From the NCBI GenBank assembly GCA_040751795.1, contig JBFMHR010000003.1, positions 64,001-128,000 on the forward strand: a DNA stretch of 64,000 bases, in the 5' to 3' direction. The notes under the pieces were generated by a model that saw only the letters and a list, made by a program, of their open reading frames with translations, was not told the DNA's origin and searched no databases. The DNA comes from Thermoplasmatota archaeon (GTDB lineage: Archaea > Thermoplasmatota > Thermoplasmata > UBA10834). This document shows, in pieces, positions 1 to 64,000 of this stretch. Each line of letters opens with the position of its first letter. The stretch's first letter is position 1. The position numbers were made by a program, and so were the translations under genes.

Positions 1-2
1 AG

Positions 3-386
3 GCGACGGGCAGGATAGGGGTCGAGCACGTCCGGGGCGCGAAGGCGGAGGCGTACAGCTCCATCACCGAGTCGAAGCTCTCCGGGCTCGACCTGCACCA
101 GAGGCTCGCGCTCCTGGGCATCGCGAGGGCCTCCCGGGGCAAGGCCTACATCACCACGAGGGACGCGGAGTCCGCCTACGCCGTCGCGTGCGAGGAGCGA
201 GGGGAGAGGCCGAGGGCGCACACGGCCTTCTGGGGCCTCATGAAGGACCTTGACACCCTGGGCGTCGTCAGCGCGAAGAAGAGCGGCCCCGGGATATCGG
301 GGAAGACGACCGTCATAACGCTGCTGGACATCCCAGCCAAAGCGCTCGAACAGAAGGTCGTGCAACTACTAGATGAACCCCACTGA
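3..386 (+). CDS. cdc6: ORC1/Cdc6 replication initiator, C-terminal winged-helix part (5' end outside window)
   Basis: Own translation of frame 3: ...EHVRGAKAEAYSSITESKLSGLDLHQRLALLGIA...AYAVACEERGERPRAHTAFWGLMKDLDTLGVVSAKKSGPGISGKTTVI..., typical Cdc6 C-terminus; TGA at 384-386. Confidence 0.85.
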   Translation, partial: ATGRIGVEHVRGAKAEAYSSITESKLSGLDLHQRLALLGIARASRGKAYITTRDAESAYAVACEERGERPRAHTAFWGLMKDLDTLGVVSAKKSGPGISGKTTVITLLDIPAKALEQKVVQLLDEPH

Positions 387-469
387 ACGGCTTGTATCCA
401 GCAAACTGCCAGTAGGAACAAGATATTTATAGGACGGGCCCTGTCCACGACGTAACGGATGGAGGCCCC

Positions 470-1018
470 ATGGGCTCGGATGACAAGGGCGCTGTGGAGA
501 TGATACGCCCTGAGGAAGGCATGTGCTACGTCGTCAGGGAGCGTAAGCCCTTCCTCTCGTACAAGCTCTTCGAGGGCGCCATATCCGACGGGTCCCCCGG
601 CCTCTGCGTCACGAGGCAGTACCCGGACAAGATAAGGGAGTCGTTCGACCTGAGGGACACGCGCGTGATGTGGCTCAGCCACACCCCGGGGAAGGACCAC
701 CACAACCCGACGAGCATCGGGACCCTCGCGACCATCATCTCCTCGTTCATAGAGCGCTACGAGAAGTGCGTCGTGATCATCGACGGCCTCGAGTACCTCG
801 TCATCAACAACGGCTTCCAGCAGGTCCTCAGGTTCGTGGAGCACATAAACGAGCAGGTCATGCAGAGCAGGTCGACCGTGCTCGTTCCCATAAGCCCCAA
901 CGCCTTCAGCGAGAAGGAGCTGGCGCTCCTCGAGAGGAACGTCGAGGTCATAGAGGCGCCCTCCGTGAGCATGGGCCTCGAGAAGGACATGATGAGGCTC
1001 ATCGACCAGTACAGGTGA
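470..1018 (+). CDS. DUF835 family protein (inactive KaiC-like ATPase domain)
   Basis: GLCVTRQYP, VMWLS, VVIIDGLEYL..NNGF and ELALLER motifs; TATA-like TATTTATA upstream. Confidence 0.85.
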   Translation: MGSDDKGAVEMIRPEEGMCYVVRERKPFLSYKLFEGAISDGSPGLCVTRQYPDKIRESFDLRDTRVMWLSHTPGKDHHNPTSIGTLATIISSFIERYEKCVVIIDGLEYLVINNGFQQVLRFVEHINEQVMQSRSTVLVPISPNAFSEKELALLERNVEVIEAPSVSMGLEKDMMRLIDQYR

Positions 1019-1075
1019 AGGGCGGTCCGTTTTACCGGCCCAAGGTTTTTGCACACCTTCCATGATTAGCCCTGC

Positions 1076-2227
1076 ATGAACGCGACCCCTCTGAACGACG
1101 AGCACAGGAGGCTCGGTGCCAAGATGGTCTGGTTCGCAGGGTGGGACATGCCCATCCAGTACACGTCGATCATGGACGAGCACATGACCGTCAGGAACGC
1201 CAGCGGGGCGTTCGACGTGTCCCACATGGGGGACTTCATCATAAGGGGCCCCGGGGCGTCAAAGGTGATAGACCTCCTCATGACCAACAAGGTGCGCGAC
1301 GCCCCGGTCGGCCGGTGCGTCTACTCCCACCTCCTGGACGAGCGGGGGAGGATACTGGACGACACCATCGCGTCGCCTCTGGGCAAGGACGAGTACTTCA
1401 TGGTCCCCAACGCCTCCACGACCTCCAAGATGAGGAAGTGGGTCGAGAGCCACCTCGACGGGCAGGAGCTGGTGGACATGTCCTCGGAGCTCGCGACCGT
1501 CGCGGTCCAGGGCCCGATGGCTAGGGAGGTGGTCCAGAGGCTCACGTCCGCCGACCTGTCGCCCCTGGGCTCGTTCTGGGCGACGTTCGCGAGGCTCGAC
1601 CACATCGATTCCAAGGGCTCCCGCCCGAGGACCGAGCTCCTGAGGGACAGGAGGTCCGCGAACGGCCAGGGCGAGGGCATCATGGCCTACCTGTCCACGA
1701 CCGGCTACACCGGGGAGGAGGGGTTCGAGATCGCCTGCGAGAACGCGGACGCGCACGACGTGTGGAGGGCCGTCCTCGAGAAGGGGAGGGACCTGGGCCT
1801 CAGGCCGATAGGCCTGGGCGCGAGGGACACCCTGCGCCTCGAGAAGGCGCTCCTCCTGTCCGGCACCGACTTCGACGGCTCCCAGACGAGCGTGCAGACC
1901 GGCCCTTCCTGGGTGGTCGACTGGGGGCACGAGTTCATGGGCAGGAAGCACCTGGAGGAGCAGCGCGCCTCCGGTTCCTACGACAGGCTCGTGTGCGTCG
2001 AGGCGAAGGACAAGGGCATACCCAGGCACGGCTACGAGATACACAGGGACGGGGCGAGGGTCGGGACCGTCACCAGCGGCACGATGTCGCCCGTCCTGAA
2101 GAAGGGGATCGCCATGGGCTACGTCCCCGTCGGCATGTCGGCCGTCGGGACGGGGCTGCAGGTCAAGGTAAGGGACACGCTGGTGGAGGCGGAGATCGTG
2201 AAGCCGCCTTTCGTGAGGAGGGGATGA
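1076..2227 (+). CDS. gcvT: Glycine cleavage system aminomethyltransferase T
   Basis: FAGWDMPIQY, FDVSHMG, TGYTGEEGFE, GLGARDTLRLEK, VTSGTMSP. Confidence 0.95.
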   Translation: MNATPLNDEHRRLGAKMVWFAGWDMPIQYTSIMDEHMTVRNASGAFDVSHMGDFIIRGPGASKVIDLLMTNKVRDAPVGRCVYSHLLDERGRILDDTIASPLGKDEYFMVPNASTTSKMRKWVESHLDGQELVDMSSELATVAVQGPMAREVVQRLTSADLSPLGSFWATFARLDHIDSKGSRPRTELLRDRRSANGQGEGIMAYLSTTGYTGEEGFEIACENADAHDVWRAVLEKGRDLGLRPIGLGARDTLRLEKALLLSGTDFDGSQTSVQTGPSWVVDWGHEFMGRKHLEEQRASGSYDRLVCVEAKDKGIPRHGYEIHRDGARVGTVTSGTMSPVLKKGIAMGYVPVGMSAVGTGLQVKVRDTLVEAEIVKPPFVRRG

Positions 2228-2228
2228 C

Positions 2229-3263
2229 ATGAAGGAGCTGCTCGAGGAGCTGATACGGGTGCCCGGGGTCTCCGGGTTCGAGGAGGACATAAGGGAGCGC
2301 ATCAGGGAGAAGGTCGAGGCCATGGGCCTCGTGGCCGAGGAGGACAACATCGGCAACCTGATGGTGACCGTCGGGGACAAGGGCCCCAAGGTCGTGTTCA
2401 TAGCCCACATGGACGAGCTGGGCCTCATAGTGAGCAAGATGGAGGCGGACGGCTCCCTCAGGATACGCAAGGTCGGGGGCATCGACGACCGCACCCTCGT
2501 GGGGAGGGTCGTGGAGATCAAGACGCAGAAGGGGACCGTCACGGGCGTCATAGGCCTCAAGCCCCCGCACCTGATGACCGAGAGCGACGACAGGAAGAAG
2601 GTCGTCGGGTGGGAGGAGGTCAGGGTCGACGTCGGCACCAGGACCAGGGCCCAGACGGAGAGGCTCGGCGTGCGGATCCTGGACCCGATGGTGCTCAAGA
2701 AGGACGTGACATTCATGGGCGACATGGTCTGCGCCAGGGGCGTGGACGACAGGGCCGGGTGCGCCGTGCTCCTGGAGGCGCTGGACCGGCTCCGCAAGAA
2801 GAGGCTCCCGCTGCGGCTCACCTTCGTCTGGAGCGTCCAGGAGGAGACGGGGCTCAAGGGGGCGAAGGTCGTCGGCTTCAGGATGACCCCCGACTACGTG
2901 TTCGCGATAGACACCATGACGACGACGGACGGACCGGGCCAGGGGGAGACCTACGAGAAGATCCTCCTGGGCTCGGGACCGGCCCTCCGCATGCTGGACC
3001 ACGCCGCGGTCGCCTCCCCGAAGCTGAGGAAGCTCGTGGAGGAGGTCGCCAGGGCGGGGAAGGTGCCCCTGCAGTACGGCACGGGAGGGGGCGCCACCGA
3101 CGGAGCGGTGATGCAGGACTTCGGCGCGCTCATGATGCCGCTGGGCATACCCATGCGCTACACCCACTCCCCGACCGAGTGCGCCAGCATGGAGGACCTC
3201 GCGCAGCTCTCGAGGCTCGTGGTGCTCATATCCGAGAGGCTCGCCAAGGGCGGCAAGGGATGA
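2229..3263 (+). CDS. M42 family metallo-aminopeptidase (TET-like)
   Basis: PGVSGFE, AHMDELG, DDRAG, VQEETG, GGGATDG, RYTHSPTE. Confidence 0.92.
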   Translation: MKELLEELIRVPGVSGFEEDIRERIREKVEAMGLVAEEDNIGNLMVTVGDKGPKVVFIAHMDELGLIVSKMEADGSLRIRKVGGIDDRTLVGRVVEIKTQKGTVTGVIGLKPPHLMTESDDRKKVVGWEEVRVDVGTRTRAQTERLGVRILDPMVLKKDVTFMGDMVCARGVDDRAGCAVLLEALDRLRKKRLPLRLTFVWSVQEETGLKGAKVVGFRMTPDYVFAIDTMTTTDGPGQGETYEKILLGSGPALRMLDHAAVASPKLRKLVEEVARAGKVPLQYGTGGGATDGAVMQDFGALMMPLGIPMRYTHSPTECASMEDLAQLSRLVVLISERLAKGGKG

Positions 3264-4330
3264 CCATGGCCTCCGACGCGGAGAAGGTCCTGACGGACCT
3301 GGTGCTGATGAGGTCCCAGGAGACCGACCCTATGGGGCCCATCGCAGACTACGTGGCCAGGCGCATGAAGGCCCTCGGGATGGACGTGAGGAGGCACGGC
3401 TCCGCCGAGAAGCCCTCGCTCGTGGGCGAGCGGGGGAAGGGCGGCGTGGTCCTGTCGGGCCACCTCGACACCGTGCCCATAGGCACCGGCTGGACCAGGG
3501 GGCAGGGCGAGGTCGTGGACGGCGCCATGTACGGCCGCGGCACCAACGACATGAAGGGCGGGTGCGCGGCGATGCTGCTGGCGGCCGAGGAGCTCGTGGC
3601 CGCCGATGTGCCTTTCGCGCTCTGCTTCACCACCGACGAGGAGACGTCCATGGACGGGGCGGCCGCCGCGGCGAAGGACCCCGCGCTCGGCGCGGCCCCG
3701 GCGGTGGTCGTTACCGAGGCCACGGAGTTCGACATCGTCGTCAGGGAGAAGGGGCTGGTGCAGTTCTCCATCACCACCAGGGGGAGGCCGGCCCACGCCA
3801 GCATGCCCCACCTGGGCGAGAACGCCATCGCAGGGATGGTGTCGGTGCTCCACAGGCTGGAGGACGTCTACAGGCCCCCCAAGGACCCGCTGGAGCAGAT
3901 GACCCTGTGCGTCGACACGATCAGGGGCGGGACCGCGATGAACGTCATACCCGACGAGTGCGTCGCCGAGGTCGACGTCAGGTACCCGCCGCACATGAGC
4001 ACCCAGGCGGTCCTGGACCTGGTCAGGAGGAAGGTCGGGGACGCCAGGTTCGAGGTCAAGGTCCTGCACGAGCTGGACCCCGTGGAGACGGAGGCGGACA
4101 GCGGGGCCGTCAGGACCATGAGGGACGTCGTAGGCCCGGGGGCGAAGGTCCTCTCGGTGCCCTACGCGACTGAGATGGTCATGTTCAAGGCCGCCAACAA
4201 GAGGCTCATGGTCTGCGGGCCCGGTGAGTCGGCCGGGTGCCACATCCCGGACGAGAAGATACGCGTCGCGGACGTGGCCAGGGCGGCGGAGATCTACACA
4301 GAGTACTGCTCCCGCATGGCCGGCGGCTAG
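3260..4330 (+). CDS. M20 family metallopeptidase/deacylase (ArgE/DapE-like)
   Basis: SGHLDTVP, GRGTNDMKGG, DEE, AHASMP, CHIPDE; ATG at 3260 overlaps the upstream TGA (ATGA). Confidence 0.9.
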   Translation: MTMASDAEKVLTDLVLMRSQETDPMGPIADYVARRMKALGMDVRRHGSAEKPSLVGERGKGGVVLSGHLDTVPIGTGWTRGQGEVVDGAMYGRGTNDMKGGCAAMLLAAEELVAADVPFALCFTTDEETSMDGAAAAAKDPALGAAPAVVVTEATEFDIVVREKGLVQFSITTRGRPAHASMPHLGENAIAGMVSVLHRLEDVYRPPKDPLEQMTLCVDTIRGGTAMNVIPDECVAEVDVRYPPHMSTQAVLDLVRRKVGDARFEVKVLHELDPVETEADSGAVRTMRDVVGPGAKVLSVPYATEMVMFKAANKRLMVCGPGESAGCHIPDEKIRVADVARAAEIYTEYCSRMAGG

Positions 4331-5616
4331 GGGAAGACCCTGCTGACCGTGCGCGGGTAGGGGATCGCGTCCCTGATGTGGTCCATCCTGCAGACCCACG
4401 TCAGGAACCTCTCGACGCCCAGGCCGAAGCCGGAGTGCGGGACGGAGCCGTACCTCCTCAGGTCGAGGTACCACGAGTACCTGTCCAGGCTCTCGCCCTT
4501 CTCCCTGATGCGCTCCATCAGGAGGGCGTTGTCCGTCTCCCTCTCGCTGCCGCCGATGATCTCGCCGAAGCCCTCCGGCGCCAGGAGGTCCGTGTTCTTG
4601 TAGGTCCTGGGGTCGTCCGGGTTCTCCTTCATGTAGAACGGCTTCAGCTCCTTCGGGTAGTTCATGACGAACATGGGGGTGCCGCTGTCCTTGGTCAGCT
4701 CGCGCTCCTCGACCGCCCCGAAGTCGGAGCCCCATTCCACGTCCAGGCCCTTCGCCTGGAGCCGCTCTATGGCCTCGCCGTACGGGAGCCTGTCGAACGG
4801 CGGCGCGACCCGCAGGAGGTCCGCGGGGTCCCGCTTGAACAGGCCGAGCTCGGCGCTGCAGTCCTTGGCGGCCCTGTGCAGCATCGCCGTCACGAGCTCC
4901 TCCTGGACCTTCATGTTCTCCGCGTTGTCGACCCAGGCTGCCTCCATCTCGAGGTGCCAGAACTCGGCGAGGTGCCTGGGGGTCCTGGACTTCTCCGCCC
5001 TGAACGACGGCGTGAGCGAGTAGACCTTCTCGCAGGAGTAGATGAGCGACTCGAGGTAGAACTGGGCGCTCTGCGACAGGTACGCTATCCTGTCGAAGTA
5101 CTTGATCTGGAAGAGCTGCGTGCTGTCCTCCGCGGCGACGCCTGTTATGATGGGAGGGTTGACCTCGACGTAGCCGTTCTCGTGGAACCAGTCCCTCGCG
5201 CCCATGAGGAGGGAGTCCTTGATCCGCATCGCGGCCGTCTGCTCCCTGGAGCGTATCCAGAGGTGGCGCAGGTCGAGGAGCAGCTCGGTGCTCTGGTACT
5301 CCGTGATGGGGAACGGCTCCGCCGGGCCCACGAGGGTGAACCTGGAGGCCCGCACCTCGAACCCGCCGGGGGCGCGCTTGTCCTCCGCCATGGTCCCCTC
5401 TATGATGGCCGATGATTCGATGCCCGCGTTGGTGGCCGCCGCGAAGTCCGGCTCCGGCACTGTGCCCTTCTTGACGGTGACCTGGACTATGCCAGAGGAG
5501 TCCCTGAGCACGGCGAACACGATCCCCCCGCTGCTCCGGGTCCGGTAGATCCAGCCCCTCACCTGCACGGCCTTCCCGACCATGTCCTCGGCGAGGACGT
5601 CCCTTATCGCGACCAT
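4327..5616 (-). CDS. asnS: Asparagine--tRNA ligase
   Basis: OB-fold N-terminus, FRAEKSRTPRHLAEFW, GEIIGGSERE, WYLDLRRYGSVPHSGFGLGVER; start taken at ATG 5616, about 25 nt below a TATA-like element. Confidence 0.95.
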   Translation of the reverse strand: MVAIRDVLAEDMVGKAVQVRGWIYRTRSSGGIVFAVLRDSSGIVQVTVKKGTVPEPDFAAATNAGIESSAIIEGTMAEDKRAPGGFEVRASRFTLVGPAEPFPITEYQSTELLLDLRHLWIRSREQTAAMRIKDSLLMGARDWFHENGYVEVNPPIITGVAAEDSTQLFQIKYFDRIAYLSQSAQFYLESLIYSCEKVYSLTPSFRAEKSRTPRHLAEFWHLEMEAAWVDNAENMKVQEELVTAMLHRAAKDCSAELGLFKRDPADLLRVAPPFDRLPYGEAIERLQAKGLDVEWGSDFGAVEERELTKDSGTPMFVMNYPKELKPFYMKENPDDPRTYKNTDLLAPEGFGEIIGGSERETDNALLMERIREKGESLDRYSWYLDLRRYGSVPHSGFGLGVERFLTWVCRMDHIRDAIPYPRTVSRVFP

Positions 5617-5682
5617 CCAGATGCTGAAGCCCCAATCCGAATATAAGCCCTTCGGACGCCGGCGCAACGGAGATATCGCGGC

Positions 5683-6174
5683 TTGGCGGTACCGCTGACC
5701 GTGAAGGTCAGGGAGGCGGCCCCCGAGGACCTGGGGGGCCTGATGCGCCTCGAGGAGGAGTGCTTCGGGGTCGAGAAGTTCTCGGAGGCCACCCTCATGG
5801 CGTTCCTCGTGAGGGAGGACGCCTTCGCCCTCGTGGCCGAGGAGGAGGGCGTCGTGGGCGCCGCCCTCTGCCTCTGCTCGAGGGGCAGGGCCGAGGGGAG
5901 GATAGCCTCGATAGCCGTCCTGGGGCGGGAGAGGAGGCGGGGGGTCGGGTCGCTGCTCCTCCGGGAGACGGAGGCGCGGCTCGAGGCGATGGGGGCCAGG
6001 ACCTTCGGGCTCGAGGTCGACGTCGAGAACGGGCCCGCGATAGCCCTCTACACGAAGCACGGCTACACGCTCAGGGCGATCGTGAGGGATTACTACGGCG
6101 CGGGCAGGCACGCGTACGTGATGGAGAAGTCCCTGAGCCCCCAGGGGTCGAGGGTCAGCGTCAGGCCTTCCTGA
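5683..6174 (+). CDS. rimI: RimI-like GNAT N-acetyltransferase
   Basis: IAV...RRRGVGSLLL, LEVDVENGPAIALY.KHGY, DYYGAGRHAYVM; start uncertain (TTG 5683 or GTG 5701). Confidence 0.8.
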   Translation: MAVPLTVKVREAAPEDLGGLMRLEEECFGVEKFSEATLMAFLVREDAFALVAEEEGVVGAALCLCSRGRAEGRIASIAVLGRERRRGVGSLLLRETEARLEAMGARTFGLEVDVENGPAIALYTKHGYTLRAIVRDYYGAGRHAYVMEKSLSPQGSRVSVRPS

Positions 6175-9100
6175 CGACCAGCTCGAGCGGCATCCTGTCG
6201 ACAGTCCACTTGACGGCGCCCTCCGCTGGCTCCGACCGCGTGAGCGCGCGCGCGTGCGTCTCGTGGCGTATATGCTCCATGTGGGACGAGATGGCCGCCT
6301 CGATGTCCGGGTGGGCGCTGTACTCCACGACCACCTCGTCCTCGAACTCCAGGCCCTGCTCCTTCCTCATGTGCTGCACCCGCCTGATGACCTCCCTCGA
6401 GAGACCCTCCAGCCTCAGCCTCCGGTCCACCGCGAGGGACATGTAGGCGTGGATGTCGCCGGCGCTGGCGTGGGCGTACCCGCCCTTCTGCCTCTCCGAC
6501 ACCAGGACGTCCTCCTCGGTGAGGTCGAAGCCGCCGAGCCGGACCTTGCCCGATGCGCGCAGGTGCCTGACCAGCTCGCTCCCGTCCACCTGGTCCAGGA
6601 GCCTGGAGACCTCCGAGGCGGACTCCTTGAACTTGGGCCCGAGGGTCCTGAGGTTCGGGGACACGGCGAACTCCACCATGCCCTCCCTCGACTCGACGCA
6701 CTCGACCCGCTTGACGTTCAGCTCCTCCGCGATCATCCTCTCGTACCTGCGCAGGACCCATGCGACGTCCCTGCTGGAGGCTATCACCGCGTGGTCCAGG
6801 GGCTGCCTCAGCTTCACGTTCGCACCCTGCCTGGCGGTCCTCCCGGCCTCCACCGCCTGCCTCACGGCCGCCATCTGCGACTCGAGGGGTGGGACCACCA
6901 TCGAGGCGTCCGCCCTCGGGAAGTCCTCGAGGTGGACGCACCCCTTCGGCCCCTTCAGGCACCTGTACAGCCAGTCCGAGAAGAACGGCGCCGCCGGCGC
7001 CATGATGAGGGAGAGGGATGCGAGGCACTCGTGGAGCGTCGCGTGCGCGGAGAACCTGTCCTCGGGGTCGTTCTCCATCCAGAACCGCCTCCTCGACCTG
7101 CGGACGTACCAGCCGCTCAGGTCGTCGACGAACAGAGTGGTCGCGCGGACCGCCGACTGCACGTCCATCGCGTCGAACGCCGCCCTCACGTCCCCTATGG
7201 TCGAGTTGAGCCTGGACAGGATCCACCTGTCGAGGTCGTGGGTCCGGTCCTTCGCCCCCTGGCCCGTGTACCCGTAGGCGTTGGCGTTGGACGAGTAGAA
7301 CGCGTAGAGGTTCAGGACGGTCGTGAGCGTGCCCACCATCGTCTTCCTCACGTCCTCCATCGAGAACCTGACGGGGCTGGACACCGTCGAGCCGAGGAGG
7401 TACAGCCTGGCCGCGTCTGCGCCCACGGAGCCGAACACCTCGGCCGGGGACGCCGCGCCGGCGGCGCCCGCCCCCATCGCCCTGCCCTTCTCGTCGAGCA
7501 GGCGCTCCAGCACCAGCACCGACCGGAAGGCGGGCGCGTCGAAGAGCAGCGTGCCCACGACGTGCTGCGTGTAGAACCAGCCCCTGGTCTGGTCCGACGA
7601 CTCGGTGATGAAGTCGACCGACCTGTGCGTCTCGAACTCGGCGATGTTCTCGAACGGGTAGTGGTACTGGGCGAACGGGGCGCAGCCGGAGTCGTACCAG
7701 CAGTCGAGCACGTCCTGCTCCCTGGCCATCCCCGCGCCGCACTCAGGGCAGCGGAGGCGGACCGAGTCCACGGACGGCCTGTGGAGGTCCAGGGGCTCGG
7801 GGAGCGGCGCCTCCGAGAGACGGGCCAGCTCCTCCACGCTCCCGACGCAGACCTCGTGGCCGGACGGGCACCTCCAGACCGGCAGCGGGGTCCCCCAGTA
7901 CCTGCTCCTGCTGACCACCCAGTCCTTCGCGTCCTCGAGGAACGTGCCGAACCTGCCCCCGCCGTAGTCGGTCGGCACCCAGCTGATCTCGGAGTTGAGC
8001 TCGGCCATCCGCTCCTTCGCGCCCGAGGCGCGCACGGACCAGACGTCCCTGGGCTTGTACATGAGAGGGCTGCGGCACCTCCAGCAGAACGGGCTGGAGC
8101 GCCTGGTCAGGCCCCACTTGAAGAGGAGGCCCTTCGCCTCGAGCATGCGCACGACCTCCGGGGAGGCGTCGCCCACGCTCCTGCCTGCGAGGTCCGGGAC
8201 CTCTGCGGTGAACCTGCCCGAATCGTCGACGGGGTCGAACGGGGCGACGCCCTCATCCTCCCCGATCTGGCGGTCGACTGAGGCGTATGGGGGCGACACG
8301 TGCATGACGCCCGTCCCCTCCGCCTTGGTGACCTCGTGCGAGCCCACGACCCTGTGGCCCCTGCCCCCGAAGTCACAGTACGCGAAGGGAGGCTCGTAGG
8401 CCATGCCGACCAGCTCGGAGCCGGCCATCGTCCTGACCGGCCGGGCCTCCGGGCCCAGCATGTGGGCCTTGTCCTCCGCGACGATGGCGCGCTCGCCGGC
8501 CACCTCGTACACGCCGTAGGCCTTCGATGCGTCGACCGCGAGGAGCGCGTTCGCGACCAGCGTCCAAGGCGTCTCGGTGTAGACCAGGGCCGACGCGCCG
8601 AGCGACGGGACCCTGAACCTCACCACGGCCCACCTGACCTCCGCCTCCTCGAAGCCGAGGGCGACCTCGTGCGTGCTGAGGGGCGTGCCGCACCTGGGGC
8701 AGTACGGCGCGACCTGGAGCGACTTCGACACCAGGCCTCTGGAGTGTAGCTGCTTGAAGGACCACCAGACGCTCTCGATGTACTCGTTGGACATCGTGAG
8801 GTAGGCATGCTCGTAGTCGATCCCGTATCCGAGCCTGCGGCTCATGTCCTCCCAGTCGGCCTTGTACCTCACGACGCTCTCGCGGCAGGCGTCGTTGAAC
8901 CCCCCGACCCCGAAGGCCTCGACCGCGCCCTTGCCGTCGATGCCGAGGGCGCGCTCGACCTCGATCTCGACCGGGAGGCCGTGGCAGTCCCACCCCGCGA
9001 TGAAGGGGAGGACATCGCGGCCGTTCATGATGTGGTACCTGAGGAAGGAGTCCTTCACGGCGCGCGTGAGCGCGTCGGACATGTCGGGGGGCCTGTTGGC

Positions 9101-9253
9101 CGTCGGGGGGCCCTCGCAGAACACCAGAGGCGCCCCGCCCCGCATCCGCTCCTTCACCCGGGAGAGGGTCCCCTCCTCTCGCCAGAGCGCGAGGACCTCC
9201 TCCTCGAGCTGGGGGAAGGTCTCCCCCGCGGGTTCCCGGTAGTACCTCTTCAT
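6161..9253 (-). CDS. ileS: Isoleucyl-tRNA synthetase-like protein with degenerate HIGH and KMSKS motifs (probably not a functional synthetase)
   Basis: EGPPTAN, GWDCHGLPVE, SRSRYWGTPLP, DCWYDSG, DQTRGWF, WYVRRSRRRFW, KLRQPL; HIGH position reads DMSD and KMSKS position reads AMGAG; GGAGGAG SD before ATG 9253. Confidence 0.9.
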   Translation of the reverse strand: MKRYYREPAGETFPQLEEEVLALWREEGTLSRVKERMRGGAPLVFCEGPPTANRPPDMSDALTRAVKDSFLRYHIMNGRDVLPFIAGWDCHGLPVEIEVERALGIDGKGAVEAFGVGGFNDACRESVVRYKADWEDMSRRLGYGIDYEHAYLTMSNEYIESVWWSFKQLHSRGLVSKSLQVAPYCPRCGTPLSTHEVALGFEEAEVRWAVVRFRVPSLGASALVYTETPWTLVANALLAVDASKAYGVYEVAGERAIVAEDKAHMLGPEARPVRTMAGSELVGMAYEPPFAYCDFGGRGHRVVGSHEVTKAEGTGVMHVSPPYASVDRQIGEDEGVAPFDPVDDSGRFTAEVPDLAGRSVGDASPEVVRMLEAKGLLFKWGLTRRSSPFCWRCRSPLMYKPRDVWSVRASGAKERMAELNSEISWVPTDYGGGRFGTFLEDAKDWVVSRSRYWGTPLPVWRCPSGHEVCVGSVEELARLSEAPLPEPLDLHRPSVDSVRLRCPECGAGMAREQDVLDCWYDSGCAPFAQYHYPFENIAEFETHRSVDFITESSDQTRGWFYTQHVVGTLLFDAPAFRSVLVLERLLDEKGRAMGAGAAGAASPAEVFGSVGADAARLYLLGSTVSSPVRFSMEDVRKTMVGTLTTVLNLYAFYSSNANAYGYTGQGAKDRTHDLDRWILSRLNSTIGDVRAAFDAMDVQSAVRATTLFVDDLSGWYVRRSRRRFWMENDPEDRFSAHATLHECLASLSLIMAPAAPFFSDWLYRCLKGPKGCVHLEDFPRADASMVVPPLESQMAAVRQAVEAGRTARQGANVKLRQPLDHAVIASSRDVAWVLRRYERMIAEELNVKRVECVESREGMVEFAVSPNLRTLGPKFKESASEVSRLLDQVDGSELVRHLRASGKVRLGGFDLTEEDVLVSERQKGGYAHASAGDIHAYMSLAVDRRLRLEGLSREVIRRVQHMRKEQGLEFEDEVVVEYSAHPDIEAAISSHMEHIRHETHARALTRSEPAEGAVKWTVDRMPLELVVRKA

Positions 9254-9375
9254 GGCAACAGACTCCTCCAAAAGGGGCTCTATCACATACTCGGCAATGG
9301 TGGCATGAATCAGCCAATAGCTATAATCAGGGACTGGCCAGCCGAGTACATCGGAGGGTTTGGAACGACGGTCAC

Positions 9376-9387
9376 GATATATAATAC
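9376..9387 (-). promoter_or_regulatory. Putative TATA box of the ileS-like gene
   Basis: Minus-strand GTATTATATATC about 125 nt upstream of the start codon. Confidence 0.5.
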
Positions 9388-9598
9388 CTAGTCGCGGGCG
9401 ATGGACGCTATTGGTCATCGGCGCTGCGGGCGCGCCCGGGCCCGTGACTAGGCGTGTCATGGCACGGCCCGCGCATGCTGGCCTGTTGCCAGGGCCGCAG
9501 GGCCTCTAAGAAAGTAATATATAACAGAGGACATATAGCGCGCCAGCGTGCAATCCATGGCCCGGGGTGGTGCCCAGGGCCAGATGGGGTGAACACGG

Positions 9599-9769
9599 AT
9601 GGAAGAGCCCTTGTGCAACGTGGAGTTTCTGAAGAGCAACGCCTCGTACGTGGCCAGAGTACAGAGCGACCTGGGCGGAGTGAGGGAGTACAGGAGCGCC
9701 TCGTTGGAGGAGATACTTGAGCAGGTGATCATAGACCTCCAAGAGGAGTTCGAGGGCGCGCGCCTTTAA
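9599..9769 (+). CDS. Small acidic hypothetical protein, 56 aa (not in ORF track)
   Basis: MEEPLCNVEFLKSNASYVARVQSDLGGVREYRSASLEEILEQVIIDLQEEFEGARL; GGGGTGA SD; BRE/TATA-like AAGAAAGTAATATATAA near 9510-9525. Confidence 0.75.
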   Translation: MEEPLCNVEFLKSNASYVARVQSDLGGVREYRSASLEEILEQVIIDLQEEFEGARL

Positions 9770-9892
9770 GGCCGCGCACGGGCATTGGAACGGCAGCGGG
9801 TCGACGGAAAGGGTTCGTCGGAGCCGAGTTCATCCCCGAGGGCGTCGGGAGCGGGCACCACAGGCCGAGGCGGACCCAAAGGGGGCGACTGA

Positions 9893-10234
9893 ATGGAAGA
9901 GAAGGACAAGAAGGAGTACGAGGAGATCATCTCGTCCTACTACGGCGAGGACCAGGTCGCCGCGCTCGTGAGCTTCAAGATAGACACCAAGGGCTCCGAC
10001 ACGGTGGCGCAGAAGATCGCGGGGTTCGACCACGTCGAGGACGTGTTCCTGGTGACGGGCGACACCGACATCATCGCCAAGGCCAGGTTCCCCAACTACG
10101 CGTCCCTGAAGAAGTTCATAGTCGACGACGTCGCGGGCATAGAGGGCGTGAAGGAGACCAAGACATTCATGGTCGTCACGACGTTCAAGGAGAGGGGCAA
10201 GGTCAGGGAGCCCGAAGAGGAGCAGAAGGAATAG
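9893..10234 (+). CDS. Lrp/AsnC ligand-binding (RAM) domain protein without HTH
   Basis: VEDVFLVTGDTDIIAK...IEGVKETKTF pattern. Confidence 0.85.
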   Translation: MEEKDKKEYEEIISSYYGEDQVAALVSFKIDTKGSDTVAQKIAGFDHVEDVFLVTGDTDIIAKARFPNYASLKKFIVDDVAGIEGVKETKTFMVVTTFKERGKVREPEEEQKE

Positions 10235-10278
10235 GCGCCCCCTGCTCACCGCGCAGCCATTCACAGAGGTGGTCGTTC

Positions 10279-10533
10279 ATGGATATGGAGACGAGGCTCA
10301 GGCAGATAATGGAGGTGTTGGACCAGCTTGCGGACGACAACTCCGTACCGAGGAACATAAGGCGCGGGGCGACCCAGGCCAAGGAGCGGCTCTCGCAGAG
10401 GAGCGAGGCGCTCGACATCAGGAGCGCCAGCGCGATCATGATACTCGACGAGCTGGCGAACGACCCGAACATACCGCTGCACGGGCGCACGCTGATCTGG
10501 AACATCATCAGCCAGCTCGAGACGGTCAAGTGA
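10279..10533 (+). CDS. UPF0147 family protein
   Basis: DNSVPRNIRRGA and LDELANDPNIPLHGRTLIWNIISQLE signature. Confidence 0.9.
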   Translation: MDMETRLRQIMEVLDQLADDNSVPRNIRRGATQAKERLSQRSEALDIRSASAIMILDELANDPNIPLHGRTLIWNIISQLETVK

Positions 10534-10538
10534 AACCT

Positions 10539-10610
10539 GCGGCTGTAGTCTAGTGGTTAGGACTGAAGCTTCCCAAGCTTTAAGCCCGGGTTCGAATCCC
10601 GGCAGCCGCA
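10539..10610 (+). tRNA. tRNA-Gly(CCC), no intron, CCA not encoded
   Basis: Acceptor stem GCGGCTG/CAGCCGC, anticodon arm GAAGC-TTCCCAA-GCTTT (CCC at 10572-10574), T arm CCGGG-TTCGAAT-CCCGG. Confidence 0.95.
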
Positions 10611-10629
10611 CTCATACCCCGCGGCCGGC

Positions 10630-11046
10630 TCATTGCAGGTTCAGCACCGCGACCTTCTTCTCCTGGTTCATCTCGCGGGTCGACCTGACGCCGTCCAGCC
10701 TCAGCACCCCTATCTCGTTGGACACCCAGGCCTTCCCCCTCAGGAGGTGGCCGCCGAATGCCCTGTGCTCCCTGTCCGCGACCGAAACGTGGATGTGCAC
10801 CCTGTGTTCGCCATACCCCGAGATCACGCCCTGTATCGACAGGAGCTCATGCGGCTCTGGAAATGCACGGCTGACGTACTCCCCCTTGTCGAAGTACCCG
10901 AGCTCGAAGTCGCTTATCATCCCCACGCCCGTGCATATGAGCATCGTCGACCGCGAGTCCCTGACCGACTTGAGTATCGACTCGATTATGTCCTCGCCGT
11001 CGTCGAGGCGGAGGATGTGCATCTGGCCGCTTCTGGACTGCTGCAT
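10630..11046 (-). CDS. PPC/DUF296 domain protein
   Basis: LRLDDGEDIIESI, ELLSIQG, HIHVSV..., FGGHL; GGAGAGG SD before ATG 11046. Confidence 0.88.
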   Translation of the reverse strand: MQQSRSGQMHILRLDDGEDIIESILKSVRDSRSTMLICTGVGMISDFELGYFDKGEYVSRAFPEPHELLSIQGVISGYGEHRVHIHVSVADREHRAFGGHLLRGKAWVSNEIGVLRLDGVRSTREMNQEKKVAVLNLQ

Positions 11047-11211
11047 CTGACCTCTCCCGTGCCTGTAGGCGCGTGCCACCCGAAGTACCTACGCAATGCG
11101 GGCGCGAGGGAACAGGCCCCGGTGCGCATCGGCCCGGTTCGTTGACCGGCGCGTCAACCGCGAAACCAGGTTCATATAGCGCCCTCCGGCTACGAAGATG
11201 CCGGTGAGGAA

Positions 11212-12603
11212 GTGGTGGCTCGGAAGCTGGTCATAGCGACGGTGGCATTCGCCATGCTCGCCTTCCCGATGACGACGCCCTTGGCCTCGGCCGACGGTAT
11301 GACGCACGTGTACGACGATGTCTACGATGACTGGAGCCTCTCGGCCGAAGAGACCCAGTACGGGATGATCAACCTGGTCGGAGGGTCGGAGAGGCTCCTG
11401 CTCGCCATAAGGGTCGACAGCGACACCCTGGCCTCGGCGGACCAGGCGGTGTGGATATTCACCGTCCCTGGGGACCCCGACCAGATCGAGGTCGACCTCA
11501 TGCCCGCGGTAAGGGAGATATCCGGCGAGCCGTTCTCGCACACGGCCAGGAGGGAGTTCTGCGAGAACCTCGTGATGGGCTACGGCACTCAGCTGTACCC
11601 CGTGGCCGCGCTCCTCCTCACGCCATCGGTGAGCCCGAGCCTCCTCCTGGGCGATGACTCGAAGGACTACGGACCCGGGGTCGAAGTCTCCACCCACATC
11701 GAGTCGCGCGGCATGACGATGGAGGTCGTCTCCGCCCAGTACGCCGATGCGCTGGAGGCGTACCTGCTGGGCCTGGGACTGGAGCTGGACGAGGGGTCGG
11801 CGTCCCTGATCGGCGAGTATGTCGGGGACGAATACGCCTTCGTCGTCTCGTGGATCTCGGACGTCGAACAGTTCAGTCTCGACGTGCCGATGCAGTACGA
11901 CCGCTCCACGGGCGAGTTCTACTACGAGCTCGGCCTCTTCGCCGAGTTCCCGACGGACCGTGTGTTCTACCCGCTCAGGCTGACGAGTGTCTACGGCGAG
12001 AGGGTGGTGCCCATGCTGCTGCAGGTCCTCGGCTTCGTTCAGACGGACGCCGGCGCCGCCGACTACGGCCCGCTGGACATCGCCGTCGAGCACAAGGTCT
12101 CCCGCTACTACTCCATCTCCCCCGAGCTGAGCCCGTTCTTCACGGCGGACGGGAACAGCACCGTCGACGAGTACATGTTCCTTCAGAACTTCAGGTACAC
12201 GGAGGTCGTGATCAAGGCCCCCTCGGAGCTGCTGGAGGCGGACCTCTGGATGGTGCCCGCGTCGTCCACCTCCCTGGACGTGCAGCTGTGGGTGACTGAG
12301 AACGGGTTCCTCGCCTCCCTGATGGTCGTCCTGGGGCTCTCCTCGCTGGCAGGGGTCGTCTCCGGGGCGCTCGTGTTCGCACCCCACCGCCCGGTCCTCT
12401 GGAAGTTCGCTGTCCTCGGGCTTGCGAACGTCCTCACGGTCGTCGGGCTCTGGTTCGCCGCCAGGACGCTCGAGGTGGAGCGCACGATGACGAGGCCCGA
12501 GGTGCCTGTCCCGGCCAGCCCCTACAGGGCGGACTTCCTGTTCGTCTACAGCTTCGTGTTCCTGGCCTCGGTGACCATGGTCCTCATGGCGTTCTGGGCG
12601 TGA
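11212..12603 (+). CDS. Secreted/membrane-anchored protein, DUF2330-like, with C-terminal TM helices
   Basis: N-terminal signal peptide, acidic extracellular region (AVWIFTVP, FYPLRLTSV), about 3 hydrophobic C-terminal segments. Confidence 0.6.
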   Translation: MVARKLVIATVAFAMLAFPMTTPLASADGMTHVYDDVYDDWSLSAEETQYGMINLVGGSERLLLAIRVDSDTLASADQAVWIFTVPGDPDQIEVDLMPAVREISGEPFSHTARREFCENLVMGYGTQLYPVAALLLTPSVSPSLLLGDDSKDYGPGVEVSTHIESRGMTMEVVSAQYADALEAYLLGLGLELDEGSASLIGEYVGDEYAFVVSWISDVEQFSLDVPMQYDRSTGEFYYELGLFAEFPTDRVFYPLRLTSVYGERVVPMLLQVLGFVQTDAGAADYGPLDIAVEHKVSRYYSISPELSPFFTADGNSTVDEYMFLQNFRYTEVVIKAPSELLEADLWMVPASSTSLDVQLWVTENGFLASLMVVLGLSSLAGVVSGALVFAPHRPVLWKFAVLGLANVLTVVGLWFAARTLEVERTMTRPEVPVPASPYRADFLFVYSFVFLASVTMVLMAFWA

Positions 12604-12617
12604 GGCGGTTGGCCGCC

Positions 12618-13823
12618 CTAGGCCTGCTCGAAGACCTTCGAGATCCGTTCCATGGCCCAGTCGACCTCGGCCTTGGTTATGACCAGCGGGGGCGCGAACC
12701 TGATGGTCTTCTCGTGGGTGTCCTTCGCGAGGACGCCCTCGGCCATCAGCTTCTCGCAGATCGGCCGGACCGTCTCGCCGGGCCCGAGGTGGAACTCGAC
12801 GCCTATGAGGAGGCCCTTGTACCTGATGGCCTTGATCTTCCTGGTCTTGACCTCCTTCAGCCTCTTGACGAAGTACTCGCCCATCTCCTTCGACCTCGCG
12901 TCGAGCTTCTCGTCGACCAGGACGTCCAGCGAGGTGCTGGCGATGGCGCACGCGAGCGGGTTGCCCCCGAAGGTGCTCCCGTGGGAGCCAGGTGTGAAGA
13001 CGCCCATGAGCTCCTTGGTGGAGACGCACGCCGACACCGGGTAGAGGCCGCCGCCGAGGGCCTTGCCCACGCAGAGAATGTCGGGCTTGATCCCCTCGTG
13101 CTGGAACGCGAACATCCTGCCCGTGCGCGCGAACCCGGTCTGTATCTCGTCGATGATGAGGAGGACCCCGTTCTTGTCGCACACGCGCCTGAGGTCCTTG
13201 AGGTACCCCGGGGACGGGACGTTGATGCCTGCCTCCCCCTGGATCGGCTCGACGAGTATGCCGATGGTGTTCTTGTTGATGGCCGCCTCGAAGGCCTTCA
13301 CGTCGTTGTAGGGGATCGTGACGAAGCCCGGGGCGAACGGCCCGAAGCCCTTCTTCGAGTCGGGGTCGGACGAGAAGCTGATGATGGTGGTCGTCCGGCC
13401 GTGGAAGTTGTTCTCGCACACGATGATCTCCCCCTTGTCCTCGGGTATGCCCTTCTTCGTGTGGCCCCATCTCCTGGCGAGCTTGATGGCTGTCTCCACC
13501 GCCTCGGCCCCTGTGTTCATCGGGAGGGCCATCTCGAGGCCGGCGAGGTCGCAGAGCTTCTTCAGGAACGGGCCCATGCGGTCGTTGGAGAACGCCCTTG
13601 AGGTGAGCGAGACCCTCTTCATCTGTTCGACGGCCGCCTTCACTATCTTCGGGTGGAGGTGGCCCTGGTTGATGGCCGAGTAGGAGCTCAGCATGTCCAT
13701 GTACTTCTTGCCCTCGACATCCCAGACCCAGACGCCCTTCGCCTTCGATACCACGACGGGCAGCGGGTGGTAGTTGTGGGCTCCGTAGCCCCTCTCGAGT
13801 TCGATATAGTCCTTGGCCTTCAT
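12618..13823 (-). CDS. rocD: Ornithine--oxo-acid aminotransferase
   Basis: GAHNYHPLPVV, YSAINQGH, EPIQGEAG, DEIQTG, GKALGGG, HGSTFGGNPL; start ATG 13823. Confidence 0.95.
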   Translation of the reverse strand: MKAKDYIELERGYGAHNYHPLPVVVSKAKGVWVWDVEGKKYMDMLSSYSAINQGHLHPKIVKAAVEQMKRVSLTSRAFSNDRMGPFLKKLCDLAGLEMALPMNTGAEAVETAIKLARRWGHTKKGIPEDKGEIIVCENNFHGRTTTIISFSSDPDSKKGFGPFAPGFVTIPYNDVKAFEAAINKNTIGILVEPIQGEAGINVPSPGYLKDLRRVCDKNGVLLIIDEIQTGFARTGRMFAFQHEGIKPDILCVGKALGGGLYPVSACVSTKELMGVFTPGSHGSTFGGNPLACAIASTSLDVLVDEKLDARSKEMGEYFVKRLKEVKTRKIKAIRYKGLLIGVEFHLGPGETVRPICEKLMAEGVLAKDTHEKTIRFAPPLVITKAEVDWAMERISKVFEQA

Positions 13824-13926
13824 GCGATCGTCCTCTCGCAGGCCGGCTAGGCCTGCGGCGTCCAGCGGATTGCGTCCCGGTCTTAAAATGATTCCAAGGC
13901 ACACCCGCCGAAGTAGCTGCCCGTGC

Positions 13927-14514
13927 TCAGGGGGCCCTGCGCGCGGGCTCCGCCAGCATCATGACGGAGACGGCCGCCCCCCAGGCCATCGCCGCCAGGA
14001 CGGCGAGCGTCTCCGTGAACGGACCGATGCCCATCCCCAGGAGGACCAGGCCGGAGGCGAACGCGGCGGCCGAGGCTGCCGTGCCCGGACGCCCGAGGGC
14101 GCCGGTCAGGTGGAAGGCGTAGGCGATGGCCCCGAGGGCCGCCAGGAGGGTCAGGAAGAACGCTATCGAGAAGGCGAAGTGCGTGTCGCCGTAGTCCTCG
14201 GTGAATATGCCGACGTTCACCAGGAGGGCCCCCGCGACCGCGAGCAGGGCGCACGCGGCGCGGGACGGGGCCGGCCTGCCGAGCAGCGGGTACAGGCCGA
14301 TGAGGGAGAAGGCGAGGATCAGCGCCCCCGAGATCATGAGCGCCGAGTTGAAGGCCCACGCCGCGGGGCCGACCCCGAGGTCGCTCAGGTAGTCCTCAAG
14401 GAACGTGTAGCCGGGGTCCTGCGTCGCGGCGACCGAGTACAGGACCGAGAACGCCACGACCGCCAGGAGACCGCAGGCGGCGCCCGCCCTGTAAGGGATA
14501 TCTGTGACGCGCAC
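13927..14514 (-). CDS. DUF998 family membrane protein
   Basis: Multi-TM; YLSDLG...FN and VGIFTE...H motifs. Confidence 0.75.
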   Translation of the reverse strand: MRVTDIPYRAGAACGLLAVVAFSVLYSVAATQDPGYTFLEDYLSDLGVGPAAWAFNSALMISGALILAFSLIGLYPLLGRPAPSRAACALLAVAGALLVNVGIFTEDYGDTHFAFSIAFFLTLLAALGAIAYAFHLTGALGRPGTAASAAAFASGLVLLGMGIGPFTETLAVLAAMAWGAAVSVMMLAEPARRAP

Positions 14515-14564
14515 GGTCCCAGGATTGCAGTGCAGAGGTATAACGGTAGCAGCGTGGCGGGCGG

Positions 14565-16355
14565 TCAGAGCCGCGTGTTCCTGGGGACGGTCTTGACCAC
14601 GCCGTAGACGGGCTTCGGCAGCGCCCTCTCCAGCCCGTCATCGGCCATCGCCGGCTTCGGGAAGCTGTACACCTTCGCGGGAGTGGTCTGGACCTCCACG
14701 TGGACCTTGTAGTAGGCCCTGACCATGAGGGTCAGGAGCGACAGGACGTACGCCCCGGCGACCACGAGGGACATCTGCCAGAGGTAGGTCCAAATCGACA
14801 CGATTGCAAGGGCCGACAGGGCTGCGCCGGAGATGGTCCACGAGACCAGGCCCACTATGATGTCCCCGGACTCGGACCGGACGCCGAGGTTGGAGTAGTT
14901 GACGTGCCTGACAACCTCGGAGACCTCCATCCTTACGACGAAGTACACCGCGATGGCCATCACCAGCCCCAGCAGCACCAGGACGACGTGCAGGGGCGAG
15001 TCGACCAGGAGTATCGCCGTCGAGAGGACGACGAACGAGACCAGGAGGGCACCCGTCATCTTGGCCCCCTTGAAGACCTTGAGGGTGGATGGGAGGATGA
15101 CCTTCCCCAGGGTCCTGGATATGACTGCCGCGGAGAACTTGACCGGCCTCGGCACGATCCTCCCCGCGGCGTTCGCCAGCGCGGCCGAGTGCTTCACGAG
15201 GGCGGGTGATATGGCGCTCATCGCGAAGCAGAAGGCTCCCGCGAAGGGGTTGAGGAGGCTCCCCATGGTCGCGCCCTGGACGTTGCTCCCGACGCTCGCG
15301 TAGAGTATCGATTCGACGCCCCTCCCCGACGCGCTCGTGCCAATGGTCATGGACGCCTTCGGCGAGAAGCCGAGGAAGTGCGTCACGGAAGACATCACGA
15401 ACACCTCGTAGAGGATCACGAGCGGGATGGCGATGGCGACCATCCATATGACCTCCGGGAACTTGGCCGGGTCGATCATCATCCCGAAGGAGGTGAAGAA
15501 TATGGCCACGAAAGCGTCCTTGAAGGACTCGAGCTTGGAGCGTATCCGGACGGAGACGTTGGTCTCCGCGAGGATCATCCCTATGAAGAACGCCCCTATG
15601 ATGGGCGGGACGTTCATGACGGCGGCGAAACCCGATGTGAGGAAGACTATGCCCAGCGCGAACAGGATGAACATCTCGTCGTTCTCGATGCTGTTGAAGA
15701 ACGAGACGACCTTCGGGACCGCCCACACCGCTACCCACACGAAGAAGGCGTAGAAGGCGCCCACCCCCAGCAGGAGCTTGCCGTACTCCGACGGGTCCGC
15801 CTCGGGCCTGACGATCATCCCGCTGGCGACGGTCAGTATGAGCATGGCGATGAAGGTCTCGACGACAACGAGGCCGATGAGGAACTCGACCTCCGGGCTC
15901 GACATCCGCTTGAGGTCGAACAGCACCTTCATCGCTATGCTGGTGCTGCTCATCGCTATCACACCCGCGAGGAAGATGGAGTCTATGAGCGGCCAGCCCA
16001 GGAAGGACGCGAACACGAAGCCCACGAAGAGGCCGACGCTCGTGTCTATGACCGCGAGGATTATCGCCGGCGTCCTGGTCTTCTTCAGCTTCGAGAAGGA
16101 GAACTCGAGCCCGACGAAGAACATCAGCATCACGAGGCCGACGAATGACAGCATCTCGATCAGGCTGGTGTCGGTAATGAGGCCGTCGTACTGGTAGCCG
16201 AGGATGTTGAGGCTGATCTTGGGGCCGATGAGTATGCCGATGGCGATGTAGCCGATCATGACGGACTGGTTGGCCCTGCGCGCCATGGTCGCCGCTAGGA
16301 ATGCCAGGAGCATGATGGCGCCCATCTGGAACAGCAGCTGAGCCTCGGTGTCCAT
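14565..16355 (-). CDS. Cation:proton antiporter (CPA2/KefB-like) with extra C-terminal membrane domain
   Basis: MFFVGLEFS, MSSTSI, GAFFIG, KDAFVAIFF..FGM; start ATG 16355. Confidence 0.88.
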   Translation of the reverse strand: MDTEAQLLFQMGAIMLLAFLAATMARRANQSVMIGYIAIGILIGPKISLNILGYQYDGLITDTSLIEMLSFVGLVMLMFFVGLEFSFSKLKKTRTPAIILAVIDTSVGLFVGFVFASFLGWPLIDSIFLAGVIAMSSTSIAMKVLFDLKRMSSPEVEFLIGLVVVETFIAMLILTVASGMIVRPEADPSEYGKLLLGVGAFYAFFVWVAVWAVPKVVSFFNSIENDEMFILFALGIVFLTSGFAAVMNVPPIIGAFFIGMILAETNVSVRIRSKLESFKDAFVAIFFTSFGMMIDPAKFPEVIWMVAIAIPLVILYEVFVMSSVTHFLGFSPKASMTIGTSASGRGVESILYASVGSNVQGATMGSLLNPFAGAFCFAMSAISPALVKHSAALANAAGRIVPRPVKFSAAVISRTLGKVILPSTLKVFKGAKMTGALLVSFVVLSTAILLVDSPLHVVLVLLGLVMAIAVYFVVRMEVSEVVRHVNYSNLGVRSESGDIIVGLVSWTISGAALSALAIVSIWTYLWQMSLVVAGAYVLSLLTLMVRAYYKVHVEVQTTPAKVYSFPKPAMADDGLERALPKPVYGVVKTVPRNTRL

Positions 16356-16513
16356 CTCCGCACGTCCTCGTCGCGTCTTACGCGGGGATGATGCCACCTA
16401 ATTCACGGAGAATCGGTTTGCATCCCATCCGGCTGGTCATCGCCATCGTCCGTACTTATAATTTATCCGGGACGCGGCCGAGCCAGTCTTCCGAACGTCT
16501 AGTAGCTACGCTA

Positions 16514-17569
16514 CTAGCCGACCGAGGGCGGGAACAGCAGGAGCAGGACGATGTAGAGGACGTAGAGCGAGCCCGAGGCCAAGAGGGTCCTGTACTCCAC
16601 CCGCTTCTTGATCTTGACCGAGTAGTAGATCCAGAAGGCGGCCGCGAGGGCTATCACCATGCTGGCGATGTTGATCGGCTCGAGGGACCACTCGGTGAAG
16701 AGGAGGCCGATGCTGACCGGGAAGCTGCTCTGGAACACCATGGCGCCGGTGATGTTCCCCAGCGCGAGGGTGTCCTTCCCCCTGAGGTACCATATGACGC
16801 TGTTGAACTTCTCGGGCAGCTCGGTGGCTATCGGGGCGATCAGGAAGGCAAGGATCATCGGGGCGACTCCGACGGCGGCGGACACCATCTCCACCTCCTC
16901 GACGAAGAACTTCGCACCGATTATGATGCCCATGAGCGAGGCAGCCACCTGGAAGAGGATCATGACCATGCCGAAGTCGCTCTTGGCCGGCGAGATCTTG
17001 AAGAGCCTCCCGGTGTAGAGCGCCGGGCAGGCGCCCTCGCTCATGTCGGAGTCCTCCTTGAGGAGCTGCCAGATGTACACCACGTACATGATCATCAGGA
17101 AGCCCGCCGCGCCGAAGTTGATGAGCGAGCTGTCGAATGAGTCCTGGAGCCCCAGGAGGCCGCAGACCAGGGCGATCATGTACATGCCCATGAAGAACCT
17201 CAGGTCGCGCTCGGCGTGCCCTGACTTCAGCACCAGGCAGCTGTTGCGCTTCCCCTTGCTGCAGGCGTACCATATCGCGACACCGCCCACGAGCATGGCG
17301 AGCGTGCCGAGCATGAACGGCGCGCCGAGTATGGCGCCCTCCCCGATCTCCTCGCCCTCCTCGGCGCTGCCGAGGAATATCGCGATGAGCGGGATGATGG
17401 TCTCGGGCATCGCCGTCCCGACCGCGGCGAGTATGCTCCCCGTGGCGGTCTCGGCCAGGCCGAGCTTGCAGCCCAGCCATTCCACACCGTTCACGAACAC
17501 TTCGCAGCTCAGGAGGATTATCGCCAGGGCCGCGATGAGGATCCCGATTCCCAATATGTCGACCGCCAA
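16514..17569 (-). CDS. Sodium:calcium antiporter (CaCA/YrbG family)
   Basis: Alpha-repeats GTAMPE and ATELPE; ALGNITGA. Confidence 0.9.
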   Translation of the reverse strand: MAVDILGIGILIAALAIILLSCEVFVNGVEWLGCKLGLAETATGSILAAVGTAMPETIIPLIAIFLGSAEEGEEIGEGAILGAPFMLGTLAMLVGGVAIWYACSKGKRNSCLVLKSGHAERDLRFFMGMYMIALVCGLLGLQDSFDSSLINFGAAGFLMIMYVVYIWQLLKEDSDMSEGACPALYTGRLFKISPAKSDFGMVMILFQVAASLMGIIIGAKFFVEEVEMVSAAVGVAPMILAFLIAPIATELPEKFNSVIWYLRGKDTLALGNITGAMVFQSSFPVSIGLLFTEWSLEPINIASMVIALAAAFWIYYSVKIKKRVEYRTLLASGSLYVLYIVLLLLFPPSVG

Positions 17570-17686
17570 TGGGACACCCGCGGCGGACTATTGCCATGCG
17601 GTACTTAAACCATTCTGACGGACACCCGCCCGGCCCGGGCCGCCGCCCCCATGGCACCTCCCATAAGTGTTAAGTAAGGACATGGG

Positions 17687-18988
17687 ATGATAGGCTACTG
17701 GATGTTCAGCGTCCTCAAGTCCCGGGGCGTCCGCACCCCATGGCACCTCAGGGTCCTCTACCTCTCGACCTTCCTCCTGAGGACCGCCTTCGGCGCGCTC
17801 CTGCTCCTCATCGCCAGCTACGTGCCCTACGACAACGATTACGAGGCGCTCCTGAACGTCGCCATAATCGCGGTCCCGTACCCCCTCGCCGAGATGGTCA
17901 CGGCCAACTACTTCGGCTTGGTGAGCGACAGGACCGGCAGGAAGGTCATCATAGTCGCGGGGACAGGCCTCGCGGCGGTGGTCGTCGCGCTCTACACCCT
18001 CTCCAACAACGTCTGGTACCTCGCGACCATGCACGGCATCCACGGCATCGGCGCGGCGGCGACGGTCGCCCCCGCCATAGCCATGATCGCCGACCACGCG
18101 GAGAGCTGCGACCGGGGCCGCCAGATGGGGTGGTTCGACTACTCCACGTTCCTGGGCTACATAATCGGGGCCGTCGTGGGCGGCTTCATGATCGACTTCA
18201 CCGGCCCGACGGCGGGGTTCCTCATCGTGGCTGCCCTGCTCGGCGCGTCGGCCGCGATGCTGCAGCTCCTCGTCAAGAAGGAGAAGCCCGTGGTGAAGGC
18301 GGCCGCCATGGAGGGGTTCCAGGCCCTGAAGAAGGTCTTCCGGATCAGGGAGATAAGGCTGATGTTCCCCATCTGGCTCATAATCGCGACCATCCTCGGG
18401 CTGGCGATCACCTACCTCCCCAGGATCATGCTCAGCGAGGATGTGTCGGGGAGCACCATCGGCATAATGTTCGGCGCGGCCGGGGTCGCCCTCGGCCTCC
18501 TGCAGCCGTTCTGGGGCAAGGTCTCTGACATCGTCGGCCGTGTCCCGGTGATGGCCTACGGCGTGTTCAGCATATTCGGGATAGTCGTGATGGTCCTCGG
18601 GTTCTCGGAGTATGCGTTCGAGATGACGGACGAGGGCATCGAGTTCAAGCTCTTAGGGATGATACCGCTGGCCATCCTCGGCCTCGGGGCCGGGGCGTTC
18701 GTCCCCGCGGCGCTCGCGATGATGGCCGACTCGTCGGACGAGGAGTGCTACGGCGCGACCATGGGGCTCTACTCGTTCGCCCTCGGGTTCGGGGCGTTCA
18801 TCGCGGAGAGCCTGGGGCTGGGGATAATAGTCCTGAGCGGGGCGGCGCAGGAGGACGAGATGGCGCCTGTCTGGCTGCTCTACCTCGCCGCCGTGCTCAT
18901 CGGGCTCGCGGTGGTCCTCATGATCTGGTTCTTCCTCGCGAACGTCGTGTCGAAGAGGCTCGCCGCGAGAAGGAAAGTGCAGAGATGA
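17687..18988 (+). CDS. MFS transporter
   Basis: About 12 TM; motif A GLVSDRTGRK and GKVSDIVGR. Confidence 0.9.
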   Translation: MIGYWMFSVLKSRGVRTPWHLRVLYLSTFLLRTAFGALLLLIASYVPYDNDYEALLNVAIIAVPYPLAEMVTANYFGLVSDRTGRKVIIVAGTGLAAVVVALYTLSNNVWYLATMHGIHGIGAAATVAPAIAMIADHAESCDRGRQMGWFDYSTFLGYIIGAVVGGFMIDFTGPTAGFLIVAALLGASAAMLQLLVKKEKPVVKAAAMEGFQALKKVFRIREIRLMFPIWLIIATILGLAITYLPRIMLSEDVSGSTIGIMFGAAGVALGLLQPFWGKVSDIVGRVPVMAYGVFSIFGIVVMVLGFSEYAFEMTDEGIEFKLLGMIPLAILGLGAGAFVPAALAMMADSSDEECYGATMGLYSFALGFGAFIAESLGLGIIVLSGAAQEDEMAPVWLLYLAAVLIGLAVVLMIWFFLANVVSKRLAARRKVQR

Positions 18989-20001
18989 TAGAGGTCGACG
19001 GGTCGCACGGCGAGGGCGGAGGGCAGGTCCTCAGGACCGCCGTCTCGCTCTCGGCGGTGCTCCGCGAGCCGGTCCGCATAACCGGGATCAGGTCGGGGAG
19101 GCCGAACCCCGGGCTCGCGGCGCAGCACGTGACAGGGGTCATGGCCGTGGCGGAGCTCTGCGACGCCGAGGTCGACGGGGTCCACGTCGGCTCCAAGGAG
19201 GTCGTGTTCCGGCCGGGCGAACTCACCGGCGGGGAGTTCGAGTTCGACGTCGGGACGGCGGGCAGCACGTCCCTCGTGCTCCAGACCTGCATCCTCCCCG
19301 CGGCGATGTCCAAGGCGCCTGTCCGCATGACCATCATGGGCGGAACAGACACGAAGTGGTCCCCGCCCATCGACTACATGAGGCTCGTGCACCTGCCCAT
19401 CGTCGAGCGGATGGGCGTCCCCTGCGAGATCGATCTGGTGCGCAGGGGTTTCTACCCCGAGGGAGGAGGGGAGGTGACGGCGCTGATCGGACGGTGCGCG
19501 GACCTCAGGGGCATCGAGGTCGCCGAGAAGGGGGACCTCGTCGGGGTGGCCGGCGTCGCCTACGCCCAGAACCTCCCGGAGCATGTGGTCACCAGGCTCA
19601 AGCACTCCGTCCTAAAGGGCCTCGTGGGGCATGCGGAGGCGAAGGTGGAGTCGGACATCCGAACGGGCAGGAGCACCGGCGCAGGGGTGGTGCTCGCCGC
19701 GAGGTACGGCAACACGGTCATCGGGGAGTCGGCCCTCGGCCAGAGGGGTGTCAGGGCCGAGACGCTCGGGGAGGCCTGCGCATCAGGCCTCGTGGAGACC
19801 ATGCTCTCCGGCGCCACGGTGGACGAGCACATGCTCGACCAGCTGGTCCCTTACATTGCCCTGGCCAAGGGCGGTTCGGCCGTGGTCGCGGAGGAGCTGA
19901 CGGGGCACGCCGAGACGAACATCTGGGTCGCGGAGAGGTTCCTGGGAGGCAGGTTCAGAATCGCCAGGCGGGGCGGGCTGGTCGAGGTCAGGGCCGACTA
20001 G
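18985..20001 (+). CDS. rtcA: RNA 3'-terminal phosphate cyclase
   Basis: DGSHGEGGGQVLR, GRPNPGLAAQH, RGFYPEGGG, DEHMLDQL, catalytic TGHAETN; ATGA overlap with the MFS gene. Confidence 0.95.
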   Translation: MIEVDGSHGEGGGQVLRTAVSLSAVLREPVRITGIRSGRPNPGLAAQHVTGVMAVAELCDAEVDGVHVGSKEVVFRPGELTGGEFEFDVGTAGSTSLVLQTCILPAAMSKAPVRMTIMGGTDTKWSPPIDYMRLVHLPIVERMGVPCEIDLVRRGFYPEGGGEVTALIGRCADLRGIEVAEKGDLVGVAGVAYAQNLPEHVVTRLKHSVLKGLVGHAEAKVESDIRTGRSTGAGVVLAARYGNTVIGESALGQRGVRAETLGEACASGLVETMLSGATVDEHMLDQLVPYIALAKGGSAVVAEELTGHAETNIWVAERFLGGRFRIARRGGLVEVRAD

Positions 20002-20768
20002 CCGTACATGTTCGGCCTGGCCGCTGTCTTGTCGCCCTTCTTGACCACGGCCTGCTTCTGTATCTCCCTGATGTGCTCCTCTATGCGCTTGGCCTCCTCG
20101 AAGAGGGGCTTCGCGTCGAACTCGACTCCGAGCAGGATGTCGTCTATGGCCTCCAGCACCAGGGCGGCGGCCTTGGCGTCCGGGAAGTCCGGGTGGGCCT
20201 CGGCCAGCAGGGTCACCACGTCGAAGTCGCGCTTCCGGCCCTCGTTGAGCAGGACGCCCGCCACTCCCGAGATGACGCCCTCCTCGAACTGGCGGATGCC
20301 GTTCTCCTTCAGGAGCTCGCGGGCCCTGGGGGTGCTCGCTATGCCGAACACGACGTTGGATATGTCGGCACTGTCCCGGATCTCCGGGTCCAGGACCAGG
20401 CCCTCCGGGGACACGATCATCCTGCACCTCTGCTCCACCGCCCAGTCGACGAGGACGCGCGATATGGGACGGACGAGGTTCGGGGGCGCCTGGAACTCGG
20501 AGATGAAGGCGACCAGCTGGTCACCGCGGGGGCCCTTGTCGCCGGCGTAGATCCTCACGGGGCTGAGCGGGACCGCGTCGCGGATGAGCGACACCGTCGG
20601 GAACTGAGGGGAGTCCATTATGCCTATGTGCTCCATCTTCAGGACCTTGATGAGGTAGTTCGCGGATATCGAGCTCACGAGGCCCACGCTGGGGAAGCCG
20701 TCGATTATCGTCGCCCCCCGCAGGTCCTTCTTCTTCAGCTCGAATATGCGGATGTCGTTCTCGTCCAT
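19998..20768 (-). CDS. PAC2 family proteasome assembly chaperone-like protein
   Basis: IIDGFPSVGLVSSI, GVISGVAGVLL, PDAKAAA, C-terminal MYG; start ATG 20768. Confidence 0.88.
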   Translation of the reverse strand: MDENDIRIFELKKKDLRGATIIDGFPSVGLVSSISANYLIKVLKMEHIGIMDSPQFPTVSLIRDAVPLSPVRIYAGDKGPRGDQLVAFISEFQAPPNLVRPISRVLVDWAVEQRCRMIVSPEGLVLDPEIRDSADISNVVFGIASTPRARELLKENGIRQFEEGVISGVAGVLLNEGRKRDFDVVTLLAEAHPDFPDAKAAALVLEAIDDILLGVEFDAKPLFEEAKRIEEHIREIQKQAVVKKGDKTAARPNMYG

Positions 20769-20955
20769 CAGCCTGGGAATGAGGCGGAGCACTCATAAAT
20801 GTTCGGTGCACGGGCGGCGACGTGCCCCGCGCGCCCGGGGGACGGGCCAGCGCTTCCCGGGGCCGCCGCGTGCGCTGACCGCCCTTCCTTCCTCCGACAA
20901 GAAATACGGTGCGAAGGGTTATTACGCGGCCGGACGTTCTTCGGGCGGGTAGGGT

Positions 20956-21588
20956 TTGAAGACAATCATCAACTGCGCAATGTCCGCAGACGGCAAGATC
21001 GCGCTCAGGTCGAGGAGGCAGACCACGATCTCCGACGACGAGGACAAGAGGCGCGTCCACAAGCTGAGGAACTCGGTCGACGCGATCCTCGTGGGGGTAG
21101 ACACGGTCATCTCTGACGACCCCAAACTCACGGTCAACGAGAAGTACGTCAGGGGGCCGAAGCACCCGGTCAGGGTCGTCCTCGACTCCGACGGGAGGAC
21201 GCCCGCCGGGGCGCTGGTGCTGAACGGGGCCTCGAGGACCATCATAGTCACGAACGAACACGCCACCGCCACGTTCCCCAACGCCGAGGTCGTCAGGTGC
21301 GGGAAGGACGAGGTCGACCTCGTGCGCCTGATGCCCCTCCTGGAGGCGCAGGGGATCCACAAGCTCCTGGTCGAGGGGGGCTCGAAGGTAATCTGGTCGT
21401 TCCTGAGGACGAGGCTCGCGGACGAGGTCTACATATTCATAGGGAGCATGGTCATAGGAGGGGACGCCTCCCCGACGCCCGCCGGAGGGCAGGGCGCGGC
21501 CGACGAGAAGGACATAGTCCAGCTCAGGCTGAAGGGGGCCGAGGTGCTCGGGAGCGGCGTCCTGGTGAGGTACGAGGTGGTGAAGTGA
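20956..21588 (+). CDS. arfC: 2,5-diamino-6-ribosylamino-4(3H)-pyrimidinone 5'-phosphate reductase (RibD C-terminal domain)
   Basis: AMSADGKIA, DAILVG..TV..DDPKLTV, LLVEGG. Confidence 0.9.
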   Translation: MKTIINCAMSADGKIALRSRRQTTISDDEDKRRVHKLRNSVDAILVGVDTVISDDPKLTVNEKYVRGPKHPVRVVLDSDGRTPAGALVLNGASRTIIVTNEHATATFPNAEVVRCGKDEVDLVRLMPLLEAQGIHKLLVEGGSKVIWSFLRTRLADEVYIFIGSMVIGGDASPTPAGGQGAADEKDIVQLRLKGAEVLGSGVLVRYEVVK

Positions 21589-22049
21589 CCGACGAGTCGG
21601 CCAAGCCCAGGTTCATAGCGGACCACATGCTCGGGTCCCTCGCGAAGTGGCTGCGGATGATCGGGTACGACACGGTCTACGACAAGAAGCTGGACGACCC
21701 GGCCATCGCGGCGACGGCGAGGGCGGAGAACAGGTTCGTCCTCACGAGGGACAAGGAGCTCTCCAAGGAGCCCGGCGCCCTCTTCATCGAGAGCGACGAG
21801 CTCGACGCGCAGCTCTCGGCCGTCAGGGAGAGGTTCGGCCTGGCCTTCGACGAGGCCGCCATACGCTGCACCGCCTGCAACGGCGAGCTGGTAGACATGC
21901 CCAAGGAGGAGGCGAAGGGCTCCGTGCCCGAGGGCGCCTTCGCCGGGAACGACAGGTTCTGGAAGTGCGCCGGCTGCGGCAAGGTGTACTGGCGCGGCTC
22001 CCACTGGCGCGGGATAACCGAGCGGCTGAAGAAGCTCAACCTCGCCTAG
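21585..22049 (+). CDS. Mut7-C RNase (PIN-like plus Zn ribbon) domain protein
   Basis: FIADHMLGSLAKWLRMIGYD, LTRD, RCTACNG, CAGCGKVYWRGSH; GTGA overlap. Confidence 0.92.
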   Translation: MTDESAKPRFIADHMLGSLAKWLRMIGYDTVYDKKLDDPAIAATARAENRFVLTRDKELSKEPGALFIESDELDAQLSAVRERFGLAFDEAAIRCTACNGELVDMPKEEAKGSVPEGAFAGNDRFWKCAGCGKVYWRGSHWRGITERLKKLNLA

Positions 22050-22983
22050 CCTCTGGCCCGTGCAGGTGCTCGCTGATGATCTTCCCGCTCGAGGAGTTCA
22101 CTATCATGGCCCCGCCCTTCCCCTCGACGCACCAGACGGGGAGGTAGACGAGCCCCTTCGGCTCCACGACCATCGGGTCCTTCTGGGGCCTCTTCCTCTC
22201 TATGATCTCCGAGTGGCCGAAGTCCCTGACCTCCTCGGTGAAGGACCTGTACTCCTTCGCGATGGCCTCCCGCGCGAGCTCGCTGGCCTTCTCCTGCTCG
22301 ACCTTGGGCTCCCTGCGTGTGTGCTGCGCGTCTATGGAGTCGACGAGCTCGAAGCCCCAGCGCCATGTCTCGATCTGGCCCGTGAGGGCGTTGACCGCCA
22401 CTATCCCGGCCCTCTGCTTGCCGTCGTCGATGTTCAGGACGTAGTGGAAGAGGTAGTGCGGGACCAGCTCGAGCTCGTACCTGTAGCCCTGGACCTCGTG
22501 CCTGGCCAGGTACTTCACGTCCTCGAGCGAGAAGTTCGGCCTCACGATCCTCTCCGACCTCTCGACGGCGCTCTCGACTATGATGGGGATCGACTGCTCC
22601 GGGGGCTCTGCGGGCCTCTGGGGGAGCTCGTCCGAGATGACCTCGTCCAGGAGGCTCTTGATGGCGTCCTCCCCGAGGGACCTGAGGTGCATGCTCCCTA
22701 TCTCGTGCTCCACGTCCTCCCGGTCCCAGTAGTATATGCCCCGCTTCTGGAGGAGAGACTGGACGTTGTCGTCGACCTTCCCGATCGAGGCGACGATCTT
22801 CCGGCCGTGGAAGTCCGCCACGTTCCTGACGAAGTCGTCGACGTCCTCGGAGAGCATGTCGCTCGCCGCCATGACGACGACCGAGACGTCCTCCCTCGAG
22901 CCGTACAGGTAGCCGTCCTTCTCGACTACCTCGAAGTCCCTGGACCGCAGGATCTCCGTCAGATGGTCCTTGAGGGTGTTCAC
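22036..22983 (-). CDS. Hypothetical protein with possible degenerate Mrr/restriction-endonuclease-like N-terminal domain
   Basis: ILRSRDFEV...GRKIVASIG...IYYWDREDVE resembles the Mrr fold; C-terminal half has duplicated VPHY/LPVW...VN elements. Confidence 0.55.
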   Translation of the reverse strand: MNTLKDHLTEILRSRDFEVVEKDGYLYGSREDVSVVVMAASDMLSEDVDDFVRNVADFHGRKIVASIGKVDDNVQSLLQKRGIYYWDREDVEHEIGSMHLRSLGEDAIKSLLDEVISDELPQRPAEPPEQSIPIIVESAVERSERIVRPNFSLEDVKYLARHEVQGYRYELELVPHYLFHYVLNIDDGKQRAGIVAVNALTGQIETWRWGFELVDSIDAQHTRREPKVEQEKASELAREAIAKEYRSFTEEVRDFGHSEIIERKRPQKDPMVVEPKGLVYLPVWCVEGKGGAMIVNSSSGKIISEHLHGPEARRG

Positions 22984-23074
22984 CCGCTCCCCCGACCTTG
23001 AACGCGCAGTCCCGATAAAAGGCTATTGAAGCGCCTGGCCCCTACAAAGTTAATTACGCCCCCGGGGCGGTTAC

Positions 23075-23527
23075 GTGCCGTGGCGGCCGCCAGGCCGCCT
23101 GGGAGGGACCGTCCTGAACCTGAGGACCCTGGCCCCCGTGGGCCTCTTCATAGCCGGGGTCGCGTGCATCGCGGCCTCGGTCGCCGCAGGGGAGACCGAG
23201 GTCTCCCTGCTCATCATATTCCCCGTGTTCAGCGGGTCCAGCGGCCTGTTCCTGCTTGGGACGGCCCTCGTCGTCTTCGGCTTCATAGCCGGGTTCATGG
23301 CCCTCATGGTCGGGCAGGCCGAGCTGGCCGGCGCGACCTTCGGCCCTGCCGGGGGCGCCACCGCGAGCGGGAACGCCAAGAGGGAGACCAAATACGGAGG
23401 GGTCGTGCTGATCGGGCCCGTTCCCATCGCGTTCGGCTCCGACAGGAGCATGGCCCTCGCGATGCTCGTCCTGGGCATCATATTGGCGGTCGCCGCGCTA
23501 GTCGCCCTCGCCCTTCTCCTCGGCTAG
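23075..23527 (+). CDS. DUF131 (TIGR00304-like) membrane protein
   Basis: YGGVVLIGPVPIAFGSD signature; start codon uncertain. Confidence 0.85.
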   Translation: MPWRPPGRLGGTVLNLRTLAPVGLFIAGVACIAASVAAGETEVSLLIIFPVFSGSSGLFLLGTALVVFGFIAGFMALMVGQAELAGATFGPAGGATASGNAKRETKYGGVVLIGPVPIAFGSDRSMALAMLVLGIILAVAALVALALLLG

Positions 23528-23719
23528 GGACTCCGCGGCCTCGTCGGGGGTGACCTTGCGCGAGGAGGCGACATCCCTCACCGCGCTCATGACCTGGATG
23601 TACCTCGAGAAGTCCAGGCCCCGCCTCCTCACGGTCCTGCCTATCGCGCGCTCTATGGTCTCGTCCCTGAGCCTGGTCTGGACGGCCTCCTTCACGATGG
23701 AGACTGTCTCCGGGTCCAT
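23498..23719 (-). CDS. Small hypothetical protein, 73 aa
   Basis: ATG 3 nt after the guaAA stop; protein-like composition. Confidence 0.65.
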   Translation of the reverse strand: MDPETVSIVKEAVQTRLRDETIERAIGRTVRRRGLDFSRYIQVMSAVRDVASSRKVTPDEAAESLAEEKGEGD

Positions 23720-23722
23720 GCC

Positions 23723-24298
23723 TCAGACCTTCTTGTGCGCCTGGCAGACGTCCACGAACGCCTGGAAGATCTCGTAGCCGTTGTCCGTGTGCTCCACCTC
23801 CGGGTGGAACTGCACGCCGAAGAGCGGCTTCTCCCTGTGCCTCATGGCCTGGATGGCGCAGTTGTCCGAGTGGGCGAGCGCGACGAAGCCCTGGGGCATC
23901 TCCGTGACCTCGTCGTTGTGCGACTCCCACGCCACTATCGTCGGGGGGAGCCCCTTGAAGATCTCGTCCTCGTCGTCGATGTTCACGAGGGTCTTCCCGA
24001 ACTCCGGGATCTTGGAGGGACCGGCCTTGCCCCCGAGGTGGGCGGCCATGAACTGGTGGCCCGCGCAGATCCCCATCACGGGGACCCCGGACCTGTCGAT
24101 GTAGTCGCCGCACCTGCCCATGGCCTCGGCGTTCAGCCCGACCCGCGGCGAGCCGCCCGAGAGGACGAGCCCGTCGGCCTTGATGCTCTCGAGGGGCGTG
24201 GTGTTCGGGACGATCTCGCACTCGACCCCAAGGTCCCTTAGGACCCTCCACTCCCTGTGGGTCCACTGACCGCCGTTGTCGATGACCAGGATGCGCAT
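23723..24298 (-). CDS. guaAA: GMP synthase glutamine amidotransferase subunit A
   Basis: DNGGQWTHR, GICAGHQ, SHNDEV, QFHPEV. Confidence 0.95.
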   Translation of the reverse strand: MRILVIDNGGQWTHREWRVLRDLGVECEIVPNTTPLESIKADGLVLSGGSPRVGLNAEAMGRCGDYIDRSGVPVMGICAGHQFMAAHLGGKAGPSKIPEFGKTLVNIDDEDEIFKGLPPTIVAWESHNDEVTEMPQGFVALAHSDNCAIQAMRHREKPLFGVQFHPEVEHTDNGYEIFQAFVDVCQAHKKV

Positions 24299-24467
24299 GC
24301 CCCTGTGAACACCGGGTCAATATTTAGGCTCTGCTGAGCGCCCCCGGGCCGCAGTGGGAAGAACTTCGAACGCGGGGAGTGCCAGGGTGCCGTCCCGCCC
24401 GCGCGCGACTATATAAAGAGGGGTTAAATGCGCGGCGGGCCCCGGTGAAGGCCGTTCTCTCCCGGGC

Positions 24468-25415
24468 TCACTCCCACTCGATGGTCGCCGGGGGCTTGTC
24501 CGTTATGTCGTACACGACCCTGTTGACCTTGTCCTTCATCGAGTTGGTGATCCTGCAGGAGATCGCCTCGAGCACGTCGTGGGGGATCTTCGCGTACACC
24601 GCCGACATCGCGTCGACGGAGTCGACGGCCCTGACGGCGACCGTGTACCCGTACGCCCTGATGTCCCCCTGCACGCCGACGCTCCTGACCGGGAGCAGGA
24701 CCGCGAAGTACTGCCACGGGAGCCTCATCTTCCCCGCGGCCGCGGCCTTCTCGATCTCCTCCTCCGCTATGGCGCACGCCTCGCGCACTATGGCGACCGA
24801 CTCCCTCGTCGGCTCGCCCATTACCCTTATCGCGAGCGCGGGCCCGGGGAACGGCTGCTTCTCGGCCACCTCGATCTTCAGGGCGCGCGCGACCTTCCGC
24901 ACCTCGTCCTTGTAGAGGTCCCTGAGAGGCTCCACGAGCTTGAGGTGCATGTCCGCGGGGAGGCCGCCGACGTTGTGGTGCGACTTGATCGTGTCCCTGA
25001 GGCCGCCGCCGCTCTCGATCCAGTCCGGGGCGATGGTCCCCTGGACCAGGTACTGCGCGTCGAACTTCCTCGCCTCGCGCTCGAAGACGCGGATGAACTT
25101 CTCGCCGATTATCTTGCGCTTCCTCTCGGGGTCGGTGACGCCCTTGAGGGCGTCGAAGTACTCGTCGCTGGCGTCCACGACCCTGTGGTTCACGCCCAGC
25201 CTCGAGAGCATCTTGTCGACGTTCGCCGTCTCGCCCTTCCTCATGAACCCCGTGTCGACGTAGATCGCGAGGAGGCGGTCGCCGAGCGCCCTGCTGACCA
25301 GGGCGGCGCACACGGTGCTGTCGACCCCGCCAGACGCGGCGATGATCGCCCTGCCCTTGACATCCTCCCCGACCTTCTTGACCTGCTGGTCGATGAACTT
25401 CTCCGCGTCGAACAT
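24468..25415 (-). CDS. guaAB: GMP synthase subunit B
   Basis: SGGVDS, QGTIAPDWIES, IKSHHNVGGLP, KPPATIEWE. Confidence 0.96.
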   Translation of the reverse strand: MFDAEKFIDQQVKKVGEDVKGRAIIAASGGVDSTVCAALVSRALGDRLLAIYVDTGFMRKGETANVDKMLSRLGVNHRVVDASDEYFDALKGVTDPERKRKIIGEKFIRVFEREARKFDAQYLVQGTIAPDWIESGGGLRDTIKSHHNVGGLPADMHLKLVEPLRDLYKDEVRKVARALKIEVAEKQPFPGPALAIRVMGEPTRESVAIVREACAIAEEEIEKAAAAGKMRLPWQYFAVLLPVRSVGVQGDIRAYGYTVAVRAVDSVDAMSAVYAKIPHDVLEAISCRITNSMKDKVNRVVYDITDKPPATIEWE

Positions 25416-25880
25416 CTAGACCTCAACTTCCTTGGAGTCCTGGATGACCTTGTCCCTGAGCCTCTGGCGGTAATCCGCGAGGGCCTTCCCGACCTTCGCG
25501 TCCTTGAGCGCGAGTATCTGGGCCGCGAGTATCGCGGCGTTGTCGCCGCGGTCCAGCCCCACGCCCGCGACGGGTATCCCCGGCGGCATCTGCACGACCG
25601 AGAGGATCGCGTCGAGGTTGAGGGCACCGCTCACCGGGACGCCTATGACAGGCTTGACGGTCCGCGACGCTATGACGCCCGGGAGCGCGGCCGAGAGCCC
25701 CGCGATGGCGATGAAGACCTCGGCGTCCGCCTCGCTGACGAGGCGCTCGACGAGCTCCGGCGTCCTGTGGGCGCTGGCGACGCTGAGCCTGTAGGGTATC
25801 CCGAGCTCCTTGAGGACCGAGACCGCCTTCTCGGCAACCTTCATGTCGCTCTTGCTGCCCAAAACAATCTGGACGCTCAT
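25416..25880 (-). CDS. purE: N5-carboxyaminoimidazole ribonucleotide mutase / AIR carboxylase
   Basis: [30 protein letters not shown]. Confidence 0.95.
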
Positions 25881-25932
25881 GTGAAAGGTAGAAGAACGGT
25901 TTGTAGAAAAAGGTTTGCGTCTAGCGCCCCGC

Positions 25933-26229
25933 TCACGACTTCATTATCGCGACGAGGAACACGCCGACCGCCGCGAGGGCGCCTATCAGGCCCGCGACGA
26001 TGAACAGGAACGCGTCCCAGATGACCTTGCCGAGGTCGACGTCGAGCACGTCGACGGAGTCGAGGCAGAGGACGCCCCAGACGACCCCCACGACCAGCCC
26101 GACGACCAGCAGGACGACGCCTATCATGCGGCTCTTCCCGCTGCCGAAGTAGGCAGTGAATATGCCCGCGAGCAGCATGAAGAGCCCGAATACCATTATC
26201 AGCACTGTCAGGAAATCCATTGGATCCAT
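25933..26229 (-). CDS. Small three-TM membrane protein
   Basis: [11 protein letters not shown] between hydrophobic helices; GGTGAG SD. Confidence 0.75.
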
Positions 26230-26257
26230 CGTATCTCACCCACTTTCCGGCACATGT

Positions 26258-26491
26258 CTAGAACTTGATCCCGGTCAAGGTCTTGGTGTCGATGACGCCT
26301 GGAATCGAGCGGACCTTGTCGACAACGACCTGCCCCAGCAGGTTGAAGTCCTCCGCCTCGATCTTCGCGATCAGGTCGTACTCCCCGAAGAGAGGGTGCA
26401 ACTCCACGACTTCCTTGACCTTCAGGAGCTCGTTGTAGACCTCGTGCTCTTTCGCTGGCGCGGTACTTATCAGTATAAATCCCACGGCCAT
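26258..26491 (-). CDS. Lrp/AsnC ligand-binding (RAM) domain protein without HTH
   Basis: AVGFILI...LFGEYDLIAKIE...IPGVIDTKTL; GGTGAG SD before ATG 26491. Confidence 0.9.
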   Translation of the reverse strand: MAVGFILISTAPAKEHEVYNELLKVKEVVELHPLFGEYDLIAKIEAEDFNLLGQVVVDKVRSIPGVIDTKTLTGIKF

Positions 26492-26578
26492 CTGGTGCTC
26501 ACCGCGCTGTATAATGGGATATCCTTTCATAAACCTTTCGGGATTCCGTGCAATGAGCCAGATTTCTGGCGCAGCGCG

Positions 26579-27502
26579 CTACACGTGCTTCCTGCGCGCG
26601 GCGCGCCTCTGCACCATGTCCCAGCTCGGCAGCGAGCTCTGCGCGCCGACGCTCTCGACGATGAAAGAGGCCGTCGACGCGCCTATCCAGGCGCACTCCT
26701 CCATCGGCAGCGACTTCGACAGGCCCGCGTAGAACCCGGCCCTGAAGCCGTCCCCGGCGCCGGTGGTGTCCACCACCTTGTCGGGCTGGATGCTCCCCAC
26801 CAGGACGTCGTCGTCCCCGGTCAGGATCCTGCTCCCCTCCCCCCCCATGGTGACGACCAGCATCTTGACGTACGAGAGGAGCTCCGCGTCCTCCTCCAGG
26901 TTGAGGTACTCCTTGGCCCTGTGCAACTCGGAGGTGTTGACGAACAGGCCGTCGCAGTGCTCCAGAACGGCCCTGAACGACTGCGGGTCGTAGACGTAGT
27001 GGAGCTCCTGGGCCGGGTCGAAGCAGACGGTCTTCTTCCTCGCCTTGGCGCGCCTCGCGACCTTCAGCATGTAGGAGGGCCTCCCCGTCCCGACATGGAC
27101 GAACCTCGAGGAGTCGGCCGTGTGGGTGCGAATGGGGAGCCGGTCCTGCTCGAGCACCGCCCCCTGCTCCACGAAGCCGATCTGGTTGTGCCCCGCGTCG
27201 GAGACCATGATCACGAAGGGCGTCCTCTTGCCCCTCACCTTGACCACGTCCGTGGTGTCTATGCCGCTGCCCTTGAGCGCGTCCATGAAGTCCTTCGGGA
27301 AGTCGTCGCCGACGTGGCTCGCGAGCGCGGTGGGGACGCCGAGCGTCGCAGCGATCCTCGCGAGGTTCGCCCCCGTGCCGCCGTACAGCTCCCTCCTCCC
27401 CTTCAGCTCCACGCATGTGTTCGGCTCGGGGAACCGGTCGGAAGAGTAGATCAGGTCCACGGCCGTGTGGCCGTAGACTCCGAGGAAGTTAGCCTTGCGC
27501 AA
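26579..27502 (-). CDS. PfkB family carbohydrate/nucleoside kinase
   Basis: YGGTGAN, FDPAQE, DTTGAGDGFRAG. Confidence 0.9.
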   Translation of the reverse strand: MRKANFLGVYGHTAVDLIYSSDRFPEPNTCVELKGRRELYGGTGANLARIAATLGVPTALASHVGDDFPKDFMDALKGSGIDTTDVVKVRGKRTPFVIMVSDAGHNQIGFVEQGAVLEQDRLPIRTHTADSSRFVHVGTGRPSYMLKVARRAKARKKTVCFDPAQELHYVYDPQSFRAVLEHCDGLFVNTSELHRAKEYLNLEEDAELLSYVKMLVVTMGGEGSRILTGDDDVLVGSIQPDKVVDTTGAGDGFRAGFYAGLSKSLPMEECAWIGASTASFIVESVGAQSSLPSWDMVQRRAARRKHV

Positions 27503-27584
27503 GTGATGCTCCCCCTTGCCCTCCCGTATCGCCGCCGCCGTACTTGAAAAGTCGGGTTGCGCGGCCAGGGACCAGGGGGGGAGG

Positions 27585-28829
27585 CTATGTCCCCTCGCGC
27601 CAGCTCCGGACGTAGGACTGCTGGTCCTTGGAGAGCCTGTCTATCCTGACGCCCATGGTCTGGAGCTTGAGCCTCGCCACCTGGTCGTCGAGGTGGTCCG
27701 GGACGTCGTACACGTCGGGCTCGAGGGTCTGCGCGCTGAAGTCCAGGTATTCGAGGCACAGCGCCTGTATCGCGAAGCTCATGTCCATGATCTCGACCGG
27801 GTGCCCCTGGCCCGCGGCGAGGTTGACGAGCCTCCCCTCGGCCAGCAGGTAGACCCTCCTCCCGTCCCTGAGCACGAACTCCTCCACCGACTCCCTCACC
27901 TTCGAGTGGCGCTTGGAGAGCTTCAGGAGGGCCGCCTTGGAGATCTCGTTGTCGAAGTGGCCCGAGTTGGCCAGGACGCACCCGTCCTTCATCGCCCGGA
28001 TGTCCTCGGCCGTGACGACGTCCTTGCACCCCGTCGCGGAGACCACGATGTCCGCGTTCCTCACGGCCTGCGACATCGGCATCACCGCGAACCCGTCCAG
28101 CTTCGCCTCGATCGCCCGTATCGGGTCGACCTCGCACACGGTCACGTCGGCGCCCATGCCCTTGGCGCGCATGGCGATCCCGCGGCCGCACCAGCCGTAG
28201 CCGGCGACCACGAAGTTCTTTCCCGCTATGAGGAGGTTGGTGGAGTTCATGAACCCGTCCATGGTCGACTGGCCCGTGCCGTACCGGTTGTCGAAGAGGT
28301 ACTTCATGTAGGCGTCGTTGACGGACATGACCGGGAACCTGAGGGCGCCCTCCTGGGCCATGGCCCTGAGGCGCATGACCCCGGTCGTCGTCTCCTCGTT
28401 CGCCCCCTTGACCTTCGGCAGGAGCTCCTTCCTGTCCGTGTGAAGCAGGAATATGAGGTCCGCTCCGTCGTCGATGACGTAGTCTGGCCCCATGTCCAGG
28501 ACCTTGTTGAGCGATTTGTAGTAGTCCTTCGTGTTCTGGCCCTTCTTGGCGTAGGTCGTGAGGCCGTACTCCGCGTTCAGAGCCGCGGCGACCGAGTCGT
28601 CGGTCGACAACGGGTTGCAGCTAGTGAGCCGGACCTCGGCCCCCGCCTCCTGGATCGTGAGAGCCAGCACCGCGGTCTTCGCCTCCGTGTGCAGGGCCAT
28701 CCCGACCTTCAGGCCCTCGAAGGTCTTCTCCTTGACCATCCTGGACCTTATGCTTCCGAGGACCTTCATGTGCGTCCTCGCCCACTCGATGCGCCTGACG
28801 CCCTTCTCGACCAGTTCCTTGTTGGCCAT
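27585..28829 (-). CDS. ahcY: Adenosylhomocysteinase
   Basis: SCNPLST, DDGAD, EETTTG, FDNRYGTGQS, GYGWCGRG, GRLVNL, GHP; start ATG 28829. Confidence 0.97.
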   Translation of the reverse strand: MANKELVEKGVRRIEWARTHMKVLGSIRSRMVKEKTFEGLKVGMALHTEAKTAVLALTIQEAGAEVRLTSCNPLSTDDSVAAALNAEYGLTTYAKKGQNTKDYYKSLNKVLDMGPDYVIDDGADLIFLLHTDRKELLPKVKGANEETTTGVMRLRAMAQEGALRFPVMSVNDAYMKYLFDNRYGTGQSTMDGFMNSTNLLIAGKNFVVAGYGWCGRGIAMRAKGMGADVTVCEVDPIRAIEAKLDGFAVMPMSQAVRNADIVVSATGCKDVVTAEDIRAMKDGCVLANSGHFDNEISKAALLKLSKRHSKVRESVEEFVLRDGRRVYLLAEGRLVNLAAGQGHPVEIMDMSFAIQALCLEYLDFSAQTLEPDVYDVPDHLDDQVARLKLQTMGVRIDRLSKDQQSYVRSWREGT

Positions 28830-29041
28830 GCTACCTTCCTGACGCATCGAGCGACGCGCTAATACATTTGTTGGTACAACCATATCCCTCGCGGGCGGCG
28901 ACCCTGGAGGACCCCGGCTATATAGATGCCGTAAGGGACCGGACATCAACCGGAGGTACGGTGCCCTACATCTCCACATGAAATCTACGTCCCCAAGGAT
29001 GATGACCGCGGCCGGGCTCTGAAGGTCCAAGAGGCCGAAAT

Positions 29042-30211
29042 ATGGAACAGGCTGAGAAGGACGAGGACGGTGCGGCGGACCGCAAGGTCGTCATGCCGCA
29101 CAAGGGAGGCAACACGACCCTCTACATGTTGGCAGCGGTCGCGGTGGTGGCCGTGATAATCATCGCGGCCTTCGCGACCGGGATCCTGTCGACGGGGTCG
29201 AAGGACAGCGTCACACTGACCGGGGCCGGGGCGACCTTCCCGATGCCGCTGATACTCAAGTGGGCCGACGAGTACTACAACGTGAGCGACGGAGCGGTCA
29301 AGGTCAACTACGGCGGAGGGGGCAGCGGGGCCGGCATAACCCAGATCAAGGAGAAGCAGGTCGACTTCGCCGGCTCGGACGCCCCTCTGAGCGCGGATGA
29401 GTCCTCGACGTACGGACTCGTCCACATACCGGAGACCCTCGGCGCGGTGGTGGTGGCGTTCAACCTGCCGGGCATATCCGCCTTGAAGCTCGACGGGGAC
29501 ACGACCGCGAGGATCTTCATGAAGGACATAACGGCCTGGGACGACCCGGCGATAGCGGCGCAGAACCCCGGAGTGGCCCTGCCGGACGAGTCCATCGCGA
29601 CTGTCGTCAGGTCAGACTCGTCCGGCACGACATTCGTGTTCACCGGGTACCTGGCGATCGTGAGCCCGGAGTTCGACGAACTCTACGGGCAGGGCAAGAC
29701 GGTGGCCTGGCCCGAGGGCACCCTCGCGCAGTCCGGCAACTCCGGCGTCGCGCAGGCGGTCCAGGGCACAAGCTACTCCGTCGGGTACATAGAGCTCGCG
29801 TACGCCCTGGAGAACGACATCGCCTTCGCCCAGATGGAGAACCACGACGGTGCGTACATCACAGCATCCCTGGCGACGACGGCGGCCGCCGCCGCGGCCG
29901 CGGTCCCCACCCTCCCGGCGGGGGACGGGGACTGGTCCGGCGTTCATGTGCTCGACGCGCCGGGGGCCGACTCGTACCCCATCGTCACCTTCACGTACAT
30001 CCTGGTCTACAAGGAGCTGTACAACGAGGACACGGAGATGAACAGGAGCGCTGCCGAGGCCCTCCTGGACTTCCTGTGGTGGGCGGTACATGAGGAGGGG
30101 CAGGCCCTGGCCGGCCCGCTGCAGTACGCGCCGCTGCCCGACGCGGTCGTGGAGCTCAACGAGGAGACGCTGAGGGCGATCACCTACCAGGGCGACACCC
30201 TGATGGACTGA
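29042..30211 (+). CDS. pstS: Phosphate ABC transporter substrate-binding protein
   Basis: GAGATFP, GGGSGAG, DFAGSD, RSDSSGTT; N-terminal TM anchor. Confidence 0.95.
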   Translation: MEQAEKDEDGAADRKVVMPHKGGNTTLYMLAAVAVVAVIIIAAFATGILSTGSKDSVTLTGAGATFPMPLILKWADEYYNVSDGAVKVNYGGGGSGAGITQIKEKQVDFAGSDAPLSADESSTYGLVHIPETLGAVVVAFNLPGISALKLDGDTTARIFMKDITAWDDPAIAAQNPGVALPDESIATVVRSDSSGTTFVFTGYLAIVSPEFDELYGQGKTVAWPEGTLAQSGNSGVAQAVQGTSYSVGYIELAYALENDIAFAQMENHDGAYITASLATTAAAAAAAVPTLPAGDGDWSGVHVLDAPGADSYPIVTFTYILVYKELYNEDTEMNRSAAEALLDFLWWAVHEEGQALAGPLQYAPLPDAVVELNEETLRAITYQGDTLMD

Positions 30212-30302
30212 GGCTGAACCCCCGCAAACCCCTTACCCCGCCTCCGGCCGGAGGGGCCGATGCCCCGCCGCCCGGGAGTGGGACGAAGGTCTGGCGGACG
30301 CT

Positions 30303-31268
30303 ATGTGGACGACGAGGAGGCAGGGAGGCAGAGGGAGGAGGAGCTCCAGCTCCCTCCAGGACAGGCTCTTCAAGTACTCGGTGACGGGCGTGGCCGCGCT
30401 CGTCCTGGCCCTGCTCTGGGGGCTGGTCGTCAAGCTGGTGCTCGACGCCCAGACCTCGATAGGCACCTTCGGGCTCGACTTCCTGACGAGCGACGTGTGG
30501 GACCCCAACAGGGACCTGTACACCGCCCTGCCGTTCATCTTCGGGACACTCATGACCTCTGCGATCGCGATCCTCATCGGCGTCCCAATCAGCATAGGCA
30601 TCGCAGTCTACCTCTCCGAGCTCGCGCCCGCGTGGGTCCGGGAGCCGCTCTCGTTCCTCATCGAGCTCCTGGCGGCGGTGCCGAGCGTCATATACGGCCT
30701 CTGGGCGATATACACCCTCAGGCCGGTGCTCACCGGCTCAGTGGAGCCCTTCCTCATGGACGTCCTGGGCTGGACGCCATTCTTCGAGGGGGCGGCGTTC
30801 GGGATCGACAAGCTCGCCGCCGGCGTCATACTGGCGGTGATGATCATCCCGACGGTCGCATCGGTCTCCAAGGAGAGCATGATGGCCGTCCCGGACTCCC
30901 AGAGGGAGGCGGCCCTCAGCCTGGGGGCGACCAGGTACGAGTCCACCCGGATGGCCGTGCTCACGTACGCCCGCTCCGGCATCTTCGGGGCAGCCATACT
31001 CGGCCTGGGTAGGGCGATCGGCGAGACCATGGCCGTGACCATGACCATCGGGAACGCCAACCTCATATCGTGGTCCCTGCTCGACCCCGGCCAGACGATG
31101 GCCAGCGTCATCGCGAACAACTGGGGCGAGGCGGACGGGCTGATGCTCTCGTCCCTCATCGAGATAGGCGTCGTCCTGTTCCTGGTGGCGCTCGTGGTCA
31201 ACGTCTTCGCGCGGCTGATGGTCGGGCGCGTGATGAAGTCGGTCCACATGACGGGAGGGGGACTGTGA
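30303..31268 (+). CDS. pstC: Phosphate ABC transporter permease PstC
   Basis: [34 protein letters not shown]. Confidence 0.95.
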
Positions 31269-32149
31269 GGGGGAACAGGGCCCGGAGGCTGAAGGACCGG
31301 GCCGCCTCCCTGGTCGCCCTGGGGTGCGTCCTGATAGCCCTGGTCCCCCTCGTCTCGATACTCATAGAGGTGATAAGCAGGGGCGCCCCCGCGATAGACT
31401 GGACCTTCCTGACGGAGCGCACCAAGAGCGCGGGCTCCGCCGACTCTGGGATCGGGAACGCCATCCTCGGGTCCCTCCTCCTCGTGATGTGGGCGTCGCT
31501 AATAGGCCTCCCGCTCGGGATACTCACCGGGGTGTACGTGTCCGAGTACGGCGACAACCGGTTCGGGAGGACCGTCAGGTTCTTCAACGACATACTGGCC
31601 AACTTCCCATCGATAGTCATAGGCCTGTTCGCCTACTCCCTCATAGTGACGGTCGTCGGCTTCTCCATGGTCTCCGGCGCGTTCGCACTGGCGGTCATCA
31701 TGGTGCCAATAGTCGCGAACACCACGGAGGAGTCGCTCAGGATGGTCCCCAACTCCCTGAGGGAGGCGTCCCTGGCGCTGGGCGTCCCGAGGTGGAGGAC
31801 GGTCCTCAAGGTCATCATATCCAACGGGAGGTCGGGGCTCGTGACCGGCGCGCTGCTGGCAATAGCGAGGGTCGCCGGGGAGACCGCCCCGCTCATACTC
31901 ACGTCGTTCGGCAACAGCTTCTGGGAGACGGGGCTGACGGAGCCCGTCGCAGCCCTCCCGCTCGTGATATTCAGGAACGCCATGTCGCCATACGCCGACC
32001 TGCAGGAGCAGGCGTGGGGGGCTGCGCTCGTCCTGATAGCCATGGTGCTGTCGCTGAACATCGTCGTAAGGCTCCTGACGAGGAAGAGGCTGAAGAGCTT
32101 CAAGGCGGTGAAGAAGGCATGGAAGGCAAGGTCGTCACAGAGCGTCTGA
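31265..32149 (+). CDS. pstA: Phosphate ABC transporter permease PstA
   Basis: [30 protein letters not shown] overlap with pstC. Confidence 0.93.
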
Positions 32150-32877
32150 ACGCGTTCTTCGGCGAGGTCCACGCGGTGAAGAACGTCAACATGGCCATCC
32201 CAGCGAACGCGATTACGGCCATCATAGGCCCGTCCGGGTGCGGGAAATCCACCCTCATCAGGTGCGTCAACAGGATGCACGAGGTGGTCAGGGGGGCCCG
32301 CGTCGCCGGGAGGGTCCTCCTCGACGGCGAGGACATATACGGACCGGGGGTCGACCCGGTCGAGGTGAGGCGCAAGGTCGGGATGGTCTTCCAGAAGCCG
32401 AACCCCTTCCCGACCATGTCCATCTACGACAACGTCGTCGCCGGTCAACGGCTGAACGGGGAGAAGGACTGGAAGAGGCTGGACGCGGCCGTCGAGAGGA
32501 GCCTCAAGCTCGCGGCGCTGTGGGACGAGGTGAAGGACCACCTGGACGCGTCGGGCGTGAGCATCTCCGGGGGGCAGCAGCAGAGGCTGTGCATCGCGCG
32601 CGCCCTCGCGGTCGAGCCCGAGGTGCTGCTGCTCGACGAGCCGTGCTCCGCGCTTGACCCGATAGCCACGGCGAAGATCGAGGACCTGCTCTTCGACCTG
32701 AAGGACCGGTACACGGTGGCCATCGTGACGCACAACATGCAGCAGGCGGCGAGGGTCGCGGACTTCACAGCCTTCATGTACATGGGCGAGCTCATAGAGT
32801 TCGGGGAGACGAAGCGGCTGTTCGAGAACCCGGAGGAGGAGCTCACGGAGAAGTACATCACAGGGAGGTTCGGCTGA
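32119..32877 (+). CDS. pstB: Phosphate ABC transporter ATPase
   Basis: [43 protein letters not shown]. Confidence 0.96.
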
Positions 32878-32878
32878 G

Positions 32879-33535
32879 ATGAGCCCGAGGAAGGTATACA
32901 TGAACGAGCTCGCGGAGCTGGACGGGCTCGTGGCCGCGATGGCGAAGAAGACGAGCGAGGCGATCGAGCTGGCCGTGAGGTCGTTCGAGGACCTCGACCT
33001 CGAGAAGGTCAGGCAGGTCGAGCGGCTGGACAAGGAGCTGTACGAGCTCAACATCGACATCGAGAAGAGGTGCCTCGAGGTCATCGCCCTCCAGTCCCCC
33101 GTCGCGAAGGACCTGAGGGCCATAGGCACCTACCTCAAGGTCATCACGGACTTCGACAGGATAGGCAGGTACGCGTACGACATCGCGGAGGTCGCAGCGC
33201 GGTCGGTGGAGATGTCCCACTTCAAGCCCCTCGTGAGCATCCCCCACATGGCCAAGATGGCGGAGGAGATGGTCGACCTCTCCGTCCATGCGTTCCTGGA
33301 GAGGGACACCGGGCCGACCAAGAGGGTCTTCGAGCTGGAGGACCGGGTCGACTCTCTCTACGACGAGATCTTCCGGGAGATCATCACATACATGATGGAG
33401 GACTCGAGGAAGATAACCCTCGGCATCAACTACACCCTGGTCGCGAGGTACCTCGAGCGGATAGGCGACCACGCGTGCAACATCTCAGAGCGGGTCATAT
33501 ACATGGTCACCGGCGAGAGGGTCGTGAAGGAGTAG
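32879..33535 (+). CDS. phoU: Phosphate signalling complex protein PhoU
   Basis: QSPVAKDLR, DFDRIG, ERIGDHACNISE. Confidence 0.95.
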   Translation: MSPRKVYMNELAELDGLVAAMAKKTSEAIELAVRSFEDLDLEKVRQVERLDKELYELNIDIEKRCLEVIALQSPVAKDLRAIGTYLKVITDFDRIGRYAYDIAEVAARSVEMSHFKPLVSIPHMAKMAEEMVDLSVHAFLERDTGPTKRVFELEDRVDSLYDEIFREIITYMMEDSRKITLGINYTLVARYLERIGDHACNISERVIYMVTGERVVKE

Positions 33536-33539
33536 GCCC

Positions 33540-34283
33540 TCACAGCCTGTCCAGGTTGCGCATCATCACCGACATCACCTGCGCCAGGTTCCCGTCCCTG
33601 TCGTAGCTCTTGACGGCCTTCTCGGCCGCCTCAGGGTCGTCCCTGAGGTCCTCCACCTGCCTCAGTATCTCCGGGACGGCCTTGGTCACCTCGTCCACCA
33701 CCGTGACGGTGGCGTTCCTCGAGGTCCTCGACATCGGGTTGAGGTCGATGGCTATCGTCTCCTTGCCCATGCGCGCGAGCGCCTCGGCCCTGTCGCCGTC
33801 CTCGAGCGGTATGAGCACGACGTCGGCCGCGTAGATGCCCTCGCTCGAGCACAGCCCACGCATGCTCTCAAGTCCCGGGATCTTCGCGTCGGGCAGGAAC
33901 CCCAGGACATCCTTCGCCCCGTGGCTCCTGAGCCGGTCGGCGATCTTCGCGACGCGCTGGTCGCTCCGGTGGAAGAGCCCCACCTCCACCCTGGCACCCG
34001 ACGCCTCCGCGAGCTCGACGACCTCCTTGGGGCACAGCGCGGCGACGTTGCCGTTCACGGATATCACGGGCCTCTCCGCGCGCAGCAGCAGGGCGGCGGC
34101 CGCCTTCGCCGCGACCCTGGCCTCCTTGGTGGTCCTCTCCCCGAGGAAGTAGTAGAACATCTCGCCCCTGCCGTGGGCGATCAGCCCCTGCGGGACCACC
34201 AGGCCCTCGTTGAACCCCTCGACGAGGCGTTCCCTGAGCATCAGGGACGCGTACCGGGGGTGCGCCTTGGGAATCTCAGACAT
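33540..34283 (-). CDS. 4-phosphopantoate--beta-alanine ligase (archaeal phosphopantothenate synthetase)
   Basis: IPKAHPRY.SL, GLIAHGRGE, VISVNGN, PLEDGDR, IDLNPMSRT; start ATG 34283. Confidence 0.92.
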   Translation of the reverse strand: MSEIPKAHPRYASLMLRERLVEGFNEGLVVPQGLIAHGRGEMFYYFLGERTTKEARVAAKAAAALLLRAERPVISVNGNVAALCPKEVVELAEASGARVEVGLFHRSDQRVAKIADRLRSHGAKDVLGFLPDAKIPGLESMRGLCSSEGIYAADVVLIPLEDGDRAEALARMGKETIAIDLNPMSRTSRNATVTVVDEVTKAVPEILRQVEDLRDDPEAAEKAVKSYDRDGNLAQVMSVMMRNLDRL

Positions 34284-34349
34284 GGCATTCCTTCTCATGC
34301 GCCCGCGCACTATAGATGGGGTGCTCGGCGACGACCCGGAAGGATGCTC

Positions 34350-34421
34350 AAACCTTATATACCTTGAGAAAAACATTATATATAACATTGTACATAGGGC
34401 GCACAACAAAACTTATAAAAA
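34350..34421. promoter_or_regulatory. AT-rich divergent promoter region (PPS gene versus gar1-tfb)
   Basis: Several TATA-like boxes (CTTATATA, TTATATATAA, CTTATAAAA) in a GC-rich genome. Confidence 0.6.
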
Positions 34422-34428
34422 TGATTCG

Positions 34429-34698
34429 GTGAAGGCGGTGCAGCTCCTCGGCGTGGTTCAGGACATATCTCACGACGGGCGGCTCATCGTCAAGGCGCGG
34501 TTCGCACCGGTCATGAAGTCTGTAGTTAGGGACAACGTCAAGGGGGAGGTCGGGAGAGTAGTGAAGGTGTTCGGACCGGTCCGGGCCCCGTACGTTGCCA
34601 TCGAACCGAGGAAGGAGATGCGGACCCTTGCTGTGCTCGGCAAGGAGGTCTACGTCGAACAGGAGAGGTACCATGGCAAAGGTAAGAGAGGAGACTGA
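34429..34698 (+). CDS. gar1: H/ACA RNP component Gar1/Naf1
   Basis: LG.V..I...GRLIV...[16 protein letters not shown]; located directly upstream of tfb as is common in archaea. Confidence 0.85.
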
Positions 34699-35605
34699 GC
34701 AGATCGAGAGATGCCCTGAGTGCAACAGCTCTCACCTGGTGAGGGACTACGAGCGCGGAGAGCTCGTCTGCGAGGACTGCGGCATAGTCCTCGACGACCA
34801 GCTCATCGATCAGGGCCCCGAATGGAGAGCCTTCGATGTGGAGCAGGGGGAGAAGCGCGCCAGGACGGGCGCACCGATGACCTACACCATACACGACAAG
34901 GGCCTGTCCACCGAGATCTCCTGGAAGAACAAGGACTCGTACGGGAAGAGCATCCCGACGCGGAACAGGGCGCAGCTGTACCGTCTCAGGAAGTGGCAGC
35001 GCAGGATCAGGGTCTCCAACGCCACTGAGAGGAACCTGGCCTTCGCGCTGAGTGAGCTGGACAGGATGGCCTCGTCCATGGGCCTCCCGAGGAACGTGAG
35101 GGAGACGGCGGCCATGACCTACAGGAAGGCCGTCAACAAGAACCTCATCAGGGGCAGGAGCATAGAGGGCGTCGTCGCGGCGTCGCTGTACGCGGCCTGC
35201 AGGCAGTGCAACGTGCCCAGGACCCTGGACGAGGTCGCCAACTCCTCGAGGGTCGGCAGGAAGGAGATCGGCAGGACCTACAGGTTCATGACGCGCGAGC
35301 TCAAGCTCAAGCTGATGCCGACGAAGCCCCAGGACTACGTGTCCAGGTTCTGCTCGGAGCTGAAGCTCTCGGGCGAGGTGCAGTCCAAGGCGACCGAGAT
35401 ACTGAAGGACGCCGCCAAGAAGGAGCTCACCTCCGGGAGGGGGCCGACTGGAGTCGCCGCGGCCGCGATATACATCTCCAGCATCCTGTGCAACGAGCGC
35501 AGGACGCAGAGGGAGGTCGCGGACATAGCGGGCGTCACCGAGGTCACCATCAGGAACCGCTACAAGGAGCTCACCGAGAAGCTGGGCATAGAGGTCCAGC
35601 TCTGA
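34673..35605 (+). CDS. tfb: Transcription initiation factor IIB
   Basis: Zn ribbon [17 protein letters not shown], two cyclin repeats, [13 protein letters not shown]. Confidence 0.97.
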
Positions 35606-35736
35606 GGTCCGCAGAAACCACTTCCGCTAAATCCCTTCCTTCTGTTTCTTCCACGGGGCCCTGGCACCGCCACGTCGCGGCGGTAGAGAGGACATGTTTT
35701 TAAGGCGCGCTGACCTTTGCCGGAGCGGGGACGAAC

Positions 35737-36747
35737 GTGATAAGGATCGGTGTCAACGGTTTCGGAAGGATCGGCAGGAACGTCTACAGGGCGGCGCTCG
35801 AGAGCGGGCGCATGGGCAAGGACTTCGAGATCGTCGCCGTCAACGACATAGTGCCCGTCGACTCCCTCGCCTACCTCCTCAAGTACGACTCCGTCTACGG
35901 CAAGCTCGACGTCGACTGCCGCGCGGACGGGAGCGGCGTCAAGGTCGGCCAGCACCGGTTCGAGGCGACCCAGTGCAAGGACCCAGTGGAGATACCGTGG
36001 GCGAGGCTCGGCGCCGACGTCGTCATCGAGTCGACCGGCCTCTTCACCGAGAGGGAGAAGGCCGCCAAGCACCTCGCCGCGGGGGCGCGCAAGGTCGTCA
36101 TATCGGCCCCCGCCAAGGGGCCCGACGTGACTGTCGTCCTCGGCGTCAACTTCGACATGTACGACAGGGCGAAGCACGACGTGATCTCGATGGCCTCGTG
36201 CACGACCGGGAGCCTGGCCCCGCCCGCGAAGGTCATCAACGACCGGTTCGGCATCGAGACCGGGATGATGACCACGATACACGCCTACACCGGCGACCAG
36301 AGGCTCGTCGACACCCCACACAAGGACCCGAGGCGGGCCAGGGCCGCCGCGCTGTCCATCATCCCGACATCTACCGGGGCCGCGAAGGCCATAGGCGAGG
36401 TCATACCCGCGCTGAAGGGGAGGATGAACGGCCTGGCCCTCAGGGTCCCGACCCCTGTCGGCTCGGTCACCGACCTCAGCTTCTTGACCAGGGAAGAGGT
36501 CACCGCGGAGGACATCAACGGCGCGCTCAGGGCCGCCGCCGAGGGCCCGATGAAGGGCGTCATGGAGTACTGCGTCGACCCGATAGTCTCCTCGGACATC
36601 GTGGGCAACACCCACTCCAGCGTAATCGACTCGCCCTCCACCATGGTCATAGGCGGGAAGGGCAGGTTCGCGAAGATCCTCTCCTGGTACGACAACGAGT
36701 GGGGCTACGCCAACAGGCTCGTCGAGCTGGCCCCCAGGCTCCTCTGA
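35737..36747 (+). CDS. gap: Glyceraldehyde-3-phosphate dehydrogenase, class I (bacterial-type)
   Basis: GVNGFGRIGR, IESTGLF, ASCTT, PTSTGAAKA, RVPTP, SWYDNEWGY. Confidence 0.95.
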   Translation: MIRIGVNGFGRIGRNVYRAALESGRMGKDFEIVAVNDIVPVDSLAYLLKYDSVYGKLDVDCRADGSGVKVGQHRFEATQCKDPVEIPWARLGADVVIESTGLFTEREKAAKHLAAGARKVVISAPAKGPDVTVVLGVNFDMYDRAKHDVISMASCTTGSLAPPAKVINDRFGIETGMMTTIHAYTGDQRLVDTPHKDPRRARAAALSIIPTSTGAAKAIGEVIPALKGRMNGLALRVPTPVGSVTDLSFLTREEVTAEDINGALRAAAEGPMKGVMEYCVDPIVSSDIVGNTHSSVIDSPSTMVIGGKGRFAKILSWYDNEWGYANRLVELAPRLL

Positions 36748-36802
36748 GCCGGGGCTTCCCAGGGATACCGTCGACTAGGACCGCACGGCTAGCAGGAACG
36801 CC

Positions 36803-36961
36803 ATGGTTCCGTGCCACGGCTGCGACAGGTTCGGGACGGGGTGCAGGGGGATAGTCCCGCCCATGGAATACAGGGACACGATCGACCAGTACCGCAGGCT
36901 CTTCAAGCCGCACTCCTGGCAGGACGAGCTCCACAAGCCCGGCATGAGGTCGAGGGATTGA
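36803..36961 (+). CDS. Small Cys-containing hypothetical protein, 52 aa (not in ORF track)
   Basis: MVPCHGCDRFGTGCRGIVPPMEYRDTIDQYRRLFKPHSWQDELHKPGMRSRD; fills the gap between gap and endA, with its stop abutting the endA stop. Confidence 0.55.
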   Translation: MVPCHGCDRFGTGCRGIVPPMEYRDTIDQYRRLFKPHSWQDELHKPGMRSRD

Positions 36962-38017
36962 TCACGGCCTGAACCTGCTCAGGCTCACGTACTCCACCTG
37001 CTTCTTCGTGACGCGCCCTAGGAGTATCTCCTTCTTGACGCCGTGCGCGAGCCGCACCGCGCGGCTCACCTCCGGCCACATGGTCGTGTACTCCTCCGGC
37101 ACAGCATGGACCAGGTAGCGCGCATGCGTCTTGTCCGGGTCGCCCTCGTACGCCCTGAAGTGGGAGCCGTACTTGAACCCGGTCTTGACCACCATCCCCC
37201 TGCCCTTCATGTCCTTGAAGGCGCTCAGGCGGAGGTCGAAGTCCGGCTGGACGGCCCTCGCGCGCTTCTTGAGGGCGGGGAGGCCGACCGGCTTGTTGGT
37301 CTTGGCGTCCCTGAGCTTCAGGGCGCCGAGCTCCACAAGGAAGGAGGCCTCGATCAGAGAGAGCTGGAGGCCCGGCCCTATCCTCTTCCCGAAGAAGTGG
37401 CCCCCGTGCAGGGCGGCGGCCGAGGCGTCGTCGTCGACCAGGACCCTGTCGGCCATCATCAGCGCCTCGTGCGCGGAGCTGAGGTCGACCGCGCCCAGCC
37501 TCCCCCTCGGCACGACGCGCCTGACCTCGTAGTACGTGACGTCGCTCTCCTCGTCCACCACCGCGAGCAGCAGGTTCTTCCTCACGTCCGAGGTCCTGTC
37601 CAGGTGCTCGAGCAGGTCTCCCAGGTCGAACGTGGAGCGCTCGGAGATCGCCGCCATCCACCACCTGCTCGGGGTCTTGTTCGGCGAGCCGCCCCTTGGG
37701 AAGACCCTGAAGTCGAGCGGGGGCGAGCTGGTCTTGACGATGTAGCCGCGCTGCCTCATCTCCCTGTACACCAGGTACCTGACCTCGAAGCCCTCGGAGG
37801 CGAGGTGGCCCCTGCGCAGCAGCTCGGCCGCGGGGATCTCGGCCCCGCCATCGGCGACCTTGAGCCGGCCCGACTCGACCAGATATATCGCCTCCATGAG
37901 CTCGAGCTTGAGGGCGCCCCCCGACTGCGGGGCCCCGTAGGACCCCTTGTTGTGTATCTGGCTTGCCTCCGCTGGGTCCCCGACCATGACTGAGTCGCCG
38001 ACCAGCGTCCCGCTCAT
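36962..38017 (-). CDS. endA: tRNA-splicing endonuclease, two-unit (alpha2) type
   Basis: Duplicated units; KTGFKYGSHFRAY, HARYLV, RLAHGVKK; start ATG 38017. Confidence 0.93.
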   Translation of the reverse strand: MSGTLVGDSVMVGDPAEASQIHNKGSYGAPQSGGALKLELMEAIYLVESGRLKVADGGAEIPAAELLRRGHLASEGFEVRYLVYREMRQRGYIVKTSSPPLDFRVFPRGGSPNKTPSRWWMAAISERSTFDLGDLLEHLDRTSDVRKNLLLAVVDEESDVTYYEVRRVVPRGRLGAVDLSSAHEALMMADRVLVDDDASAAALHGGHFFGKRIGPGLQLSLIEASFLVELGALKLRDAKTNKPVGLPALKKRARAVQPDFDLRLSAFKDMKGRGMVVKTGFKYGSHFRAYEGDPDKTHARYLVHAVPEEYTTMWPEVSRAVRLAHGVKKEILLGRVTKKQVEYVSLSRFRP

Positions 38018-38211
38018 CGGGCGAGCATATCGCCGTTCCGTATAATTAGTTCTCCACGGGCCGGCCCGGGGACGGGGCGGCCGCGGACACGTGCCAGCGG
38101 CACGGCGGCCTCCGCCGGGCCCCAGAAAGCATCGTAGCAAGCATTATATAGAAGCGCAAACATAATCGAAACCCTAGCCTCAGAAGTCTGAAGAACGGAG
38201 GTGAGAGAAGC

Positions 38212-38715
38212 ATGATCCGAAGGAGAGACAAGAAGGAGGGCGTGGTGCCAAGGGACTACTGGGACCAGACATGGACCAGCCCGTGGACCATGCTGAGCGA
38301 CATGGACCGCGTCTTCGACGACTTCAGGTCCGAGTGGGAGAGCCTGTTCCTCGTCCCGAGGGCCCAGGGCGCAGCGGCCGTGAGGCAGCCCCTGGTCGAC
38401 CTGGCCGACAACGGCAAGGAGTACCTCGTCAAGGCCGAGATCCCGGGGATAAGCAAGGAGGGGCTCAAGATCGAGGTCACCCAGGACAGCCTCGAGATCT
38501 CCGGTGAGACCGATGTCGAGGAGAAGGAGGAGGACGAGGAGGCGGGCTACATCCGGAGGGAGAGGCGGTACTCGATGTTCCACAGGACCCTCCCGCTCCC
38601 CGAGAACGTCCTCACGGACAAGGTCGAGGCGGAGCTGAAGGACGGCGTGCTCACCGTCAAGCTGCCGAAGGCCGCTCCGCCGGAGAAGAAGTCCAAGAAG
38701 GTCCCCGTCAAGTGA
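38212..38715 (+). CDS. Hsp20/alpha-crystallin small heat shock protein
   Basis: PLVDL, AEIPG, ERRY..F.R...LP, AELKDGVLTVKLPK; GGAGGTGA SD. Confidence 0.95.
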   Translation: MIRRRDKKEGVVPRDYWDQTWTSPWTMLSDMDRVFDDFRSEWESLFLVPRAQGAAAVRQPLVDLADNGKEYLVKAEIPGISKEGLKIEVTQDSLEISGETDVEEKEEDEEAGYIRRERRYSMFHRTLPLPENVLTDKVEAELKDGVLTVKLPKAAPPEKKSKKVPVK

Positions 38716-38798
38716 GCCCGCGGCCACCGCCGCGGACCTCAAACCCATTCCAGTTCCAAGTCAACGGCGAGACCCACCGGTCAGTCAAGGTGTCATAG

Positions 38799-40979
38799 AT
38801 GTCCAGCAAGGAGAAGATACTCAGGGTCGTGCAGGCCAAGACGGCCGACGACGGGAAGGGCGTAGCCAGGGTCGACCCCGCCCTCATGAGGATACTCAAG
38901 CTCAGCCAGGGCGACATAGTCATGATAGAGGGGACGAGGCCGACCGCCGTCACCGCCTACACAGGCTACCCGGAGGACGAGAACCGGGGCACGATCCGCA
39001 TCGACGGCGTCACAAGGAAGAACGCGGGCGTGGGGCTCGACGAGAAGCTCTCGATAAGGAAGGTGGTCCCGAAGCCGGCCACCAAGGTCACGCTTGCCCC
39101 GACGCAGCCGCTGAAGCTCCTGGGGGGCGAGGAGTACCTGTCGCAGAACCTCGAGGGGCGCCCGGTGGTCAAGGGCGACCTCATCGAGGTCAGCGTCATG
39201 GGCCGCAAGTTCACCCTCGTGGTCCAGGGCTTCCAGCCCTCGGGCGAGGCCGCCGTCATCCAGAACTTCACGCAGGTCAAGCTCAGCGAGAAGCCGGCGA
39301 AGGAGGAGGCCGCGAAGGGCCCGAAGGTCGCATACGAGGACATAGGCGGCCTCAAGGACGAGGTGGACAAGGTCAGGGAGATGATCGAACTGCCCCTGAG
39401 GCACCCGGAGCTTTTCGAGAAGCTTGGAGTGGAGGCGCCGAAGGGTGTCCTGCTCCACGGACCGCCCGGGACCGGCAAGACGCTCCTGGCCAAGGCGGTC
39501 GCTTCGGAGACGAGCGCCACGTTCACGTCCATAGGCGGACCCGAGATCATGAGCAAGTTCTACGGCGAGAGCGAGGAGCGCCTGAGGGACATGTTCAAGG
39601 AGGCCGCGGAGAACGCGCCCAGCATCATATTCATCGACGAGATAGACTCCATCGCCCCGAAGAGGGACGAGGTCACGGCCGAGACCGAGAGGCGCATCGT
39701 GGCGCAGCTCCTGGCCCTCATGGACGGCCTGGAGGGGAGGGGCAAGGTCGTCGTCATAGGAGCGACCAACCGGCCCAACGCCCTCGACCCGGCGATACGC
39801 AGGCCCGGCCGGTTCGACAGGGAGATAGAGATCGGCATACCGGACAAGGGCGGCCGGCTCGAGATACTGCAGATCCACACCAAGGGGATGCCCCTGGCGG
39901 AGGAGGTCGACATGGACAAGCTGGCGTCGATGACCCACGGGTACGTCGGCGCCGACCTGGCTGCCCTCGCCCGGGAGGCGGCCATGCGGGCGCTGAGGAA
40001 GGTCCTTCCCTCGATAGACCTGGAGGCGGAGTCGATACCCGCCGATGTCCTCAACGAGCTCAAGGTCGGCATGGACGACTTCATGGACGCCTACAGGGAG
40101 ATGCAGCCCTCGACGCTGAGGGAGGTGCTCCTGGAGACGCCCAACGTGAAGTGGGAGGACATCGGCGGCCTCGAGGGGCCGAAGCAGGAGCTGATGGAGT
40201 CGGTCGAGTGGCCGCTCAAGTACGCTTCGCTGTTCTCGCACATGGGGGCGACGCCCCCGAAGGGGCTGCTGCTCTACGGGCCGCCCGGCACGGGCAAGAC
40301 CCTCCTCGCCAAGGCGGTCGCGACCGAGAGCGAGGCCAACTTCATAAGCGTGAAGGGCCCGGAGTTCCTGTCCAAGTGGGTCGGCGAGAGCGAGAAGGCG
40401 GTCCGCGAGACCTTCAGGAAGGCCAGGCAGGCCGCGCCGTGCGTGATATTCCTGGACGAGATAGACGCCATCGCCCCCGTCAGGGGGACATCGTCAGACT
40501 CTGGAGTCACAGAGCGCGTCATCAGCCAGATACTCACCGAGATGGACGGGCTCGAGCCGCTCCACAACGTCGTGGTCATCGCGGCGACGAACAGGCCGGA
40601 CATCATGGACCCCGCCCTCATGCGCCCTGGGAGGTTCGACAGGCTGGTGTACGTGCCGCCGCCGGACCTCCAGGCCAGGAAGGAGATACTCAGGATACAC
40701 ACGAAGGGCAAGCCGCTGGACGACGACGTGGACCTCGACAAGCTGGCAGCCAAGATGGACAAGTACACCGGCGCGGAGATATCCGCCGTGTGCAACGAGG
40801 CCGTGATGCTCGCGATCAGGGACTACGTCCTCGAGGGAGGGGACCTGGACGAGGGGTCCGTGAAGGCGCGGAAGGTCAGTATGAAGTACTTCGAGAAGGC
40901 TATGGAGAACGTCGAGCCCATGAGCGATAGCGACCTCAGGAAGTACGGGAAGCTGTCGCCCAACGCGATGTACAGCTGA
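38799..40979 (+). CDS. cdc48: CDC48/VCP (VAT) AAA+ ATPase
   Basis: N-domain plus two AAA modules (GPPGTGKT twice, DEID, RPGRFDR). Confidence 0.96.
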
Positions 40980-40998
40980 GACGGGGGTCGGAAGGGTC

Positions 40999-41997
40999 TT
41001 GAGGGAACAGGTGGCCAGGGCGCCCGGGCACGCGCGCGCCGTCGCGGGGGACAGGGACAAGCTGGTCGGCAGGACCAGGGAGACCCTCGCCAAGTGCGGA
41101 TTCTACGTGTCCAACCCGCACAACATAAGGAGCATCAGCTTCGACCTCGTGGCCAGGAGGGACAGGCAGCTGATCGTCCTCAAGGCCCTGTGCAACATCG
41201 ACTCCCTCTCCCCCGAGGACGCCGAGGAGCTGAAGGTCATGGCGTCCATGCTCGACGCCAGCCCGATGGTCATCGGGATGCACTCCAGCTCGGCGGAGCT
41301 CGAGGACGGCATCCTCTACACGCGCTTCGGGATACCCATAGTGTCGGAGCGCACCTTCGCCGAGTTCATGCTCGAGGGCGTGCCTCCCCTGGTGTACGCG
41401 GCCCCCGGCGGGCTCTACGTGCGCCTGGACGGGGAAATGCTGAAGGAGCTGAGGCAGGCCAGGGTGATATCCCTGGGCGCCCTCGCGGAGGCCGTTGGCG
41501 TGTCGAGGAAGGCCATACAGATGTACGAGACGGGCATGGGGGCCATGGTCGACATCGCCAGCAAGATAGAGGAGTTCCTGGACGTGCCCCTCGTCGTGCC
41601 CCTCGATCCGTTCGCCTACGCGTCCGAGGTTGCCGACCACTTCAAGGACCTCGAGCGTTTCAAAGGCCAGAACAAGGACATATTCGAGATGCTCAGCGAG
41701 ATAGGCTACTCCGTGGTGCCTACCAAGAAGGCGCCCTTCGACGCCTTCGCCAAGGAGGAGGAGTTGCTCCTCCTCACTGGCATAGGCGACGATCCGCAGA
41801 TGACCGAGCGCAAGGCCAGGGTGGTCGGGAACCTGTCCAGGGTCACGGAGAGGAAGAGCGTCATCATAGTCCAGAGGAAGACATCGGCCGAGGAGATCGA
41901 GGGGACCCCCCTCGTCACCAGGGACGAGCTCAGGAAGGCGGACCACGCCGACGACTTCATGGAGCTGGTCCTCCGCAGGGAGAGGAGGAGGCCTTGA
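40999..41997 (+). CDS. Archaeal HTH-type transcriptional regulator (COG1395-like)
   Basis: SFDLVARR, LEDGILYTRFGIP, YAAPGGLYV, XRE-type HTH LAEAVGVSRKAIQMYE; start uncertain. Confidence 0.85.
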   Translation: MREQVARAPGHARAVAGDRDKLVGRTRETLAKCGFYVSNPHNIRSISFDLVARRDRQLIVLKALCNIDSLSPEDAEELKVMASMLDASPMVIGMHSSSAELEDGILYTRFGIPIVSERTFAEFMLEGVPPLVYAAPGGLYVRLDGEMLKELRQARVISLGALAEAVGVSRKAIQMYETGMGAMVDIASKIEEFLDVPLVVPLDPFAYASEVADHFKDLERFKGQNKDIFEMLSEIGYSVVPTKKAPFDAFAKEEELLLLTGIGDDPQMTERKARVVGNLSRVTERKSVIIVQRKTSAEEIEGTPLVTRDELRKADHADDFMELVLRRERRRP

Positions 41998-42635
41998 GCG
42001 CCCTCAGGAAGCTCACCGTCAACGGGGGCACCGTCCACATCCTGCCCGTCGTCAAGGGCCTGAAGTCCGAGGCGGACCGGGTCAGGCAGGCCTTCGAGCG
42101 CGTCAGGCCCGACAAGGTCGCAGTGTCGCTCTCGAAGGAGGAGGTCGAGGGCCTCAGGAACATCCCCGACGACTTCGAGCCGGAGCTGTCGAGGTACGAC
42201 GAGATCTACGCGGCCGGCCTCGAGAGGTACGGGGAGGTGGCCGCGCCGCCGCCCTGCTACGTCGCGGCGGTCGAGCTGGCGGACCACCTGGGCGTACCCA
42301 TAGTGCCCGTGGACCTCGACGAGGACTCTTTCTCCGAGCTCTACTGCGCGGCCGTGACCGGGCCAGCCCTGTTCAGGCACTCGACGCGGACATGGGCCCT
42401 GAGGCTGAGGAGGTTCGAGGCCGAGACGGCCGAGGAGTACGTCCTCAAGTGGGACCGCGCCGTCAACAACATGGATGGCATGAGGCTCATCGAGGAGAAG
42501 CGCGCGGAGACCATGGCGGAGGGGATCTCCAGGCTGGCGGCCGCAGGGACGAACATCCTGGCTGTCGTCGAGCTGGAGAGGGCCGGGCAGGTGGAGGGCC
42601 TCCTGGCAGGGACGATGGACGGCGAAAAGACTTAG
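41994..42635 (+). CDS. Hypothetical protein, TraB/PrgY-like
   Basis: VHILPVV.G...EADRV...RPDKVAVSL, IVPVD, RAETMA..I, ILAVV; TTGA overlap. Confidence 0.6.
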   Translation: MSALRKLTVNGGTVHILPVVKGLKSEADRVRQAFERVRPDKVAVSLSKEEVEGLRNIPDDFEPELSRYDEIYAAGLERYGEVAAPPPCYVAAVELADHLGVPIVPVDLDEDSFSELYCAAVTGPALFRHSTRTWALRLRRFEAETAEEYVLKWDRAVNNMDGMRLIEEKRAETMAEGISRLAAAGTNILAVVELERAGQVEGLLAGTMDGEKT

Positions 42636-42666
42636 GGAAGGGGTTTACCGGGGGAGCGGGGAGCGC

Positions 42667-45600
42667 TCAGCCCCTTCCGTATATGTCGATTGCGGCGATC
42701 TTCACGATGCAGCCAGTCTCGGTCCCTGTCAGCATCCCAGCGAAGACGTCCTTGATGGACACCGCCCAGTACTCCGTCGGGCCGACGTTGAGGTAGACCT
42801 TCAGGAGCGAGACCTCCGACGCTGCCCCGGCCGTGACCCAGGAGGTGAGTATGTCGTCCAGCCCGTCACCGTTGACATCCTCGACCTCGAGAAGGGTCGG
42901 GCCGATAGCGACAGTCGTCGGCAGCCCACCGGGGTAGATGTACATGTTCGTCTGGTTCTGGACCATCCAGGCCGTCAGGGGCGTCCTGTGGTCGTACACG
43001 ACGAACTTCGCGTTCTTCGCGACCACCACCTCGAGCCTCCCGTCTTCGAGGCCGTCGAAGTTGATGGCGCGCGCGGTGTAGTAGATCTCGTAGGAGGTGT
43101 TCACGCCCGCCACCTGGTACCGGTTGGCCGGGACGGGGAGGGTTGTCGGCATGTAGGAGCCGAACCTGTCCGACTGCACCCCTATGTAGTCGATGTCGAG
43201 CCACTCCGTCTCGAGGCCCAGCGCCGTCGACGAGTCGGTGATCTTCACATAGAAGCTCGTCGCGCCCGCGACGGACGACGGCAGGCTGAACGTGTACTCG
43301 GTGTACTCCTCTGCGGTGATGACCATCACGGGGGTGTATATGGCCGTGAGCGGGTCCGAGCTGGTGGTGTACCAGACGTAGAAGACCTCCTGGGAAGTAT
43401 CCTCCGGGCCGACCTTCGCGGTGACCACCAGCTGCGGGTCGGAGTACGACGTCAGCGGCACGTCTATCTCGAAGACGAAGTGGACCTGGCCGGCCTCATC
43501 GCCGGTGGTGTTCTCCTCGATCCGCATCCCGTTGTCGTCCGCGATCTCCGTCAGCGACATGATCCCGGCGGTGTTGCTGCCGGCGTACTGGAGCACGTCG
43601 GTGACGAGGTTCTCCTCCGCGTCCTGGTTGACCGTGTAGTTGTTCACCCACACGCCCTCGATGTAGTCATGAGTGCCCGTGCCAGTCGTCGGGTCGACGG
43701 TGATTATGTCGAGCATGCCGTCGTTGTTGATGTCGGCGATGTCGAAGTCCTCTATGTTGCTGGTGATCGAGGTCGGGTTGGGCAGGTAGGCGAAGCACCC
43801 GCGGGTCCACTTCGTGAGGTCGTACATCCACACCTTGCCGCTCGCGAGCACTATGAGGTCCGCGCAGCCGTCGCCGGTCATGTCCTCGAGGGCGATCTTC
43901 CTGATGCCGTCGTTGGTGGAGTTGTACGTCGCGAAGACCGTGCCCTGGGCGCCGTAGGTGTTGTTGAATATGATCACCTTGTGGCCGGAGGTGGAGTACG
44001 CGAAGTCCGTGTCCCCGTCTCCGTTGATGTCGCCGCTGTCTATCCACTCGATCTTATCCGTGGCGAGGTCGCCGGTCGGTCTGGTTATTATTGAAGGCGC
44101 CTGCCACACCCCGTAGGTGTTCATGGTGTTCTCGAAGTACAGGAGCTTGCCGATGTCGTCGTAGCTGGTGGCCTTGTCCATGTTCGACCCGGCCAGCACG
44201 TCCATGTCGCCGTCGTTGTCGTAGTCGCCCACCGACATTGCGTTATGGTAGTACAGCGGAGCCGTGCTGGGCGCGTTCTCCTGGGTGTACAGGATCCTTG
44301 TGGTGAAGAAGTTGTTGTTCTCCACGTAGTAGATGTACTCGGGGTTGATGAAGTTCGTGCTCCCGCCCTTGGACGAGTAGACGCCGGAGGTCCCGAGGAA
44401 GAAGTCCGCCCGGCTGTACGAGGCCTGCACGAACACCTGCCGGGAGTACGCGTACACGCCCTCGTTCGCGTCGCTGAACTGCGATATCTGGAGGGTGTAC
44501 GAGTTCGTCCCCGACTTCCACTGGTCGCCGTTGCTGAACCTCAGGTCGATGGAGAACACGTACGCGGTGTTGTTGGTGGCCGAGTCGGTGACCTCGCTGA
44601 TCATGCTCCCGGAGTCCGGGGGGCCGTAGAGCTGGGTGCCGCCGACCATGTCGACGATCCTGATCTCGCCCACGGACGGCGCGGGGGAGTCCTGGGCGTC
44701 CTGGACGTATATCGCGACGTAGATGACGTAGTCCGTCCCGGTCGCGTTGAACGCGGTGTCCCTGTCGAAGCCCCACTCGGTGCCGTAGTCGTCGTCCATG
44801 AACGTCCATACCCTGGGGTAGTAGGATATCGGGGAGGACTCGTCCTCGATGTAGATGGTCTGATCCGCGTCGAACACGTAGTTCGTCAGGCCGGTCGCCT
44901 TGAGCAGCATGCTCATGGTGTACGTGCCCGGAATCATGTTCGTGGTGTTGAACACCGCCTGGTACACGGCGACGTTGCCACCGTACGCGTAGCTGTAGAA
45001 CGGGTCCACGTAGGTGCTCGGCGACTGGAAGACCGCCAGCGAGGTGTAGTCGATCTCGGTCCTGGCGTCTGTCATGGTCAGGTCGTTCGCGCCTCCGATG
45101 TTGGTCACGTAGAGGCTCGCGACCCGCACGAATATGTTCTCGCCCCGTGTGAAGTTCGTCCTGGCGTCGGTGGTGTTCGCTGTCCCGCTGGTGCCGTTCT
45201 CGCCGTATACGCCGAACCCCTGTCCGTCGTTGATGTTGGTGATGTAGGAGGGCATGCCGCCTTCCTGCGGGGTGGTGTCGGCGGGGTACCAGTCGATGTC
45301 GGTCGGGAGGACTATGACGGACAGCTCGTATCCCACGGAGGTCGTGTGCCCCGCGGCGTCCATCGCGTGGATCTTGAGGGTCTTCCCGTCTATGGCGACG
45401 GAGTCGTTCGCCACATCGTTGAAGTCCCACTCGAACCAGCCGCCATCAGCGGGCACCAGCCCGCTGCTCGGGGAGTTGAATGTGTCGTTGGCGCTGCCGC
45501 CCGTGATGCTGGATGAATCGAGCCAAACATACCTCAGGTCCTTGTCGAGGTCGGATATCTTGACGTAGAGCGTGAAGTCGTCGTACTCCTTCACTGGGTC

Positions 45601-46119
45601 CACGGTCGGCGTGTCGGTGTTCGAGTCGACGTACCTCTGCAGCACTATCGGCGGGGTCCCGCCCATGCCGCCGGAGACCTGGCTGGTCCACACGGCGTTG
45701 TGGCTCTCGTCGTCGACTATCGTGACGGATATGGAACTGGAGTATGTCGTGTCGGAGAACGTCTTGACCCACTGTGTGCCCATGGCCCACTCATCGTAGT
45801 CGAAGTCCGCGTCCTCGGAGAGCCTGTAGGCCCATGTCTCCTCGTCCACCGAGACGAGGATGATTGTCAAGGGCGCCTCCATGGTGGCGCCGCCGATGTG
45901 CGTCACGGTGAGCGTCGCTGTCGAGCCCAGGTCGTCGAAGTCGAGGGAGGCGGCGAAGTCCGCCTTGGTGGTCAGCTCCGGGACGGGCATCTGGTTCACG
46001 AACATCATGATGCCGCTGAAGAGGACGACCGTGATCATGAGGATCAGGATGTTGCCTACGATCTCGGATACGCCGCCCTCGTCGGTCCATGACTTGCGCT
46101 TCAGCAGTTTGACTTCCAT
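42667..46119 (-). CDS. Very large archaeal type IV pilin-like surface protein with FG-GAP/VCBS Ca-binding repeats
   Basis: Class III signal DEGG|VSEIVGNILILMITVVLFSGI; repeats GDYDNDGDMD, GDINGDGDTD, EDMTGDGCAD, ADINNDGMLD, EDVNGDGLDD; GGAGG SD before ATG 46119. Confidence 0.85.
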   Translation of the reverse strand: MEVKLLKRKSWTDEGGVSEIVGNILILMITVVLFSGIMMFVNQMPVPELTTKADFAASLDFDDLGSTATLTVTHIGGATMEAPLTIILVSVDEETWAYRLSEDADFDYDEWAMGTQWVKTFSDTTYSSSISVTIVDDESHNAVWTSQVSGGMGGTPPIVLQRYVDSNTDTPTVDPVKEYDDFTLYVKISDLDKDLRYVWLDSSSITGGSANDTFNSPSSGLVPADGGWFEWDFNDVANDSVAIDGKTLKIHAMDAAGHTTSVGYELSVIVLPTDIDWYPADTTPQEGGMPSYITNINDGQGFGVYGENGTSGTANTTDARTNFTRGENIFVRVASLYVTNIGGANDLTMTDARTEIDYTSLAVFQSPSTYVDPFYSYAYGGNVAVYQAVFNTTNMIPGTYTMSMLLKATGLTNYVFDADQTIYIEDESSPISYYPRVWTFMDDDYGTEWGFDRDTAFNATGTDYVIYVAIYVQDAQDSPAPSVGEIRIVDMVGGTQLYGPPDSGSMISEVTDSATNNTAYVFSIDLRFSNGDQWKSGTNSYTLQISQFSDANEGVYAYSRQVFVQASYSRADFFLGTSGVYSSKGGSTNFINPEYIYYVENNNFFTTRILYTQENAPSTAPLYYHNAMSVGDYDNDGDMDVLAGSNMDKATSYDDIGKLLYFENTMNTYGVWQAPSIITRPTGDLATDKIEWIDSGDINGDGDTDFAYSTSGHKVIIFNNTYGAQGTVFATYNSTNDGIRKIALEDMTGDGCADLIVLASGKVWMYDLTKWTRGCFAYLPNPTSITSNIEDFDIADINNDGMLDIITVDPTTGTGTHDYIEGVWVNNYTVNQDAEENLVTDVLQYAGSNTAGIMSLTEIADDNGMRIEENTTGDEAGQVHFVFEIDVPLTSYSDPQLVVTAKVGPEDTSQEVFYVWYTTSSDPLTAIYTPVMVITAEEYTEYTFSLPSSVAGATSFYVKITDSSTALGLETEWLDIDYIGVQSDRFGSYMPTTLPVPANRYQVAGVNTSYEIYYTARAINFDGLEDGRLEVVVAKNAKFVVYDHRTPLTAWMVQNQTNMYIYPGGLPTTVAIGPTLLEVEDVNGDGLDDILTSWVTAGAASEVSLLKVYLNVGPTEYWAVSIKDVFAGMLTGTETGCIVKIAAIDIYGRG

Positions 46120-46164
46120 TCGAACATTCCTCCGGGGAGAAGGATTACTCTGCCAGCTTCGGGT

Positions 46165-46200
46165 TTTCAACGTGTTGGAGCGTATTTAAACGTGTTGGGG
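46165..46200. repeat. Tandem direct repeat (16 bp, 20-bp period) over the TATA box of the pilin-like gene; candidate operator
   Basis: TTTCAACGTGTTGGAG (46165-46180) and TTTAAACGTGTTGGGG (46185-46200); minus-strand TTTAAATA at 46183-46190. Confidence 0.7.
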
Positions 46201-46295
46201 TCATTACCAGGTACCTCACCGGATCCTCCAGGCGCCCGGCCGCCTGCGGGCGAAACCATCACCGTTATATAAGCACAGGGGGATTTCGCGGGGCG

Positions 46296-47429
46296 ATGGC
46301 GGAGCCTGGCCAGCTGAGCGTCAACGAGAGGGTCCTACTTCATCTCTCCAGGTACGCCTCCGACAGCACGCCGGGGGAGCACCCCGAGGAGTGCTCTCAG
46401 GCGGGGATAGCCTCGTCCGTCGGCATATCGCGCACGCACGTCCCGCGCGCGGTCAAATCGCTCGCGAAGGACGGGCTCGTCGAGGAGCTCCGGGCGAGGG
46501 TCGAGGGGCACGAGAGGCGGATGAGCGTCTACTCGATCACGCCCGAGGGGGTCAGGAGGGCGGCCGAGCTGTGGGAGGGGCTGTCCCGGGCGAGGTTCGT
46601 CCTCAGGTCCCCCGGGAAGTCCGAGGAGGTCAGCGTCAGCGACATCGAGGAGATGGTGGGCAGGCGGAAGGCGGTCGCGCTCGTCGCGCGGGCGCGCGCA
46701 GGCGTGGTGGAGATGGCGGACAGGCGCAGGCCCGCGGTCAAGGACCTGGGGGACGCCCCCTTGACGGAGGGCTTCGTCGGGAGGAAGGAGGAGCTCGGGC
46801 AGATGAGCGCGTTCCTCGAGTCCGACTCCGACATCCTCGTCGTCCTGGGGATGAGAGGCTACGGCGCCAGCGCGCTCGCGCGCAGGTTCGTCGACTCGCT
46901 TGAGGACTACAACGTCCTGTGGGTCCCCCTAGCGCAGTGCGCCGGCACATCCGACATCGAGGCGCGCATGCGCGACTTCGCGGGCAAGGCCCTCCCCGGG
47001 GCGAGCGGCCCGCTCGACGCCCTCGAGGTCGCCGACACCGTGATAGTCTTCGACGGCTACCACTCGGTGCCGGACGACGCGGTCGAGTTCTTCTCGGAGA
47101 TGGTGGGGGGGCTGCAGGAGGCGAAGGTCGTCATAACGGCGAGGGAGGACACGCCCGCCTACAACTGGTTCTACCACAAGAAGGAGGTCGAGTCGGGCAA
47201 GGTACATGAGCTCAGGCTCAGGGGCCTCGACAAGGACAGCGCCAGGGCGCTGCTCGGCAACCCCAGGATCGAGGCGGAGGCGTTCAGGCGCGTGTATGGG
47301 ATGACCAGGGGGTCCCCCTCCGCTCTCAGGATGCTCAGGGACAAGGACTTCGAGGGGCTCAAGAGGAGCACCGTCCTCACGGCGGAGGAGGTCAGGTACC
47401 TCCTCTTCCTCCGCGACAAGGCGGCGTAG
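46296..47429 (+). CDS. wHTH plus STAND/NB-ARC-like NTPase domain protein with degenerate Walker A and no sensor repeats
   Basis: SQAGIASSVGISRTHVPRAVKSL..GLV wHTH; FVGRKEEL, GMRGYGAS, IVFDGYH, VVITAR, LRGLD, TRGSP; TTATATAA about 25 nt upstream. Confidence 0.8.
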   Translation: MAEPGQLSVNERVLLHLSRYASDSTPGEHPEECSQAGIASSVGISRTHVPRAVKSLAKDGLVEELRARVEGHERRMSVYSITPEGVRRAAELWEGLSRARFVLRSPGKSEEVSVSDIEEMVGRRKAVALVARARAGVVEMADRRRPAVKDLGDAPLTEGFVGRKEELGQMSAFLESDSDILVVLGMRGYGASALARRFVDSLEDYNVLWVPLAQCAGTSDIEARMRDFAGKALPGASGPLDALEVADTVIVFDGYHSVPDDAVEFFSEMVGGLQEAKVVITAREDTPAYNWFYHKKEVESGKVHELRLRGLDKDSARALLGNPRIEAEAFRRVYGMTRGSPSALRMLRDKDFEGLKRSTVLTAEEVRYLLFLRDKAA

Positions 47430-47960
47430 TCACCACTCGACGCCCCTGCGGGCCTTGGTGCCTGAATCGTAGGGGTGCTTCGCCTTCTCTATCACCGACA
47501 CGTAGTCCGCGGAGTCGACGAACTCCTGGGGGGCGTCCCTGCCCGTGAGGACGACCTCCACGCCCGCCTTCCGGGACATCAGGAGGGACAGGACCTCCTC
47601 GACGCGAACCAGCCCCATGGAGACGGCGACGTTCACCTCGTCCAGGACGACCATCTGGCAGGAGCCGCCCCTGAGCCTCTCCCCCGCGGCGGCCATGGCC
47701 GCCCGGGCCGCCTCCCTGTCCTCCTCCGAGGGGGCGCCCCTGCCCACGAACCTGCCCGACCCGAACTGCAGGACCTCGATCCCCTCCACCCGCCGCGCGG
47801 AGACGAGCTCGCCCGTGGCCTCGCCCGTCTTCATGAACTGTATCACGCACACGCGGAAGCCGTGCCCCGCCGCCCTCATTGCCAGGCCGAACGCCGCCGT
47901 GGTCTTGCCCTTCCCGGGGCCCGTGATGACATGGACCTTGCCGAGGCCGCTGGCGCTCAT
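47430..47960 (-). CDS. cobO: Cob(I)yrinate a,c-diamide adenosyltransferase (CobO/BtuR)
   Basis: TGPGKGKTTAAFG, IQFMK, VLDE, EVVLTGR, KHPY...G..AR.GVE. Confidence 0.93.
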   Translation of the reverse strand: MSASGLGKVHVITGPGKGKTTAAFGLAMRAAGHGFRVCVIQFMKTGEATGELVSARRVEGIEVLQFGSGRFVGRGAPSEEDREAARAAMAAAGERLRGGSCQMVVLDEVNVAVSMGLVRVEEVLSLLMSRKAGVEVVLTGRDAPQEFVDSADYVSVIEKAKHPYDSGTKARRGVEW

Positions 47961-48003
47961 CGCCACCCCCAGCGCGGTGCTACTAGAAAAATGGGAGCGC
48001 GGC

Positions 48004-48510
48004 TCAGTACCTGCGGACCTCGTCCTCCGGCAGGGAGAACTCCCTCTCGAGGTACCCGAGCTGCTGCGTCTCCATGGTCCTCGGGTCTATGGGGACCAGC
48101 AGGAGGGCGCCCGACATGGCCACCTCCTCGTTCGTGAGCTGCACCGCCTTCATGACGCTTGAGAACCCGTTCTCGGTGACGAGGTACTCGAGGCCGTCCA
48201 GGAGCACGACTGCCCCTGGGTTGGCCTTGATGAAGTCCGATATGGTGCTGTGTATCTTCATCAGCCTCGTCGGCTCGAGGTTGATCACGCCCGCGCCCGT
48301 CGTGCTCTTGATGTTCTTGGCGATCCACATGATGGGGCAGTCGAAGCCGTACTGCTGCTGCACCCTGACCGGGTGGGTGCGTGTGATTACCAGACCTCGT
48401 CTGCCCTCTGCCAGTAGCCTCTTGAGGGCCTCGTAGGCCCTCGGGACGCCCCTGTCCGTGAACAGGTAGGAGTTACCTGGAGCGAGGGCAGGTGCGCTTC
48501 CTTCGCTCAT
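48004..48510 (-). CDS. DUF835 family protein
   Basis: GLVITRTHP, IMWI, VVLLDGLEYL..ENGF, LERE; start ATG 48510. Confidence 0.85.
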   Translation of the reverse strand: MSEGSAPALAPGNSYLFTDRGVPRAYEALKRLLAEGRRGLVITRTHPVRVQQQYGFDCPIMWIAKNIKSTTGAGVINLEPTRLMKIHSTISDFIKANPGAVVLLDGLEYLVTENGFSSVMKAVQLTNEEVAMSGALLLVPIDPRTMETQQLGYLEREFSLPEDEVRRY

Positions 48511-48518
48511 GGGTACGG

Positions 48519-49193
48519 TTACCTCAGGCCCGCCTGCACGGCTAGGCCCTCGTCGGTGATGTCGATCAGCTGCCTCCCGGTTGTGTGCTTGGTCCCCCTC
48601 AGCTTGAGGACCTCGAGGAACTTGCGCCTGACCTTCTCCTCCTCGGGGTAGGAGAGCATGACGACGCCGTCGACCATGTACGATTCCTGGCTGTGCGATA
48701 TGTCGTCGTAGGAGAGCTCCGCGGTTATGATCGCGAGGCACTCGAACGCCTTGAGGTAGGCGAAGAGCTCGTGCATGAACTCCCGGGTCTCCCCCCTCCA
48801 CTGCAGCATGTCCGTCATGGGGGTGATGGGGTCGATGACGATCCTCACCGGGTGGTACTGCTCGATCTGCTTCTTGATCGTGCTCAGGATCTCGCCGGGG
48901 TTCTTGGCCAGGGTCGGCCCGATGTCGATGAAGTTGACCACGCCCCGCTCCACGAGCTGCTGGTCGTAGAACGAGAAGGACGACAGGAACCTCTGGACCA
49001 GCCATTGCGGCTCCGAGATGGCCGTGATGTAGAGGCCCTTCTCCCCCTGGCTCGCGCCGTGGAACAGGCTCTGGACCGCCAGGGTGGTCTTGCCAGTGCC
49101 GGGCTCGCCCGCCACGAGTATCGCGGACGGGAACGGGAAGCCGCCCTGCAGCATGCCGTCGAGCCCGGGTATGCCCGTGGTCTTCCTGGTCAT
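48519..49193 (-). CDS. Single-domain KaiC-like (COG0467) RecA-superfamily ATPase
   Basis: TGIPGLDGML.GG, GEPGTGKT, IVIDP, SYMVDGVV, VLKLRGT. Confidence 0.92.
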   Translation of the reverse strand: MTRKTTGIPGLDGMLQGGFPFPSAILVAGEPGTGKTTLAVQSLFHGASQGEKGLYITAISEPQWLVQRFLSSFSFYDQQLVERGVVNFIDIGPTLAKNPGEILSTIKKQIEQYHPVRIVIDPITPMTDMLQWRGETREFMHELFAYLKAFECLAIITAELSYDDISHSQESYMVDGVVMLSYPEEEKVRRKFLEVLKLRGTKHTTGRQLIDITDEGLAVQAGLR

Positions 49194-49601
49194 TCAGAGC
49201 ACCTCCGAGTCGATGATGAAGACGCACCTGTCGTCTCCCTTCGAGACGCACTTCCTCTCGTGGCAGTAGACGTCCTTGCCCGTGCGCTCCTCGAAGACCT
49301 TCGCGAGCACGCCCCTCAGCATGTGGCACGTGGGGGAGTCGGAGCTCGATACCTCTATGGACCCGCTCACGTTGATCGTGTCGCCCTCGAAGGCTATGTC
49401 ACTGACCCACCCCTCCTTGATCAGGGCATCCCTGACCCTCGAGAGGTCGGTGCCCGTGGCCTTGACAAGGCGGCTGCCGATTATGCGGCCGCACCTGTAG
49501 AACATGCCGTGCGAGGCGAAGGTCATGACGGTCTCATACAGCTTCTTTATCTCTACGAGCTCATCCTTGCGCAGCTTGATGGCGCGCTCCGGTGACTCCA
49601 T
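49194..49601 (-). CDS. V4R (4-vinyl reductase) domain protein
   Basis: PTCHMLRGVL...ERKCVSKGDDRCVF signature. Confidence 0.88.
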   Translation of the reverse strand: MESPERAIKLRKDELVEIKKLYETVMTFASHGMFYRCGRIIGSRLVKATGTDLSRVRDALIKEGWVSDIAFEGDTINVSGSIEVSSSDSPTCHMLRGVLAKVFEERTGKDVYCHERKCVSKGDDRCVFIIDSEVL

Positions 49602-49635
49602 CGATAACCACCTACTCGGGGGTTGGCATCTATCA

Positions 49636-49651
49636 ATAAGTCGGGACTTAT
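49636..49651. promoter_or_regulatory. Perfect 7-2-7 palindrome overlapping the TATA box of the V4R-KaiC-DUF835 operon
   Basis: ATAAGTC-GG-GACTTAT; the minus strand reads CCAAAAGG-TATAAG (BRE-TATA-like). Confidence 0.6.
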
Positions 49652-49743
49652 ACCTTTTGGTCGGGCACTTGCTGGCAGGGCCCCTGGCGTCCCCGGTGGC
49701 CGAGACACCTTAATCTATGACCTACCGCTAATGGGGTGCCGTG

Positions 49744-50280
49744 ATGGAGGTAGAGTCCAAGTTCCGGTCGCCGGGGAACGACAAGGTCGAGAAGGCGCTG
49801 GCGAAGCTGGGGGCCGAGCTCGTCTCCGAGGAGGAGACCGAGGACGTCTACTTCCGGCACCCTGGGCGGGACTTCGGCAAGACCGACGAGGCGCTCAGAC
49901 TGAGGAAGAGGGCGGACGTCTCGGAGCTGACCTACAAGGGCCCGAGGATGAGGCTCGAGCACACGAAGGCGAGGGAGGAGGTCACCCTGAGGACGGGGGA
50001 CGCGCTCGCGGCGCAGAGGATCGTCGAGAGGCTCGGGTTCACGGAGTTCATGACGGTGCGCAAGAGGCGCCGAAACTTCAGGTACGACAAGGTCAGGGTC
50101 GCGGTGGACCTGGTGGACGGGCTGGGCGAGTACGTCGAGCTGGAGCTCATCACAGAGGAGCCCAAGAGGGCGGAGGCGCTCATCGAGCGGATGAGGGCGG
50201 ACCTCTCCCTGACCGACCTCGAGCCGAGGACCTACCTCGAGATGATCCTCGACGGCAGCGCACGTAACGAGAGGAAATGA
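49744..50280 (+). CDS. cyaB: CYTH domain protein (annotated class IV adenylate cyclase; triphosphate tunnel enzyme)
   Basis: EVESK, DVYF, ALRLR, LTYKGP, VRKRR, DLVDGLGEYVELE. Confidence 0.9.
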   Translation: MEVESKFRSPGNDKVEKALAKLGAELVSEEETEDVYFRHPGRDFGKTDEALRLRKRADVSELTYKGPRMRLEHTKAREEVTLRTGDALAAQRIVERLGFTEFMTVRKRRRNFRYDKVRVAVDLVDGLGEYVELELITEEPKRAEALIERMRADLSLTDLEPRTYLEMILDGSARNERK

Positions 50281-50340
50281 GAGGGGGGCGCGCAGCGCCG
50301 ACCTCCCCTGGCGCGCCCGCGCCGGATGGCCCCGGCCACC

Positions 50341-50589
50341 TCAGAGCTTGCTTATCTTCTCCGTCACGAAAGACTTGATCGCCGGGTCGTCGGGGATCGT
50401 GATGGACTTCTTGTACTTCTCGCTCCCGTCGGGGAGGAAGTAGCCTCGCGAAACCGATATGAACTCGCTGTCCCCCTCGTCGGTGATCGCCTTCTTCCTC
50501 GCGACCTCGAGGAAGTTGTTCTTGCCGAAGGGGATCTTCTCAGCACTCAGGGTCTCGAACCGCACCTTTGTTTGCTGTTCATCGTCCAT
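50341..50589 (-). CDS. Small hypothetical protein, 82 aa
   Basis: GGAGG SD, TTTATAT promoter upstream, beta-rich sequence with a C-terminal helix. Confidence 0.8.
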   Translation of the reverse strand: MDDEQQTKVRFETLSAEKIPFGKNNFLEVARKKAITDEGDSEFISVSRGYFLPDGSEKYKKSITIPDDPAIKSFVTEKISKL

Positions 50590-50721
50590 TTGGTGGCCTC
50601 CGTGTTGCAGGGCGTTGGCAAAAGACGGTTCCGTTCATATAAAGGTTGGCGGCGGCCGCATCTTCGAATCCGCGCGGTGCTGGCGCAAATCATAATATAT
50701 CGTGATTGGCTCTTTTCGCGC

Positions 50722-52074
50722 GTGTCTGCCGCCGACGGTGGCCCTCTGCCCCAATCTCAGGACGAGTACTGCGGGCATTGCGGGACCAAGATACCGCCGC
50801 TGGGGCGGTTCTGCCCCACGTGCGGCGCGGTGAGGGAGTCGCTCAGGCTGCAGGCCAGCCAGCAGTACCCGCCCGCCGCCGGGCCGCCGTGGATGCAGCG
50901 GCCCCAGCCCGCCAGGAAGCCGACCTCGTGGCGGGTCGTGATCAAGACCCTGATGGCCTACGGGATGCTGAGCTTCGTCCTCCAGCTGCTCCTCATGCTC
51001 GCCGCGCTCGTCTACGGCACCACCATCGTCCTCCCCGAGATAGTGCACCACACCTACGCCCTGTACGTGATAGCCCCCCTCCTCGTCAAGGTTGGGCAGA
51101 TCTCAGGGGACGCGCTCGGCGCCTACTACATGCTTGTCGTGGCCATCATCATCGCCTCCGCCGTCTGGCTCTTACTCACGGGCGCCAAGGGGTTCCACAG
51201 GGAGCTCACGATGAGGGGGGAGCGGAGGAGGCACAGCGCGGTCTTCGACCTCTGTGGGCTCATGTTCGGCGTCCTGTTCATGAACGTCGTCGTGGTGCTC
51301 ATCACCGAGGCCGTCTCAGGCGAGCCGGTCTCGCCGACCGAGGACGCGGAGCTGTGGGAGCTCCTGTTCCTGCTGGCCAACGCGTCCGTGTGGGAGGAGC
51401 TCATAGTGAGGGTGCTCCTGATAGGGGCGCCCCTCCTGCTGATAGACCTCGCGAGGCACGGGCTGAAGGGGAAGGTCCACCGCTACATGCTCGGCGGCGG
51501 GTTCGACCTCGGCAGGGCCGAGGTCGTCCTCATCCTGGTGTCCTCCGCCCTCTTCGGCCTCGCGCACTTCGACGGGTGGGGGGCGTGGAAGGTCTTCCCC
51601 GCGTCCGTCGCGGGGGTCGCCTTCGGATACATGTTCATGAGGCACGGGCTCGCGTCCGCGATCATGCTCCACTTCGGCTTCGACTACCTCTCCATGCCCA
51701 CGGAGGTCTTCGCCGGCGGAGACAGCATGGGTGCCCTCGTCCTTCTGGGGCTTGCCGTGCTGGCCTGGATGGGCATGGGCGCGGTCTTCTTCGGATACTA
51801 CATCATCAGGATGGTGGAGTTCGTCACGAAGGAGAAGTACTTCGAGGAGAGGGCCCCGGCGCCGACACCCTCCCCGTTCTACTACGCGCCGCAGTACCCC
51901 CCGCCACCGCCGTCGGCACCGCAGCGCATGCAGGGGGACCCGGCACAGGTCTGGGGGCCGCCCCAGGCACCCAGCGGCCCGGGCGGCTTCTTCGTCTGCC
52001 CGGTCTGTGGGTCCACGGGGGCGAGCTGGCGCGACGGGAGGTTCCGGTGCCTAAGGTGCGGGACCGTCGTGTAG
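50722..52074 (+). CDS. CPBP (CAAX/Abi) intramembrane metalloprotease with terminal Zn ribbons
   Basis: WEELIVR, FGLAH, MLHFGFD; CGHCG/CPTCG at the N-terminus and CPVCG/CLRCG at the C-terminus; GTG start inferred from TATA spacing. Confidence 0.82.
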   Translation: MSAADGGPLPQSQDEYCGHCGTKIPPLGRFCPTCGAVRESLRLQASQQYPPAAGPPWMQRPQPARKPTSWRVVIKTLMAYGMLSFVLQLLLMLAALVYGTTIVLPEIVHHTYALYVIAPLLVKVGQISGDALGAYYMLVVAIIIASAVWLLLTGAKGFHRELTMRGERRRHSAVFDLCGLMFGVLFMNVVVVLITEAVSGEPVSPTEDAELWELLFLLANASVWEELIVRVLLIGAPLLLIDLARHGLKGKVHRYMLGGGFDLGRAEVVLILVSSALFGLAHFDGWGAWKVFPASVAGVAFGYMFMRHGLASAIMLHFGFDYLSMPTEVFAGGDSMGALVLLGLAVLAWMGMGAVFFGYYIIRMVEFVTKEKYFEERAPAPTPSPFYYAPQYPPPPPSAPQRMQGDPAQVWGPPQAPSGPGGFFVCPVCGSTGASWRDGRFRCLRCGTVV

Positions 52075-52824
52075 CAGCCGCTCCAGGACGGCCTTGCTCC
52101 GGACCCCCTGGCTCAGGTCGGTGGCCTCGATGACGATGTTGCCGGAGTAGGAGGCGCGGAGGGCGGAGGCCACCTTGCCCAGGTCCGCCGTCCCCTCGTC
52201 TATGACGTTGTGCTGGTCCCACTGGCCCTCGTTGTTGTGCAGGTGGACGTTCCGGAACCGCGCCACGTGGCGCAGCATGTTGTCCACCTCCCCGGCGGTG
52301 TTCGCGTGCCCCATGTCGAAGCAGAGGCCCGCAGTCGTCCCCTCGACGACGGAGAGGAGGTCCTCGGTCCGCGTGCAGGTGGCGTTGATGTTCGCCGGGA
52401 GGTTCTCCACCGCCATCACGACCCCGTGCTCCTCCGCGAAAGGGGCGAGCTCCTGGATGGACCGACGGGTGACGGCCAGCGGCCTCGATCGGTCCAGGAA
52501 GGCGATGCCGTTCACGAACCCCGGATGGACCGTCACGACGCCTATTTCAAGCTCGCGGCATGTCGCGATGACCTTCTTGACCTCGTCCACCGATGCGATC
52601 CTCATCGGCTCGTAGACGCTGCCGATGTTCACGTCGCTCATGGGCACGTGCACCTGGAAACGGAGGTCGAGCGTCTCCCTCGCGCGCAACAGGTCCCTGC
52701 GCACTAGGTCCAGGCGGTGGTCCCCCTCCGAGAGGACCTCCCACATGTCGAAGTGCTCAGCCACCTCCTCCGCCATCCTCGGGAACGGTGTGCTGCAGAA
52801 GAGCGGGGACGCGATGCCGATCAT
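52051..52824 (-). CDS. Sugar phosphate isomerase/epimerase (AP endonuclease 2 TIM barrel) family protein
   Basis: VHVP..DVN, TVHPG, VENL, FDMGHA, HLHNN.G..DQH. Confidence 0.88.
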   Translation of the reverse strand: MIGIASPLFCSTPFPRMAEEVAEHFDMWEVLSEGDHRLDLVRRDLLRARETLDLRFQVHVPMSDVNIGSVYEPMRIASVDEVKKVIATCRELEIGVVTVHPGFVNGIAFLDRSRPLAVTRRSIQELAPFAEEHGVVMAVENLPANINATCTRTEDLLSVVEGTTAGLCFDMGHANTAGEVDNMLRHVARFRNVHLHNNEGQWDQHNVIDEGTADLGKVASALRASYSGNIVIEATDLSQGVRSKAVLERLLHDGPAP

Positions 52825-53207
52825 CGCCCCTCCCCCGCTCCTGCCTCCGACCTCGGCGCGACCTCATCGATTACGCGGTCCGGATTGGACGTGATTATGG
52901 ACACCTCGAGGTCGCCGAGCGCGTGCGTATCCTCCGAGAAGGAGACCTTCCCCGCCGCGGCGACCTGCTTGTTGAGCGCGAATGCGACCCTGTCGGCCTG
53001 GATGCCGCGCCTCAGCGCTGCGCGGGCCGCAGACCTTATCCTCTGCCTCTTGAGGAGCTCCGCGAACCGCTCCATCGAGGAGGCGCTCCCCGTGACGGGG
53101 TCGTCCCCTTCTGCCGAGAAGTCCGGGAACAGGTTCCTGATGGCACCGATGACCTTGTCCCTGTCCTCGGTCGGGAAGCACCTGGCCGATACCCTGATCT
53201 CAGCCAC
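52821..53207 (-). CDS. UPF0201 family RNA-binding-like protein
   Basis: PTEDRDKV..AI.NLFP, QRIRSAAR, LNKQVAAAGKVSF; GTG start. Confidence 0.85.
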   Translation of the reverse strand: MAEIRVSARCFPTEDRDKVIGAIRNLFPDFSAEGDDPVTGSASSMERFAELLKRQRIRSAARAALRRGIQADRVAFALNKQVAAAGKVSFSEDTHALGDLEVSIITSNPDRVIDEVAPRSEAGAGEGR

Positions 53208-53261
53208 GTTGCGACCATGCCCGAAAAGATATTTAAAGACGTCCGCGGTTGGATTGGCGGG

Positions 53262-54713
53262 ATGAAGAAGAGGATTCTCCAGCTTCTCACCGAGAAGGGC
53301 GTTCTCGTCGACCCAGAGGCCGCTGAGGCGCTCTCCGGCCTGAAGGATCCGATGGCGTGCGTCGAGCGGATACTGAACGACGCCGACGGAAGGCCGCTCA
53401 TACTCTCGAAGGAGGACGTAGACGGCTACGCCTCGTGCGCAAAGGCGCCGGTGCCCCGGTCGGAGCCGTCCCCGCCGCACCCGACCGTCGAAGCGCGGGT
53501 GAGGAGGGGTGCGCCCGCCGAGGTGCGCGTGCTCAAGGACATAACGGGTGACTCGACCTGCGTCGGCGACATCATCGATTTCACGAAACTCTTCAACGAC
53601 CGCTACTTCACAATCAAGAAGATGCTGGCGAAGAGGAGGGACCTCGTCGGGATCATACCCATCGCCAAGGCCAAGAAGATGCAGCGGGAGGTCAAGCTCG
53701 TCGGCATGCTGAACGACACGAGGACGACCAAGCACGGCCACACGCTGCTCGAGATAGAGGACGAGACCGACAAGGTACAGGTCCTCGTCATGAAGGGGCC
53801 CAGGCGGGCGGGCGACGGCTTCATCAAGGACGAGGTGCTGGGCGTGGCCGGCGCCTTCAGCAAGGACGGGGAGATCGTCATAGCCAAGGAGATAGTCCGG
53901 CCGGACGTCCCCATGAACAGCGGGATGACGCCGAACGGCCCCGGGGCGGTGATGGCGTTCGTCTCCGACATACACGTCGGCAGCGACACGTTCCTCCCCG
54001 ACGAGTGGAAGAGGTTCATGGAGTGGCTCAGGAAGGACCCTGTCGCGAAGGACATCCGCTACATGATGATGCCCGGGGACCTGGTCGACGGCATAGGGAT
54101 CTACCCCGGCCAGGAGGACGAGCTCCTGATCGAGGACATCTTCGCGCAGTACTCCGAGCTGTCTGAGATGGTCAAGGCCATCCCCGACTGGATCAAGGTC
54201 GTGATGATGCCCGGGAACCACGACGCCGTCAGGCTGGCCGAGCCGCAGCCGGCCCTGCCGAAGGACGTGCAGGCGATGTTCGACTCCAACGTGCTCTTCG
54301 TCGGGAACCCGTGCTACCTGGAGGTGGAGGGGAGGGTGGTCCTCGCCTACCACGGCCGCAGCATGGACGACTACATCAAGAGCATCCCCGGGCTCGACTA
54401 CGCCCACCCGCTGGAGGCCATGAGGGAGATGCTCAGGCGGAGGCACATGGCGCCCGTGTACGGCGAGAGGACGGCCCTGGCCCCCGAGAAGAAGGACTAC
54501 CTCGTGATCGACCAGGTGCCGAACATATTCGTCACTGGGCACGTGCACAAGTGCGGCATCGCGGAGTACAGGGGCATCAAACTCATCAATGCATCCGCAT
54601 GGCAATCACAAACGGAGTTCCAGAGGATGCACAACCAGGTGCCAGATCCAGCCAAGGTGCCGATGATCGACCTCGGCAGCGGGGAGATGTGGGTCGAGGA
54701 CTTCTCCCACTGA
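53262..54713 (+). CDS. polD1: DNA polymerase II (PolD) small subunit DP1
   Basis: OB fold, SDIHVGS, GDLVDGIGIYPGQ, PGNHD, AEPQP, YHGRS, TGHVH, WQSQTEFQ. Confidence 0.95.
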   Translation: MKKRILQLLTEKGVLVDPEAAEALSGLKDPMACVERILNDADGRPLILSKEDVDGYASCAKAPVPRSEPSPPHPTVEARVRRGAPAEVRVLKDITGDSTCVGDIIDFTKLFNDRYFTIKKMLAKRRDLVGIIPIAKAKKMQREVKLVGMLNDTRTTKHGHTLLEIEDETDKVQVLVMKGPRRAGDGFIKDEVLGVAGAFSKDGEIVIAKEIVRPDVPMNSGMTPNGPGAVMAFVSDIHVGSDTFLPDEWKRFMEWLRKDPVAKDIRYMMMPGDLVDGIGIYPGQEDELLIEDIFAQYSELSEMVKAIPDWIKVVMMPGNHDAVRLAEPQPALPKDVQAMFDSNVLFVGNPCYLEVEGRVVLAYHGRSMDDYIKSIPGLDYAHPLEAMREMLRRRHMAPVYGERTALAPEKKDYLVIDQVPNIFVTGHVHKCGIAEYRGIKLINASAWQSQTEFQRMHNQVPDPAKVPMIDLGSGEMWVEDFSH

Positions 54714-54755
54714 CGCCGGAAGAGGGTTCATATCCGCTCGACGTCATCCGGTCTC

Positions 54756-56180
54756 ATGCACGGCCTCGACGTCTTCTTCGAGCCGAAGTCCGTGGCGGTC
54801 ATAGGCGCGACCCCCACCCCCGGGAAGGTGGGGAACATCGTGATCGAGAACCTGTACGGGGAGGGGTACCCCGGCAGGGTCTTCCTCGTCAACCCGAACC
54901 ACAAGGAGCTGCTGGGCATGCCCTGCTACCCGTCGGTGGCGGACTGCCCTGGCGACGTGGACCTGGCCGTGGTCGTCGTCCCCGCGAAGCTCGTCCCCGG
55001 CGTTATGGAGGAGGCCGGGCGTAAGGGCGTGAAGGCCGCGGTGGTCATCTCCGCTGGCTTCTCCGAGGGGGACGAGGAGGGCAGGGCGAGGGAGAGGGAG
55101 GTGCTCGACGTCGCCGCGAGGCACGGGACGAGGTTCGTCGGCCCCAACTCCCTCGGGGTCATCGCGCCTCACGCGCGCATGAACGCGTCGTTCGCCCGGA
55201 CGACGCCGCTCAAGGGGCCCATAGCGTTCTTCTCCCAGAGCGGGGCGTTCTGCACCGCGGCCATAGAGTACTCCGTCCGCGAGATGCTCGGGTTCTCGGC
55301 CTTCGTCAGCTCCGGCAACAAGGCCGACATCGACGACTCCGACCTGATCAGGCACTTCGCATCGGACGAGAGGACCCGCTGCATCGCGGCGTACATGGAG
55401 TCGACCAGGGACGGCCAGGCGTTCTTCGACGCCCTGGGGGAGGCGTCCCTGAGGAAGCCGGTGGTGATACTCAAGGCTGGGAGGACGGAGCGCGGGGCGA
55501 GGGCCGCGAAGTCCCACACGGGCGCGCTGGCCGGCTCCGACTCCGCCTACGAGGGCGTGTTCAGGCAGACGGGCGTGTACAGGGCCAAGACCATGTACGA
55601 GCTCTTCGACGCGGCGCAGGCGCTCGCGTACCAGCCCCCCATGGACGGCGACGGCGTGGCGATCGTGACCAACGCCGGGGGGATGGGCGTCATCGCCACG
55701 GACTTCGCCAACGACCTGGGCCTCGGCCTCGCCGAGCTGTCCGAGGGGACGCTCGAGGAGATACGGAGGGCGTGCCCGCCGACCTGGAACCCCGGGAACC
55801 CTGTCGACATAATCGGGGACGCGGACACCGCGAGGTACGCCAACGTGCTGACCGCCGTCGGCAAGGCCCCGGAGGTGAAGGCCATCATGGTCATCGCGGC
55901 GCGCCAGGCCGCCACCAACCTGTTCCAGATCGCCAAGTGGATAGCGATAACCGCGCGCATAAGCGGCAAGCCCACCGTCGCGTGCTTCGCCGGGATTTTC
56001 GACCAGGAGTCGGAGCAGTTCCTGGACTCGAAGGGCATCCCGGTCATGTCCGTGCCGGAGCGCGCGATAACCGCGCTGCACGCGCTCTCCGAGCGTGGGA
56101 AGTGGCTCAGGAAGAAGGGAGTGGAGGTCCCGAGGCGGCCGAGGAACGGGGAGATGGACGGCCTACCCGACCAGGTCTAG
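54756..56180 (+). CDS. acdA: Acetate/acyl--CoA ligase (ADP-forming) alpha subunit
   Basis: SVAVIGA, ISAGFSE, GPNSLG, SQSGA, phospho-His SHTGALAG, TNAGG, NPVD. Confidence 0.9.
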   Translation: MHGLDVFFEPKSVAVIGATPTPGKVGNIVIENLYGEGYPGRVFLVNPNHKELLGMPCYPSVADCPGDVDLAVVVVPAKLVPGVMEEAGRKGVKAAVVISAGFSEGDEEGRAREREVLDVAARHGTRFVGPNSLGVIAPHARMNASFARTTPLKGPIAFFSQSGAFCTAAIEYSVREMLGFSAFVSSGNKADIDDSDLIRHFASDERTRCIAAYMESTRDGQAFFDALGEASLRKPVVILKAGRTERGARAAKSHTGALAGSDSAYEGVFRQTGVYRAKTMYELFDAAQALAYQPPMDGDGVAIVTNAGGMGVIATDFANDLGLGLAELSEGTLEEIRRACPPTWNPGNPVDIIGDADTARYANVLTAVGKAPEVKAIMVIAARQAATNLFQIAKWIAITARISGKPTVACFAGIFDQESEQFLDSKGIPVMSVPERAITALHALSERGKWLRKKGVEVPRRPRNGEMDGLPDQV

Positions 56181-56297
56181 GAGAATGAGCGCGTAGCCGA
56201 TGCCCATGAAGACCAGCCCCGCCAGGAAGCCCACCCAGAAGAGCTTCAGGAGCTTCACGCGGTCGTGCAGGAAGTCGAGGAGCGGCGACACCGTCAC
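56163..56297 (-). CDS. Small single-TM protein (44 aa) coupled to atpD
   Basis: GTG overlaps the atpD TGA (GTGA); MTVSPLLDFLHDRVKLLKLFWVGFLAGLVFMGIGYALILLDLVG. Confidence 0.65.
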   Translation of the reverse strand: MTVSPLLDFLHDRVKLLKLFWVGFLAGLVFMGIGYALILLDLVG

Positions 56298-56935
56298 GCC
56301 TCTGCCCGCTTCTCCGCCTTGTCCTTGATGCGCTTCAGGCGGAATATGTTGTCCCGCTCCATCTCCTCCAGCCTGAACCTGATGAACCGCTCTATCTCCT
56401 GCAGCTCCGGGAGCACCTTGAACTCGAGGGCGTTGACCCTGCGCTTGGTCCTCTCTATCTCCTCGAGCAGCTTCTTCATCGTCGTCTCGAGTTCGGCCGC
56501 CTTGACGACGGTCTCCACGAGCTTCTCGTAGGCGTCGGCGGCCTCGTCGATCCTGGGGGAGGTGCCTATGATGCCGTAGCCGCGCTCGTCGAGCGGCGCG
56601 ACTATCCTGGACGACTTGATCTCCGGCACGACCACGCCCATCAGGTTCCTGCTCTTGAGCTGTATCTCCGGGTGAACGGTGAGCGCGTACGCGGCCGACC
56701 GGACGGCTATGACGCCGTCGACGGCGCCCGCTACCGCGATCTTCTCCCGCGCCTGGACGTACTGCCGGGCGATCTCCCGCCTCAGGTCCTTGGCCTGGTC
56801 GAGTATGTTGAAGAACTCGAGTATCAGGCCGTCCCTCTTCAGCTTGAGGATCTTGTGGCCGTTCTTGGTCAGCCTGATCTTCCTGGTGACCTCGAGCAGC
56901 TCGGACCTGGTCGGCTGGACCTCCCTGACCGGCAT
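56294..56935 (-). CDS. atpD: A-type ATP synthase subunit D
   Basis: PTRSELL, GHKILKLKRD, TKRRVNALE. Confidence 0.96.
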   Translation of the reverse strand: MPVREVQPTRSELLEVTRKIRLTKNGHKILKLKRDGLILEFFNILDQAKDLRREIARQYVQAREKIAVAGAVDGVIAVRSAAYALTVHPEIQLKSRNLMGVVVPEIKSSRIVAPLDERGYGIIGTSPRIDEAADAYEKLVETVVKAAELETTMKKLLEEIERTKRRVNALEFKVLPELQEIERFIRFRLEEMERDNIFRLKRIKDKAEKRAEA

Positions 56936-56941
56936 CCTGTC

Positions 56942-58321
56942 TCACTTCTTCCTGTTCATCGGGTGGTACTTCTCGATGAACTTCCTGTCGATCTTGGTCA
57001 GCGAGTCCACGGGCAGGTGGGACAGCAGCTCCCAGCCCAGGTCCAGCGTCTGCTCTATGGTCCTGTCCTCGTCCTTGCTCTGCCTGACGAACCTGTCCTC
57101 GAACGCGGCGGCGAAGTCGAGGAACTTGCGGTCCCTGTCGGAGAGGGCCTCCTTGCCCACGATCGCCACCAGGCCCCTGAAGTCCCTGCCCTCGGCGTAG
57201 GCCGCGTAGAGCTGGTCGGACACGGCCCTGTGGTCCTCCCTGGTCCGGCCCGGACCGATGCCCTGGCCCATGAGCCTGGAGAGGGACCGCTCGACCGCGA
57301 TGGGCGGGTAGATACCCTGCCTGTGCAGGTCCCTGGACGCCACGATCTGCCCCTCGGTGATGTACCCCGTGAGGTCGGGGATCGGGTGGGTTATGTCGTC
57401 GCCCGGCATCGACAGGATGGGGAACTGCGTGATGGACCCCTTCTTGTCCTTGATCCTGCCCGCGCGCTCGTAGAGGCTCGCGAGGTCGGTGTACATGTAC
57501 CCCGGGTAGCCGCGCCTCGCCGGCACCTCCTCCCTCGCCGCGCCGATCTGCCTCAGCGCCTCGCAGTAGTTGGTGAGGTCGGTGAGGATGACGAGCACGT
57601 GCATCCCCAGGTCGAAGGCCAGGTATTCGGCGGTGGTCAGGGCGAGCCTCGGGGTCAGCAGCCTCTCGATCGCCGGGTCGTCGGCGAGGTTGAGGAACAC
57701 GACCGCCTTCTTGAGCGCGCCCGTGCGCTCGAAGTCCTTCATGAAGTACTGGGCCTCCTCGCTCGTGATGCCCATGGCGGCGAACACCACGGCGAACTCC
57801 TCCTTCTCGCCGAGCACCTTCGCCTGCCTCGCGATCTGCAGCGCGATGTCGTTGTGCGGCAGGCCGGAGCCGGAGAAGATCGGGAGCTTCTGCCCCCTGA
57901 CCAGGGTGTTCATGCCGTCGATGGACGAGATGCCCGTCTGGATGAACTCCTGCGGGTTGTCCCTGGCGAAGGGGTTGATGGCCGCCCCGATGATCTCCAA
58001 CCTCTTCTCGGGTATTATCGGCGGGCCCTTGTCGAGCGGGTCGCCGGAGCCAGTGAGTATCCTGCCCAGCATGTCCTTCGAGACGGGCATCTTCACCGTC
58101 TCGCCCAGGAACTTCACTCCCGACGCCCTGTCGATCCCGCCCGTTCCCTCGAACACCTGGACGACGACGACGTCGTCGGATGTGTCCAGGACCTGGCCCC
58201 TCTTGACGGAGCCGTCCGGGAGCGCTATCGACACGAGCTCGTTGTAGGCGATCGGTTCAGTCTTCTCGACGAAGACCAGCGGCCCGGCTATCTGGTTGAT
58301 CGTGTGGTACTCCTTGGCCAT
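56942..58321 (-). CDS. atpB: A-type ATP synthase subunit B
   Basis: [41 protein letters not shown]. Confidence 0.97.
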
Positions 58322-58324
58322 GTC

Positions 58325-60061
58325 TCACACCCCCAGCTCGGCGAACTGCCTGTCCATCTCGCCGATGATGGCCTTGAGGTCCCTGTCTATCGTCTCCTCG
58401 AACTTCAGCTTGCCCAGGTCGGCCCTGACCTTGAGCGAGGTGATCCTGTCGAGGGGCACCTCCAGGGAGATGGCCTTCTTCGAGAGGTCGGAGAAGTGCC
58501 TGATGGCGCTCATGTAGTCGTACTGCCTCTTCAGCGGGCTGTAGGTGTCGACCGCGTGGTAGGCGCTCTGCTGCAGGAAGAACTCGCGGATCATCCTGGC
58601 GACCTCCAAGGTGAGGCGCTGCTCCTCGGGGAGGGCGTCCGAGCCGACAAGCTGCACTATCTCCTGCAGCTCCGACTCCTTCTGGAGCGTCTCCATCGCC
58701 CAGAGCCTCAGCGGGCCCCAGTCCTCGGCCACGTTGCGCCTGTACCACTCCTCGAGGATCGGGCTGTACAGGCTGTACGACGTGAGCCAGTTGATGGCCG
58801 GGAAGTGCCTCCTCTCCCTGAGCTTCGAGTCGAGCGCCCAGAAGACCTTGACGATCCTGAGGGTGTTCTGCGTGACCGGCTCGCTGAAGTCGCCGCCGGA
58901 GGGGGAGACCGCGCCGATGACGGAAATGGACCCGGTGGGGCCGGCCAGCGTGTTGACCCTGCCGCACCTCTCGTAGAACTCGGAGAGCCTCGATGCGAGG
59001 TACGCCGGGTACCCCTCCTCGCCGGGCATCTCCTCCAGCCTGGAGGATATCTCCCTCATCGCCTCCGCCCACCTCGAGGTGGAGTCGGCCATGAGCGAGA
59101 CGTCGTAGCCCATGTCCCTGTAGTACTCGGCGACGGTGATGCCCGTGTACACGGACGCCTCCCTCGCGGCGACGGGCATGTTGGAGGTGTTGGCTATGAG
59201 CACGGTCCTGCCCATCAGCGGCTTGCCGCTCTTCGGGTCCTCGAGCTCCGGGAAGGTCGTCAGCACCTCGGTCATCTCGTTGCCGCGCTCCCCGCAGCCG
59301 ACGTAGACGACTATCTGGGCGTCGCTCCACTTGGAGAGCTGCTGCGAGGTGACGGTCTTGCCCGTCCCGAAGCCGCCCGGGATGGCCGCGGTCCCGCCCT
59401 TCGCGAGCGGGAAGAGCGTGTCGAGCACGCGCTGGCCCGTGACCAGCGGTATGTCGGGCAGGAGCTTCTCCGAGTACGGCCTCGGGGACCGCACCGGCCA
59501 GCTGTGCGCGAGCCTGATGGCGTGACCCGTGTCGAGCGAGCCAACGGGCTCCTCGACGGTGAACTCCCCCTCGGATATGGCGGCGACCTTGCCGTCGACG
59601 CCCGGCGGGAGCAGCACCCTGTGGACGATGTTGCCCTCGGGCACCTCGCCCACGACCATGCCGCCGTGGAGGTCGTCGCCCTTCTTCACGGTCGGCCTGA
59701 ACTTCCACTTCTTCGACCTGTCCAGGCCCGGGGCTGTGACACCCCTGGACACGAAGTCGCCCTGCTTCGCCATGAGCACCGGCAGCGGCCTCTGCACGCC
59801 GTCGTACACGCTGGAGAGCAGGCCCGGCCCGAGCTCGACCTGGAGGGGCGCCCCCGTGTCGACGACGGCCTCGCCCGGCCTTATGCCGGACGTGTCCTCG
59901 TAGACCTGGATGACGGTCTTGTCGCCCACGAGCTTGATCACCTCGCCCATCAGCTTGAGCTCGCCCACCAGCACCACGTCGTACATCCTGGGCGAGACGC
60001 CTTCGGCGGTGACCACCGGCCCCGCGACCCTGCTTATCCTTCCACTCTTCCCGCTAGCCAT
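58325..60061 (-). CDS. atpA: A-type ATP synthase subunit A
   Basis: [43 protein letters not shown] before ATG 60061; no intein. Confidence 0.97.
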
Positions 60062-60075
60062 TCGGAACGCCTCCG

Positions 60076-60375
60076 TCACTTGCTCTTGTAAAGGTCGATA
60101 CCCATCGCCCTTCTGACCTTGTCCCTGATGTCGCCCTCCTCCTCTCCGACGGGGATGACGACCGGCTCGACGCTGGCCATCAGCCTGTCGCGCAGCTGCT
60201 GGGGGAGCCTCTCGAGGTCCTTGGTGTGCACGGCGAGTATGCCGACCCCCTTCTCGTTGGCCAGCTGCACTATCGTCTCCTGCAGCTTCTCCGGGGGCAC
60301 CCCGTGGACCTTCTTTATCCCAGCGAGCCTGAAGCCGACGACGAAGTCCTCAGACCCTACGACTGCGATCTCCAT
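60076..60375 (-). CDS. atpF: A-type ATP synthase subunit F
   Basis: [25 protein letters not shown]. Confidence 0.93.
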
Positions 60376-61434
60376 TCACACCACCAGCAGCTCCTCTATT
60401 ACCTTCTTGGGCAGGCCGCTCTCCTTGCCCCTCGCTATGATCCTGATGTTGTCGACTTCCACCTTCTTGCGTATCATGTAGTTGACCACCGGCAGGACCG
60501 AGAGGGGGTAGAAGTTGGCGAACTTCTCGCTCGTCCCTATCAGCGCCTTGTCCAATGCGATGGTGAGCTCCGACAGCCTCCTGTCGGCCCTGTAGCGCTC
60601 GACCGCGGGCTTGACGTCCTCGAACAGGGAGGACTTCTCCAGCTCGGCCATGATGGCCTCCGTCCCCTCCCCCTGGGCCATCGCCCTGAGCTTGTCCATG
60701 TCGAACTCCAGCCCGCCCGGGATGAGGTATCTCTGGATCCTGTCCTCCGGTATGCGTTCGGACTTGAGCTTCAGCAGGACCTTGAGGTTCGTCACGTCGA
60801 CCTCGCGCCTCACGAAGTCCCTCAGGAGCCTCTCCGCGTTGTTGGTCGGCTCTATGACGTCCAGGAGGTCGTAGTAGAGCATCCTGTCCAGGTGGTCCTC
60901 GAGCGGGGCCAGCTTCCCGGCATCGACGACCTCCCTCTGCAGCTCGGGGGTGATCCTCAGCGCCGCCTGCCTCGCCAGCTCCTCCATGATCTCGTGCACC
61001 CCGTCCATCTCGACGAGGGACTTGAGGTACTCCTCGGAGAACGCGCCCGCAGGGACCAGGGTGTCGACTATCTCGTCCGGCCTGGCCTTGGTGATCCTGC
61101 CGCGGAGGACGGTCTTGACGTTGAAGGTGTCCCACCGCCTCAGGTAGTTACCCACCATCTCCCTCAGATGGCCGGTCGTGAAGCTGAGCACGTCCGAATA
61201 TGTGTCCGCGAGGTTCCTCGTCACCGCGACCTCGACGAGGTTCGCCCCGGAGTACCTCGACCCGTACACGGCCATCTCGTCCTTGTACTGGGTCTCGCCC
61301 AGGAAGCGGCCTATCTCGTGGACGTCCATCACCAGCATGCGGGAGTAGGTGTCCTTGGAGAGCAGGAAGCTCTTGCGCGCCTTGACGCGCGCGCACGCGT
61401 ACGCATAGTTCCCCCTCCCGCCGAAGAGACCCAT
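60376..61434 (-). CDS. atpC: A-type ATP synthase subunit C
   Basis: NYAYACARVKARKS, WDTFNVKTVLRG, EVDNIRIIARGK. Confidence 0.93.
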   Translation of the reverse strand: MGLFGGRGNYAYACARVKARKSFLLSKDTYSRMLVMDVHEIGRFLGETQYKDEMAVYGSRYSGANLVEVAVTRNLADTYSDVLSFTTGHLREMVGNYLRRWDTFNVKTVLRGRITKARPDEIVDTLVPAGAFSEEYLKSLVEMDGVHEIMEELARQAALRITPELQREVVDAGKLAPLEDHLDRMLYYDLLDVIEPTNNAERLLRDFVRREVDVTNLKVLLKLKSERIPEDRIQRYLIPGGLEFDMDKLRAMAQGEGTEAIMAELEKSSLFEDVKPAVERYRADRRLSELTIALDKALIGTSEKFANFYPLSVLPVVNYMIRKKVEVDNIRIIARGKESGLPKKVIEELLVV

Positions 61435-61442
61435 CTGTCACA

Positions 61443-62000
61443 TCACCCGAACAGCCCGGAGTATATCTCCTGTATCTTCCTGTTCCAGACGTCCTCGAGC
61501 ATGCTCTCGAACCGGTAGTCCAGCCTGACCGCGCGGTCCCCGCTCTCGAACACCAGCCCGCCCCGGCAGTCGATGACGCCGCCGTCAGTCATGCCGGGCG
61601 GGAGCTTCAGGAGGGTCTTGTCGGCGGAGTTGGAGTAGACGTAGCACTCGCCCAGCTCCTTCTTCGCCCTCCCCATGAGCCTCGCGTACATCGCGGCCCG
61701 CTTCTCGGCGGGGTACTGCGACATCTCGGCGAGCACCTGCGCCTTCAGCTCGTCCATCACCTGCCTCTGGGCGGACAGCAGGGCCTTCTTCGACTCCAGC
61801 TCGGCGCTCGAGAGCTCCTGCTGCTCCATCTGGGAGATGTGCGCGTCCGCCCGGGCCGACGCCTTCTGCCTGTGCTCCTCCATCTGGACGTCGGCCTGGG
61901 CGACGAACTCGTCCCGCTCGCGCTCGCCCTGGCGGATGATCTCCTGCCTCCGCTCCTCGCCTCTCCGCAGTATGTCCTCGACTACCTTCTCGAGACTCAC
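61443..62000 (-). CDS. atpE: A-type ATP synthase subunit E
   Basis: SLEKVVEDI coiled coil, GGLVFES...LDYRFE; GTG start 62000. Confidence 0.9.
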   Translation of the reverse strand: MSLEKVVEDILRRGEERRQEIIRQGERERDEFVAQADVQMEEHRQKASARADAHISQMEQQELSSAELESKKALLSAQRQVMDELKAQVLAEMSQYPAEKRAAMYARLMGRAKKELGECYVYSNSADKTLLKLPPGMTDGGVIDCRGGLVFESGDRAVRLDYRFESMLEDVWNRKIQEIYSGLFG

Positions 62001-62058
62001 GGTGCTCCAACCCCCTGAGGGTGCCCGGCCTCCCGGTTCCTGCTCCACGGTTCCTTCA

Positions 62059-62280
62059 TCATGCGTTCATTATCAGGAAGGCCACGACGAAGCCGAGGAT
62101 GACGATCGTCTCGGGCAGGACCATCATGATCATGCCCTTTCCGAACATCTTCGGGTTCTCCGCGGTCGCGCCGACCGCCGCCGCACCTACCTGTCCCTGC
62201 GCGACGCCGGTGCCCAGGCCCGCTACGCCTATCGCGATGCCTGCACCGATCATCGCCAGTCCCACTTGTGTCGGGTCCAT
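62059..62280 (-). CDS. atpK: A-type ATP synthase proteolipid subunit K/c (single hairpin)
   Basis: Two TM helices; GVAQGQVG and PETIVILG. Confidence 0.93.
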   Translation of the reverse strand: MDPTQVGLAMIGAGIAIGVAGLGTGVAQGQVGAAAVGATAENPKMFGKGMIMMVLPETIVILGFVVAFLIMNA

Positions 62281-62297
62281 TTCTCTCTACCTCCTTC

Positions 62298-64000
62298 TCA
62301 CTTCGTTGCGACTGAATGCTTCCTCAGGTACCTCAGCGGCGAGAACTCCTTCCCGCCGCCCTCGAAGAACTTGAGGAAGAACTCCACATAGTTGAGCCTG
62401 ATGGCCTGGATGCCCGCGGAGAGGGCCCCCAGGAAGAACACGAAGAACATCTGGGTGACGAACAGCGCGACGACGCCGACTACCGCGATGCCGATGTTGT
62501 GGCTCTCGAATATGAGCGGGAACAGCATCGTGTTGAACGCCAGGGCCATCGCGCCCTTGCCCACGGCGAGGGCGGCCAGCCTAGTGTAAGACACGAGGTT
62601 GGTGAACAGGCCGACGACCTCGGACAGGGCCATCGCGCCCTCGGTCAGCGGGAGGCCGATGACGCCGGCCAGGATGAACGCCAGGGCGGGTATCGACACC
62701 TTGATACCCGCTATGTCGGTCCCCGCGTCCGGCACCCACGCCAGCACCGTCCCGTTGACGAACTCGCTCGTCCAGGTCGCGGAGCCCGCGATGTACATGA
62801 TCTCGATGAACAGCCCCAGCAGTATCAGGAGCCATGCGACCTTGGCGAAGGCGTGCTTGCGGTTGTGGTGTATCTGGTTGACGAAGCCGAGCACGAAGCC
62901 CAGGGTCAGGTGCACCCAGCCCGCGAGCAGGGACAGCGCGAGCATCTCCTTGATGTCCGTCATCTTGTCCAGGACCGGGTGTATGGGGATGTCCGCGACG
63001 GACTCCCACGAGTGCTCGTCCGGGTGGGCCTCCGGCGGGTGGAACGGGACCCCGAAGGCCTCCGCGAACACCAGGAGCCCGAACAGGCTCGCCATGATCC
63101 CTCCGGCCAGGACGATCGTCCCGAGCTTCTGCAGGTCCGGGGACCCCTTCAGCTTGAGGCGCATCACCGCCCCGAGGGCGGCGAGCCCGAGGCCGAACCC
63201 CAGGTCGCCGATCATGAACCCGAAGAAGAGCGGGAACGTGAGGAAGAGGATTATCGTCGGGTCGACCTCCTCGTACTTGGGGGTCGACACCAGGTCGATG
63301 AAGAACTCGAACGGCTTGACGGGCTTGGGGTTCCTGAGGAGGACCGGCGGCTCGTCCCCCGCCTCCTTGGGGAGCGTCTCCACGAATGCCAGGCCGCAGC
63401 AGAGCGAGCTGAGCGAGTTCTGGAGCCCGTCGACCTTGGAGGTCGGGAGCCACCCGTCCATGACGAACGAGTTGGTCGTCGCGGCGATCCTCAGGGGCGT
63501 CTCGGCCTTCATGACCTCTATCGAGAGGTCCTCCTCCGAGGCGATGATCAGGTCGGCGAACTTCCTCCTGATGGCCTCGAGGTCCCCCTCGATCCGGACC
63601 AGGTCCTTCTCGAGCGCGGCGATGTCGGCCCTGTTCTTCGAGATGATGGCCGACGGGTCGCCGGCCGCCTTCGGGAGCTTCAGCTCCTGGAACCCGTGCT
63701 CGGTGAGTATCCTCGTGGCCTCGGGCCGGTCCGTGGCCATGCCGAACACCGCGACCGCGACGTCCCCCTTCCTCGGGTTCCTGAGCACATCGGCCCCGGG
63801 GAGCCTGGCTCGCAGCGCAGCCTCGGGGTCGGCCCTGCATGTCCCGACCATCGAGAATATCGTCTCGTACCCCTCGTAGTCCTCGACGGGGATGCCGAAG
63901 GGCGCGATCGGCTCGAGCGCCTTGATCTCCGACTCCTTGTCGCGGATGAGGGACTGGATCCTCTGCTTCGCCTCCGCCTTCTTCGATGTGTTGAGGTCGA
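62298..64000 (-). CDS. atpI: A-type ATP synthase subunit I/a (5' end outside window)
   Basis: PKYEEVDPT, FFGFMIGD.G.G, SYTRLAAL, IRLNYVEFF.KF.EGGG. Confidence 0.95.
   Translation of the reverse strand, partial: DLNTSKKAEAKQRIQSLIRDKESEIKALEPIAPFGIPVEDYEGYETIFSMVGTCRADPEAALRARLPGADVLRNPRKGDVAVAVFGMATDRPEATRILTEHGFQELKLPKAAGDPSAIISKNRADIAALEKDLVRIEGDLEAIRRKFADLIIASEEDLSIEVMKAETPLRIAATTNSFVMDGWLPTSKVDGLQNSLSSLCCGLAFVETLPKEAGDEPPVLLRNPKPVKPFEFFIDLVSTPKYEEVDPTIILFLTFPLFFGFMIGDLGFGLGLAALGAVMRLKLKGSPDLQKLGTIVLAGGIMASLFGLLVFAEAFGVPFHPPEAHPDEHSWESVADIPIHPVLDKMTDIKEMLALSLLAGWVHLTLGFVLGFVNQIHHNRKHAFAKVAWLLILLGLFIEIMYIAGSATWTSEFVNGTVLAWVPDAGTDIAGIKVSIPALAFILAGVIGLPLTEGAMALSEVVGLFTNLVSYTRLAALAVGKGAMALAFNTMLFPLIFESHNIGIAVVGVVALFVTQMFFVFFLGALSAGIQAIRLNYVEFFLKFFEGGGKEFSPLRYLRKHSVATK

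Follow-up and report, generated by a model that had tools for sequence, protein, structure and literature searches.

The minus strand of the window, the whole 64,000-nucleotide stretch analysed here, which comes from an uncultured Thermoplasmata archaeon, encodes a full-length isoleucyl-tRNA synthetase (IleRS) of the IleRS2 type in which both ATP signatures and the editing peptide have been lost and the amino-acid pocket and tRNA-reading domains are under strong selection; we found no description of such a protein. Its ORF (P0001; 6161..9253, minus strand) codes for 1030 amino acids without a stop and comprises a Rossmann/HUP core, the CP1 domain, an anticodon-binding domain and a C-terminal DUF5915 domain (Pfam match, 1.3e-33). 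The ORF call itself is 6161..9460 (minus strand), from which the ATG at 9253 was chosen as the homologue-supported start, and a Shine-Dalgarno (SD) sequence GGAGGAG lies 9 nt upstream of this ATG (9269-9263, minus strand). At the position of the HIGH motif, after EGPPTANRPP, residues 57-60 read DMSD (9074..9085, minus strand), and at that of KMSKS, inside LLDEKGRAMGAGAAG, residues 592-596 read AMGAG (7466..7480, minus strand). An earlier note on this DNA had described an uninterrupted IleRS paralogue with exactly these two replacements, and ORF, residue positions and SD sequence confirm it. Its remark that the rest of the protein is conserved holds for GWDCHGLP, three CxxC pairs, WYDSG, DQTRGWF, WYVRRSRRRFW and the C-terminal domain, and fails for the CP1 editing site, which is eroded across the family, His318 and Asp327 remaining in this protein. 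Judged from the motif chemistry, isoleucyl-adenylate formation has presumably been lost. We consider it reasonably probable that the protein is a non-aminoacylating, Ile-tRNA-responsive pseudo-synthetase (pseudo-IleRS) that binds tRNA-Ile or isoleucine, and that charging would be carried out by a separate archaeal-type IleRS.

The assignment to IleRS2 is based on sequence, predicted structure and phylogeny. The best sequence (phmmer E 5.7e-223) and fold matches are IleRS2 enzymes, represented by IleRS2 of Priestia megaterium (PDB 8C8U/8C8V/8C8W) and IleRS of Thermus thermophilus (1ILE). The predicted model (pLDDT 91.9) superimposes on P. megaterium IleRS2 8C8V with a Foldseek TM of 0.94 and an rmsd of 2.6 Å over 1037 columns; its sole low-confidence block is the KMSKS region, residues 591-600 (pLDDT 65). 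IleRS2 and the 1030-residue protein have their domains in the same order, DUF5915 at the C-terminus included, and in our trees the latter groups with the IleRS2-type genes of the class (clade support 100). The clade names follow the accessible part of bioRxiv 10.64898/2026.02.03.703510, the sequences of which are outside these trees. Competent class I synthetases carry a HIGH signature and a KMSKS loop, in IleRS2 enzymes as HxGH or the swapped [A/G]xHH together with KMSKS (PMC10485003, in excerpt). Unlike these enzymes, the present protein has neither histidine, no glycine and no lysine at the motif positions, Gly583 is a glutamate, and the Thr-rich editing peptide is altered.

No canonical ileS was found in this 92.8%-complete assembly, and the protein passes the cut-off of the NCBIfam equivalog model for isoleucine--tRNA ligase, TIGR00392 (686.4 bits versus 621.4). 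Both facts would suit a sole working IleRS that is active despite its unusual motifs. We regard this as very improbable, however, since a separate canonical archaeal-type IleRS is present in 24/24 relatives of the family. Furthermore, the two His (first and fourth position) and the Gly of HIGH are replaced, along with the two Lys of KMSKS, and according to the excerpted part of PMC10485003 several class I enzymes lose about 1000-fold when only the first His is mutated. The neighbours of the canonical ileS map collinearly to C12:393483-403988 of a contig of 404090 bases, where ileS would follow, and the contig end is the best explanation for its absence. The second, canonical ileS for which the earlier note had called is thus established in the relatives and was not recovered here, likely owing to an assembly gap that is indicated by synteny from one side only. 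ARAGORN, applied to this incomplete genome with introns outside the search, returned 34 tRNAs and no tRNA-Ile, which is uninformative.

The pseudo-IleRS gene is under selection and not decaying, as the earlier note had supposed. Orthologues are present in 24/24 other family genomes searched, and 111 of 114 representatives of the family's sequence clusters are at least 990 residues long. Pairwise dN/dS amounts to 0.07-0.23 versus 0.05-0.18 for the canonical archaeal-type IleRS of the same genome pairs, and to 0.18 for the present gene against its nearest relative; these are simple NG86 estimates with dS up to 0.5-0.8 in several pairs. All five regions of the protein show an omega of at most 0.24 (one region of one pair had no valid dS), and the Rossmann core has the lowest or tied lowest omega in six of seven pairs. 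Over 136 genome pairs the pseudo-IleRS proteins are a median of only 1.44 times as distant from each other as the canonical copies. The motif changes of this genome are the most extreme in the family, a circumstance that pseudogene decay or an error of assembly or sequencing would explain. Such an origin is nevertheless extremely improbable given the lengths and dN/dS values above, and similar degenerate motifs (HMGD/AMRAG and SIAD/ALRPG) are seen in close relatives that come from other assemblies. In addition, the gene is covered by contigs from four public runs (about 90-97% alike), and among the differences listed the ORF changes in length only through an insertion paired with a deletion 4 nt away, both in a single contig of one run. 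This check against assembly error, proposed in the earlier note, was performed with contigs only.

Motif loss across the clade, for which that note had proposed a test, was corroborated for KMSKS, which is found in 0/114 representatives and the loop sequence of which varies freely, and only in part for HIGH: H.GH persists in 66 of 111 representatives, and 6 of 111 carry His at neither position 1 nor position 4. HIGH has been eroded repeatedly, in many separate branches of the tree. H.GH occurs together with K..[KR] at the KMSKS position in 46/114 members, and the basal ones among them might retain weak activity; the family need not share a single function. The class-wide tally includes three unpublished genomes (G104, G257 and G197; one match each, family f11), and none of the specific claims made here depends on them.

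Which parts of the protein are preserved was assessed at 140 sites that are at least 90% conserved among 128 canonical IleRS2-type proteins. At 118 of them the canonical residue is retained in at least 80% of the pseudo-IleRS family; the 22 weakened or lost invariants fall into HIGH (2), the KMSKS loop (6), CP1 (9), the CP1 hinge (2) and positions 201, 545 and 563. Retention of 82-100% spans invariants of the isoleucine pocket, the anticodon domain and the C-terminal domain (G48, P49, P50, D89, W519, E551, Q555 and W559; W715, R718, R721, R723, R808, R816, N846, R953 and R963). Selection preserves the Rossmann-core isoleucine pocket together with the domains that bind the anticodon and, at the C-terminus, tRNA, and for this reason the protein most likely binds tRNA-Ile and/or isoleucine in a non-catalytic manner.

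CP1 behaves differently: it is the least conserved region, and in several pairs its omega ranks at or near the top. In the present protein its Thr-rich peptide reads YTETPWT (canonical WTTTPWT; 8561..8581, minus strand), and the second editing motif, GTGVMHVSPPYASVD (8273..8317, minus strand), still contains His318 and Asp327. The Thr-rich peptide and the editing His and Asp served as markers of post-transfer editing by CP1. A free-standing editing factor, in which CP1 deacylates mischarged Val-tRNA-Ile without ATP, would agree with the conserved tRNA-binding domains and with the genus-level subclade including this protein, which has kept His318, Asp327 and Asn235 as well as two Thr out of three in the Thr-rich peptide. 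In the family as a whole, however, TTT is found in 0/114 representatives and His318 in 18/114 (Asp327 in 112/114), and positions 317 and 320 are altered in most members. The canonical IleRS of the relatives itself possesses an intact editing site. We judge a role in editing to be quite improbable.

The conserved isoleucine pocket is equally expected of a residual or altered catalyst. Its residues are retained to 97-100% within the most constrained region of the protein, the Rossmann core, and the family has fixed the changes Y201F, P545S and L563Q in or next to this core. The pocket may thus still perform ATP-free chemistry, for instance the transfer of isoleucine from ready Ile-tRNA-Ile to another acceptor. 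A precedent is SbzA of Streptomyces, an IleRS-like aminoacyl-tRNA-dependent transferase that uses Ile-tRNA-Ile (PMC12945691 and PMC9437257, both in excerpt) and resembles the pseudo-IleRS in being a full-length IleRS paralogue with a role beyond charging that employs the IleRS pocket. However, the same excerpts describe SbzA as retaining HYGH and AMSKA, showing weak charging activity and belonging to an antibiotic gene cluster; none of this applies to the pseudo-IleRS, which has lost both motifs, has a freely varying KMSKS loop and lies in no biosynthetic cluster. The family-conserved neighbours, a class II synthetase-like ORF, a GNAT gene (at 23/23 loci reaching the 3' end of the pseudo-IleRS gene), a RAM-domain protein and UPF0147, are housekeeping-like, and an acceptor pathway is not evident among them. 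Transferase chemistry is therefore unlikely in our opinion. The four neighbours stand beside no other IleRS copy examined, and we consequently draw no functional link to them.

Synthetase-like proteins with tasks outside translation are known, among them HisZ, EpmA, LeuRS-I and SbzA. Closest in kind are two duplicated LeuRS of archaea that charge tRNA barely or not at all, LeuRS-I of Sulfolobaceae and LeuRS2 of Halobacteria (PMC9437257, in excerpt). Here, too, a second class Ia synthetase of an archaeon is retained beside a working one with charging presumably absent or slight. According to the same excerpt, LeuRS-I likewise has a disrupted CP1 but still forms leucyl-adenylate, in contrast to the pseudo-IleRS, a different synthetase of a different lineage, which has lost the ATP motifs themselves. 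In agreement with the earlier note, our literature search found no described IleRS pseudoenzyme of this type; such proteins may be included in, or have been filtered out of, the IleRS database that accompanies bioRxiv 10.64898/2026.02.03.703510.

The gene is preceded by a conserved leader. A TATA-like box, TATTATATAT (9377..9386, minus strand), is conserved in the family and ends 25 nt upstream of the ATG of a short upstream ORF (uORF), MYSAGQSLIIAIG (9310..9351, minus strand), which, given this spacing, probably opens the mRNA or lies close to its 5' end. The uORF consists of 13 codons and TGA, its stop lies 56 nt upstream of the main ATG, and three codons specify isoleucine (ATT 9327-9325, ATA 9324-9322 and ATT 9318-9316, minus strand). 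It is present at 21/21 family loci (20 by script, one by eye) with 3-4 Ile codons among 13-14, and synonymous swaps between ATT, ATC and ATA indicate that these are kept as codons and not as letters, as is characteristic of a leader peptide. By chance such a uORF is expected at a density of 0.004 per 330 nt. The codon-usage background is only rough, since it was drawn from every long ORF, spurious frames of this GC-rich genome among them.

Two helices accompany the uORF. The 5' arm of H1 (9341..9351, minus strand) covers the start codon and codons 2-4, and its 3' arm (9285..9295, minus strand) begins 14 nt downstream of the uORF stop; 95.6% of the cells are paired and three of eight pairs have changed on both sides, compared with 24-39% of all cells for slid controls of the tested structures. 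Hairpin H4 (9255..9284, minus strand) follows directly 3' of H1, has the T-run 9274-9271 as its loop and ties up the G's of the SD sequence by pairing them with CCCC (MFE -33.7 kcal/mol, z -2.16). For H4, 87.9% of cells are paired, against 33-50% of all cells in slid controls, and both partners have changed in three of twelve pairs; the structure was derived from, and is to that extent biased towards, the present sequence. A small hairpin, H2, has modest support only, and support is poor for an inner helix H3, in which columns 36-41 face columns 59-64 and 48% of the cells are paired. A reading of GATGA...CTGA as a C/D box or kink-turn was rejected, as these letters are the start and stop of the uORF. 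Rfam scans (3000-12000 with E up to 1; 9230-9910 with E up to 10) yielded tRNA-Gly and a chance miRNA match, which places the leader outside known RNA families. Both H1 arms together occur at no second place in this genome and at no archaeal-type ileS locus.

In the classic attenuators of E. coli, runs of regulatory codons in a leader peptide control the downstream genes. The present leader shares with these a very short ORF at the transcript start that is rich in cognate codons and is followed by conserved RNA helices; it differs in being archaeal and in that the second helix hides the SD sequence, and neither a terminator/antiterminator pair nor an alternative, anti-sequestering pairing was identified. 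Leader control by regulatory codons is also described for leaderless poly-Cys short ORFs of mycobacteria (bioRxiv 10.1101/834739, in excerpt), and the part of PMC9437257 consulted does not mention a uORF for LeuRS-I or LeuRS2. By analogy, scarcity of Ile-tRNA-Ile would stall the ribosome at the Ile codons of the uORF, the structure would open and the gene would be switched on, so that the protein would be a starvation-induced factor binding tRNA-Ile or isoleucine. Were the leader to function in this way, it would represent a first example of leader-peptide control in Archaea; our literature search found no archaeal case in print. Of the roles offered in the earlier note, that of an isoleucine or tRNA-Ile sensor or binder fits the retained pocket, the tRNA-domain invariants and the Ile-codon leader, whereas that of an editor fared worst on the CP1 counts given above.

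The same combination of uORF and helix, with different helix letters, is found upstream of canonical IleRS2 genes (families f9, f16, f18 and f21). The Ile-codon leader is thus common to true IleRS2 genes and provides a testable hypothesis on the timing of protein production. It is absent from the archaeal-type canonical ileS in 20/20 family genes. In sister families the roles are reversed, the archaeal-type copy being the one without motifs, and these motif-less copies also lack the leader (0/7), which may therefore be just an inherited feature of ileS2. The mirror-image outcome favours a selected role of the 'dead' partner over slow decay. One could go further and propose that Thermoplasmata with two IleRS always keep a catalyst and a motif-less protein, whichever paralogue is dead, reflecting a required non-catalytic function (a candidate being sequestering or hand-over of tRNA-Ile in isoleucine shortage) which, together with the first archaeal Ile-codon leader control, would constitute a stringent-like response free of (p)ppGpp; we put this forward as a speculation that is unlikely to hold in full.

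The spread throughout the family, with more than 100 sequence clusters, makes residue-by-residue mapping of constraint possible. Databases label these pseudo-IleRS proteins 'isoleucine--tRNA ligase', so that conclusions on completeness or metabolism can go wrong when such a protein is taken for the ileS of its genome. The double motif loss in the Thermoplasmata family exceeds chance: outside the family, 3/160 IleRS-like sequences among the rows listed (P0234, P0235 and P0260) were without both recognisable motifs by eye. These three also lack the isoleucine pocket and are therefore of a different kind, and the nearest genome relatives of P0234 (Anaerolineae) carry canonical IleRS2.

The open reading frame under study runs on the minus strand from an ATG at 9253 to a stop at 6161, encodes 1030 residues without interruption and is preceded by a Shine-Dalgarno (SD) sequence, GGAGGAG, 9 nt upstream of the ATG. 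Its translation bears out the motif losses described in the earlier note: the HIGH position (9085-9074, after EGPPTANRPP) reads D-M-S-D, the KMSKS position (7480-7466, inside LLDEKGRAMGAGAAG) reads A-M-G-A-G, and the remaining landmarks named there were all found. The protein passes the NCBIfam ileS equivalog model (686.4 bits versus a cut-off of 621.4) and contains the Pfam domains tRNA-synt_1, Anticodon_1 and DUF5915. Among solved structures it is closest to Priestia megaterium type-2 IleRS (E 5.7e-223) and to Thermus thermophilus IleRS. An AlphaFold2 model computed with 94 sequences (mean pLDDT 91.9, pTM 0.85) superposes on 8C8V with a TM score of 0.94, and its sole low-confidence block, residues 591-600, is the former KMSKS loop. 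An assembly error as the source of the unusual motifs is argued against by contigs from four public runs of four studies, approximately 90-97% alike, that span the gene; within the frame, the listed differences alter length only through an insertion paired with a deletion 4 nt away, seen in a single contig of a single run.

A protein search of 5.8 billion sequences gave 113 further clusters that are 57-84% identical to the motif-less protein and are all labelled isoleucine--tRNA ligase by the naming sources. Together with the protein under study they form 114 representatives, 111 of which have a length of at least 990 residues. The motif loss, for which a clade-wide distribution had been considered, is complete at KMSKS (kept in 0/114) but only partial at HIGH: H.GH is kept in 66 of 111 representatives, and His is absent from both position 1 and position 4 in only 6/111. 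In a FastTree phylogeny the 114 proteins form a single long-stemmed clade (support 100), with the broken HIGH variants dispersed across many branches. The universal absence of KMSKS and the scattered HIGH variants fit a single loss of KMSKS at the base of the family, after which the constraint on HIGH was relaxed. Decay of the gene is contradicted by its pairwise dN/dS (NG86), which at 0.07-0.23 (0.18 for the window's genome, G000, versus its nearest relative) is far below 1 and indicates selection, as the earlier note had supposed; the canonical ileS of the same genome pairs gave 0.05-0.18. The motif-less paralogue is the more diverged copy in 135 of 136 genome pairs, but by a median factor of only 1.44 (Poisson distance). 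No region has an omega above 0.24, and six of seven pairs show the lowest or joint-lowest value in the Rossmann core (one region of one pair had no valid dS).

The 114 family proteins were set against a canonical set of 128 IleRS2-type proteins in which both motifs are present; its sources were the 149 best representatives from a library of 1.8 billion proteins, six further clusters and five genome loci. Of the 140 positions with at least 90% conservation in this canonical set, 118 retain the canonical residue in 80% or more of the family. The lost or weakened positions comprise two in HIGH (54, 60), six in the KMSKS loop (592-595, 599, 603), nine in the CP1 editing site (225, 227, 228, 231, 308, 317, 318, 320, 324), two in the CP1 hinge (385, 387) and three family-specific replacements (Y201F, P545S, L563Q). 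Residues that we take to be the Ile/adenylate pocket (GPP 48-50, D89, W519, E551, Q555, W559) are retained at 82-100%, as are W715, R718, R721 and R723 of the anticodon domain and the C-terminal invariants. The view that everything outside the two ATP motifs is conserved thus holds for the pocket, the anticodon domain and the C-terminal invariants, but not for the editing site. The placement of the 22 lost positions, out of 140, argues that erosion has reached both catalytic centres but spared the pocket for the amino acid and the regions that read the tRNA. The CP1 TTT peptide is retained in none of the 114 representatives; the editing His318 is retained in 18/114 overall, and the genus-level subclade of the protein under study is unusual in retaining it. 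This protein additionally carries G583E, at a position where 93% of its family have Gly. The family also has conserved C-terminal residues of its own.

No second ileS was found in G000 (53 contigs, 92.78% complete) with the motif-less protein, Pfam PF00133 and the canonical archaeal-type IleRS of three relatives as queries; beyond the motif-less gene these searches matched just four frames resembling class I synthetases, which from length and similarity are taken to be ValRS, LeuRS, MetRS and CysRS. The canonical copy called for by the earlier note is, however, present in all 24 other genomes of f1, the family of the window's genome, each of which has two IleRS-like genes, so that a canonical IleRS accompanies the motif-less protein in every relative. 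One copy is its orthologue (57-84% identity); the other is only about 33-36% identical to it and reads DGPPYTTGSIHIGTAWNK and AMSKS. Because single-copy genomes of neighbouring families depend on the same archaeal-type sequence, this second copy is a working enzyme. The neighbours of canonical ileS on one side are, in two relatives whose contigs are long, collinear with 393483-403988 of contig C12 of G000. This contig is 404090 bases long, and synteny stops at its end, exactly where canonical ileS would be expected next; the gene therefore most probably sits in an assembly gap, as judged from synteny on one side. Contig ends likewise cut canonical ileS in four genus-mates. For tRNAs without introns, ARAGORN listed 34 genes in the incomplete assembly, with no tRNA-Ile among them.

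Across f1, conservation is higher in the 120 nt ahead of the start codon than in the protein itself. On the minus strand a TATA-like box (9386-9377) is followed after 25 nt by an upstream open reading frame (uORF) of 13 codons (ATG at 9351, TGA ending at 9310) that encodes MYSAGQSLIIAIG. The uORF is present at all 21 f1 loci (20 by script, that of genome G012 by eye) and has three to four Ile codons within codons 8-12; ATT, ATC and ATA are swapped among genomes, with at least one ATA at every locus, and 54-57 nt separate its stop from the main start. As a measure of chance density, 51 short frames pass the same filter on 4.1 Mb of G000 strand, corresponding to 0.004 per 330 nt. A helix, H1, pairs the first uORF codons (9351-9341) with a stretch 14 nt past the uORF stop (9295-9285), and a hairpin, H4, in which CCCC is paired with the SD sequence, follows immediately. 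For H1, 95.6% of cells are paired and three of eight pairs changed on both sides (slid controls, whole tested structure: 24-39%). The values for H4 are 87.9% and three of twelve (slid controls, whole tested structure: 33-50%), with a bias in its favour since H4 was derived from the minimum-energy fold of this very sequence.

A like short frame, beginning M-S/N-S/W-A/G, continuing into a run of three to five Ile and ending a few tens of nt upstream of the gene, was found in 15 of 50 regions (10 + 40) upstream of canonical IleRS2 genes outside f1, namely in 7/7 regions of family f16, 5/5 of f9, 2/2 of f18 and at one locus of f21. Ten further regions passed the filter but were not counted, their frames being far upstream or dissimilar, in AT-rich DNA. 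The distant leaders retain the helix between uORF start and post-stop stretch with other letters, e.g. AACUGGGC/GCCCAGUU and AUGAGCU/AGCUCAU. An Ile-run uORF precedes none of 20 canonical archaeal-type ileS genes of f1, two of 11 in other families and none of seven motif-less archaeal-type copies. Because it occurs at canonical IleRS2 genes and is absent from both the f1 archaeal-type ileS and the motif-less archaeal-type copies, the leader is, on this distribution, an ileS2 feature, inherited and kept by the motif-less copy and older than the loss of catalysis. We consider the Ile-run leaders a candidate case in which a leader peptide controls an archaeal synthetase gene; the literature matches listed included no archaeal case of leader-peptide, attenuation or uORF control. 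Ile-run uORFs with the helix, followed by U-rich tracts and an SD sequence, precede catalytically canonical IleRS2 genes of f9, f16, f18 and f21 at loci L037, L081, L082, L084, L102-L106 and L130-L135. L084 (genome G066, f21) has a third kind of IleRS-like gene (DGPITANNPMGVHHAW... and AMHRS), beside a canonical archaeal-type copy and also preceded by an Ile-run uORF, MSSCTIIIIIGR.

In a survey of 401 sampled genomes of the class, each with a completeness of 85% or more, copies sharing at least 57% identity with the motif-less protein were confined to f1, where all 25 genomes including G000 have one. Two IleRS-like genes per genome are likewise found in several other families, and the motifs were read in eight of these genomes. 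Seven (f9, f10, f12, f16 twice, f24, f28) combine a canonical IleRS2 with an archaeal-type copy lacking KMSKS; the HIGH pattern is also absent in six of these copies, that of f28 retaining HMGH. The eighth genome (f21) has two copies that both look usable. Among genomes with motifs read, none had two clearly canonical copies of both types. A quick IQ-TREE analysis separated the two IleRS types with support 100 and nested the f1 motif-less copies in the IleRS2 side (100), and the other motif-less copies grouped weakly on the archaeal-type side (80, long branches). These mirror-image copies are L069-L071, L079, L080, L086 and L087; of these, L070 (461 bits) and L071 (334 bits) fall short of the ileS cut-off. 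The archaeal-type IleRS of the class (L039-L071) have H[ILVM]GT in place of HIGH and [AP]MSKS in place of KMSKS, even where they are the sole IleRS, and carry a C-terminal extension of approximately 100-150 residues with, by eye, helix-hairpin-helix repeats and a CxxC...CxxC ribbon.

From these comparisons the motif-less protein emerges as a family-wide, strongly constrained IleRS2 derivative without ATP signatures, behind an Ile-codon uORF leader. It would be unable to activate isoleucine, since mutation of the first His of HIGH alone costs several class I enzymes about 1000-fold (PMC10485003). Presumably it still binds Ile and tRNA-Ile, and its synthesis would rise when Ile-tRNA-Ile is short. 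Its role might be to hold, protect or hand over tRNA-Ile, or to report Ile status. The duplicates of IleRS treated in the available text of a review (PMC9437257) are IleRS2 and SbzA; the same source describes LeuRS-I of Sulfolobaceae, which does not aminoacylate and still makes the adenylate. SbzA retains HYGH and AMSKA (PMC12945691). The clades IleRS-A, IleRS1 and IleRS2 are defined in a preprint (10.64898/2026.02.03.703510), in the available portion of which no mention of motif-less members was found. The earlier note knew of no IleRS pseudoenzyme of this type, and a full-text literature search for IleRS paralogs and pseudoenzymes found no description of such a protein either. Three rare metagenome IleRS-like proteins (P0234, P0235 and P0260, from clusters of one or two members) lack both motifs and the DQTRGWF pocket motif; the nearest genome relatives of P0234 are canonical GVHH-type IleRS2 of Anaerolineae.

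Divergent from the IleRS-like gene lies a 56-codon frame (9599-9769, plus strand; MEEPLCNVEF...) without a Pfam match, with its own TATA-like box and a leader of about 75 nt; its DNA is nearly invariant across f1. Genes for a stand-alone Lrp/AsnC ligand-binding (RAM) domain protein (9893-10234), a UPF0147 protein (10279-10533) and tRNA-Gly(CCC) (10539-10611), all on the plus strand, are next in order at all f1 loci that are long enough. On the other side, a GNAT acetyltransferase gene (5683-6174, plus strand) is convergent with the IleRS-like gene, overlapping it by 14 nt, and is followed by a class II synthetase-like frame (4327-5640, minus strand); both are conserved neighbours in f1. The motif-less protein matches NCBIfam NF040702, which describes an IleRS fused to a GNAT domain, through its IleRS part only.
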